A stretch of DNA of 63,686 nt, the filler included, from Hyphochytrium catenoides (lineage: Eukaryota; Protista; Hyphochytriomycota): NCBI GenBank assembly GCA_900088475.1. It is 11 parts of 11 records of this genome, joined end to end, with 100 filler letters (N's around TTAATTAATTAA, not from the genome) between each part and the next. Parts side by side here need not be neighbours in the genome. Positions count along the whole stretch, not along the records: positions 49,556 to 55,036 come from FLMG01003405.1; 10 more parts are not named here. One strand, given 5' to 3'. Positions 1 to 63,686 of the stretch are shown here, in pieces (positions within the stretch are counted from its first letter, which is position 1; each line of letters begins with the position of its first letter). A program made the translations under genes and the position numbers. The notes below the pieces were generated by a model. It had not been told where the DNA came from and searched no databases. It was given only the letters and a program-made list of their open reading frames with translations.

Positions 1-1570
1 ATTCTTGATTACAGCCTTTCTGTCTGTCATGTTTGAAATTATGAACCTGGTCCTTGATATCTATCTGCATTAACAAAAATGAATAAGATGCAGAGCTCCG
101 TATAGCCAAAGCCGACACAGCGCATCCATTACCTGTAGATGTGGACTTGGTACAAGCTAGTAGCCAAGAGCTGCTCTTGAAATGTACGCGCCAGTGGGAA
201 TGGGTTGGCTGCGCCTAAAACCAGGGGGACGAAGTGGAGGTGCAGACGGAGCTCTGAGCTCTAGATTGTTCGGCAACTGACACTTCGACGACCTTAGCGG
301 CGGCCTCCCTAAGCCTGGGAGCGCCGCGCCGTGTACCGACCGAGCCGCGGGAAACTGTTATAACGGGTACCCAGACTCCGGTAGAATGTTTTCCACTATC
401 GAGGTCATTTGTATCTGAAACTCAGTAGATAAGGCTTCTTCTCGAATACAGGATATCGGATTGTTGCTGACGGATCAGGATATTTCTTATAAATAGCGTA
501 CTGGTCATGGATCCTACCATAGCGCCGTGCCGGAGACGGATTCCAGCAGCGTTCTCATCAGAGAATAATGATGAAGATTTTATTGGGAACGTCTGTTCAG
601 TTCTATGGCCCCTGCGTTGCCGCCTTGCCCTAACCCTAATCTTGGTGGACACTAATTAGTGCTAAGAAGTCACTGGAAAGCGTTAACCCTAAGATAATAC
701 CTTTCGTCCGACACGTAGTGCGTACTATATCTACCCAAAACAGATTTTGGAGAATTTTTTATACAAAAAAAACAGTACGGAGTAATTGATTTACTTATAG
801 ATCGGCGTTGTTCATACTTTACACGGATCGTCAAGGGACCGATTGCCTTACGTTAATCATTGGTAAAAGGTGAGGAGTAAGAGCCATTGAGCGCAGCAGC
901 TCCGATGACGGGGCAGAAGGAAGGAAGGAGGTTAGGCAAGCTATGACGGAACTAAAGCTCATCATTTCATAAATATTGCATTATCAGCCTTGCAATGGCT
1001 GCGGCGACTATGGACGGGTGCAATTCTTTCCTGTGTCCTAGCATCTCTCTTGTCTCCATCTCCGACCTTTGTCTACTACTCCCCAGCAGCCGAATGAGGT
1101 ACAAAATTGTCCGTAAAGTAAAGATAGGTGATGGTGATGATAGGTGATCGTGGTGAGCAGTATGGTAAACGATGAAAGGCTGGACATCCTTCTTCACACG
1201 ACGGTTGTGGGCGGCGGAGATTTAAAGAGAAAGAGGAAGGGAAGGCTAACGATCAAGTACGAACAAGAACACAACGAATGGCTCCTTGAGCCCTAAGCAC
1301 TAATTATTATAAGACTTCTTCTTAACTCCGTCGCATTCCAGCCTCAAGCCGTCACATCATAGCCGAACTACCTCTTTTTCATATTAGATGGTGCTGAGGA
1401 GAAACTATAGCTTTGTCTTATAATACTTCTTATACGCATGCCTGGGCCATCGAGCTCACAGGCGAAACAAGACGGTGAGTGTGGACTTAAGCTACATCGA
1501 CCGATAGGAAAACAACTGTTCCCGATGAAAGAGGTGTGAGCAAGCTGCTGAGCGTCAATCAAACCTGTAT

Positions 1571-2979
1571 TTATAGATGGACGACATCAGCCAGCTTCTT
1601 CCGACTCGTCTCCGTACGCAGGAGAAGCGAACTGAAGCCTCCTACCACCATCATGGTGCTCGTTACCACCAGGAGAAGCGCCACGTGAGCCATCAGCGAG
1701 CCATTCACAAATTGCGCAACCATTGAGCCAACCCGACCGGCAGAAGCCAGAACACCCATTGCAGAGGTTCGGAGGGAGGTAGGGAAAGACTCAGCCGAGA
1801 GAGCATCCAACTGCCATCAATCGAAGCGTTAGGGCGAAAGCGTCAGGGTCTTCCGTTGTACAAGAGGATGGACACGAGGTAAGCAGAATAGTAAGACAGG
1901 AGATGAGTTGAACAGGACTCCTTCACTCAGGGAACTACACATCGCGGGACACTGGAAACGCCGAGGAAGGGAAGTTAAAAGGCGGTAACGTAAGTTTAGA
2001 CCGTACTTACCGCATTCCAAGCAGGGATGGTGAACATATTGAAGAGAAACGCACTGGGTACAATGTACCCTGCACCCTTGTGGGCTGCAAACGCGAACAG
2101 CAGTGCCGAGAGGCTGGCCATAATCATTGACGCGCCAAGAATGCAGCGGCGGCCCACAAGGTCCATGCAGAATATGCTTGCCACGTTTCCTGGAAGGTTC
2201 GCCGAGGCGTAGATGAAGGCGTTCTGGTACGGATCCCTAAGGTCAACCTTGGTGAAGAGTTCGGTAATCCAGGTGCTAATTCCGTACGACCCTGCAGTAA
2301 AGGAGGATCATGGTAGGGTAAGTCAGGACAGGTAGTCATATGTGAGAAGGGAAAAGTTGGCGTGAGAGAGGAAGGTGAAGAGACAGAAACGAGAGAAAGA
2401 GAGAGCACTAGAGAGGAGAGGAGGAAGAGAGAGAGAGAGAGAGAGAAAGGGGGAGGAGACTGAAGGAGCGCGAGTAAGAGAGAGAAAGAAGAGAGAGTGT
2501 TGAAAGCGTGTGAGAGAGGGAAATAAAGAAAGAGAGAGAGAATACATCGAAAACAGGGCAAAGTCAAGTAGAGCCAGAGTTCAGGGGAAGAAAAAATTAA
2601 TGCAAAGAGGAGCCTTTAAGAAGACCACGAAAGAACTGGTACACTGCACTGCGAAGGAGGAAGACGGGCAGATACCGAAGCTCAGCGAAAACCAGACAAG
2701 CAGGAGAATGGCTGTCGTGCTGCGGAGTGACGTCTGAAAGAGCGCAGAGAGCGGGGGCTCTTCATCAGCCTTAGAGATTAATGAGCCCCTGAGTTCCTTG
2801 CCCTGAACTACGTAGGCGGGCTTTCCATTGTGCATGGCCATTAGAGTGAGCACTGACGCCGCTTCCTCATACTTCTCCTTCAGCACGAGGTATCGCGGGC
2901 TCTCAGGCAAGTATTTGGCACTAAAGACATAACACATCGCTGCAGGGATGGCGCAAGCTAGGGCGAACGGTCTCCAGCT
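1571..2979 (-). CDS. MFS transporter, SV2/SVOP-like, 5' part cut by contig end
   Basis: Three exons (2979-2676, 2291-2011, 1810-1571) joined by GT-AG introns. The spliced product has WR...LPESPRYL, VWFSLSFGSYGISTW, DLVGRR (motif A-like) and AESFPTSLRTSAMG, which are sugar-porter/SVOP MFS motifs. Confidence 0.88.
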
Positions 2980-3079
2980 NNNNNNNNNNNNNNNNNNNNN
3001 NNNNNNNNNNNNNNNNNNNNNNNTTAATTAATTAANNNNNNNNNNNNNNNNNNNNNNNNNNNNNNNNNNNNNNNNNNNN
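2980..3079. other. Artificial contig-joining linker (N44-TTAATTAATTAA-N44), first of ten
   Basis: Identical 100-nt spacers carrying the six-frame stop TTAATTAATTAA at 2980-3079, 15050-15149, 39869-39968, 42765-42864, 44988-45087, 47935-48034, 49456-49555, 55037-55136, 57286-57385 and 58640-58739. Ordinary N gaps without the linker lie at 3630-3750, 18304-18327 and 29308-29394, in or next to GA-rich tracts. Confidence 0.98.
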
Positions 3080-3246
3080 GCACCAACGTCTATCTCCTCA
3101 TCCCAGTCATACTCGTCCACTGCTCGCTCCGCTGCTTTCTCTTCTTCCTCGTCCGTCAGGCCCCCTTGTTCCCCGACCTTCGTCTCTTCCACGCCCTCCT
3201 CATACGCATCTTCCCACTCAAAGGCTTCTTCTTCCTCATCTGACAT
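3080..3246 (-). CDS. First exon of a gene with an acidic N-terminus, cut by contig end; family uncertain
   Basis: ATG-initiated MSDEEEEAFEWEDAYEEG...DEYDWDEEIDVG runs into the linker. The acidic/Trp pattern loosely recalls Rad4/XPC N-termini but is too short to assign. Confidence 0.4.
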
Positions 3247-4582
3247 GGCGCGTTATATACTAAGGGATTCCTGTCCTCTCTCTCTCTCTTGATCTGTCTC
3301 TGCGACTCACTATCGCTCCTTCCTCTTGCTGTCGTCGTCGGTCCTTCTCTTTCTCTCCTGGCACCGGCTCACCCTAGTCGCTCACCGCTTAAGGTTACTG
3401 CGTGTAAGTTAAGCGATGCCAGCAGAGTGTGTGACACTGGCGTCCGATAGACGAAAGGGTTGAGAGGAGAGTGAGACGTAACCTCACAGACAAAAAGGAG
3501 AAGAGCCTCAAAGATTTCGAGCAATTAGAATGATCAGAAGAGTAGAGCAACAATGGGGATGCACACAAAGAGGGAGAGAAAGAGTGAGAAGGGATGAGAG
3601 GCTGTAGAAGTGAGAGGAGAGTGAGCGAGNNNNNNNNNNNNNNNNNNNNNNNNNNNNNNNNNNNNNNNNNNNNNNNNNNNNNNNNNNNNNNNNNNNNNNN
3701 NNNNNNNNNNNNNNNNNNNNNNNNNNNNNNNNNNNNNNNNNNNNNNNNNNAACCGACACCATCACCACCTTGCCGCCAAATTTATTACGGGACCCAATTT
3801 TTTCCACAAAGAATTTGTCAGGCAAGGCAAGGTTGCCGTAACCTGATTGGCTAACAGCCAATTAAACTTTAAGAATATTAAATTGTAGGAATAAAGTTTA
3901 TGAAATAAGGAATCAGAATAGCTTGCGCTTTGGAAGCATCTGAAGCTCTACAATTGTCGTGAAGCTTATTACAAGGGCCGCGGGTATGACTGCTCTGTGG
4001 GGTAAGAAGAAGGGAACCTTCGGCATTGTCGGGTTCCTCCGCTGCTCTCCTTGTGGCCTTTGCTCGCCAATATGAAGGGGATCCCAGAGTCGTGTGCAGC
4101 TTGCTAGATGTAACGAACAGAAGAGGTCCAGCGCTAAAAGAGCGGGCATCGTGGAGAGCGTCTCCTTTCAGCAGATGCTGGTTATATAGTGGAAGGGAAG
4201 ACTCTGACTTGCAGCAGCTTGATGTATGGCTGAGGCAACAGTAAGGTCCCTCGCCTTGGTCTGTGATCGAGAGCCTCAACGAGGGCTACCCTGACATAGA
4301 GGTCATTAGGTTGTCTTCCATTCACAGTACAGGCTCCCAAGTCTTCTCGCGCAGTGAGAGAAGTCAATACTCTCGTTGATGCCAAGGAACCGACGACGAT
4401 CCTAAGTGAGATAGCGTACTGCATATCCCGGCTGATCGTAGTCAATTCTTTGTTTTTCCCTGTCTTAGGCCTGGCTTTGACGGGATGGAGGAAGACCGTA
4501 AGGAGACGTCTCCCTGAATTCTTCTGCTGTTCATCCAGGAGGAGGTTGCTGAGAGTCGGCGATGGCGATAGACCCTAAACCC

Positions 4583-7351
4583 TCATTTCATCCCATCGCC
4601 CACTTTGTCAGTTTCCTTGTCATTGCCTGGCGCATCTTCGTCACTTTCGGTTTCTCCTCGTGCCTTTCGTTCCCTCCTCTGACGCTGTCTAGCAGACTCT
4701 TTCTGCTGCTTTCTCTGTGACCACACTGTCATCGTCAGAGGCGGTTGCGGGTATATGACTTCAGAAGAACAAATGAAGAGAGAAGGAAAGTGCGAATTCC
4801 AGTGACTATCATGTTTTTAGAACTAACCGAGGGAAGGCATTGTTCGAAAGCCCACGCCCAGTCGCTTCGCTCTGAAAATCTGGCAAGGATCTGATGGCAA
4901 AGAACGGATCAGTTATGTATATGGATCAAGCTTCCTCCCGAAGTTTTCTCTCACTCTCACTTTCTCCCTCCACCCCCACCCGTCGACGCCTTATCTTGCT
5001 GACCCCGCCACCTGGGACCACAATGATAAATGATAAAGCGATCGGTAGACCAGGGGAGATGGCCCCTGAAGAGAAAGGAAAAGAAATGCGCAGGAAAGAG
5101 TGGCATATAGTACCTCGAAGACCGTGTTAACGTTCAAAATGTGGTCCTGGTAACTTCTGCCTCGGTAGTGCTCTTGGTAGGGTAGACGACACGTCCGAAT
5201 TGCCTTTTCCTCTGCGGCTTTCAGGCTGGTACCCTAGGAGACACCGAGCAGGTGCGATCAGTAGGCTGTAATTCAGTGCCAGAGTATGGGGAGACGAGGA
5301 AAAAAGACGTAGGGCGGCATTACAGAGGCTGAAGGAGGCAACACGTAGGAATATGGTGTGTGGGACCAATAGAATGTCAATGGGGCCAAAGGCAGAATAT
5401 CAGGACCTCACCTTCGCTCTAGATCTATCTACAATTCCTCCTAAAGGGAAGAAGAGTGAGAATGTAAACTTTGGAGAAGAACGTCAGAGGTCTTTAGCTA
5501 GAGAGACGCCTTTTGGAGAAGAAGAGACACTCCAAGAGATTAGCGACGTCTTTTGACGGCAGAAGGAGAGCGGTATAGCCCTAGAGCAGGTAGACTACGA
5601 TAGGACAGCCGTACCCAGCACATAGATAGCGTCAGTCTCTAATTCAGTGAGCACGTTCGGGGAGTCTGGGCTCAGGTAGATTAGCCTCTGCATGTAGATA
5701 GCCGAAAAAATTTTGCTTTAGAGAACACGAGCACAGGTAGGAGACGAAAGAAGAATACGAAGATGAGCCATCGATCTTCATTGCGTCTTTTGCAAGGTCA
5801 GGAAGACTGCACAGATCGGAAAGAGGATAGCACGCACTCCTCACCACAAAACCTGTGAGCAAAGAAAGCGCAACTGAGCCCTCAGCTGATAGTACAAAGT
5901 GCCTTACCGCAGAGTCAAGAGTCTCCGTTAGCAAACCAGCCTCCAGTTGGCAGGCTGTCCAATTCCTTGCTCCAATCTTGTCTAGCGCCTCCTGTACAGG
6001 TCCTTTGTAAGAAGTCAGGACCAAACAGAATGGATCTGGCATCCTTTTGACTGTCGCATAGCAGAGCTTGGTCTGCTGGACCAGACTCTTCAACTCCTGT
6101 TCGTGGGAGAGACGTAAGCGTTTGGACCAGAAGACAAGGGAGGCAACATAGTGAAAAACGACATGACGCGAAATGGAGAGGCCGTCTCAGCATCCTGACT
6201 AAGACGTTTCGTAGGTAGGAGAAACGCCAGCGTAAGAGGAAGAACATTACAGTGACGATCGGATAGACAGACAGCGAGACAAAGCAAGAGAATAGTATGC
6301 AGCTAGGATTGCTCGCAATACTATGTGTTGGACTGTGGAAGAGATGTTTGAATAAAGTGAAGCCAAGCGTTAGAATATTAGGATGTAGGGGATCAGATAA
6401 GAGGAAGTGGCTACCTTGTCACTCATTATGTCGCCAAAGCTCAAATCTATCACAATCTTCCTTCCATTCTGTCTCGCGCTCTCAACTCTAGACTATAGCG
6501 TGGCAACGATAAGAGGTACGACAACGAAAAGCCGCGGATGTGAAAGGTCACTTCATCGTATAGAAAAGACTGGAAGCTTCAAGAAATGGACCGGCGAAAG
6601 AGGTCAGCGATCACCTAACTTAATGTCAAAAAGGGGGAAGCAAGAGATGACGATAAAAGGAGGCCCAAAAGAAGCGAAAGAGGTTGCGTTATCACCTGCT
6701 GAAGAGCCTGCTTTTCCTTTTCTTCAGCAAGAAATCTCTCTCTTTCGTCTGCAAGGTAGAAGGTGAAGAAGACGTCCCAAGTATGTTGTTAGCCATGGCC
6801 CTGAGGACCTCCCAGGAGGAGGATGGAACAACGCGGGCGGCCAAAGGTAGCACTCTGAACCCTGTGGCACAGTCCTGCTCTCCCATCGGCGGCTTTTCGC
6901 CGCTCTATAGTTTCTGGTTCACTATTATGGAAAGTCTCTCTTTGTTGAGATCATTCTTGGCTGTCGATTACTAAGCTGAGACCGGAAGACTCCACCTCAG
7001 CCGTACGTCCCACGAGAAAGGTTCCTCTTTTGCTCTTCTCCGGCTTCAGTGACCTCTTTCTTTTCTCCATCCCTCATCTACCTCTCAATGTGTATCTCTA
7101 TCGCCTTCTTCGCTGCTTCGTGTGCTTGCTTACCGGTCAGCATCTTTTGGCTTACCTCGTGGCATCGCCGCCAAGAACGCATATCGTTTCGTCTTCTTCT
7201 GCTCATACTTTCGCTTGACCTTTTGGGCCTCAACCGCCTTCCACTTCAATCTCTCTGCTTGCTCTCTGGATTCCTGACCTAGATGATGCTTAGATTCGTC
7301 GGAATCACGTCCTTGTAAGGCATGGCTGTCAAGAGGCAGCGTGTCGGCCAT
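4583..7351 (-). CDS. TRMT10: tRNA (guanine/adenine-N1, position 9) methyltransferase, TRM10 family
   Basis: Spliced exons give IVIDLSFGDIMSDK/ELKSLVQQTKLCY, RLIYLSPDSPNVLTELETDAIYVLG/GIVDRSRAK, AIRTCRLP, HILNVNTVFE/ILARFSERSDWAWAFEQCLPS/RK, which are the conserved TRM10 blocks in order. Stop at 4583-4585. The 5' exon assignment (ATG 7351) is less certain. Confidence 0.92.
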
Positions 7352-8226
7352 GCTGTAGGCTGCTGCTTCTGCGTCTTTCTATAATGACCTAATCCTCGGT
7401 CATTCAATTACCTGGCCTCGGCTGAAGCTTCTCTAGCGTCAGAGCTGGGTCCGATGGTGACGGTGCGGCCCTTGAAGATCTTAATAAAGACCACTGAGGC
7501 CTGCTGCTGCTATCAGCAACGCTCTATCGCCCTTCACTGACGATGTTGGCCCTTCTGGTCCATGTCCGCGCGCTCGGCACATGCATTATTACAAAGAACC
7601 CTCAGTCCTCCCCCTGGAGTAGCTGTTGATGGTGAATGTTCTGATGGATTTCTGAGATGCTTGGCGCTTGCAGACAGACTGACCATCGAATGGGATGAGC
7701 TTCCGATCGTCGTCAGCCGCTGGGACAGGCAGCAAGGCGGCTCTTGACGTTACGAAGAGTTTCTCTTTACTTGAGGAGGCAAGCGCTGATGCGTTGGCAA
7801 GAGGGAATCCCATCTGTGCCTTGCAGACATTGGCGGAGCCTTATGTGACAACAAGCAGGAAGTAGTCTCTGGATGGGGCCATTCAGCGGAGTGAGGAGAG
7901 TGGTGGTGCCGAGGCACTGAGATGCAGTCATCAGGAGGACAGGAGGGTATCACAAGCTAGGACTCGGTCTTCTTCTTCTTTCTTCAGAATGGACCGATCA
8001 GTGATAGCGAGGACTGCAATGTCTACAACTTCTGGCTGCGCGTTAACAAATGGCGATAGAAAACAATCTTATAACCCTCCTATGGTTTGTGCTTATGTGG
8101 CACACATAATGAACATCAAAGACAATTCCTGTTGTCGAGCTGGTGCTTCTCCGCTTCCCATCTTTCTTCCCATCCTCCTCCTATTTCTGCCCTGTGTAGA
8201 GATCTACGCTTCTGCTCCGCCGGCAG

Positions 8227-10521
8227 CTAAACTGCCACTCCGCTGTTTGCCGCTATCCGCCTAAGTACTCCTCGTGAGATGTTGATGACAGGCGAGCCGG
8301 CGTTCGCCGGTCTCTCCAGTGGAGAATTGACCGCGTCCCTTCTTGCAGTTTGAAGGTGATGCTTACAGAGATGATCTTGAGCTTCCAAGAGTGCTTGGGC
8401 CACTCTACCGTCAATGCCTAGCTTCAGCGTGTAAGAAGCTAAGTCCTCAAAATGTGTGACTAGTTGCCCTATGGACGAAAGAGACGCGTCCAACGCCCTG
8501 AGTCTGTTCTCTGCGTCTGCCCTTGCGTGGGGATTTGGCTCATACTCTGCTTCCTCTTCATCCTCGGCAGGGGGTTGGTATCTCCCACGAATCCTCGCTT
8601 CTTCGCCATTCTCATCTCCTCCGCCTCCTCCCTCGGGGTGGCCACTAAGATAGTCCTCCAGTATCTTTTGCCTGAGCTGGCTGTTAATCGTTTCTGCATC
8701 GCCCTCATCGTTCGCTATGTCCAGTGCGCAGACAGCTGAATAACGGTCAACGTCATTGTATATCTTGCAGTTTTCAAAGGTAGGTTCGGCCACCTCCATA
8801 TCGGGCAGTTCCTGGTGGAGATGAGAGATGTGGTCCAGCAGGTCTGAAGTGGCAGGATCACTGCGTATATCGTACCGAGGAGGAAGTTGGGGAGGAGTAG
8901 CAGAAGGAGTTGAGGAAGAAAGAGAAGTATCCATTGCCCCTGAAGGCGCCGGATGTTCTGTTGAACGAAAGCCTGACTTCTCATAGCATTCAACCAGGAA
9001 GGAAGACGGAAGCTCATCCCAGGCCTTCGATATCCAATGAACCACCTTCAGCATATCCACAAACTCCTCTCTGCCGTGTGTCCTTAGTTCCTCGGTCCCT
9101 CCACTCTCGATGACAGAGAGAAGGTAAGAAAGGAGCTTATTCCTATACCGAAGCTTCATGCTCTCCACCGCTCCCTGGTGCAAGGGATAGTGTTCAGGGT
9201 GAAGCTCAGAAGGAAAGTATACCATCTTGACGTGCTTGAGAGAGATGCAAGAAACACCAGAGTGAGCCACATTGTTGTCCACAAAGAGCAGGACATCTCT
9301 TTTCTGCCTCTCCATCTCTCTCTCAAAGTTCTCTAACCAATCGTTGAAGATATTCTGTGTGACGGCGGCATGCTTGTTGGCGTACCAAGCGACAGGTAAA
9401 CAACCAGGAAAAGTTCCTCTGTCCAAATGCCGGAACCTCCTTGGCTTATACACATTGTTAACCACAGCAACAGGCTCTTTCTCTCCCGCAAAGTTGCAGC
9501 AGATAAGGAGAGTCACCTTACGGGAGGTGGAAGAAGCGGCAGACGTAGCAACCGAGAGCGATGCGGTGCGCTGCGACCCTGCAGCTAATCTTGCCTTCTC
9601 TGAAGCTTGGAGAACCGTATGAATGGGAAGATCGTCATAGTGCAGCGCTGTTTCTGTGAGAGAGAAGACATCTCTCTTCTGATAATGCCTCATTAAGAGG
9701 CTAAGTCTTTGCCTCCAGCTCCCCATTGCATCTTTTTCTCTTCCTCCGTTCTCCTCTCGTCGCCCTCCCCTCAAGCCAGCCATTGGGCTCCCAGGGAATG
9801 AGGAAGGAGGCTGCTGGGAGAGAGAATGAACCGCTTTCTGAGAGATGTTATGTCTCTTCTTGAAAGACTCCAGCCATCCGTTAGACGCTTTGAACTCAGT
9901 GTTCCCAACTTTATTGGCGAAGAAAAGAGCCTGCTTCTGGATGACCGGACCGCTGACGGGCAGCCCCTTGGCCTTAGCTGCTTGATACCACTTCCCCGTC
10001 AAGTGGTTGATCACATCCGCCGGGGACTTGGTTACTTTCCGGCGAGAATCTTTGTCAAAGTTACGTGCATAGTCTTCTAGGTATTCCGCCTTGCGCTTAA
10101 GTAGGCGCTGGATGGCTGAGCGAGAGACTTGAAAGTGGGCAGCTAGGGCGCGGATGCTCTTTCCTTGTTCTTCGGCCGTAGTGATGAGCTCCACCTTCTT
10201 CTCAAGAGAGAGAGAGACACGTTGACCTCCTCCGCCATGAGGGATTTCTCTCTCTTCCCTTCCTCCTCCTCGCCTACCTGACCTGTGGGCGTTGTCATCT
10301 TGAGAAGAGGAAGGCAGATGTCCAGTGAGGCGTGTCGCTCCTGACATCAATACAGCCGGTATGCGAGGCTTTGGAACTTGTCGTCTCCGATCCCAGTCCT
10401 CGGAGTCCAAACCTGGGGCTCCTGGATCTTGGTGATGCTCCTCAAGGCCGCTATGTAGCTCGTGGGCGTCTCCCTCATGCTGCCGCCGTCTCCTGCCAAG
10501 CTCTGCACCTTTGCCGTACAT
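8227..10521 (-). CDS. CENP-B/TIGD-like protein derived from a pogo/Tigger transposase (764 aa, intronless), catalytic triad degenerate
   Basis: HTH-psq-like (SLSLEKKVELI...LAAHFQVSRSAIQRLLK), CENP-B HTH (GLPVSGPVIQKQA...FKASNGWLESFKKRHNI) and DDE_1-like core (KVTLLICCNFAGEK, WYANKHA, LLFVDN, VYFPS). First Asp motif reads FSLTET (canonical NADET) and third reads YPLHQG (canonical QPLDQG). Confidence 0.93.
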   Translation of the reverse strand: MYGKGAELGRRRRQHEGDAHELHSGLEEHHQDPGAPGLDSEDWDRRRQVPKPRIPAVLMSGATRLTGHLPSSSQDDNAHRSGRRGGGREEREIPHGGGGQRVSLSLEKKVELITTAEEQGKSIRALAAHFQVSRSAIQRLLKRKAEYLEDYARNFDKDSRRKVTKSPADVINHLTGKWYQAAKAKGLPVSGPVIQKQALFFANKVGNTEFKASNGWLESFKKRHNISQKAVHSLSQQPPSSFPGSPMAGLRGGRREENGGREKDAMGSWRQRLSLLMRHYQKRDVFSLTETALHYDDLPIHTVLQASEKARLAAGSQRTASLSVATSAASSTSRKVTLLICCNFAGEKEPVAVVNNVYKPRRFRHLDRGTFPGCLPVAWYANKHAAVTQNIFNDWLENFEREMERQKRDVLLFVDNNVAHSGVSCISLKHVKMVYFPSELHPEHYPLHQGAVESMKLRYRNKLLSYLLSVIESGGTEELRTHGREEFVDMLKVVHWISKAWDELPSSFLVECYEKSGFRSTEHPAPSGAMDTSLSSSTPSATPPQLPPRYDIRSDPATSDLLDHISHLHQELPDMEVAEPTFENCKIYNDVDRYSAVCALDIANDEGDAETINSQLRQKILEDYLSGHPEGGGGGDENGEEARIRGRYQPPAEDEEEAEYEPNPHARADAENRLRALDASLSSIGQLVTHFEDLASYTLKLGIDGRVAQALLEAQDHLCKHHLQTARRDAVNSPLERPANAGSPVINISRGVLRRIAANSGVAV

Positions 10522-10941
10522 ACTGCTCTAATGCCGCCACTAATGTTATCTGCTGTTGAGTTCCTTGTATCGGTGTCGTTCCCTGGCTTGCACGCCCCGG
10601 CCAAGAGAGTACCACGCACCACGAGGAGCTTGACTTAGCTCGAATGACTTAACCGCCCTCTCAAGCAACAGCCATCGGACCAGGCCAATCTCCCTGTGTC
10701 GTGGTTGACAGCCTGTGCCTATCGGTTCGAAGGTGCTGGTGGTAGGATAGGATAGCGTTTAGTAGACAAGAAAGCGAAGTGAGTCTATCGTATGTCTTCC
10801 TTCGCTTCGTCTGGGCTTGTACTACGGAGGTTGAAGATGCGAATCCGAACTGAGAGAGACCGAGAGAGGTTCTACCTTTGGGAAGAATGCCTTTTGAAGG
10901 CTATCTGGGCTCTCCTAGACATTGGGGACAATTCAAACGTA

Positions 10942-10985
<44 letters not shown>

Positions 10986-10996
10986 GGGGAGAGAAA

Positions 10997-11030
<34 letters not shown>

Positions 11031-11945
11031 AAGAGAAAGAGAGAGAGAGAGAGAGAAATAAAAAAATGAGAGAGAGAGAGAGCAGAGCGGGCTGGAGAGC
11101 TCAACTGCAATACAGAGTGTAGATCAAGGTATGGAAAGGGCAAGACTAGATATTTGGCGAAGGTCCACCGACCCTTCTGGTGGGCAGAGAGGTATTGAGG
11201 GAGAGTCATCGGTTTGTTTCTGTCCCTGAAAAGCAGTGTGGGTTTGGCAAGCGCTGCTTCTTATCCCTGTCTCTCTTCCTCACACTGCGTGTTTGGGACA
11301 GCCATGACCGCAGCCCTTAGAATACCGGTAACGGCAATTTCTCACTGGGATTTAGTCGAAAAGATCAGGGCATCCCTACACACACACCTCGGTTTTCTCC
11401 CAATATCTATCACGTATGTCACAATATCGACCGTGGTTATTTTGATCTTTGATGGTTATTTACCACTTCAGATTAATCGTGGTTGAGTTTGAGAAGCTGC
11501 AGGAAGGCTTCAGGTCATCATCCGTTAGACTCTTCACAGATAGACGGCCGCGGACTAGTAAATGAAAGTGCCAAGTTGTAGCCCGGTGGTGAAGCAGTTC
11601 ACATGCTCCTCCTCTAGCTATCTCACCTCGAGGCTCAAGGAGGGACGAGTAGGCGATTGCTATTTTGCCGTACGAGGAGGCACAAGATGGTAGTTCTACT
11701 CCATTGCTAGTCGTACGCTACAGAAATTGAGTATGGCAGGGGTGGGGTCTTGCTTGGCCTGTAAAGGTTCTCTCGGACGCATGGAGAGACTAACGGCCTG
11801 TGCACAGAAGAAGTATGTTCGTCATAGAAGGTAGTGTCATAGTATCGTAGAGGCGGTGTCGTGCCAGACCTTAATATTATTAGGGGTTTCGCTGAGTACT
11901 AATGTTACATTTAGAAGAGCTAACCAGGAGCGGATTGGCAGCATG

Positions 11946-13677
11946 TCATAGCTGCCCCTCCCGCACCATCCTTTCGATCTCTCGGTTCGCTCTCTCCCTT
12001 TCCTCGGGAGAGAGATCGTAGTATCTTTCGCCTGTGTTCTTCTCCCACTGCATGGTATCTAAGTTAGAGCTAAGAGAAGGACTATGTACTTCTGAAGGGA
12101 TAAAGTAGCCAATAGTAAGAAGTAGCAGCAATGTTGTGGAGCAACGTAGGAGGGCCGGGCACTTGCCTGTCTGACATTCCGAATGGAGTGCTTGCTGGGT
12201 TCATATGTGTGATGAGATTTGAACTTCTTATTGTGGTTTGCCAAGAGCTGCTGCAAGTCCAGAAGATCTCGATCTATTTCAAAACGACAATAGTTAGCGG
12301 CAAGAAGGAGCAAGCGAGTGTCAGACATATAAGCCAGAGGACAGAGCGCGATGACGGAGGCTACGCCGGTAATTGGAGGTCGAAGCTTTACGAGCCTAAG
12401 GAAGAAAAGAGAGAAATGGCCATTCAGAGCGAAGGAACTGCGAACAGGTCTATGCCATAGCAACCAACAGCAGCTATGACCTTCTTGTGACATCTTGCCC
12501 CTACTGGAAGACGGGCGTACTTTTCCTCCATTGGCTTTGGCATCTGTCGATGCTTTACTACTAGTCTTCAGCCTTGAAGAAGAAGAAGAAGATACCGACG
12601 CTTTGCTGGAAGCTGTTCGACGGCTTGGTACCTTCGACTGGGCACTTTCCGGACCAGAGGTGGAGCTAGTGTTCACCCTTCCGATGACCCTACCATCCCC
12701 CTAGTATGTAAAAGGAAATGGCGGACCCGGACCACAATCACAGACAAGAAGAAAGGAGAGGAGGTCAGCCAAAGATAGGGCGACCCGAGACATAAAGGAG
12801 GAATGGCTTGACAGGTAAGGGGCAAGTATCATCTAAATCTCTAAAATAAAGGTTTGTCCGGTGTCGCCAAGCCACTTTGGTCACGGTAAAGAGATCATAG
12901 AAGACAGCGAAAGTCATGCGATGCGGAGGGCAAGACAGAGGAAACATATAAGATCCTTCGCACCTGTTGGGCTCGACCTCTATCCTCCGTCCGTCCTGAA
13001 GCGGTAACACTATGAATGGCAGCCCTTTTTCTTCCCGCTTCTGGGATATCGTCCTTTGTGCTCATTGCATTCTCCTCCTCTTCCTCCTCTACTTCTTCTC
13101 CTGGCTGGACTCGAAGTGCAGAGCCTGTGACAAAACAATAAAAGATGGCAAGGTGAAGGTCTGATTGACGATCCGGAGCTAAAGGGGTTAAGCTAGAGAC
13201 AGAACTCTACCACGAAATAAGCGATAGAGAGCTTTGAGACAACCATGGCACCCTACCGAGGTGCTTGCCCAAGTTATGGGAGGCAGCAGATGCACTCAGG
13301 CCTGGAAGCTTTTTGTCGTCCTCTTCTGCTTCTTTGTCCCCTGATCGACAAAATTAAGCGTGACATCATTTAGCCAAAACGGAGAAATGTGCTCAGCTAC
13401 CTGGACGTCCTCTTGATGATCTTTTCTTGGAGCCAGGCGCCAAAGAAGAACTTGAGGGAACTGGCAAGGAGGGGGCCCCATTGCTCTCCTTCAAGGCTCC
13501 ATAATGACTCTCATGAGGTACATCAAACCACGGATCGTGCTTGCCTTCCTTTGGACAAGATTCCCCCTGCTCTATTAACCGCTTCAGGTCGGCAAACTTG
13601 TGCGGCACATCGAAATCAAAGACTTCTTCTTCCAATTTCCCACCAGGCTTTGTCCGACGGCGGGTAGCTTCTTCCAT
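11946..13677 (-). CDS. Multi-exon protein with an N-terminal TPX2-like Aurora-binding motif, Ser/Lys-rich middle and a small C-terminal helical domain
   Basis: ATG 13677: MEEA...EEEVFDFDVPHKFADL...HDPWFD. The last exons splice to LQQLLANHNKKFKSHHTYEPSKHSIRNVRQ/WEKNTGERYYDLSPEERERANREIERMVREGQL*. Internal exon boundaries were only partly resolved. Confidence 0.7.
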
Positions 13678-15149
13678 TTTTAGGCCATGAAGGCCTGTAT
13701 ATATAGGCAAGGCGTTAGATTCTAGTGAAGTCTTTTCACACTCGAAAGGTTGAGAAGCTTCTACTTTGGAACGTTGATATTTGCTCGCTCCACCGAGGAA
13801 GGAGTAAGTGGCCAAGAGTTACAGCAGGCTAGGGTCTTTGCATCTTGTCAGCTCACTACTGCGAGGGTTCGGGCAAGCTGGATAGAAGTACGGCAGAAGA
13901 AGGGAAGGGTTCACTTGTGTCGACTGGCCGCAGTTTTCCACAAGATCTTCCACTTCTAACACCGAGGGGAAAGGAGTCTTTTCAGGTTATACCACTACAT
14001 TGAGGACAACTTCGTATGGTTGTTTCATGAGGTTCACCTACGATGAGCTGTGCAGACCGTAAGTGATGCACTGTACAGCGCGATCGGATGCATAAGGCCC
14101 GATGACAGAGCTTCAAGGGTGGTTTATCATCAGCAATAGAGTGCTCACAGTTCACAGCAACCAATTTGCGGCGCCAAAGAGGACCGCTAACGCCAGTTAA
14201 ACCGCTAACGGCTATCCTGGCCGTTACCAGGTGAACCGAATACCTGATGTCTATGTATGAGCCAACCTCCTTCTCCTACCTGTACTACCTTGTACGCAAG
14301 CAGAGTCTTCCTTCCCAGCAGCAGATGGGAGAAGTAGAGAGGGGAGATGTACATAAAATAGAAGGTCAGCAGGAAGGGCAATGCGGTGGACGATACCAAC
14401 AAAGAGGAAGCGTAAGGAAGACAGGATTTGGAGATACAGTTCCTCTTTCCTCCTTACTCACTACTACTACTACTAACGGAAAAAGCACGCTTTCAAGTGA
14501 TGCCGAGAGCAGAAGATGACGAAGGCGAGGTAGGTGGTGCAAGCCCGATGCCCGCCCGCCCCTTTCCAGATGAGAAGACGCCAAGTCAGTAGGCAGGAGG
14601 ATGGTGCCATGTCGAATACGCTTTAGACTTTGGGACGCACTGAACTAATATTAATATTGAGAAAGCAACAAGCGCTTTGCCATGCAAAGTTCAATCCCTC
14701 CCTACCATCCAACAACTATCCGCACTCTTGAGCGAATGGGAACTAGCACCTGTACCTTGTACTTGTAGATGAGATCGAGGTGTTGCCTTAAAGTCCTTAT
14801 GCATTTGTGAACGGCATCAAGCGATGAGTTGGCGGTGAAAGCAAGGCGAGCTTCAATTCTGGGCCTGTAGTCCCATTGGATATGGGCGGAATCTTGTCGT
14901 CCACGTATGATTGGCTCTGTAGGAGCTACGTATGACCAATTACTTTAGATGCGCTATTAGTTCGACCAACGAGAAGGCAATGACCTCCAAATTTTAGAGA
15001 ATCTACAGAAGCGGTCGGGGCTGTTTACTTTTATATATAGCTACAAATGNNNNNNNNNNNNNNNNNNNNNNNNNNNNNNNNNNNNNNNNNNNNTTAATTA
15101 ATTAANNNNNNNNNNNNNNNNNNNNNNNNNNNNNNNNNNNNNNNNNNNN

Positions 15150-16226
15150 AGAGAGAGGGAGAGAGAGAGAGAGACTTGTCCTGGCCGTCACGGACGCAGC
15201 GACGAGAGGAGAGAAAGAGGAAAATAATGTCTCTAGAAGAGAGGCGATGACTCACCGGCGATACAGAGAAGTTCCACAATCAGGACGGCGAAGAAGAGTG
15301 TCGCGGAACCGAAGAGGAAAGTGATGAAAAGATAAACAATGGAGCTGCACACCGCAATGCCAGCAGAGATAAGTAGCGCCCTCCAGGCCTGTGTGGTGCA
15401 AAGAGGAGAGAGAGAGAGAGAAAGAGAGGGGAGAGAAAGGGATAAATTGAAAAGGAAATAGAGAGAGAGAGAATATAAGAGGGAGGAGACAGAGAGACGT
15501 GGAAAAGAAAGAAAGGGAATGAGGAAGTATAAGTGAGTCTCAGGGAGTTTCTTAGAGAGCACGAAAGGAGAAAGAGTTTTGATATTGGCGCTAGAATGAA
15601 GAGGGAGAGAGAAAGAAGAGAGAGAGAGAGAGAGAGAGAGCGTCAGACTGATTTCTCAAAGAAACTACCTGGACAATGATCCCGGTGAGTGAGGGTACAA
15701 TGGCCTTCGTCGTACTCGTGAAAGGCGACCCTAGAAGAGAGAAGCAAGAGGGGTTATGCAGGTTAGCCAAAGACCGGGAACATATGAAGGAGAAGAGGAA
15801 AGAGAAAGAGAGAAGAGGCATTTCTCTGGTGTCGAAGAGTCAGAAGGCCATTTGGCCCTGTTCTTCAACTTACATTGTGAAAGGAGTGAAAAACTTTCTC
15901 TCTCTCTCTCTCTCTCTTTTTCTCTCTCTCTCTCTCCCTCTCCCTCTCTCCTTCGACATCTCCTCTTCTCTGCCTTACTCTCGCCCTGCTTTCCCTCTAA
16001 TCAGCGTTCTATTCTCTCTCTCTAGTTTCCGTCTTCCTTACCTCCTGATGGCACGCAGTATTGCCCGGACTCTACAGTCTTGATGCTGACAAAAGATACT
16101 TCTTCTCCTGCGATGAGAAGAGAGAGAGTGCCTCCATCTTTCTCCGGGCAGTGAGTCACACACACGCCGAACGTGGGATTGTGCATAGGATCAGGATTGT
16201 ACAGGAAGTAAGCGTCATTGCCTAGC

Positions 16227-16260
<34 letters not shown>

Positions 16261-16454
16261 GAGAGAGAATGAGAGAGAGAATGAGAGAGAGAAAAGAAGT
16301 AAGAGAATGAGAGACAGAGAGGGGTACAGGTGTGAGGTGAAGCCCCGATAAGGAAGGGAGAGAGAAGGACAAAGAGAGAAAGAAACAAAGGAGCCTTGCA
16401 AGAGAAAGTGTGCCATCGAAAGCGATAGTGTGTGGTGGTAATACATGGCTAGAG

Positions 16455-16490
<36 letters not shown>

Positions 16491-16833
16491 GAAAGCACCA
16501 TGGTGGAAGCAAGCTCCTCCAGGGCCAGTATCCCATATCTCTCTCTCTCTAATATGTACTGCCTCACCTTGTTTCCTCATCTCTCTTCTCTCTCACCATC
16601 CTCTCTTCTCTCCTTCATTTCTCCCTCATTCCCTCTCTCCCCCATCTTCTCTCTCTCTCTCCCTCTCTCCTTCGCGACGACGTAGGGCGTACCTGCTCCT
16701 CCGTACTTCCTCGCCACTCCGCAGGGTCTGTCCTTATAGTCCACGGGCCTTGTGCTGCGGTAATAGACAGAGACAAAGTCTCCTTGGAAGAGACTAACGA
16801 CCTGGGAGACAAGGAGACCTGGGACAGGGAGGA

Positions 16834-16889
<56 letters not shown>

Positions 16890-17939
16890 AACGGTTAAAG
16901 GAAAGTTATGACAGAGGAGAAGAGGTGCTTCTCATGCGAGGAGAAGGAGAGAGAATCAACACTAAGCTGAGGAAGCAGTGAACAGCAGAGACAGAAGCAG
17001 AGCAGCTGATCAAGCGGACAAGAGAGAAGAGAGTAAGCAGAAGATATAAAAGAAACACGGGGAAAGGACAGAAAGACAGAGGAAGACAGAGAGAGAGAGC
17101 GCTAATTACCGAGAACAAAGAGGATGAGAAGAGCCAAGCAAGGCACATCTGTAGCCATCCTCCTCTGGTCCCGGGGACTGTGGGTCAAACAGAGTCGTCA
17201 ATGTTAAATAGACAGCAAAGGAAAAGAGAGAGAGAGAGAGAAGAAGAGAGCGAGAGACTTCCAAAGGAAAGAGAGACGAGCTGAAGGAGGACGGGTGAGA
17301 AGGGAGAAAGGGTACGAGAGTATAGAGCACCAGTGGAAAAAAGAGAGAGAGGAAGAGAGAAAAGAAGACAAGCCCAAGAGCGGATCGAGAGAGATACGTC
17401 TGTGAGTGTGAGAGAGAAAGAGATCAAGCGAGCGCGCAGGAGAGAGAAAGAGAGAAACAGAGAGGGTAGGAATCCTTTGAAGAGGGCGGGAGAGAAACAG
17501 CCTTTCTGAGAGAAAGCACTCACTTGCAGGCGCTGTAAACGTCAATCATAAGCAGCGTGTCGTCCACGTGTCTCCTTCCTCCGTCTCCTTGGCCAGCAGC
17601 TTCTCTCTGATGAAGAAGATAGGACGACTCAGTGGGCTCTCTCCCTCCTCTTGTCCCCTCTCTCCCGGTAGAAATACTTAGTGGAGGGCCTCTGAACCTG
17701 CTCTCTTCTTTCTCTTCCTCTCTCTCTCCTTCCTGAGGCTTCCGGAAGGCAATGTGATGCTCTCCTTGAGGAGAAGAACGAGGAAAGAGAGAGGTCCCTC
17801 CGCCTCCTCCTGCAGAGTCTCTTCTTTTCTCTTGTCGCTGGGCTTCAATGTCATCGCTTCCCATCTCTTCTTTTTGTTTCTTCGCAAGCGGGTTGTCCTG
17901 GTCTTCAGGAGGTTGGATCTGCAGAGGGACGTCGGCCAT
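15150..17939 (-). CDS. Choline transporter-like (CTL/SLC44) protein, 3' part cut by contig end
   Basis: ATG 17939 (MADVP...). Exons encode RRMATDVPCLALLILFVLG (R-x-TD-x-x-C TM1 motif), RPVDYKDRPCGV, FLYNPDP...GVCVTHCP, YCVP and TM2 AWRALLISAGIAVCSSIVYLF, matching the CTL N-terminus with its Cys-rich loop. Confidence 0.82.
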
Positions 17940-18327
17940 AGCTCTCTCTCTCTCTCTCTCGGGATTGGACTCTCTCTCTCTCTCTGTTTCTCTCCTCTTG
18001 CTCGTCGTCACTCACTCCTCCGCCAATTAGCGACTTTTTCCGACAGCTTTCGTTCCTTGGTTCTCTTCGGACAGTGAACGATCCACATGAATCTTCAGAT
18101 GGTGCGGCTGAAAGGAAAAAGATCTGCTTTGACAAGAGAAAGAAGAGAACAGGAGAAAGACTTCGCTTATCAGAATGTTGGAAGGGACAAAGAGAGAAGG
18201 TTGGAAGGGAACAGGAAGACCAGGAGAGAGAAAGGGAGAGAGAGAGAAAGAGAGAGGGAAAGAGAAAGAGAGGGAGAGGGAGAGAGAGAGAGAGTTAGAG
18301 AGANNNNNNNNNNNNNNNNNNNNNNNN

Positions 18328-18364
<37 letters not shown>

Positions 18365-18426
18365 AGAAGGGCAAAGCGTCACGACGAGTAAAAAGAAAAG
18401 ATCTTCCGTTCTCATTCTGATCCTTC

Positions 18427-18494
18427 CCATACGGCGTATCTATGGGTTAATTCTAGATAATAAAGACGGGCACAGCCTGCCATACGGCGTATCT
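18427..18494. promoter_or_regulatory. Two copies of the 15-bp CCATACGGCGTATCT, each with palindromic core ATACG-G-CGTAT; candidate cis-element
   Basis: Copies at 18427-18441 and 18480-18494, about 0.5 kb upstream of the CTL start codon. The repeat is seen directly; a regulatory role is inference. Confidence 0.35.
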
Positions 18495-19762
18495 TTGGAG
18501 ACAGTGAACCTTTGTGTAGCCTGTACATAGGAGCAGTTTCTACGGGAGCCGCTAACCGCCAGGATACTGACCCAATCTTAGTTAGTGAGCGCTCTTTCTC
18601 TCCCTCCCCCTCTCTCGCCGTGTCTCTCACTGGCTCTGTCTCCCTCACTCTGTCTGTCTCCCTTTCCCCTCTCTCTCTTCCCTTCCATGCCTCTCGCTTT
18701 GTGTCTGTCTCTGTCTGTCTCCCTCACTCTTTGTATTTCTCCCTTTCCCCGCCCTCTCCCTCGCTTTCCATCTTTGTCTTAGCTTCCTTCGTGGGAGGGA
18801 GGCCTTTCATCTGTTGTCCTTCTCTCTTATCACCGGCCCGGGTCCTGGTCGCCTGATGTTGAAGCAGTCGAACGGAACAATTTGATAGGCACTGCCCATC
18901 TTCTTTCAAAACCGTCGATGGATGATCAAAATAATATATTGAGAAGAGAGCTAAAGCAACGCTGAGCAGCTTCTTAGTGCACTAAGAAAAAGGAGAATGC
19001 AGCATATCTGACCAAGCAGTGCAGACGATTCCTGTTGACCTGATAATGCTACAGATCGAAGAGAGAGAAAAAATCTTGGAGAGAGAAAGAGTTGGCATGA
19101 CGCCTATCACTGGGTGTACATTGAAGCAGTGGTCCCGAACCCAAGCAACACCATGATGGCATACACAATCACAATCTTTCCAACTTTCAGAAAGGATTGT
19201 TGTCTTCCCTCTTTCATGCCTTCCACTGGTCTTATGTTAGAGAATTCTCGCGTGCAGTAGCAACCTCGTTAACTTTCGGAGGCTACAAGATGATGGGACC
19301 TACTTCGTTGTCTAGAAAGACAAGAGGATGCGAAGTGAGAGAGGTGGCTGAGATAATGGTGGCTGTCGTTGGTACACTCCCGACTCACGGCTATGGGCGT
19401 TCCATGAGAAGCGACAAGGGGTTGTGCGCTAAAACATCAGGCCAACCTGCTGCTGCATGCAAAGACTGCCCTATCGACTTCAGGTTGTGAAACAGAGAGC
19501 AGCAGCCCAGCAGCATTCAGATTCCGTAGGTTCTTCACTAGGGTACATGCCAACACGAGGAGAGTATTACGATAGAGTGGCAAAGGGCTGATATGTGATG
19601 AGCTATTCTCACCTAAGCCTTCTGACTGGGGCATGCAGCCACATTTTTCCCCCTTCTTTCACTATGACAAATAGCGCAGCAGACGATAACGAGGTGCTTG
19701 GGCCATAATGGATAAAGCGCAAAGCCAAGAGGGCTAAGAAGCCGAGCAGATTCAAATAAGAA

Positions 19763-19827
19763 GAGCCATCGATTGAGCTGGGAGCCATCGATTGAGCTGG
19801 GAGCCATCGATTGAGCTGGGAGCCATC
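19763..19827. repeat. Perfect 19-bp minisatellite, 3.4 copies
   Basis: (GAGCCATCGATTGAGCTGG)x3 followed by GAGCCATC. Confidence 0.95.
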
Positions 19828-20527
19828 TTGAAGCGCGTCACCCGCCACCTTTCCTTTCCCCGTTTCCTAGCATAAAGCCTGGCGGCCAACCACCAAGCAC
19901 ATATATGCGGACAACAAGCAGAAGTTGTCAAACGCAGAATGTTGAGAAACCCGTCCTCTTTAGAAAAGATCCATTGCAGTCACCCCGGAGGAGAGTGAGT
20001 AAAAGGAGACGAAGTATGAAGAGGCCGGATCAGCCCCTTTCAGAGCGTGTTCTTCATCAAGGAAGAAATGTTCTCTGGTGCGCCTGCAGACTGCAGACCC
20101 GACAGCAAATCTGCAGATTGAGCTTCAGACTTCAGACGCAATCTGGCGCCAGCCCGAAGGAATTGCACCTTCCCACTGTCAAGCCTGTGCCGGCCTCCTT
20201 CACTAATGATAGGCATTTTGGGCTAAAATAACCTAAACATAAACCGCCTTGGGGACTGAAAACTAGATACCCAACTTATAAACTCCGATTCCTGGACTTA
20301 GCTGTAAGGGTAGATGTCTAGGGAAGTAACAACAGGATTTCGGACCCTCTGTCTTCTGCAATGTGGTGTTGTCCTTCCGTTTGTGATGCGGGGCCATCGC
20401 CAGACCAGACGCGAGATTATTTCTGAGCCTTTTCAGTTTCGAGTTTCTGAAGCTTTATCGGCAACAGAATCCCCATAGTATATTGAGACGCTGTGGGTTG
20501 CCGATACGGGCATTCATTATTGGAGCC

Positions 20528-23233
20528 ATGTCGTCGGACGAGGAACGGTCGGCCAAATCTCTGTCTGAGGAGGAGGAGGAGGAGGAAGAAGAGGAGGACG
20601 AGGAGGAGGAGGAGGACGACGAAGAGGAGGAGGATGATGGCGGTAGATCGGGAAAGAATAAGCGCAAAGCAGCAAAAGAGAAAGGTATTATATGGTTTAC
20701 TCAGTTTATTAAGGGGTGCTTCCACCATTCCAGCTGCGCGCACTGCTCTCTTCGAGTCCTGCTCCAGAAAGACTAATCTTGGAACTGGTCCCGACAGGCA
20801 AGAAGAGGAAAAAGAAGGCCCGGTCTGGTGTCAGTGTATTTATAGATGAAGAGGCAGAGGTTGATGAAGATGAAGACGAAGAAGATGAGGAGGAAGACGA
20901 TGATCTGGCGGCACATGAAGAGGCTGAAGTAAGTAAGCGCAGGCAGACTGCCTGCTCTCTCTTCTTCTTCTTTTCTCTTCGGATTAGACATCAGCAGCTT
21001 TGAAAGCCGGTAATAGACTTCTCTCGTCATAGGCGGCTGCCCTCGAAGAGGAGATCTCTATGCGTGCAGAGAGGGAAAGAATACGACGAAGTGAGCACAT
21101 GGACCTTGACAAAGAGACGGCAGAAGAAATTGTCGCCGCGGTGAAGAAGCGTCATCAAAAGACAAGAAGGACTGTAGGCGACTATGATAGCGCACTCATG
21201 GACCACTCAGGTGGATGTGAGCTCCGATGTCCCGGCGATTTTCAGTCTCTCTCTCTTTCTTGGATCGCTTTGTGTCTCTTCATCTCTCTCTAACTCTATC
21301 GCATACTTGTCCTTTGCATGGGACATGCGATCCTTCCTTTCTCAGTGTTCTAAATTACACCTCTGAGTGCGTCCACTTTACTCTCCTTTGCTCCTTTCTC
21401 CTCAAAATGCCTCCACCGGGTGGCTAACTCCCTCCGTCTCTCTCCTCTCGTCTCCTACGTCTTTCTCCTCTCGTCTCCATCTATTCCGTCACTCTTAACA
21501 ATTCTTGCGTCTCTTTCTCCTCTCCCACTCTCTAAACGCTTCCAATCGTCCCGTTCTCTCTCTCTCTCTCTCTCGCTCTCTCTCTTTCTTACTGTGTGTG
21601 TGTGCTCAGAGGTGGCTCAGCAAGCAAAGCTTCCTACTGTTAATGACCCAAAGCTGTGGGTGGTCAAGTGCTCGACAGGAAAGGAGAAGGACGCGGTGCG
21701 CGCTTTGATGGAGAAAGGCATTCACCTGGCCAAGCAGGGCAAGCCCTTGATGATCAAGTCTGCCCTGTGCACTGATACTAAAGGTGAGAGAGACGCTGAT
21801 GGACGAGGGAAAGAGACAGAAAGAGAGAGCACATAGACGCCGATGGGTGGTAAAAAAAACGCTTAAAGTCGGAGACAGAAGAGATAGGGAAGGCAATAGG
21901 CAAGATATGTAAGGGGAAGAGAGAGAGGGAGAGAGAGAAGAGAACGAAGAACACCATACAAACTCTGTTAAGTAGAACGAGTACCAAGCAAGGCTAGAAG
22001 TGAAACCCGCGATGTTACCTCAGAGCGGCCGTCTCTCTCTCTCTCTCTCTTCCTCTTGTTTGGAAACGTCTTTTCTCTCTTTCGCACCATATCTCTGATT
22101 CTACTTATCTGGCTCCTTCTCTGGCTTTCCCCTTCTTCTTTTTTGTGTCTCTCTTGTCTTGTAGGGTACATTTACATCGAATCCGAGAGAGAGTCGTACG
22201 CCAAGGAGGCCGTTCAGGGCCTTTCTCTCATAATGTCTTGGAGCATTCACCTCGTGCCTATCAATGAGATGACCCAGGTCCTTACAATCAGGCACAGGAA
22301 GAAGCCCATCTCTCAGGGAGAGTGGGTTAGGTTTACTAGAGGAATATATAAGGGCGATCTTGCAAAAGTGGTTGAGGTTGGTGTCCAACTCTCTCTCTCT
22401 CTCTCTCTCTTCCCCTTTGCTCCGACGCGGATGTCTCAACCACGCTCTCTCCTTTCTTTTACTCTCCCCTAGTTGTCTCTTCCTTAAAAGCGATTGAGGC
22501 TTATTTGTATCACATTTGTCCCGCATTCTCAAAACCTTTCTCTCTCTTCATCGGCCTCTCTCTTCATATAGCTACTCTCGCTATGCCTTACCACCGGCCT
22601 ACCGGACATATTCCTGTCATCGAATTGCGCCTATATATACTCCTTTGTACTCTGCATGGCCTTGGTCTGCCTCTTCACCGAGCGCGATATCACATCAAGC
22701 TGCCACCCATACCCTTTCTAATGTACTCTTTCCTCTCTCTCTCTCGTCTCTCTCTCGCTCCGCCTGCCCGTTTACTTCAGGTTCTTGACTCTGGTACGAA
22801 GTACTTAGTGAAGTGTGTTCCTCGCCTGGAGGCTTCGGGAGGAATGAGGGTGAAAGGAACAGGGAAGGGACAGCCCAGACCCCAGCAGAAGTTCTTTAGT
22901 GCGCAGGTGATACTTTCTCCTTGTGCAACCCCCGCCCACTCTCGCTCTCTCTTTTTTTCTTCTTCTGACTCTTTGCTAGGTAAACTTTTCTTTATCAGTT
23001 TCTTACTCTTTTCTGGGTAAATGTGTAGTCCTGCTTTTCTGGGCAGCTCTCTCTCTTTTTTATTTTTATAGTGCATTCTGTCTCTCTTGTTCTGCCCTTC
23101 CCTTCCCTCCTCCTTGCCCCATTTCTGGGGTGTCGTTGCCACCCACTTTGATCGTGTCTCTCTCTCTCGTTGTCGTCCAACCTTCCTCTCCCCCCTCTCT
23201 CTCTCTCTCTCTTTCTCTCTCTCACTCTCACTC

Positions 23234-23271
<38 letters not shown>

Positions 23272-24454
23272 GTTGTACTTTCTCTCTCTCCGATTGCTTA
23301 TCGTGACTCATGTTCTATCAGGAAATGGCTCTTGCCGAGGGAGATGTAGTTTCACGTCGTCGCCATCCGATCACAAGCCAGATGATGGACAGCTATGATG
23401 GGAACTGGTACCACCAAGGCCTCCTTGTCAAGGAAGTCAGCACGGCGATGATTTCAAGAGACGACGTTTCTCCTACGCTTGACGAACTGCAGAAGTTCAG
23501 AGATAAGGAGGAAGAAGAAGAGGATGACGACCAAGAGAGAGATGGGGGAGACGGGGGATCGAGAAGAAAGAAAAAAGGTGGACTCTCTGACCTGCTGGAC
23601 GGGTTGGGTGTGGCTGGAAGAGACAGAGAGAAGAAGATAAACCTTGCCAAGGGAGACACAGTGAAGGTGGTAGAGGGAGATTTGAAAAACTTGATGGGTG
23701 TCGTGGCGAATGTGGATAACACGACCGGGATCGTGAAGGTCATTCCTCTTCATGAGGAAATTAGAGACACACAGCTGGACTTCGCAGCCTCGCAGGTGAG
23801 GCGAGAACCGAGCAAAGAGAGCGCCGCCCTCTTTCCTTCTTCTCTCTCTCTTCTCTAGACCGAGTTCTCCAGTTAGAGTTATGTCTTTCTCGCGTGCCGT
23901 AGTCAGTAACTTTCCTCACGACCTCTCTCTCTTCATTGGTTTCTTTCTTTCCCACATCACTGACTCTTTTCTCTTTTTTCCCTTGGGTGTGGGTACTTGC
24001 AGCTCATGAAGTACGTGAAGATTGGGGACCACGTGAAGGTGATCGATGGGCGGTACAGCGGGGAGACAGGTACTGTCGTTAGCCTGGACAACGGGGAGGC
24101 TGGCGCGCCGATTGCCATAGTTCTGACCGATAGCAGTGCAAAAGAGATACAGGTCGACTTGTCACTCTTCTAATCTGTCTTCCCATCCTCTCTCTGTCTC
24201 TCTTTCCCTGTCACCTGTCAGGGCCATGAAATCGTCCTTCTTTCTTGTTGAGCGACGTGTTCTCCTCTCTCTCGCCGTGGCCGAGTGGTCGATGAGTGAT
24301 CTTTCACGGCTTCAACACTAGTGCACGTCTGTCTTCTCCTCCTGCTTCCCAGTTTCTAGACCGATGCGCTTCATACTCTATGGCTGAAGACGCTGAGTCC
24401 TCTCTATTGCAGTCTCTTTTGGACTTCACTGCCACGCTCTCTTATTCTCTCTCT

Positions 24455-24485
<31 letters not shown>

Positions 24486-36898: not shown

Positions 36899-38286
36899 AC
36901 CTGTTTTCCTCTCTCTTGCTCTCTCTCTCTCTCCTCAGTGGTAATTCTGAGTGCTTGTGGATCCTTTCTCCTCAGCCGTGCGACTTGTGGAGCGTTGGCG
37001 TGGTGACCTACTTCTTGTTAGTGGGATATCCTCCTTTCCACCATACAAATGTTCATGAACAAAGCGCCCTGTTCCGTACGATCACCAGCGGATACTTTGT
37101 CTTTGATTCTCCCTACTGGGACCACATCTCCAAAGACGCCAAGGTACGCCTTGACTTTAAGATGAGGCAGGAGAGAGAGACAGCAGAGGATTAGAAGAGA
37201 GTTAGAAAGCCATAAGCTCGAGGACGGACAGCGGTGGCGTAAGGTTACCTAAGGCATAGGCAAGCCTGGCTAATCTGTCTTCTCTCCTGCAGGATTTCAT
37301 CAGCCAGCTCCTGCGGGTGAACCCGGCGAAGCGGTAGGCCACATGAGACATTTTTCACTGCTTACAGCTCTCTCTCTCTCTCTCCTTCTCTTTGTCTCTT
37401 TCTTCTTACTCTCAGAAGCCTACCTACTCACCCTATATTAACGTCTGCTCAATAACAAACAGAGGGACAGCAGCGAAGATGCTTGGGCATCGGTGGTTCG
37501 GGGCCGAGGTAAAAGTTTTCTCCTTCTCACTCTTCAGACGCTTTCTTGCTCTGCTTGGAGTCTCTCTTTTGCTCTCTCTGGAGTCCTATCCCTCACCTGC
37601 GTTCATTGTGTTCCTTCCTTCCTCTCTCTTTCCTCGCTCTGGCTCTCTTTTCCTCTCTCTCTCTGTCTTCCTCACGCGCTCTGGTGACGACCATGCTGTG
37701 CTGTGCGAGGCTGTCTCCTTTTAGTGAAGGCGTCTAACCTCTCTCTCATCAGCGGAGCGTGACCAACACCCCAACGCCCACCCCGCGCACTCCTGGAGGT
37801 CCAACGCCCCGCTGGCGGCGAGCCTATGACCTAGCCGTGACCTCTCACTGGCTTCAGGGACTCGCCAGCAGCCAAGGCTCTAACACTATCTATGGAAAGG
37901 CATCACCACGGGTACAGGCTAGGATAACGTATACGAGGGAGGAGCAATTGGTATGTCTCCGAGCAGTACTCCCAGTTCGTTCTCTCTCTCTTCTCTCCTG
38001 TCTCTCTCAGTTGTTTTCTTAGTCTGGTGCTTCTCTTGGGCCTTCTCCAGTTGTTAAGCTGCTCTTGCCTTTCACTATGTTTGGCCTACTCGTCCCTAAG
38101 GTGGCTTCCCTCTCTCTTCAGGAACCCGAGACACCTGGAGATGAGCTCTCTATCCTCATGATGGACGTGGCGTCTTGTCCCGAAGGCAAGACGCAGAGTC
38201 TCGTAGGGGTAAACGGAACTCAGAGAGAAGAGCAGAGGGAGGGCGAGACCGACAGCGACCGAGAAGTGCTCGACACGAGCATCTGA
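34222..38286 (+). CDS. Divergent CaMK-group Ser/Thr kinase with N-myristoylation/palmitoylation signal
   Basis: MGNTGSCISSC start. Spliced domain: VAVK, LREAMILKK, YYLVTE, HRDIR/VSN, DWG, G/YMAPE, DLWSVGVVTYFLLVGYPPF, FDSPYWDHISKDAK/DFISQLL...KR. About 12 exons; stop at 38284-38286. Confidence 0.9.
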
Positions 38287-39099
38287 TCTAGGGAAAGAGA
38301 GAATGAGTGACTCGTCGAGAGCTGAGACACAAGGAGGCTTGGTTATCCCCAGACAGTGACCGTACAAGATCATGACCGCAACTGGAAGGGAGAAGGGACT
38401 CGACGGAGATTAAGAGCTAGCCTAGAGCAAGAGCAAAGAGAGGTGATCCTCTCTATAAGCGAGCGAGAGAGAGAGAGAGAAAAAGAGAGAGAGAAGGCAA
38501 GAAGAGAGGAAGGATAAAAGGTCTCAAAGAACCACCTCTGTTTCTATTCCTCGATGATCTCTAGCAGTTCCCATCGGTGCGCACTGATGGTCTTCTCATA
38601 ACCTCTTTCTCTTGTTGGACCGAATGATGCAAACTCGCTCTTCTGCCTAGTGCTGCTTCTCTATCGTTCATCGTTTAACTCTTCAAAGAGTTCTTACTGC
38701 TTACTTCTAAGCGTCAACCAGTCTAGCACAGCTCGCAGGCCGTCCTCTATCTCTCTTTCATATGTGACTCTCATCTCAGGAACTCTTCCTCTGACATCCT
38801 CTCCATCATCTGGTCTCCATCTGATAGCGAGCCGTTTAACCTGATCAATGTGGTTACCATCCCAATATCTTTGTCAACTGCAGCTTCATCACCTTCGTTT
38901 GCAGTCCGGAAACTATCTAGCTTCGAGCTCTTGCTCCTGGCGATGCCAATGGAAGCTCTTCGGTCTGACCAGGTGTACTCCTGTCCTCTTACGACGGCCT
39001 CCAGATAGTTCAGTGATGTCCATCATCTAAGTGATAACAAATTCTCTATTTCTTGCCGCACGAGATGCTATCTGCGCTGCTTTAAACTTAGAGATGACC

Positions 39100-39868
39100 T
39101 AAGCTTCGCTCAAATCTCCACTCCGATCTTCGTCTGAGCTTCATTAAAGCTTTGCCCTGATCTCCATCGAAAGGTTGCATGGACGCTGCCTCCAGCTGTC
39201 ATCTACCCTCCTTTTAATTCTTCAATCAATCTTTGTCTGATCTTCATCTCAAGCCTTCATCTGGTCTTCATGCACGCGTCATTCAGAGTCCGCCAGCAAT
39301 TCATCAATGACCGTTTGCCCACCACCTCAATCTCATCCAAGCTTCATCTAGAGGCGCCACCAGTAATCCCTCCCATCTTCGTCTATTTTTAATACTTCTC
39401 ACCCCTCATCCCTATACTGCATTTGCTCCGATGTGATCTTCATCTATGCCCGGTCGGAGCTTCATCTAAGCCCCGTCTGATCTTCATTTGAAGCCTGGTC
39501 TGAGCTTCACCTACGAGGGCCCTCTGATCTCCATCTAAAGCCAACCGATGTTCATCTAAAGTCCCGGTCGATCTCCGTCTACGGCCCTGTCTGAGCTTCA
39601 TCTAAGACCATGGCCGATCTTCATAGAGGCCAGGCGGATCTTCATCTAAAGCCCCGCCTGAGCTTCATCTAAAGCCCCGCCCGTCTGAGCTCAATCTAAA
39701 GCCCCCACAGCCGATTGTCAACTAAAGCCACAGGCCGAACTATATCTAAACTCGGTCTGAGATTCATCTAAGCCCCGCCTGAGCTTCATCTTCCAAGCCC
39801 CACCTGAGCTTCATCCAAGCCCCGCCTGAGCTTCATCCTCCAAGCCCCACCTGAGCTTCATCCAAGCC
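39100..39868. repeat. Degenerate tandem satellite, unit about 21-25 bp (consensus near CTGAGCTTCATCTAAGCCCCGC), running into the contig end
   Basis: The core GA(G/T)CTTCATC recurs more than 20 times. Copies are near-identical at 39770-39868 and increasingly diverged leftward; the left boundary is fuzzy. Confidence 0.88.
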
Positions 39869-39968
39869 NNNNNNNNNNNNNNNNNNNNNNNNNNNNNNNN
39901 NNNNNNNNNNNNTTAATTAATTAANNNNNNNNNNNNNNNNNNNNNNNNNNNNNNNNNNNNNNNNNNNN

Positions 39969-40166
39969 CATAGTCCAGCCATTGAAAGAATCTCTTCTCT
40001 GACTCGCTCTGCAGCCAGTTCTTATGATAGTGACGGAGCTCGTGGCCGTACCGGTGCTTCGGATCCACACTCTCCAACCAGTTCTCGACGGCCAGGCAGC
40101 TACGTGAAGAGGGGAGAGGGGGAGAGAGAGAGAGCGAGGGAGAGAGAGAGAGAGAGCGAGCGAGCG

Positions 40167-40217
<51 letters not shown>

Positions 40218-40676
40218 GAGGGAGAGAGAGAGAGGGAGAGAGAAAGTAAAAAGAAAGTAGGAGAGGGAGAGAGAGAGAAAGAGCGGAAAAGGGGGAGGAA
40301 AAGATAGGTAGTCAGAGGAAGTGACCGAGAGCAAGAGATCAGAAGTCCTGAGGAGACAAGAGAGAAAGCGAGAGCTGAACTGTGGAACAGAGGAATGCAG
40401 CGAGGTGAGGGCGAGAGAGAGACACTGAAGAGTAGTAGCAAAGGGAGAGAGAAGAGAGAGAGGGGACAAAGAGAGAGAGAGAAAGAGGTATGGCAGGAAA
40501 GAGATAATTGTGGGAGAGAAAGCGCAAAAGTACCGTGTGGCACTGCCTGCGAGTATTCCTTTTCCAAGCCTTGCGACGGTGTGCACAACATATTCCCACT
40601 TCTTCTTCACTCCCCGCCGAGCTCCTCCCGCACTGTCTTTCAGGTTTCCGTACATCATCTGGTCATAATACCTAGC

Positions 40677-40716
<40 letters not shown>

Positions 40717-40865
40717 GAGGAAGACAGGCCACAAGAGTGAGATTCGAACTAGAACAGAAGTATGAAGGTCGGCCGAGCCTGGACAGGAAGAGAGAGATAC
40801 GAGAAAGGACGAAACGGATCATAAAGACCGCGAGAAGTGGATATAGAAGAGAGCGAGGGATCTAT

Positions 40866-40900
<35 letters not shown>

Positions 40901-41354
40901 AAGAGAGAGAGAGAACAACGACGACGTCGAAGCTGGAATTAGCACCAGAATTCGCACGTGTCATAGGACAGAGATATTATGACGGGCTAGGGAAGGACGG
41001 GATTGAAAGTGGATGAGTGGAGGGGCGAGAGAGAGAGAGAGAAAGAGAGAGAGCACACAATAGCGAAAGTTTTGTCTCACCTGGCAAAAACTTTCCTGTA
41101 GGCGCTATCAGCAGAGAGAATTCTGCCCTCTCTCTCTCTCTTTGTGATGTAGCTCCGCACCATTCCCTGCATGCGAACTAAGGAAGCGATGGCCTCTGCG
41201 CAAGAGAGAGAAAGCACAATTGGAAGACAGACAGAGAGCACAAGGGAGAGAAAGAGAGAGAAAAGGGGGAGAGAGAGAAAGAGACAGAGAGAGATGCGTC
41301 AATGAGGTGTACCGTGGAGCTTCAGCCAAACAACCAAGATGGATGGGACAAGAC

Positions 41355-41403
<49 letters not shown>

Positions 41404-41676
41404 AAATAAGGGATAATCTGCTTAATAAACAGCAGATCAGAAAGAGTCAGTATCCTCTTTCGACCTCAAAACAGTTAGGAGAAAAAGGGAAGAGAACCTT
41501 CAAAAGAGAAAAACTAGTCGCAGAAATGCGGGAAACCAGCCAAAGGAGCGACAGACGTAAAGAGAAAAGGACAGAGCGAGAGAGAGCTATGATGGGACCG
41601 CGAGATGGAGAACAAAAAGGAAGAAGGGAGTGGGAAAGAGAGAGAAACAGAAAGAGAGAAAGAGAGAGAGAAAGAT

Positions 41677-41717
<41 letters not shown>

Positions 41718-42133
41718 AGAGAAAGTATGTCTTGTGGATGTTACCACTGACCAGTGGAGAGGTTATATTTATAGAACTCTGCAACAGTGTTTGGACTGCT
41801 GTGCGCGCGGCGGCGGCGGAGAGAGGGAGAGAGAGAAGAAAAAGAAGAGGAAGAGAGAGAAGACGGAGGACCCAAAGGAAAGATGGGGGCCGCCGAGATA
41901 GGGGAGAGAGAGCCTTGGTGTCCTAATAAAGGTCATTGGAGAAGAGAGGCACAAGTGAGAAAGAGGGCGTTGGCGGGATCGTAGAGGAAACGTTGAGAAA
42001 GGAGAGGCAGATGGAGATGGCAGAGAGAGAGAGAAGGAGAGGGAGACAGGAGAGAAGAAAGGAAAAAGAGAAGATCCCGGAAGATGCTACAAAGCAAAGA
42101 CAGGAAAGGAGGGAGAGAGAGAGAGAAAGAGAG

Positions 42134-42197
<64 letters not shown>

Positions 42198-42610
42198 GAA
42201 GAGATATGGGATGGTGGCGGCCTTTCTTACCTCCGTCTTTACTATCAGCTCGAACCCTCTCTCTCTTTCCATCTCTTCTTTCTCCTCCTTTTTTCCCTCC
42301 CTTGTTATTAATGGAACTATTGGTTAGAGAAGAGGGAGAAGATGGAAGAAGGGAAGAAGAAGAGGTAGGAAACGCCGCGATGGAGCCTCGACGGCCGGAG
42401 GAAGACTTGGGTCGACTCAAAAGTTTCTTCGATGGGGCTGGAGAGAGAGACATGGAGAGAGAGAGGGAGAGAATGAGAGAGAGAAAGAGAGAGAGAGAGA
42501 AGAGAGAGTGTGTGAGGGGATGAAGAGAGAGAGAAGTTAGGCAAAGACAAGCACGAGGGACATGCCAGGCCTGCATTTTCCATCCTCTCCGGTGGTCTTT
42601 CCCCCGCGCA
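39969..42610 (-). CDS. IQM-family (plant IQ-motif calmodulin-binding-like) protein, 3' part cut; 5' exons tentative
   Basis: Exon about 40100-39969 reads CLAVENWLESVDPKHRYGHELRHYHKNWLQSESEKRFFQWLDY, matching the IQM signature WLE-x-D-x-x-HRYG...FF-x-WLD-x-G. The preceding exon has KKKWEYVVHTVARLGKG. This frame is not shown in the ORF track. Confidence 0.82.
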
Positions 42611-44497
42611 TCCTCAGTATCTCTCTGTTCTCTCACTCTCTTTCTATATATATCTATATATAGGCCTCCTTTTCTTCGTTTCTCTCTCTCTCTCGTGTTC
42701 TCTCTTTCTCCCTCCGTCTCTGTTTGTCGGCATGTCTGTCTGTCCGTCTCTCTCTCTCTCTCTCNNNNNNNNNNNNNNNNNNNNNNNNNNNNNNNNNNNN
42801 NNNNNNNNTTAATTAATTAANNNNNNNNNNNNNNNNNNNNNNNNNNNNNNNNNNNNNNNNNNNNCCAAGGAAAAGAGAGGAATAGCTTATACGTAGGGCA
42901 TTAGAGAGCTTAGTGAAGGGATGCAGAGAGGAAATGTGGCGCCTTGGAGGACAGGAGAGTCCACCAGGGGAGAGAAGGGAAGAAGCCAGCAGCTGAGGTG
43001 ATCACTAGGTTCGGCTGACAGTAGAGTTAACCCTAAAGGCTGCACGCAGAGGGGGCGTATACCTGCGAACCACTCCATAAGCGCTGCAGTTCTGGTTGAC
43101 TGATTGAACGCAATGGACAGAGGAGGACAGAGTTCGCAAGGCTTCCTTCTTTCTGTCTTGAACCTTTCTCGCTGCGCTCCGGCTACTCTCGTGGAGCGCC
43201 TGGCATCCCAAAGGCTGGAGTTTCTTCCAAGACTTGATCTCCGTAAGCTGCTGGAAGGAGCAAAGGTCAGATGCGGCCTCTGCCGCCTGGGAGGAGACAG
43301 GTCGAGAGGTTGCAGTTGAAGATCTGAACACGCCGCAGACAAGGGAAACTGGTCTTCATCTTTCTTAGGTTCTTATAAAAATTTGGAGGCAGCCAGAGCT
43401 GGCCAGTGCGAAACAGAGCGATTGAGATGTTGATAACGAAGGTATACGTTCAGACGGTGACCCAGATAGAGCTTAGCCGAGATACGTGATGACGAGACAG
43501 AGAGAGTTACATGCCGTTACCGGCTCATTGCATAGCCTAGATATGCTGGAGAGTTTCTGTGAGACTGAAGATGGTCGATTGTCTCCTATGAAATCATCTC
43601 TGAAAGCTCTGAAGTGAAGCGTGCGGTTAGTTCGCGCTCAGCAGTCCTCCTCCTCCTTAGACATTGTTGGCAGCAAGAGCTTGGTAGCTTCCCTATGAAG
43701 AGATGATAGCCGAGGGATGGTATTCTTGAGACCAAGGACCAAGGGAGCCCAGTAGAAGACTTAGAGGGTGAAAGTCATCGCCTTGAGTGCGTGACAACTC
43801 AATGCAACATTCCCCTCGAGCCCATCCGATCTGACCGCCCTGCTTTGAGAGAAAGCTTTCATATCCCATTCCTTCGAAGATGGCCAGTGTGTACAAATCC
43901 TTGGCTGGGACGATAAGCCCGTAGGGCAATGTCCACCATGGACTAGGCATCCCTGCAAATCTCAGTGTTCATAGCCCAGGTCGCTCGATCCTGACTAAAC
44001 TTCGTCAATCTTTTTAACTGTCAGTCTCGGCACGACACGACCAACTGAGGTCAGATATGCAGCGGCAAACTAGTGGATGACACAGAAGAAGCTACATCTC
44101 GTCTACAGGACATCAAAGCCATGGCAGGGCACCTCTCGACCTCTAGTTCCTATTCCATAGAACGACCTCCACATTCATGAATTGCACTTGGCCTCTTGTT
44201 GCTTCTAGTGTCAGGGAGCAGGAGCAACGGCATGGCGGTCTCTCTCCTGACAATCTGACGGTACTGATGGGACAGCAGATAGAAGAGTAAAGCCTTTTAA
44301 ACTTTTGAATAGCATTAGAATGATTAAAAATTGGCAGGAGACACCTGACGCGGAAGCCTCTTTCCTCAGTAAAGAAAGAGGGAAAATCTCCCAAGGGATA
44401 AATGACAGGACCTAGATTCGTTAGCCTATACTGAGTATGCATGGGAAGGAGAGGTTGCTCCACTGATGAGAAGAAGAGAAACACATAGTTAGGCTGC

Positions 44498-44986
44498 TCA
44501 CTGCCACTCGACAGTGTAGATGACGGCCTCATAGGGACCCATGTACATCTTCAAGCCCACGCGCTCCAAGTGGACTTGTGAGGTTCTGATCGTGTTCTTC
44601 TTAGTGCCGACAAGGGTAGAGACAACAGGTGTGATGGTGACTGTGCTCTTGCCTTCAGTGCCATAGCTCTGATAAGGTCCGAGGTAGTCGTTCTGGGCCT
44701 GCAGCTGCCTTCTAAGCGTGGCCGAGGAGGAAGATTTGGGTCTAGGAATCAGATAGGTGCCCGAAGCATCAGTGTTTCCGTAGTTGACGACGACGAACCG
44801 CGCGGAATTGCCCAGTACGTATTTGAAGGCGAAGAGGTTTGCATTGAACTGTCCGCGCTCATCAGTGATGTATGGCGTAACGACAGAGAAAGCACCATCC
44901 CGGATGACGGGGTCAGTGCCGAGGAAGGTAAGATATGATGAAAAAAAGTTGGCGCAGCCTTGATCACTGCCCTCGTAGCGGGTCTT
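44498..44986 (-). CDS. C-terminal part of a probable GH13/alpha-amylase-type protein, open from the contig edge
   Basis: 162 stop-free codons missed by the ORF track: ...FFSSYLTFLGTDPVIRDGAFSVV...NANLFAFKYVLGNSARFVVVNYGNTDASG...MGPYEAVIYTVEWQ*. The pattern resembles the last barrel helix plus the beta-sandwich domain C of GH13 enzymes. Confidence 0.55.
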   Translation of the reverse strand, partial: KTRYEGSDQGCANFFSSYLTFLGTDPVIRDGAFSVVTPYITDERGQFNANLFAFKYVLGNSARFVVVNYGNTDASGTYLIPRPKSSSSATLRRQLQAQNDYLGPYQSYGTEGKSTVTITPVVSTLVGTKKNTIRTSQVHLERVGLKMYMGPYEAVIYTVEWQ

Positions 44987-45850
44987 CNNNNNNNNNNNNN
45001 NNNNNNNNNNNNNNNNNNNNNNNNNNNNNNNTTAATTAATTAANNNNNNNNNNNNNNNNNNNNNNNNNNNNNNNNNNNNNNNNNNNNACTCTTTCGTTAC
45101 ACCCCAAGTACCACCCTGTCGATTTACAGTGTTGTCAGGTTTTAGTCGCTTGTCCTACCTCTCACGAATTTTCTCTCTCTTCCTCTCTCTTTCCCTCTCT
45201 TCCTATCTTATTATTATCTCTTTGTCTCTCTCTCTCTCTTGAACATGTTAGCTGCCGCCATCCGCCTTATTCAATCAATCACATTTATGGCTCTATCGAA
45301 GAACCTTCTGTGGCTGTCAGTCAGCTGTTCTTCACGTCTTGGCTTGTCTCTGAGGGAAGAAGCTTCTTCCTCCTTCGAAAGGATCGTTCAGGCAATGCAA
45401 AAGCCAGCTCTTGCGCTCTAGCCCATTGCTCCTGATGAGCCTACCAGTCCTCGTGCAGAGCAGCATGCTGGCTGTGGAGGGTGGACAAAGACTTTCGGTT
45501 CATCACCTTCCTCTGGTCTGTCTGGCCTTGTTCTTCTATCTCTTCTGCCTTCAGGTTTGTCCTCATCACCATCTTCCAACGCGAGCTTGACAGGATCCTA
45601 TCTATCCAGGATGGTCGTCAGCGAGAGGGAAATCCGCTTGCGGCTTCTCCCGCCTGATCTTGTTCAAGGAAATCCTTCAAGCGGAGACAATAGTGCGGTC
45701 GTTTGAGAGTTGCCCAAGCTTAGGAGAAGAGAGACTGCGGTTCCACAATGCAGTGCCCGGATTGAGGTACATATGCTACCTGGTGCCGTTGTTGATCTGA
45801 TAGCTCAACCCACATAAGACCTGCATTGTAGATAACTTCGGAAGGGGAGA

Positions 45851-45925
<75 letters not shown>

Positions 45926-46167
45926 CGCCAATTGCTGTTAGTGAAAACCGAAGATTCTGTATCGTTCGCAACATTACTACTCGTACACTAGAATTTCCTT
46001 GTCCCTATCTCTTTCTTCTATCCTTTTCCTCTCTGTCTCTGTATCTTACGCTAACAAGGCTGTCTCATCTGTTCTCTCGTGCCCTCTCTGTCTCAATCTC
46101 TGTCTCATTATCGACTCTCCTTTGTTTTCTGAAAAATGGCCCATTTGACACCATGTGGCCAAAGGAC

Positions 46168-46213
46168 TGGCCGCTGATTGGCTAAAGGATTTAGACCGGC
46201 CAATCAGCGGCCA
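46168..46213. repeat. Perfect 15-bp inverted repeat with 16-nt spacer, containing opposed CCAAT boxes
   Basis: TGGCCGCTGATTGGC (46168-46182) and GCCAATCAGCGGCCA (46199-46213). Confidence 0.9.
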
Positions 46214-46990
46214 CCAGCAATCATTTAGGCTTCAAAAGGAGGCCTTGTCAGATATACAGGAAGCAGTACCAAGAAATAGGTTTTGCCTAAACGGTCATTC
46301 AATTTGATAGAGCACACAACCAGGGAGTTCAAGAACATAGGACGAGATACCTAAATGTTGCAAGGGAACCAACCGGCGCATATTACTATCTCCCTGCCAG
46401 GTATACAATTAGGAGTTAAGAAGTACGGGTAGTACTACCACGGCGCAGCATGTGAAGGTACAAACTGTAGGGGTGCGCACTTTCATCAGCTGAGCAATGG
46501 CAGTAGCGGCATAACCTTAGGTAAAGTTGGCTGAGTAGAAGAGGAATATATGGACGAGGGAGGACTATTATTAGGAAAAATCTTAGCGTTCCAAGGTTCG
46601 CTCAGATTGTGGGCGAGAACAGTGAAGATCTTAGTCCTAGGAACCCATCAACAAACCAACAGCCACAAATCTCACCACATCTCTCTTCCTACCTGTCCAC
46701 ATCTTTTTCATATCTTCACTATTGTATCCGTGGGCTCTGTCTCATACTATGTTGCTCTGTCTCTCTCTGTCTATGTCGCTCGTAGGGTTCCTTGCTAGGT
46801 AGAAAAGATTGTCTCTTCTTGGCAGACCATCAATCATCCGCAATGTCCGTCCTTGAGAGGGCCGCGCCCAGGCAATCTAGCGCTTCAGCAGCCTCAGCCT
46901 CTCTCCTAATAAATATATACGGAGTAGCAATAACACGACGGGGGCGCGCAGACTAGCACGAGAGAAGGACAAAAGGGCTTCGCATGTAAC

Positions 46991-47048
<58 letters not shown>

Positions 47049-47166
47049 CTCTTTCTCATTGACGTGTTATTTTTGTGTCTCGCTTCCCACATTTGCCTCT
47101 CTGCTTCCTTTCTATTAGGGCTGTGCTACCGTCTGTCATCAATCACTCGATGACGCACTCATCATG

Positions 47167-47198
<32 letters not shown>

Positions 47199-47575
47199 GT
47201 CAATCTCTCTCTCTCTCACAATCTCTCCCTCCATTTGCCTCAAATGTCTCCAGCTGGCCCATAAGGCTTGTTCCGTTCCCAGGTGCAGGCAGATGGTGGG
47301 TAGGAAGCTTTGATATGTGGTGCTCTCTATCTCTTCTCTCTCTCTCGCTGCGTCAGCTGCTTGTCCTTGGGAGAACAGAACTGCAGATATCATCGTGCCT
47401 TTGTCCCCGGACTTGGTTTGACCTTTGGAACAGGTCTCTCTCTCTCTCTCTCGTTTCCTCTCTTTCTCTCTACTCTTGGTCTTCGCCTATCTTCAAACGT
47501 CATCGGCTGCGAGTGGATTGTCTTAGCTACCACAATCGATGGCACAAACAACCCAGCGGTAGAGCCAGAACGTAG

Positions 47576-47609
<34 letters not shown>

Positions 47610-47884
47610 TTCTCTCTCTCTCTTCCTTCTTCTCTCTCTCTCACTGGCCTTTCTCACAGGATTCACAAGGACTTGGCAGTACTCTTTCTCCCCCCTCCGT
47701 TTCCTCCCGTTCTGTCCACAGACGGACAATAAAGCGCAGTTTCCTTATCTCTTTGGCCTCTGTATAACTATCTAACTCTCCTAACTCTGTTAATTGTCCA
47801 TCTCTCTCTCAGTCTGTCTCCGCCTTATGTGAAGACCTCTCTTTCTCTCTTCTCTCCTCAATGTTCCCACTGGCTCTTTTCTCT

Positions 47885-47920
<36 letters not shown>

Positions 47921-48400
47921 ATCTTGCCCTTTCCNNNNNNNNNNNNNNNNNNNNNNNNNNNNNNNNNNNNNNNNNNNNTTAATTAATTAANNNNNNNNNN
48001 NNNNNNNNNNNNNNNNNNNNNNNNNNNNNNNNNNGCATTTAAAAGTCGAAAAATCTGGGGCGATCCTTATAATCACGTTTTGAGCCCCCCCCCTGCCCAA
48101 TTGTGAAGAAAGGGCATTTAAAGAAAAACTTTACAATTTGCCGTTCTAGTTCATGATAGAAAGCATTCTGATCAAGGACATTGACTTGTGCGCTTTCGCG
48201 CCGCCTCCTGGCGCGTTTGCTGGTTGTTGAACTGCATTTATTCATTTTTTGAAGGCGTGACACGATTCATCACAGAGGCAACGTCGTCAGCAGCAAAGAA
48301 AAACGGGAAACTGAAGAGCATATGCCGCCTCATCAATCTTCACCATCATCTGATATCAGCTTCCCTTATTTCCTTCTCACAATGAGTCTCCTATGGCAAC

Positions 48401-49342
48401 GTGCTGCTAGCACCACGTGATGTTGTTAAGAACCAACAGATAAACATGCCCAGGTTATCGAGGACTAGGCGGGAGAGGAAGTTACGAAGACTTCAGCAGC
48501 AGTATCTGCAAGCCGCGACCGTTTGCTTTGTGCGAGCGCACTTGTATAGAAGGCTTTTCAAGCAGAATCTAGTGAGCTCCCTTGTCATGGAGACACGTGC
48601 GGAGCGAGAGAAGAGACGCCAACTTTTATCTCACCTGATCCTTCTATTCGATGATCATGTGCTAGAGGAGCAGCATAATGAGGATGATAGGGGTGGTGCT
48701 GATGGTTGGTGCAGCAGCACCATTGATGACGACGTCATCTTGGTGAGTCTTCTCTCCTCTCCTGCTTCAGCGCTTCGTCGAGAAACTCAGGCCAAGAAGC
48801 TACTCTTCTGTCACAATCAATGGAAGAGTTATTCCCTTTTGGGTCCAAAGCTATTAGAAGCATATCACAGGTCCTTCAAGCGGACGAGAGAGGTGCATGC
48901 AAAACCTCAGAAGTATATGATGCATTACCAACTACCAGACGAAGTGTGGGAGGCCAAATTTCGCTTTCGACGGTTAGAGTTCAAGGAACTAGTCAGGGTC
49001 CTGCGGCTGCCATCCGTTATCGTCACCAAGCTAGGCTTTATCTCTGACCCTGAAGAAGCAAGTGCCTCTTCTTCAAATCGGTTGGTCATCCAGCAGGAGG
49101 AAGTGTTTGCCACGCGGTGTCCAGCAGATTGGGGCGACCGATCAGTCGATCGACACAGAGCTGCTGCGACTCTGCAGACGCGGGACGAGCATCATCATCA
49201 TCATCATTATCATCATCGTCAGAGGAGATTGGGGCGGCGTGCTTTGCCGCCAAATCTATTTTGGCTGTCAATCATAGTCAAAACCCATGGAAGACAAGAA
49301 TATGGAGGATCCAGGTTATTTGACAAGAGAGAGACTCTGTAA
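48401..49342 (+). mobile_element. Degenerate PIF/Harbinger-like transposase remnant (N-terminal part only)
   Basis: LPDEVWEAKFRFRRLEFKELVRVLRLPSVIVT...PEEA resembles Harbinger/DDE_Tnp_4-associated N-termini. The expected continuation (CLFFKSVGHP, compare LC-x-x-L-x-RL-x-YP) is in another frame after about 49060, and no DDE core follows. The contig lacks GA/TC introns. Confidence 0.68.
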
Positions 49343-49555
49343 ATATGTATACAACCCCAGTTGACCAACTGGGTAATTGTCAGACCCCAGTTGTAGTCGG
49401 TGATTTAGATGTAAACTTGACAAATGGGGGCGATTTGTGATCAGCATTTATAACGNNNNNNNNNNNNNNNNNNNNNNNNNNNNNNNNNNNNNNNNNNNNT
49501 TAATTAATTAANNNNNNNNNNNNNNNNNNNNNNNNNNNNNNNNNNNNNNNNNNNN

Positions 49556-51467
49556 TATAGAAATGCAGTGTAGAACCTTCGTCGTACCCATGGGATCGCA
49601 CCCGCGCCAAGGATCCCAAAGCAGATGAGAAGGAGTGTGCCAGCCAGCCCGTTAAGCTCTAGTGCCCTTGTGGACACCAGGACAGCGCCGCCAGGGAAGC
49701 TGTCCACCAGATAAGCAATCAACAATGCTATTCCATGCACCGAGCTCAGAAGTATCGCAGAAGTCCCTAACAGTCGATGGAAGAGAAGTGCCCGATCCCG
49801 TCCGAGGCCGAGAAATCTCAAGAAAATCCCAAGACGAGGGGCCGGAAGTGCTAGAAGAGCCAAAGGCAGAAAAGCGACATATCCAAGAGCTCTTGCCCAT
49901 GGCACTGCGGCACCATAAGGGTGCGGGATTCTCCGAAAGGACTCCCATTGCCATAAGAACCAGACAACCAAAGTCGCGATGAACAGTAGCAGCAAAAGGA
50001 AACTGCCCCATGAAAGCTGCCACAGAACGTCAACTGGAGTTAGAAGCAAGGAGGACACGAAAGATGACGCGATCGGTGGAGGAGCAGGTATCACTAGAGA
50101 ATGGTAGAGCCAGTGCCGGATCCTGTTTGACGGATTCTTTATCTGGTGAAGCACCAGAGGTCCAAGGATACCTAACAAGACTAGCAGGATTGCTAATGCG
50201 ATGGAAGCTTTGTTAAGCTTGTCTAACGTTGGGTACACCGAAGCTTCAGATACCGTGCCCGCAAAAGACAATGGCTGTGGGAGTGTAGTTGGCACGGCAT
50301 CCAACGCTGTTGCCTGGAGGCCTAGAGATACAGTTCCCGTCGATGCCACCGCGTTAACGCTGCTAAATCGTGGACTTTTAGGGCTCATGTGATTCAGAGC
50401 CATAACTTTGACAATGACCTGCTCTCCTGGCCTAAGGTCTGAGATGACGGCCTCGTTCCCTTGAAACTTTGGCAGAGACGTCACAAGAAAGGTCTCTCCT
50501 GTCGCAAGGTATGTGACGGAGATGTTGAAGAGACATATGCACGCCTCTAAAGGGGAAGGCAGAGACCACGACAGCTGTACTGAAGACGAGCCAATACCGT
50601 CGACTGATAGCAGAGGTGCCGTTGGGGGCTGGAATCGACAGGAAGCTCGCGTTGTGGCGCTGGTGCCATGTCCAGGAGAGGTGATGTCGGTGACGTACTC
50701 CGGCGTCTGGTCCATGTTCCAAAGGCAGCAGGGATCTCCCAGCTCGTCTCCATTGGTCTTTCCATCTCCGTCTGAGTCCTACGCGGGTCAAGGGTGGAGC
50801 AAAGGGTGAGCATTGTGTCCCCTCCAGATACAGATCGACAGGTAAGGGAGAAGAGAAGCAAAAGAAAGAGAGAGGGGAGAGAGAGAGAGTGAACCATTTG
50901 TCATCGACGTGGTCAGTGAAAATTGAAGCAGAAGAAATGAGGCGCCTCACTCATCATCATGATCACACAAAGTTGAGCACACACCTGAAGGCAGAGCTGC
51001 GTGGACCAGCCCTTGTCTACCGGTCCAGATGGACGCAGTTCTCCAAAGACAAACATCCCACGCTCGTCACCATCTTCGTCTTTGAAAGCGTCTCCGAAGC
51101 TGTTGGTATCTCCAGTTCTGCAGTCTGGATGACCAAAGGCACCACATGGCCCAGACCAGCAGTCAGCATCGCTAGGGCAAGTCACTCTCTCAGCGTTGGG
51201 CAGGTACTTCAGATATTCTCTGTATGCATTGGCGCCAATGATGAAGCCTCCTCTCCTATCATGAGACCAAAGTAATCTGTTGAGCAGGGATGACGAGGAG
51301 GGAAACGCATCTCCGGGGCCGTTGGTAGAGAGAGACGGCAAGAGGAGAGAGAGAAAGCTGTCTTCCGCGCTCAGCGTCAGGAGTAAGACCGTCGCAAGGC
51401 AAAGCCTTCGTCTTCCTGCTGCAAAAGCCATCGAAGTCAACGTAGGAGAATGCGGTCTTTTTGGCAT
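49556..51467 (-). CDS. Signal peptide + temptin-like domain + FN3 + ferric reductase-like transmembrane domain fusion, 3' part cut by contig end
   Basis: Exon 1 (51467-50985) and exon 2 (50778-49556) are joined by a phase-0 GT-AG intron (50779-50984). Spliced: AYREYLKYLPNA...FGH...NSFGDAF...WSTQLCLQ/DSDGDGKTNGDELGDPCCLW...ITSPG; then PPTAP...SVQLSWSLP...ISDLRPG...VKVMALN (FN3); then TM helices with ARALG, LPAPR, FHRLLG-x9-H and WVRRRFY. Confidence 0.9.
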
Positions 51468-53656
51468 CGCTCAGGCAGTGAGAAAGTGATCACTCTGTTA
51501 TAGACCTAGGCCGGTCGACGAAAGACGAGATCTTCTTGAAGACAGCGGCAGCAGAAGAGACGAGCGTCGGACCCCAAGTAATGGTAAACCAATGGGACTG
51601 GGCAGGCGTCTTCCTGCTGCAGGCCAAGGGGAATCTCTTCTTCGAAAGATCAAGTTGGGAAGAAAGAGAGGGAAAGGAGGAAAAGAGATAATGAGAGGCT
51701 AGAGGAGGAGTTTCTCTGGGTGCCCGCGACTCCTGAAAAGCTCGCAGGACATGTCAGACGCCACGGGACAGAGAGAAACTGAAACTTGAAGCGTGAGACC
51801 TTTATAATAATGGAGCGAGCAATGCAAGCGTGCTACATTAAATATTAGCAGCTCAACAGCGTACTGTCTTCTCCTTCCTATCCATCACTTCTCCCCTTCT
51901 CCTCTGGCAGTCTGTCTCTCTCCTCTCTTCTCTCTCTCTTCTCTCTCTCTTCTCTCTCTCTTTCTCTGTCTCTTTTTAGAGATACAACCTCTCTCCACTT
52001 CTCCACGTTGCTTTCTTGAGCGCCAGCTGGTTCCTCTTGCAAGTCCGCTTTCTCGTCCTTGAAGTCCTCTGGTCTTGCAATCTTCCCTCACCTTCTCCTT
52101 TGTTCCTCTTCCTCATCCCTTCTTCGCGCACCACTGATGATGACGTTCAACAGAGCACGCAAGCAACTTTCTAATGATCGCTCTTCTCACTACCTCGTTT
52201 CTAGGACGTTAGTTCTACTAATGGCGACACCAGACAGACGAACGAGGAGAGGGCGGGAGGAGGAAAAAACAAGGCAACCAAGGCAAGCAAGGCGGCTGGA
52301 GGGCTTGAGGCAGCAGCCAGCAGGGCGTCGCTGCTGATGGTTGGCTCAGTAGACATGGTGCGGTATACAGACGTGCAGCTGAACCACCAGACATGGCGGA
52401 TGGATCGTTTCCTCTTCCCTTTCTCTCTTTCTCTGTCTCACATCTCTCTTCTTTCTCTCGTTCTCTATCCACCTCTATAATAAGTGAAAGCCATTCTTTC
52501 CTGACACTCTTTCTCGTGACCTCTTTCTGTCTCCTTCTATATCTCTTCAAGCCGAGTCTGTCTCACGGACGCTTTGCGCTTGTCATGCTAAATATATGGG
52601 AATTGTGCAACTCTCCATATCTCATCACCCTTATGGTCTCTGCCAGCTGGTTCTTGCAACTACATGCTTCCTCGAAACCTTACTTGTCTCTCACTGCCAT
52701 CTGTATCGCACGGAAATATAGCTACTGTTACTGAACTGCATATCTAGTTTTTACTCTGTCTGTACTGATAATACCGATCATGTCACACCTTGTCCCGCAT
52801 TCTTATAAGGCCACAACCACATCACTCCGCCTTCTCTCCTCTGCAGTGCAGCGTCCAATGGTTGGGCTTGCTGATGCAGGGAAGGCGTAGACCTCGCCCA
52901 GTTTTGGTCCTAAGTAGGACTGCGGTGGAGGTGCGATCGCAAAGGCTGCTTCAGCAAATGACGGCGGAGGGTTTGGTATGATGAGAATGAAGCAGCAGAA
53001 GCAGGTGGAGGAAGATCCGAGCCTTGTAAGCTATTCCTTTGCCATGATGATTGTAACGTCTTCCTTCACTCTACAACGACAGTAGCGGATGGCAGGCATC
53101 TTTGATTGTCTTCCTCTGAGAGAGAGACTAACCTAAAGATAAGGCGGCTAGCCTCCTTTGTCATCATCTAGTGCTTCCGATCTCTGGAGTTGCTGCTCCT
53201 CCTCTGCTCAAGATTAGTACCTAGAGGTACGACCCAGAGGCGAGAAGAAACACCCAGAGGTGATGATACACCTGAGATCAAGGAGATAGGAACAACTACC
53301 GCATGCGATGGCCATCATACCTCAAGGAACGGGGTTGGAATGACACCTCATCATAATTTTGTTCTTCTTAGTAATCTCTGATCAGTTCCAAGAGCCGGGG
53401 CCCGTTGTGGATGATCTGAGAGGCAGGGAGGCAGCGGCATAGCTCTCATCAGTATAAAAAGTGGCGGACCAGCTAGGGATCTGATTGAGAGGACCAGCCG
53501 TGAAGAGAGACTAATAAATGCGAAGGCTGCTTGCGATAGCAAGAGATAGTTTGTGACTGGCCACGGAGGGCGTCCGTGATGAACCCACCTTTATAAATGC
53601 ATCAGTAAGAAGGCAGCCAGGCATGCGAGGAGTCTCGTGGTCTACGCAACGAGAGG

Positions 53657-54264
53657 ATGAGGAGAAGTAAGAGAGTAAAGACTAATGCCGGTCACGTGTC
53701 CGACCCGTCTGATACGATCCGGCTAGAAGACAAGGAGAGACCGCTTCTCCATATGGAGGTCCTTCACAATGAAGAAAAGCAGCAATTCTTGCTACTCGTT
53801 CACGCGAAGGCCGAGGCACGAGCCAACGGCCAGCGAAAGAGGAGTTTCGGGGCGGCGACCTGCTATTTAACGTACAGGTACGAGCTGCACTTCCCACCAC
53901 TAGACACACGCCAGAACAGTTCCTCATGCTACGATGTATGTGTCTGCGGGAAGTGTACAAAGAGAACGCGAGGAGCTGGTACTAGAACACACGTTTGTGC
54001 CAAAAGCGCTTAGAGGGAAGAGAGCGGCTGAGCGCCTGTGCCACGCAGCTTTTGATTATGCAGTCGAACAAGGTCAGAAGGTTCATTTTCACATCTATCA
54101 GCCTACTTGGCCTGGGCAAAATCAGGGTAGTGACGACGGTCTGTTACTCTTCCTGCTAATCAAAAGGAATGCGAGTGCGCCCAGTTTGCAGCTATATCTC
54201 CGCTACGTACCTACAACGACACCCAGAGAGGAGGGCGATCTGCACTGAGGAGGATGAAGGTTGA
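53657..54264 (+). CDS. Small GNAT acetyltransferase, NATD1/YjdJ-like
   Basis: Three exons: HNEEKQQFLL...CYLTY / LEHTFVPKALRGKRAAERLCHAAFDYAVEQG / MRVRPVCSYISATYLQRHPE. Contains the HT-x-VP...RG-x and P-x-CSY motifs of this family. Both inferred acceptors are AAG. Confidence 0.88.
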
Positions 54265-54657
54265 TGGCGACAACCTACAGTTCCTACTCAAGGTCAATAA
54301 TATGGGCCGAAGACCTCGAAGTGGAAACATCTTAAGCTCTATCTCATGCCTTTCCTCCAGATCAAAGTGACTTGCTTCTACAGGCAGTTTGCGCCCTCTG
54401 CGAAAGATCATTATAGCCAAACACCCGGTCCAGTGCAGACTGGAGCATGACTAGCGCAATGGGCCTTATGCTGGGCAACTTTGGATTAGCAGGGCGGCCC
54501 CAAGAGCAGACCCCATACATCGTCTTTGTCCGAGATCGGGGTAGTGTCCATTGGTCCAAGAAGCAGCCCACTCTAGGGAAGCAGCTCTCATAACCTCTGC
54601 GTCGCCCTGTTCGCTTCTATTTGTTGTTTGTACTATTGCCGTGGCTCAAGCGCTTCA

Positions 54658-55036
54658 TCACTTCTCAAAGCTTGGGAGGCCATATAAAGAATATATCCCT
54701 TCCCGCTCTCCTGTGGCGCTTCGTTGAGCGCTTCGAAACTTGGTCCATCTCTGCAAGTCCAATGATGCTCCAGTCTCTTCTGCCTTCTGGCCCTCGTCTC
54801 CCCCCGTCACTGGCTCTTGAACTTCTAACCAGTCGTGAAAGAACCCATTACGCTCCACATATTGAGAGCCAGTGACGGAGTTTAGAGGCAAGATGTCTAA
54901 AGACGCCAGTACGGATCCTCCAGCCCAAGAGAGAAGGTTCGGGGCGAAAGGGAGCGGGATAATACGAAGTCGAGAAGAGAGAGGTCGGAGGTTGGTATAT
55001 CTAGGATGGGAGCTCAGGAGATCTACCATCCCTTGC
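54658..55036 (-). CDS. ACTR10: Actin-related protein 10 (dynactin Arp11), last exon only
   Basis: HPRYTNLRPLSSRLRIIPLPFAPNLLSWAGGSVLASL...SVTGSQY...HDW: actin-fold C-terminal W-x-GGS motif with the Arp11-type ending. Confidence 0.72.
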
Positions 55037-55136
55037 NNNNNNNNNNNNNNNNNNNNNNNNNNNNNNNNNNNNNNNNNNNNTTAATTAATTAANNNNNNNN
55101 NNNNNNNNNNNNNNNNNNNNNNNNNNNNNNNNNNNN

Positions 55137-56044
55137 CGCTCTGAGCGGCCGCAACGTCAATGTGGACAGAGAGAGGCCGCTCACTGGATGTCTCCGAGTG
55201 CAAAGAGTGAAGTCTCATAAGCGCCTCCCCTCCTGCAAGGAAAAGTTAGAGGAAAGAGTGTGACAATAGTGATAGAAGAGAGAGAGAGAGAGCGAGAGAG
55301 AGAGAGTGCTTTTTTGGAAAGAGAGAGACAACAGTGATAGACGAGGGAGAGAAGGAGAAAGTGTTCTCTTTGAGAAAGCAGTAGATTCCGTCAAGTACCA
55401 CTAGCTGCCAACAGTATAGAAGTCTTCTGCACGTTCGTGGAGCAGCACAAAAAGAGAGAGACAAGGAAAGCAATAGGAGCAAGAAGGAAGCGAGAGAGAG
55501 AGAGATTCAGGAAAGAGAGTAGGAAGACAGTCGAAAGCACGGGCCAAGAGAGCATGCAGTGGTGAGGAGGCTCCTTCCCTGACAGAGAGATCAGATCTTA
55601 TTGCAAAGGAGAAGCAAGACTATGATGATATAGAAAGAGAGAATGCAATCGGACCTGGGTAGTTTCCATACGATGCCATACGGAAAATGGCGCTGGCAGC
55701 GAAGGTGCCCAGGAGAGAAAGTCCAACTAGAAGGAGCGGCAAAAGCCTCTGCAGGGTGCCCAGCCCAGGATAGGTTGAAAAGAAGAGAAAGGAATGGGTC
55801 ACTGACAATGAACGATGGAAAGGGAGGGGAAGGAATTGGAGAGAGAGAAAGAGAGCGAGAGAAAGAGAGATGAAAAATAGGCAAAAAACGTGCACCATCA
55901 CACCGCCTTTAGGGAGAGAGAAAGAGATGCACTGATATAGCTGCAGCGCCACTTACCTTGCCTCTTGCCCTATATGCCGTCGCTGCGCCCTAAGAAAAGA
56001 GCGAAACAAATTAAGTGAGTAGGGCCCTCAACTACAATTGGAGG

Positions 56045-56077
<33 letters not shown>

Positions 56078-56387
56078 CCTCCCCCTTTCTTCTTTCTCAC
56101 ACACGCACATCCAGACACATACACGCTTCCTCGCCTCTGTCAAAGCTGCATGCATACCTTGGCGGCTAAGAGGTTGAAGATGGGGATAGCAGGAAATATG
56201 AAGCGCAGCTCTTTGTGGGGGAGAATCGAGTAAAGCGCGAGATATGCAAGCACCTGCAGGACAGGAGAGAGTCATTGCTTAGTGAACCGACAAAGGGAAC
56301 GGTTGTCTAGCGAAAGAGAAGGTGGACAAGGTTTTTAGAGAAAGATGGTTGGCCATTGGCCAAAAAGAGAGAGAGAGAGAGAGTAAG

Positions 56388-56419
<32 letters not shown>

Positions 56420-57181
56420 CACACACACAAGAGAGAGAGCCAAGAGAGAGAGAGAGAGAGTTAGGAAGGGGAGGGAGAGGGAAGAAGTAGCACTAGGGCA
56501 TTACAGGAGAAAGAGGGACAAAGAAGAGAGAGAGAGAGAGAGAGTAAGAAGGAGAAAGAGTGAGAACAAGAAGGAGATGAGCTGGCCAGAATCCCATATG
56601 CTGATGACGGCTCCGCCTTACCGGTAGAAAGAACTTCATTATCTCCAAATCCATCGCATCTGTATAGAAAAGACGAACGCCGCATCAGGAGAGAGAAAGA
56701 GAGAGAGAGTTTTGAACATAGGAGACTAGGAAACGAAGCAAGGTTTCCGAACGGACAATTCGAGAGAGAGAACAATACGCCTAGGCGAACCCTGGAAAAG
56801 TCAGTCACTGAGGGTTGTGAGTCTCTCGGCTGCTGCTCATGTGTCTCGACACTACCTTTCAGATGAGTGAGGCCCCACCGGGGAACACTGATACTTCGAC
56901 TGCAGCAGATATGTCGTGCGTGGAGGGTAAGAGAAAGAGGGGAGAGAGAAGAGGAGAGCGAGGAAGGGCAGCAGCAGATTATGCCAGTGTCCAGATGAAA
57001 AATATAGGGAGAGAGACGGAAGACAAGAGAGACAGAGACTTCCTGAAGAGTTAGAAGCAGAGAGTTATCCCCAACAAATCCGCAGAGAGAAGAGACACAG
57101 AGAGAAGCGCCTAACCAAAGTCCAAGGGGAACGAGCAAAGCTGTGGCGGTCAAAGCTCTGGGAAGGGCCGAGGTGAAGTAC
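55137..57181 (-). CDS. ALG12: Dol-P-Man alpha-1,6-mannosyltransferase ALG12, internal exons (both ends cut)
   Basis: Spliced: YFTSALPRAL, LYSILPHKELRFIFP, ASYGNYPG/GEALMRLH and SVHIDVAAAQSG, which are the ALG12 (GT22) motifs in order. Confidence 0.93.
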
Positions 57182-57413
57182 CTACAGCACAGCAGGAAAG
57201 CAAGAGAAGAGAGAGAGAGAGATAGCGAGGGAGGGAGAGAAAAGCACAGTCAGAGTCTAAAGAGCAAAAAAGTAGATGAATCATANNNNNNNNNNNNNNN
57301 NNNNNNNNNNNNNNNNNNNNNNNNNNNNNTTAATTAATTAANNNNNNNNNNNNNNNNNNNNNNNNNNNNNNNNNNNNNNNNNNNNAGAGGAAGAAGAAAA
57401 GAAATAAGGAAGG

Positions 57414-58300
57414 CTATGACGCCGCCTTGGTCTCTTCCTTCTCAACCTGATCTCCTCCACACTCATCATCAGTGAAGGAAGAAGCAGAATCATAATTGAT
57501 CTCTTCAGTAATAACAAGGAGAGAAGGAGGAGGAGGAGGAGGTGAATCATCATTAACCACAATGTCATCATCATCAACTTCAAACGCCGCGAGGCAAGCA
57601 AGAGAAGGGTCCAACTGTTCAGGAGGAATACGCTTCAAAATCTGAAGCGCATTTTCCTCATGAATTGCCATTGAGACTCTCGTGTGAAGGCGTAAAACCA
57701 TGGCCAAACGGGACCATTGACCAAGATGCCGAGAAGCATCAAGAGCCGAGCGGTCACATTGAAGCTTCACCAAATTGCTTACACAATCAACGACACCCGG
57801 CATAGCACCTCCGAAGGACTCCCAAACCACTGGAACAAATTGCAGCCCTACCGCCCGACAAGGTGCCTCGTACTTCTTCAGCTTTGTCTTTTCAGACAAA
57901 CGACCTTGATAGCCAGCGTGGACTGCTGCATAAGGAAGGGTTCTAGATTGCAGCGAGTCCGTGATGGACACATCAAAAGTCGTATGCTGATAGGAGGCGG
58001 AGAAGCCACGAACCAGCAAATCTCCTGGTTTCAGATTTGACCCTGGGAGGAGGTGACGGGGCTCGCGAGAGACTTTGAGGGCCAGAGTCCTGAAAAGCAT
58101 GAAAGAGAAGATCCTGAACGCGGCGATGACGCTGCCTAGCGGCGGCACCACCACGGCGACAAATGATACCGTGATCACCATAAACATCCATAAGCCAAGA
58201 GCAGGTCTGGCAAGGAGACAGGCACGGAAGAACGGACAAGAGGGATGCCAAGAAATCGCCACAGCATCACCCGGAACACCAAGGAGGGGGACGAAACCTC
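57414..58300 (-). mobile_element. 5'-truncated, frameshifted non-LTR retrotransposon relic with restriction-like endonuclease (CRE-like)
   Basis: CCHC knuckle CQTC...MDVYGDHGIIC followed by RHRRVQD in one frame; REP...KPGDLLV...FDVSI...EKTKLKKY...FVPVVWESFGG in another frame. No reverse transcriptase in the contig. Confidence 0.85.
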
Positions 58301-58606
58301 TTTCTTGCACTGTCTCTTCCTTGCACTGTCTCTCTCTGCCTCTCTCTCTTCCTCTTTCTGTCTCGTCGCCTCTACAGAGAGCCGGTTCTGGTCATCTTTT
58401 GAGCTTCAAAAATGCAGAATATAGTGCATTTCTTGCAGGAATTGTTTCAAGCCAATATAGTATTGGAGCCTTTCAGCGCCTCTCAGTAACGTTGTTTATT
58501 TCGGAATCTTTCATAGGTATTCTGACCATCTTTTGGGGATTGCTCCTCGTCTCTTTGGCAGCCGAAAGGGATCTTTCTGTCTCTTCTTCACTCCCTCTCT
58601 CTCTCT

Positions 58607-58639
<33 letters not shown>

Positions 58640-58739
58640 NNNNNNNNNNNNNNNNNNNNNNNNNNNNNNNNNNNNNNNNNNNNTTAATTAATTAANNNNN
58701 NNNNNNNNNNNNNNNNNNNNNNNNNNNNNNNNNNNNNNN

Positions 58740-61052
58740 CCAGAGACAGTAAGGAAGGTAGTACATCCAAAGAAGTCGTCTACCCAGCAGAGCGACGAGA
58801 AACATTAGCGACACAGGCGGAGATCACGAGGTAAGAGAACGACCTTGTCTCTCTCCTTAGCAACGCAAACAGACTGGATCGAACAGGTCCCAATGGGAAG
58901 GGAGCTTTGAGATAAAGATTTGCAAGCTATTTAACGCAATCGATGGTTGCTGATAGGAGGATGCCAGAGGTCGGCCAGGGGCACATTTGCGAAGATGCTC
59001 CACAGGATCGCCAATCTAACCTAACATCCTCGCTTTGCCGTCCTTCCTTCGCTCATAGCAATCCTTACCTAGCGTTTTCTGGTCGCCTGCATCTGAGGCA
59101 CGCATGACTCTAAAGAGCTCTCCAGAGCCCTCTGCGTCATTGCTTGTAATAATAGGAGAATGTACCTGGAGAAAGTCTCTCTCCTCAAAGAACTTATGGA
59201 TGCTATGACTAAAGACCAGAAGAGAAGAAGAATTTCATTAGAAATCGAAAGCACATCAGGGAGCGTTCCGATGCGATATAGTGATAGTGGCGGAGGTTTA
59301 TTAGCTGTATGGGACCTACTTTCAAGAAAGAAAAGAGGGTGAAGCATCATAACAGACACAGGCATTATCACAGGCAAGGTCATCCTGAGCGAGCAAATAG
59401 GGAGAAGACAAAGGCACAGACCGCAGACAAGCTAGACAACCGCATATGTGCTGCTCCCTCTTACCTTGCTCTACTTCTGACCCTTGTGGCCGCGGAGAAG
59501 AAGTTCGAGCGGGGTCTCAGGTGCGCTATTTCTCTAAGGAACTCTAAAGAATGCCCTTTCTTCTGTAAGGGATAAAGCTCAGCAGGGCAGTCGCCAACCA
59601 GCTCTACCTCCTCTACCAGCAGCTCAACACTCTCAGGACCTAAGATGCACTGAGATTACCCTCTGACAACACGAAGAAGGAGCCGACTAGCATGATGAGG
59701 TCAAAAAATATGGAGACAGCAAAGCCCAAAGACGATGAGAAGAAAGACTATCTTCCAGGACCACAGATTCCCCTGTGCTGAACCACTTCTGCGCCAATGG
59801 GTCTCAGAAAGGAACAATCATGTACCAAGATCAAGACAGCGAACAGAAGGAGAGGGCAACGACTAACACAAAATTAGAATAACGGGGCCGAAGCGGGAAT
59901 GGAGCCTCTAAAGACGAACGATAAGCTTTCAAACTCGTTTTGAGGGTCTACATAGGAGAGAACTGCAGAATTACTGCCGTGTCATGTGCTTTTTTGAGGA
60001 CGAAAAAGGAAAGTACCATTCTTTTTCTTAGGACTTTGCTTCAGTTCTCCTGACAGCTTGACGCTACACCCCGTCGTCAGCGCTTCAACCTTCCCAACGT
60101 CATCCACTACTGCCTAAACGAGAGTGAAGCGAATGAGGAAGAAGACGAGAATGAGACAATGACGAAAACAGAGAGAGAAGGAGAGAGAGACAGCGACAGA
60201 GGGACCGTGGGGTGCCATGCCACTCAAAGCTCCTGTTTTGCTTCCTCACTTATGCTTTCTCTTCCCTTCCAAGGTCCCAACAATGCATTGCCGGAGAAGA
60301 GCTTTGTCTGTTAGAGAAGGATGCCTCGTGCGCTGTTTACCTGCAGAGAGCTCAGCATAGATCCATCGTTGAGCTCAATAAAGGCGACGCTCTTGTGCTT
60401 ACGGACAGACCGAATCCATCCTATTGACCAAGAGCGGCAAGATAAGGAGCAGGGGATGACACCAGTTCAAGGAGGAAGAGGCGCGTTGGAGACAGGAGGA
60501 AAGCAACGTGTGAGGCGGTGCAAGCGAGCCTAAAGAGAAGATGGCAGAAGATGGCGGTGGCATGACAGCTAAGAGCCCGTCGCTGCAGGAAAAGACTAGG
60601 AGAATGATTAGGAGAAAGAAGACATCAAGGGCATACAGGACAAAGAGTAAGAGGGTTGGAACGGGAGGGAAGGCAAGGAACGGAAGAGGAGACGAGCTCT
60701 TGTCTGCCCGCAAGCGTCGGAGTCCTTTTCCTATATATCTATAAAGGGAGAGCAGCGACGGAGGCAGGGACTGGTTCAAGCAGTAACAGAAAAACAGGAA
60801 GAATAGAGATAAGAGAGAGAGACAGACAAAGCCATCCGTACCCTTGGCAGTCACCCTCGTTCCTGGGGCAAACGTGGCGAGAGCCTTTAATGAGAGCTCT
60901 TCAGAGGGCACTCCGCCTGTAGCAAATGATCTTCCGCCCCTTAGCCGAGCCGTTGAGCTAGGTCCTGAGATGTTGCTTGTTGTCCGTCCAACCTGTTGCC
61001 ACACCCTCCGCCTGCCTAGTCCAACTACTCTGGCGCCTGCGTAGTAAGCCAT
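58740..61052 (-). CDS. NARS2: Asparaginyl-tRNA synthetase, organellar (mitochondrial-type), 3' part cut
   Basis: Arg/Ser/Gly-rich presequence, then [25 protein letters not shown]...LQ/AVV...[47 protein letters not shown] and [13 protein letters not shown]. Confidence 0.94.
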
Positions 61053-62062
61053 GGCGATTGTGGCGCTCAGCTCTCTACAGGATGCTGCTCAGCTCTTATC
61101 GTAATGGATTATGCAAAGTGAGCTGGAAGCTCTATAAACACCGGGGGCCACGTTCTAGCTGAACAGCCGTCAGGTGTAAAATGCTAGCTGGCGACGGTCT
61201 CAGCCAGCCCTTCTCAGGCCTCACCTCCTCTAAGACTTTCGGGACAAGCCAATGCCATGCAGCCCAACAGAATCTGAGGGCCCGTCTGTGCTTTAGAAGT
61301 CCCGTTGTGGCCTCGAGGAGACGTCTGTCTGGCTGGCCGATGAGCTTCAGCTGGAGCTCCAGATTTCGTTGCCCAAAAAAGCTTCAGAATGTCTCTGAGC
61401 CATCATCCGGAGAGCCTCTAACGGCTATCTTTCTGTCTCCGCTTGTTGACAATAGATTTTCTTTGCCGAAGCGGATCTGCAGAGTCTTCACATTGAAGCT
61501 TGCTGATGAAGCTCGTCCATGCAGCCTGTGGTCTCCAGGCAGAGGCACCGTCTATAGCCTACTGATCGGTCTCCTTTCCTGACATTCATTGAGTGCTTTG
61601 AGAAGACACACGGACACTGAGTATTATTCATAGCCTCGTGTGGACCTATTGCCTTGGCATCCATAACGAGGAGCTAGGCCCCCACGCTTGGCGAGACAAC
61701 TGTGCAGCACAGGACAGACTACTCTTGCACCGACTTGGACCTGAAGGCCCCGTGCTGTGCCGCCAAGACGCTCATGATCCCATGCTGTTAGTCGTGAGGT
61801 TTGGCACCACTCGCTCTATAAGGGCTCCGCTCGCCTCGTCCATTCTTAGCCTTTCCTTTACTCCTTCCGCTAGCCTGCACTGGTCAGAGCCGTCAATCTT
61901 CATCGTGGTTCTCTGTTCTCTGCCTTCGTCTCCCGTGTCTTTCTTCTACCCGTCCTCTCTTCTCTTCTCTCAATGACGCCCTTTTTGCTGGCATCTGTCT
62001 TGCAGGCCTGCTGGAGTCCCTTTGATCTTCTCTAGAGCCTGTCCGAGGTAACGCAAGGCGCC

Positions 62063-63686
62063 ATGTCCCGGCCGGTGCGCCTACCCGAGGATCACTGGGG
62101 CATCAGAACTGTTGGAAGATACCAAAAGCTAGAGCAAATAGGGGAAGGAACTTATGGGTGAGATCCCTTGAGCCGCATCCACTCTCTCTCTCTCCTTTCG
62201 TCGCCACTCCTTGGCTGTCTCTTCCTCTGCCTCGGATCCTTGCTTGTCTTCCTGGTCTTTGTATCCTGTGAGTGCTAGTATAGGCTTGAGCTTTGCGTCT
62301 TTCCTCCGTCCATAGCCTCGCATGGACCTTTTGACTCATCATATACTTCGTAGTTCCTTTGTCTTGGCTTGGGAGTTTTCTGTCTATCTGCGTCCGATCT
62401 CTCTCAAGTTCTGTCCGCTCTGTCTCTACAGTGATGACCCTGCTCCATGGTACGTCTTCCCCATAGTGCCTCTCCCCATCCTCTCGCGTGGACGCTGGTC
62501 CATTGCGCTTCTCCGGTCATTTCTTTCTTTGTCTTGTGGCCTGAACACGCTCTCATTATGTTTGACTGCCGTCTGCAGCCAAGTTTTCAAGGCCCGGAAC
62601 CGTCAGACCGGGGAAATTGTGGCGCTGAAGAAGATTATTGTTCACCATGAGCGCAACGGAGTAAGGATTACTTCGTCCTTAGCTTTTCTCACTCCTCTGC
62701 TGTCTCTGTCGCAAGGGCACCTCCTTCCTTCACCTCTATTGGCAGGGAGCGAAAACGAGGGAGAGAGAGACACATTTTCCTTGCCATTCCGTTGTTTCTC
62801 CGCATTCCTTCAACCCTAAGAGCGCGGGCTGATACGTCCAATGCGCTTCTTGGTGCTTGCGGATTGTTTCCTCTTGGATAGCTTATGCCTCCTCCTATCT
62901 TCTGAACGCATCTGGTCTCCTTGCCCCTTCGCGCAGCTTCCTGTGACGGCGATCAGGGAAATCAAGGCGCTGAAGAGTCTTGAGCATCCGAACATGGTAA
63001 AACTTTTAGAGATCGTGACGTCCAAGACCGCTGAGGATGACAAAGAAGGTGAGGAGCGTGGTTTCTTCTAGGTTAGGAGGTAGACGAAGGGGACTTGTGA
63101 GACTAAGGCGTTATAGAAAAGGCGATAGAGCGTCCAGGCAAGACTGTAATGCAGTGGAGCACACAGTCTCCCGAAAGCGATCTTGGCCCTGTGGATGTTT
63201 AGCATGAACGCGTCTTTAGCCTGCCAAATGGATCTCTCTCTTTCTTTTTCTTCCCTTTCCTCTCTGTCTCCGATCCCGTTGCAATTAAAGCTACTGTGGT
63301 CTATCCCTATCCGCTCTAATGGGCGTATCCTAACCTTGTCTGTACGGTCAATCGCTTTGGCAGACTCGTCCGACTCTACTGATGGCTTCCTCGCCCGAGG
63401 AAATATTTATTTGGTGCTGGAGTACATGGAGCATGACCTCTCTGGTCTCATCGACATGAATTATCCGTAAGAAAGTCTTCTCTGTGCCTGCAGTCGAGTG
63501 CTTGTCTCTACACTTCGCTAGCGCACTGCATATGAATGGCTTTATCTAACAGCTTCAGGCCTGGACTGATCTTATACTCACTTTCTCTTGTCCCTCTGAC
63601 TTTGTCTGCGTCTCCACTCAATGCTTCTATCACTTGCCTTAGGTTCACCCCGCTCATCATCAAGACTATATTTAAGCAGCTCTTAG
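62063..63686 (+). CDS. Cyclin-dependent kinase of the CDK9/CDK12/CDKC (Pol II CTD kinase) group, runs off the window end
   Basis: WGIRTVGRYQKLEQIGEGTYG/QVFKA...VALKK...G/LPVTAIREIKAL...IYLVLEYMEHDLSGL. PVTAIRE is a variant of the PITAIRE helix. Confidence 0.92.

Follow-up and report, generated by a model that had tools for sequence, protein, structure and literature searches.

A probable host gene derived from a catalytically inactivated Tigger-like pogo transposase in the stramenopile Hyphochytrium catenoides

Few transposases have been domesticated as often as those of the pogo type, examples being CENP-B, TIGD1-7, JRK, POGK, POGZ, Abp1/Cbh and CAG, and the described cases, as far as we could find, all come from opisthokonts. 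Drosophila CAG and vertebrate TIGD2-7, JRK/JRKL, POGK and POGZ illustrate how recurrently and independently such genes have arisen while keeping the DNA-binding domain (PMC4231638, PMC7386202, PMC7325037). In mammalian CENP-B, a pogo-derived bipartite DNA-binding domain is joined to a transposase core that has been inactivated and to an acidic stretch ahead of a C-terminal helical module, and the fission-yeast proteins Abp1, Cbh1 and Cbh2 form a small paralogous family that represents an independent pogo-like domestication in a microbial eukaryote, with experimentally shown roles in centromeric heterochromatin and retrotransposon silencing. As for the elements themselves, Tigger was reported in animals and in three red algae, the families named for stramenopiles being Passer, Lemi, Mover and Fot-like (Gao et al. 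2020; PMC7386202). Here we describe a gene of the hyphochytrid Hyphochytrium catenoides, found in a stretch of 63,686 nucleotides that was analysed as a whole (the window), which is probably a domesticated, catalytically dead Tigger-like pogo transposase acting as a host gene in this stramenopile. It would then likely be a further example of repeated pogo domestication, adding an instance rather than a principle.

The gene lies on the minus strand at positions 8227-10521 as an intact open reading frame of 764 codons that runs from ATG to TAG (stop codon at 8227-8229) and lies at 5151-7442 of contig C1326. The runner-up frame on the same 11,970-nt contig has 213 codons, and an open frame of 766 codons would arise by chance with p ~1e-16, assuming 3/64 stops per codon. 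The N-terminal 95 residues (10237-10521) are of low complexity and without homology, neither the homologues nor the paralogue described below aligning with them; the start codon is uncertain, a further Met being present at residue 59. Two low-complexity insertions interrupt the aligned regions, one at residues 231-266 (9724-9831), missing in the paralogue and in the homologues and modelled with pLDDT <50, and a Ser/Ala-rich one at residues 307-332 (9526-9603), delimited by alignments and the AF2 model. Both were considered as unspliced in-frame introns, a possibility for which no convincing donor or acceptor signals were found and which seems less likely.

The best database matches are metazoan Tigger-like or "TIGD4-like" proteins (Branchiostoma TIGD4 and Patiria miniata XP_038077439.1), with 29-38% identity and an equal domain order, namely a CENP-B_N-type HTH, HTH_Tnp_Tc5, DDE_1, an acidic tract and C-terminal helices. 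Compared with these proteins, the gene of H. catenoides stands apart by its T/D/H triad, by the lack of a PIP box and of terminal inverted repeats (TIRs), by its single copy, by the two insertions and the long N-terminal extension, and by its stramenopile host. The bipartite DNA-binding domain (residues 99-224; 9850-10227, minus strand) consists of a CENP-B_N-like HTH at residues 100-148, which at 19.6 bits falls under the 21.2-bit Pfam cut-off, followed by HTH_Tnp_Tc5 at residues 177-229 (E=5.8e-16). It aligns in sequence with the DNA-binding domain of human CENP-B (1HLV, E=4e-14), and its AF2 model (pLDDT >90) retrieves the same structure in Foldseek (E=6e-6, 32% identity), so that homology with the corresponding domain of mammalian CENP-B is found by both routes; the Abp1 domain (1IUF) gives a marginal sequence match (E=0.075).

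Downstream, an RNase H-like domain of catalytic DDE_1 fold spans residues 268-520 (8962-9720, minus strand). The entire Pfam DDE_1 profile is covered by residues 334-513 (E=6.9e-31), and the AF2 model resembles Mos1, SETMAR and Sleeping Beauty in Foldseek. Gene and fold differ in this respect from CAG, which lost the DDE domain. In the alignments, the catalytic positions where D/D/D is expected read T289/D415/H448, each within a clearly recognizable motif. T289 (9655-9657) replaces Asp 1 in SLTET versus NMDET, D415 (9277-9279) is the retained Asp 2 of the motif FVDNN, and H448 (9178-9180) replaces Asp 3 in YPLHQG versus QPLDQG, all on the minus strand. The loss of Asp 1 and Asp 3 required at least three nucleotide changes, and E290, the conserved Glu adjoining the first position, is kept. 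The 32 residues that separate D2 from H448 fall inside the Tigger range of DD29-36D (PMC7386202).

The DNA from 7200 to 11600, which includes the gene and both flanks, occurs once in the genome (61 Mb), repetitive DNA nearby being confined to a simple repeat rich in GA and to 550 nt of the contig's end. The GA repeats and the low-complexity insertions at first suggested a coccidian genome, an origin that was rejected because a SAG domain was lacking and the top named matches for HSP90 came from oomycetes (84-85%). No TIRs with a TA target-site duplication stood out from chance within 2 kb on each side: the longest inverted match between the flanks is a 12-nt CT/GA low-complexity run, against a mean of 10.6 and a maximum of 13 after shuffling. 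Open frames of at least 95 aa in the flanks had no Pfam match, and no Rfam match was obtained either. The original prediction, which had been made from the sequence alone, proposed an intact 764-codon frame, two preserved HTH domains, the replacement of Asp 1 and Asp 3 around a conserved middle DN, and the lack of a TIR/TA pair; each of these points is upheld by the alignments and searches above, with CENP-B_N itself remaining sub-threshold. It had further called for a check of copy number, and no near-identical copies with TIRs came to light. We regard the single copy as weak evidence in this genome, because the pogo gene on C608, with its DDD triad intact, likewise occurs in one copy and because only 1.79% of the assembly was assigned to transposable elements (PMC5795050). 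For H. catenoides, transcriptome sequencing has been reported as well (PMC5795050; RNA-seq under study PRJEB13950), and the strain is a highly heterozygous diploid with a SNP frequency of about 2.75% (PMC5795050).

The nearest protein relative in the genome, 33-37% identical, is an intact, single-copy paralogue of 644 codons on G000:C491, with a G/D/R triad. It is the sister of our gene (SH-aLRT 100, stem 0.63) in a tree that was computed under LG+G4 with SH-aLRT as sole support and leaves out full-length CENP-B, TIGD and Abp1. By the Nei-Gojobori method, pS between these two genes, which are paralogues and not orthologues, is 0.75 (saturated), with pN at 0.447 overall, 0.443 in the DDE domain and 0.305 in the DNA-binding domain, the best-conserved part (55% identity). 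Since pN is much lower than the saturated pS, we conclude that both frames were held open by selection, although a pN lower than pS between old paralogues could partly stem from selection on lineages of still-active transposases. The surroundings of D3 are degenerate in both proteins, the NTTS..QPLDQG context having been lost. The parsimonious reading of this common degeneration is that inactivation preceded the duplication; alternatively, the two paralogues may have been inactivated later and independently, as the residues at D1 and D3 differ (T/H versus G/R).

A PIP box of the form Qxx[ILM]xx[FY][FL] is present in 62 of the 162 nearest homologues and missing in both H. catenoides paralogues; at its site in our gene (8329-8355, minus strand) the sequence reads LQTARRDAV. 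This C-terminal PCNA-binding motif occurs in pogo and in many Tigger-like transposases, without being universal, and its role in pogo is attributed to Warbrick 1998 in PMC4231638. The dead single-copy sister, the frames held by selection and the loss of the PIP box in both genes together make domestication likely, and with a pogo ancestry, a dead catalytic triad, no transposon hallmarks, a single copy and a paralogue comparison at saturated dS, it is in our opinion the best reading of the locus. Three of the six domestication criteria of Feschotte and Pritham, as they are listed in PMC4231638, were assessed, and all three point to domestication: hallmarks are absent, the ancestry is that of a transposase, and the coding sequence is intact and constrained. 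Conversely, of the features of an autonomous pogo/Tigger element, the gene has the bipartite HTH and DDE_1 and lacks the DDD triad, the TIR/TA signature, multiple copies and the PIP box. The cases of CAG, TIGD, JRK, POGK and POGZ were built on synteny, dN/dS and expression, whereas ours draws on evidence from within the genome only.

The best-surviving alternative, which we nonetheless consider unlikely, is that the gene is a decaying relic devoid of host function: the last copy of a Tigger-like transposon, inactivated so recently that its frame has not yet had time to decay. Several observations are in line with this scenario. An exhaustive HMMER search of 1.84 billion representatives retrieved no orthologue in other organisms, its best relatives (among 7495) being 35-38% identical; a word search yielded best matches at 29-33% identity, a scan of the JGI metagenomes was blank, and exact look-ups, in which records of this genome may be lacking, did not retrieve the sequence. 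Moreover, the other pogo-family ORFs of the genome are variously preserved, some being fragments and one being interrupted by a TAG, and the low-complexity insertions and the N-terminus without homology look untidy. Against a recent death, sibling copies are entirely lacking at the DNA level, though a recently active family normally leaves some, and the nearest relative has diverged to the point of synonymous saturation, yet both frames (644 and 764 codons) are intact. In addition, two catalytic residues, the PIP box and the TIRs were lost without the appearance of one stop or frameshift, and strong scores and confident fold predictions are still obtained for both the DNA-binding domain and the DDE domain.

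Domestication as a host gene thus being favored, we considered a more specific version, a functional analogue of CENP-B or Abp1, i.e., a dimeric chromatin protein of centromeres, satellites or transposon silencing that would dimerize through CENP-B-like C-terminal helices. The homologous DNA-binding domain is compatible with this idea, as is the C-terminus of the protein, in which a Gly-rich then acidic tract (residues 632-662; 8536-8628) precedes a confidently predicted module of three helices (residues 664-680, 684-700 and 705-732; 8326-8532, both on the minus strand; AF2 pLDDT 88-95). Such a module is a candidate for self-association, which is possible given its predicted helical structure, and PMC4231638 describes self-association of the pogo transposase and several of its derivatives, together with their repeated recruitment as CENP-B-related proteins. 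However, the module lines up with helices that are conserved at the C-terminus of Tigger-like transposases (in an alignment anchored from residue 481), an equivalent acidic tract is found in ordinary Tigger-like homologues, and the CENP-B dimerization domain went undetected by every approach. Indeed, the last 150-250 aa gave no sequence match in PDB and Pfam even at E values up to 10, including to the CENP-B dimerization domain (PF09026/1UFI), a Tigger-family profile did not match that domain either, and fold searches with the helices returned only generic helical hairpins (Foldseek E of at least 3, VIA Z of at most 7.3) with nothing specific to 1UFI. A language-model look-alike search with the C-terminus retrieved unnamed clusters only. 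The data contain no link to a satellite, a CENP-B-box-like target or a centromere. To our knowledge, most domesticated pogo genes, such as the TIGD genes, JRK, POGK and POGZ, have not been described as centromere proteins. We therefore hold the CENP-B/Abp1 analogy, and with it a tie of the gene to CENP-B function, to be improbable.

These results divide the original claim of domestication. A pogo-derived, dead and single-copy gene, whose frame was kept by selection according to the paralogue comparison, stands, and the acidic tract followed by helices is present as announced. What finds no support is the proposed likeness to the CENP-B dimerization helices, as well as the idea that a "full CENP-B-like layout" is special: this layout is simply the ancestral Tigger one, the distinctive feature of our gene being the loss of the PIP box. 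Independence from the domestications of mammals (CENP-B, TIGD) and fission yeast (Abp1/Cbh) is retained on taxonomic grounds, the host lineage being unrelated to that of CENP-B and the sole sister in the tree being a paralogue from the same genome.

Two further explanations concern transposition itself. An inactive transposase could be kept to repress or titrate an active relative residing in the same genome, in the manner of KP-type repressors, and H. catenoides does possess DDD-intact pogo genes, on C608 (where a C-terminal PIP-like box is preserved), C1404 and C1164. These genes, however, sit in other clades with ~27% identity to ours, a common DNA-binding specificity thus being unlikely, and the genome contains no intact member of the gene's own clade; we judge such a regulatory role very unlikely. 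Additional dead pogo genes, on C1571 and C4601, belong to a second clade. Least probable of all is a still-active transposase with noncanonical catalytic residues, or an element mobilized in trans. In its favor, D415 and E290 are kept; against it, TIRs, a second copy and the PIP box are absent, and no studied Tc1/mariner-type transposase that we know of remains catalytic once a residue of the DDE/D triad has been lost.

Our working model for the domesticated gene is that it was exapted from a Tigger-like pogo transposase and forms, with the C491 paralogue, an old pair whose reading frames stayed open while synonymous sites saturated. The protein has kept its bipartite helix-turn-helix region for DNA binding, along with an RNase H-like DDE domain that is well folded in the model; gone are Asp 1, Asp 3, the PIP box, the TIRs and every further copy. 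It would presumably no longer be able to cut or join DNA and would act as a sequence-specific DNA-binding protein, whose target may be a motif descended from the ends of the ancestral element, with the dead DDE fold as a putative scaffold and the C-terminal helices perhaps mediating self-association, as reported for the pogo transposase and its derivatives. Candidate roles include the regulation of transcription or chromatin, the control of transposons and a function at the centromere.

With a catalytically dead pair under constraint in a hyphochytrid, the pattern of pogo domestication would reach into the stramenopiles, and DNA-binding regulators would become more accessible in a lineage that has hardly been studied. 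A bolder view is that hyphochytrids possess a family of pogo-derived DNA-binding proteins that is old and has undergone duplication (our gene, the C491 paralogue and possibly C1571 and C4601) with a CENP-B/Abp1-like role in centromeres, heterochromatin or transposon control. If true, convergent recruitment of this kind would be seen for the first time beyond the opisthokonts, and from a Tigger-like lineage unreported in stramenopiles, but we see it as a long shot. The pair resembles Abp1/Cbh1/Cbh2 in being a small paralogous family of a microbial eukaryote. Of note, two proteins from ENA, P0001 and P0006, were entertained as orthologues given the "LTE" motif that they have in common with our gene at D1. 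They are placed elsewhere in the tree, and the Thr common to this position is therefore convergent.

The gene at 8227-10521 on the minus strand is an intact reading frame of 764 codons, from ATG to TAG, on an 11,970-nt contig (C1326, window positions 3080-15049) that contains a 121-N scaffold gap at 3630-3750. The runner-up open frame on the whole contig has 213 codons, and the probability of a 766-codon open frame arising by chance is near 1e-16. Pfam detects HTH_Tnp_Tc5 at residues 177-229 (E=5.8e-16) and a full-length profile match to DDE_1 at residues 334-513 (E=6.9e-31), and scores CENP-B_N at residues 100-148 with 19.6 bits, below the 21.2 cut-off. Since residues 99-224 align with the structure of the human CENP-B DNA-binding domain (1HLV, E=4e-14), the first helix-turn-helix is real despite its subthreshold score. 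An AF2 model of residues 95-530 (mean pLDDT 84.9) has the Mos1 transpososome (E=1e-6) and 1HLV (E=6e-6, 32% identity) as top Foldseek matches, together with the transposase domain of SETMAR and the catalytic domain of Sleeping Beauty. Alignments with 11, 19 and 161 relatives, in which the motif contexts are unmistakable, place T289 at the first catalytic position (SLTET versus NMDET), retain the second Asp as D415 (FVDNN versus FVDNA), and place H448 at the third (YPLHQG versus QPLDQG); the 32 residues between the last two lie within the DD29-36D range of Tigger elements (PMC7386202). The intact frame, the two helix-turn-helix domains, and the replacement of Asp 1 and Asp 3 around a conserved middle Asp were all correctly described in the original prediction.

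No orthologue was found in the public data searched: the best relatives are 29-33% identical in a word search and 35-38% in an exhaustive HMMER search, none of whose 7495 relatives aligned past query residue 606; a JGI metagenome scan gave no match, and exact-sequence look-ups did not retrieve the protein from a set that possibly excludes the host's own records. The host genome holds at least 13 DDE_1 matches and, on contig C491, a paralogue with an intact 644-codon frame at a unique locus, which is 33-37% identical over the whole length, C-terminus included. In a tree of 73 proteins (LG+G4), the two are sisters (SH-aLRT 100; stem 0.63, tips 0.82 and 0.85) among metazoan Tigger/TIGD4-like sequences. 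The nearest named sequence is a sea-star "TIGD4-like" protein, itself catalytically dead. DDD occupies the aligned catalytic columns in no more than 94 of the 162 closest homologues, and the triad is altered in many of the proteins nearest in the databases, the Patiria TIGD4-like and Latimeria TIGD6-like ones among them; with so many dead copies, the deeper placement may suffer from long-branch or compositional attraction. Two ENA proteins (P0001 and P0006) with Thr at position 1 are not sister to our gene, so the shared residue is convergent.

The paralogue has a G/D/R triad. Because both copies lack Asp 1, Asp 3, the NTTS..QPLDQG context around Asp 3 and the C-terminal PCNA-binding motif (PIP box), inactivation would most parsimoniously predate the duplication, although the replacing residues differ between the copies. 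Nei-Gojobori counts on the codon alignment of the pair gave a saturated pS of 0.75 and a pN of 0.447 overall (37% amino acid identity), with values of 0.79 and 0.305 for the DNA-binding domain (55%), 0.67 and 0.443 for the DDE domain (37%), and 0.88 and 0.516 for the C-terminal helices (24%). Constraint is strongest at DNA binding and, as the comparison is between paralogues, could partly date from an era when the lineages were active elements. That 644-764 codons remain open at such divergence requires selection on the frame, our main new argument for domestication. In terms of the six Feschotte-Pritham criteria for domesticated transposases, the gene has clear transposase ancestry, lacks transposon hallmarks and keeps an intact coding frame under constraint; synteny, expression and phenotype make up the other three. 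We therefore retain the domestication part of the original prediction and propose that the gene, a member of a duplicated pair, probably encodes a DNA-binding protein that is sequence-specific, catalytically inert and domesticated independently of the opisthokont cases. A decaying relic is unlikely, given the frames kept open under saturated pS.

The predicted acidic tract followed by helices is present (residues 632-662, then AF2 helices at 664-680, 684-700 and 705-732, pLDDT 88-95). An alignment of 61 Tigger-like C-termini, however, shows a family-wide module in which an acidic stretch precedes two amphipathic helices and Qxx[ILM]xx[FY][FL] stands at the end, so that the "CENP-B-like layout" is the ancestral one. 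The end motif, cited as the PCNA-binding box of pogo transposase (Warbrick 1998 as cited in PMC4231638), occurs in 62 of the 162 closest homologues; our protein has LQTARRDAV at its position, and loss of the PIP box is the derived feature of this C-terminus. The proposed resemblance to the CENP-B dimerization helices was not detected: the C-terminus gave no Pfam or PDB sequence match at E<=10, a Tigger-family profile matched the DNA-binding domains of CENP-B and Abp1 and nothing C-terminal, and fold searches returned generic matches only (Foldseek best E=3; VIA-align best Z=7.3, to CsoR and other helical hairpins). The protein shares with CENP-B a homologous DNA-binding domain, and its C-terminus has no detectable specific counterpart there. 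Dimerization has been reported for pogo transposase and proteins derived from it (PMC4231638), which makes self-association plausible on general grounds. The centromere or silencing role originally envisaged would draw on the shared DNA-binding domain; with the C-terminal module generic, we consider it somewhat less probable still than a relic.

No terminal inverted repeats were found, in agreement with the earlier inspection by eye: comparing the 2-kb flanks yields no inverted match longer than a 12-nt stretch of CT/GA, against a mean of 10.6 and a maximum of 13 after shuffling. Near-identical copies, which would have spoken against domestication, are absent: within 7200-11600, the only DNA that recurs in the 61-Mb assembly is a GA-rich simple repeat at 10941-11090. 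A transposon-encoded repressor is very improbable, and a still-active element is the least credible reading, given the replaced triad. The flanks are likewise unique, except for 550 nt at the contig end (3080-3629), which are 91% identical to positions 26-585 of C1748 in the same assembly; an allele left uncollapsed in this heterozygous diploid (heterozygosity is about 2.75%; PMC5795050) or repetitive DNA beside the scaffold gap could account for the match. The GA-rich repeat, a low-complexity stretch of roughly 150 nt about 420 nt upstream of the ATG, recurs on many contigs, with at least 125 matches at 70-91% identity that are often grouped into arrays, both direct and inverted.

The assembly searched (61.0 Mb, 4759 records) corresponds to the published 4758 scaffolds plus a mitochondrial record, of which only 1.79% was assigned to transposable elements (PMC5795050). 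Its cytosolic HSP90 is nearest, among named sequences, to oomycetes (84-85%) and then ochrophytes (about 80%), placing the host within stramenopiles and outside the well-sampled oomycetes. That pogo transposases have been domesticated repeatedly is well documented (PMC4231638, PMC7386202, PMC7325037), so the gene is a further case of a known phenomenon. Its modest novelty lies in the hyphochytrid stramenopile host and in the Tigger-like source lineage, which Gao et al. reported in animals and three red algae and did not name among stramenopile pogo families (PMC7386202).

Contigs C608, C1571 and C4601 carry a second, separate pogo clade. The first has a 1114-codon frame with an intact DDD triad and keeps a PIP-like QVRITSFF at its C-terminus, but exists as a single copy; the other two, with altered triads (E/E/D and H/N/R, respectively) in open frames of 732-1075 codons, may be further domestications. 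A third pogo type, on C1404 and C1164, combines an HTH_psq plus HTH_Tnp_Tc5 DNA-binding domain with an intact DDD triad. Elsewhere, a eukaryotic ENA contig (ERZ25071447:ctg83894) bears two tandem pogo-derived genes (691-3531 and 7696-9531; 946 and 934 aa) with a T/E/N triad, its Thr convergent with that of our gene, and a second CENP-B_N plus HTH_Tnp_Tc5 module after the DDE domain.

Follow-up and report, generated by a model that had tools for sequence, protein, structure and literature searches.

Enzymes of the FRD superfamily (FRE, FRO, NOX and DUOX) have a central part in ROS signalling and in the uptake of iron and copper, and the role of the extracellular domains that have been added to them is a live question. 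DUOX1 and DUOX2 are built from a signal peptide and an ectodomain, an extra transmembrane (TM) helix, a cytosolic segment, a 6-TM bis-heme core and FAD/NADPH regions. The protein of Hyphochytrium catenoides that we describe here, taken together with its homologs, follows the same layout, but its ectodomain consists of temptin and FN3 rather than a peroxidase-homology domain, its cytosolic linker of ~40 aa is without EF-hands, and the His-119/Thr-178 signature is absent. Yeast FRE1 and Arabidopsis FRO2 share with this family a core of Ferric_reduct, FAD_binding_8 and NAD_binding_6, a TM3 His pair 14 residues apart and the lack of His-119; the temptin-FRD homologs differ from them in a large N-terminal ectodomain with an extra helix (TM0) and in a TM5 His pair that is 13 residues apart, as in NOX2, whereas the TM5 pair of FRE1 is reportedly 14 apart.

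Two further groups join an extracellular accessory domain to a transmembrane electron carrier by way of DOMON, a recognised heme/sugar-binding electron-transfer module. The CYBDOM and FRRS1-type DOMON-cytochrome b561 ferric-chelate reductases also place such a domain on a bis-heme carrier, although theirs is an ascorbate-driven b561 and not an FRD core with its own flavin dehydrogenase, as found in our homologs. The DOMON-FRE fusions of Naegleria, Albugo and Phytophthora, as presented in the part of Zhang et al. 2013 (PMC3591440) drawn on here, are likewise FRE-type proteins of protists with an N-terminal extracellular addition, but that addition is DOMON and not temptin; one relative of our protein, P0136, has both. 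The FRD architecture catalogue of the same study lists DOMON, peroxidase, EF-hand and other additions, and temptin was not noticed in that part of it. Aplysia temptin (Q7Z0T3) and the temptin-like proteins of molluscs have the domain and its putative Ca2+ motif DSDGDG in common with the H. catenoides protein, but they are small, secreted and studied as pheromones or as parts of the shell matrix, whereas here the domain tips a membrane redox enzyme. Temptin is not known to hold a cofactor.

A two-exon FRD gene in H. catenoides

The window is a stretch of 63,686 nucleotides of H. catenoides DNA, filler included, in which the piece at positions 49,556-55,036 comes from contig FLMG01003405.1. On the minus strand, this piece carries a two-exon gene for an FRD-superfamily membrane electron-transfer enzyme (Table 1). 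Its start codon is ATG 51467, with an alternative ATG at 51431, and the spliced product is a stop-free sequence of 568 aa; a contig from the DNA run X2 reaches 280 nt beyond the contig edge at which the gene is cut. Scanning the piece 49,556-55,036 with NCBIfam, with Rfam and for tRNAs gave nothing, and no homologs were found for a GNAT-like ORF that adjoins the gene.

The first-pass annotation of this DNA had spliced two ORFs in phase into one protein with a signal peptide, a complete temptin-like domain, one FN3 domain, two TM helices and a FRO/FRE/NOX-type membrane domain, and nearly all of this anatomy was borne out. The signal peptide reaches to about residue 34 (~51366), and the temptin half of exon 1 starts at residue 77 (51239). 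The domain at residues ~213-296 is most likely a true FN3 domain; besides the Pfam and EphA2 matches given in Table 1, the family profile matches many solved FN3 domains, including those of titin and fibronectin, and the beta-sandwich in a homolog model matches the FN3 of DCC (TM 0.85). As for the two TM helices, the first is indeed an extra helix ahead of the core, TM0, but the second proved to be TM1 of the reductase core itself. TM0 would take the chain from the outside into the cytosol and anchor the ectodomain, as in DUOX.

Table 1. Features of the H. catenoides temptin-FRD gene, with positions counted along the window
Feature	Position	Residues	Strand	Basis and remarks
Exon 1	50985..51467		(-)	161 codons; encodes the signal peptide, a ~40-aa spacer and the N-terminal temptin half
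Signal peptide		~13-34	(-)	RRR n-region and hydrophobic core; judged from hydropathy only
Spacer		35-76	(-)	Exon 1
Temptin domain		77-205	(-)	Eight Cys; split by the intron
Intron	50779..50984		(-)	206 nt, GT-AG, phase 0; splice supported by homology
Exon 2	49558..50778		(-)	407 codons, open up to the contig edge, where the gene is cut
Temptin C-terminal half	50647..50778	162-205	(-)	Pfam, family HMM
EF-hand-like DxDxDG loop DSDGDGKTNGDE	50743..50778	162-173	(-)	First 12 codons of exon 2
FN3	50374..50625	~213-296	(-)	Pfam fn3 23 bits (cutoff 25); EphA2 FN3 match, E 1.1e-3
Stalk, Ser/Thr/Pro/Ala-rich, ~54 residues	50212..50373	~297-350	(-)	Composition
TM0, extra helix	50143..50211	~351-373	(-)	Sequence; equivalent helix 272-297 in homolog model
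Cytosolic linker, ~40 aa, with conserved juxtamembrane motif NPSNRIRHWLYH	50017..50142	374-415	(-)	Sequence
Ferric-reductase TM1-TM4	49558..50016	416-568	(-)	Pfam Ferric_reduct
Heme-ligand codons	49777-49779 / 49735-49737	His495 / His509	(-)	TM3

The temptin-FRD family

An exhaustive HMMER search with exon 2 as the query, run over 1.84 billion representatives, gave 501 matches. Temptin and FRD were found together in 42 of the fetched proteins, with temptin N-terminal in all of them, and these 42 form ~30 clusters at 50% identity. The homologs are roughly 700-1085 aa long, and their Pfam domains follow the order Temptin_C, often fn3, Ferric_reduct, FAD_binding_8 and NAD_binding_6. Named sources of the family are the euglenid Ploeotia vitrea, the red alga Galdieria phlegrea (without FN3) and the glaucophyte Cyanophora paradoxa (two paralogs), and the remaining members come from metagenome contigs on which they are labelled at best 'predicted ferric reductase' or are unnamed. 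The H. catenoides protein shows at most 31% identity to any relative and sits on a long, poorly placed branch of the family tree. The architecture was found in none of the ESM Atlas clusters of at least 50 members, a feature search of the Protein Atlas returned generic FN3 clusters only, and a word-indexed protein search with exon 2 gave only a weak match to a Lymnaea temptin.

In the first pass, no description of a temptin-FN3-reductase architecture was known. This holds for the literature searched, in which 45 papers name temptin and none of these links it to reductases or cites PF24784, so that the temptin-FRD architecture is present in databases and undescribed in that literature; as the number of clusters makes plain, however, it is not singular. 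An FRD core with an extracellular accessory domain is itself a known theme, to which the H. catenoides copy adds one divergent, cut-off member, and because this copy is truncated and so divergent, the family outweighs the locus in importance. Temptin, which was known only from work on the pheromones and shells of molluscs, here heads a set of protist and algal reductases and thereby gains a testable biochemical context, and an unstudied reductase subfamily is defined that has members in organisms with sequence resources (Cyanophora, Galdieria).

The reductase core and its probable acceptor

The reading that we favour, and consider probable, is that of an FRD reductase with a Ca2+-stabilised, non-redox temptin head for binding or targeting. 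By analogy with the complete homologs, NAD(P)H in the cytosol would feed electrons to FAD and on through two b-type hemes to an acceptor outside the cell. O2 is less likely to be this acceptor than a metal ion, a metal chelate or some other extracellular oxidant. The H. catenoides copy would have the cofactors and dehydrogenase domains of its complete homologs; this copy could be truncated or divergent, with its TM5-TM6, FAD and NADPH regions lying beyond the contig. On the outside, the disulfide-stapled temptin domain with its EF-hand-like Ca2+ loop would be held off the membrane by FN3 and a flexible stalk, and it may serve to bring the reductase to its substrate, to a matrix or to a partner, rather than act as a redox centre.

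Residues 298-407 of exon 2 match Ferric_reduct (PF01794) with 50.6 bits against a Pfam cutoff of 28. The TM3 His pair already recognised in the first pass, H495/H509, 14 residues apart, lies in FHRLLGTSAILLSSVH and is invariant family-wide, and the RRRFY seen just before the contig break belongs to RRRFYTAFL, which ends the piece three residues ahead of the first TM5 His of the family. The four heme His (H422/H436 and H498/H511 in the numbering of homolog P0004), spaced i/i+14 and i/i+13, do not vary among the 12 complete homologs of alignment A1; GGIGITP is likewise invariant, and little or no variation is seen in the HP FAD motif and the ...E-x-F C-terminus. An AlphaFold model of homolog P0005 (pLDDT 73, pTM 0.65) contains seven TM helices and matches NOX2 (E 4.5e-19), DUOX1 (E ~1e-17) and NOX5, and NOX5 is also the best PDB sequence match of the family profile (133 bits).

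That the closest solved structures are those of NOX2, DUOX1 and NOX5, that the TM5 His spacing of 13 and the ...ETF C-terminus of the homologs are NOX-like, and that the ectodomain and TM0 topology parallels DUOX all favour an alternative reading, in which the protein would be a ROS-generating NADPH oxidase that reduces O2 to superoxide at the outer heme, with temptin and FN3 sensing Ca2+ or a ligand, or handling the product in the style of the DUOX peroxidase-homology domain. The positions of NOX2 His-119 and Thr-178 bear on this choice, since they separate NOX from presumptive metalloreductases according to the part of Zhang et al. 2013 (PMC3591440) considered here. Among 21 aligned members, the His-119 position (outer TM3 His + 4) is occupied by His in none, the H. 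catenoides residue being Leu (HGIAL), and the Thr-178 position is occupied by Thr in two, with Ala-Gly (LAG) in H. catenoides and in most of the others; the Gly-179 position is conserved. Because these oxygen-site residues of the ROS-producing NOX enzymes are absent, the family reads, on the published signature, as a reductase rather than a canonical ROS oxidase, and an acceptor other than O2 would be more likely. Neither cytosolic EF-hands nor other NOX regulatory modules were detected with Pfam in the H. catenoides protein or its homologs. The same part of Zhang et al. 2013 (PMC3591440) does argue that some 'preNOX' proteins without His-119 are still likely to make ROS, which is to the credit of the oxidase reading; we nevertheless consider this reading unlikely, and the ligand-gated ROS output suggested by the first-pass annotation is disfavoured along with it.

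The temptin head

In an alignment of 42 temptin domains, P14, H38, D68, D70, D72, E79, G81 and P104 are invariant, and the wider set of invariant or near-invariant residues comprises P-N, G-H, W, C, DxDxDG, E, G-D, C-C-x-W and P. The H. catenoides counterparts are P90-N91, G112-H113, W154, C159, D162/D164/D166-G167, E173, G175-D176 and C178-C179-x-W181. An AlphaFold model of the temptin domain of a homolog (P0005:26-145; pLDDT 90.9, pTM 0.85) matches Aplysia temptin Q7Z0T3 with TM 0.78/0.75 at 39% identity, and no solved structural analogue of temptin was found with Foldseek against the PDB or with a wide VIA-align search. Temptin_C also occurs alongside EGF_CA repeats and bacterial Ig-like adhesin domains.

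In the 12-residue loop of a canonical EF-hand, positions 1, 3, 5 and 12 supply ligands, position 6 is Gly and position 8 is hydrophobic. The sequence DSDGDGKTNGDE fits this pattern save for Thr at position 8; the strict PROSITE pattern fails, and a version of it that is relaxed at position 8 does match. The loop stands alone inside a disulfide-rich domain and is not part of a paired EF-hand. The profile core W..C..DxDGDGxTNGDELGD aligns to EF-hand loop 1 of calmodulin (E 7e-4 to 0.03), weak TSP3_bac matches agree with the reading as a Ca2+ loop, and the snail literature treats DSDXD as a Ca2+ site. Since an EF-hand-like DxDxDG loop aligns to the calmodulin loop, the acidic patch is best read as a Ca2+ site, and the ligand of the motif is most likely Ca2+ and not a redox metal.

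Redox enzymes that are unrelated to one another, from distant eukaryotes, repeatedly carry Temptin_C as their N-terminal domain. It heads DOMON-cytochrome b561 proteins (P0056 and the Cavostelium protein P0101, each with FN3 spacers), the large DOMON-FRD protein P0136, Cu type II ascorbate-dependent, DBH-like and PHM-like monooxygenases of molluscs and protists, a haptophyte lipid desaturase cluster and a myxobacterial cluster with a MopE Cu-binding motif, and in each of them it forms the distal tip. The bias toward electron-requiring enzymes is striking by inspection and suggests a redox-linked role, and the recurrence lends support to the pairing of the ectodomain with an electron-transfer module. 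Tentatively, Temptin_C might be an extracellular accessory that serves electron-transfer and oxygen-activating enzymes in general, the H. catenoides protein being a self-contained surface redox machine whose Ca2+-dependent head takes hold of a partner protein, a metal chelate or the acceptor. If this were true, the free-standing 'pheromone' temptins of molluscs would descend from a domain that acted as a redox partner or delivered substrate.

The company of Cu monooxygenases, DOMON-cytochrome b561, FRD, lipid desaturase and the MopE cluster could also be taken to mean that temptin itself binds redox-active Fe or Cu, or a chelate, through its acidic, His and Cys residues, and that the outer heme reduces this metal, which would act as the terminal acceptor or be handed off for uptake; the one invariant His (GH), otherwise without explanation, would then have a role. 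We give this less credence still than the oxidase, and the features of the domain point elsewhere: its acidic cluster is the EF-hand-type loop, typical of Ca2+, no invariant Met or Tyr accompanies the single His, and the even number of Cys in a secreted domain makes disulfides likely, so that a Cu or Fe centre inside temptin is not indicated. Temptin is moreover the membrane-distal tip of the protein, beyond FN3 and the ~54-residue stalk, and in P0101, P0056 and P0136 it is distal to a membrane-proximal DOMON, an arrangement that fits binding or targeting better than service as a direct electron acceptor. The earlier suggestion of a metal-binding ectodomain serviced by the reductase is thus supported in its association of temptin with redox enzymes but not in its redox metal, and the head of the reductase that we favour would be stabilised by Ca2+.

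Integrity of the spliced reading frame

Exon 1 ends in ...GWSTQLCLQ and is followed directly by GTGTGTGC, the 3' end of the intron is ...CGCGTAG, and exon 2 starts with DSDGDGKTNGDELGDPCC, its frame opening DSDGDGKTNGDELGDPCCLWNMDQ...; the splice model joins ...CTTCAG of exon 1 to GACTCAGAC of exon 2. Retention of the intron would stop the frame after 23 more codons. The Temptin_C profile (PF24784, Pfam cutoff 27 bits) is collinear over the two exons, exon 1 matching its positions 2-50 with 22.2 bits and exon 2 its positions 62-97 with 41.7 bits, and an HMM built from the family gives 142.5 bits for the spliced domain. Dozens of homologs match the spliced protein as a single unbroken HMMER domain across residues 161/162, as do P0004 (query 77-568, 137 bits), P0152 (79-568) and P0026 (76-568), and HMMER scores are higher for the spliced protein than for exon 2 alone. 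At the junction, MAFFT alignment restores the family motif W-x3-C-x2-D|SDGDG exactly, with zero indel.

An RNA check of intron 50779-50984 had been proposed in the first pass. No junction-spanning RNA was found, the sole RNA-labelled contig (219 nt) corresponding to 50424-50642 within exon 2 at 97% identity; judged on three independent homology arguments, the splice is secure. In DNA runs, the gene is present as two haplotypes that are ~6% apart and equal in depth. In these haplotypes and in the variants of other strains the frame stays open; once adjacent changes are merged, ~20 are synonymous and 15 non-synonymous, a pattern that is consistent with function.

It is highly improbable that the fusion is illusory, that is, a separate secreted temptin next to a reductase that starts from Met183, or a decaying pseudogene: two genes would agree with the lack of RNA across the junction and with the internal ATG (Met183) at which the listed exon-2 ORF begins, but the most conserved part of temptin (DSDGDGKTNGDELGDPCC-W) lies in exon 2 upstream of that first ATG, right after the AG acceptor, so that exon 2 is not an independent gene, the homologs are collinear over the junction, the same fusion recurs throughout the family, with many fused homologs encoded on intronless contigs, and the intact frame in both haplotypes, together with the excess of synonymous changes, speaks against decay.

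Temptin-headed redox proteins and a family motif

Beyond the two-exon ferric reductase gene, the homologous proteins recovered by database search include additional temptin-headed redox architectures that are so far undescribed. In P0101 (Cavostelium apophysatum) and P0056 the order is Temptin_C-FN3-FN3-DOMON-cytochrome b561, and P0136, a protein of 1943 aa, reads Temptin_C...DOMON-Ferric_reduct-FAD-NAD. Among the ESM Atlas clusters, a haptophyte-labelled cluster pairs Temptin_C with Lipid_desat (PF10520), and in Myxococcota Temptin_C occurs together with the MopE Cu-binding motif (PF11617). A temptin-only mollusc cluster there is auto-named 'Ferric-chelate reductase'.

Directly past TM0, the extra helix before the reductase core, lies a family-wide conserved motif, (D/N)P-x-S-x2-RR-x3-H; the consensus of the 12 complete homologs is DPxSxxRRAxxH, and the window protein has NPSNRIRHWLYH.

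Haplotypes and surroundings of the locus

The DNA runs X2 and X3 each yielded two contigs of similar depth, approximately 6% apart (window 50282-50572 and 51362-51700; 18/291 positions differ). This points to high heterozygosity in a diploid, to the presence of two strains, or to paralogs that arose recently. Four variants are common to the second haplotype and the RNA-library contig ('organism A').

The GNAT-like ORF, perhaps together with the ORF that overlaps its start, looks like a neighbouring gene that may have a further exon upstream or contain a frameshift; no homologs of it were found in the word-indexed protein search. The minus-strand ORF nearer the right contig edge has a middle part, containing IIPLPFAPNLLSWAGGSVLASL, with weak similarity to the C-terminus of actin or actin-related proteins, and this gene would extend past that edge. 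A CT-rich tract is also present in the intron of the reductase gene, as in the intergenic DNA upstream.

Features around the temptin-headed reductase gene
Feature	Window position	Strand	Evidence or setting
Juxtamembrane motif, protein residues ~374-387	50100-50142	-	Family conservation
CT-rich tracts, long pyrimidine-rich low-complexity DNA	~51860-52130 and ~52400-52560		Intergenic, upstream of gene
(TC)n microsatellite	51911-51974		Intergenic, upstream of gene
ORF possibly joined to GNAT-like ORF	53657-54013	+	
GNAT-like ORF	53934-54248	+	GNAT-type Acetyltransf_CG (PF14542), 39.2 bits
ORF with weak actin-like middle	54658-55029	-	Pfam Actin, E 0.046
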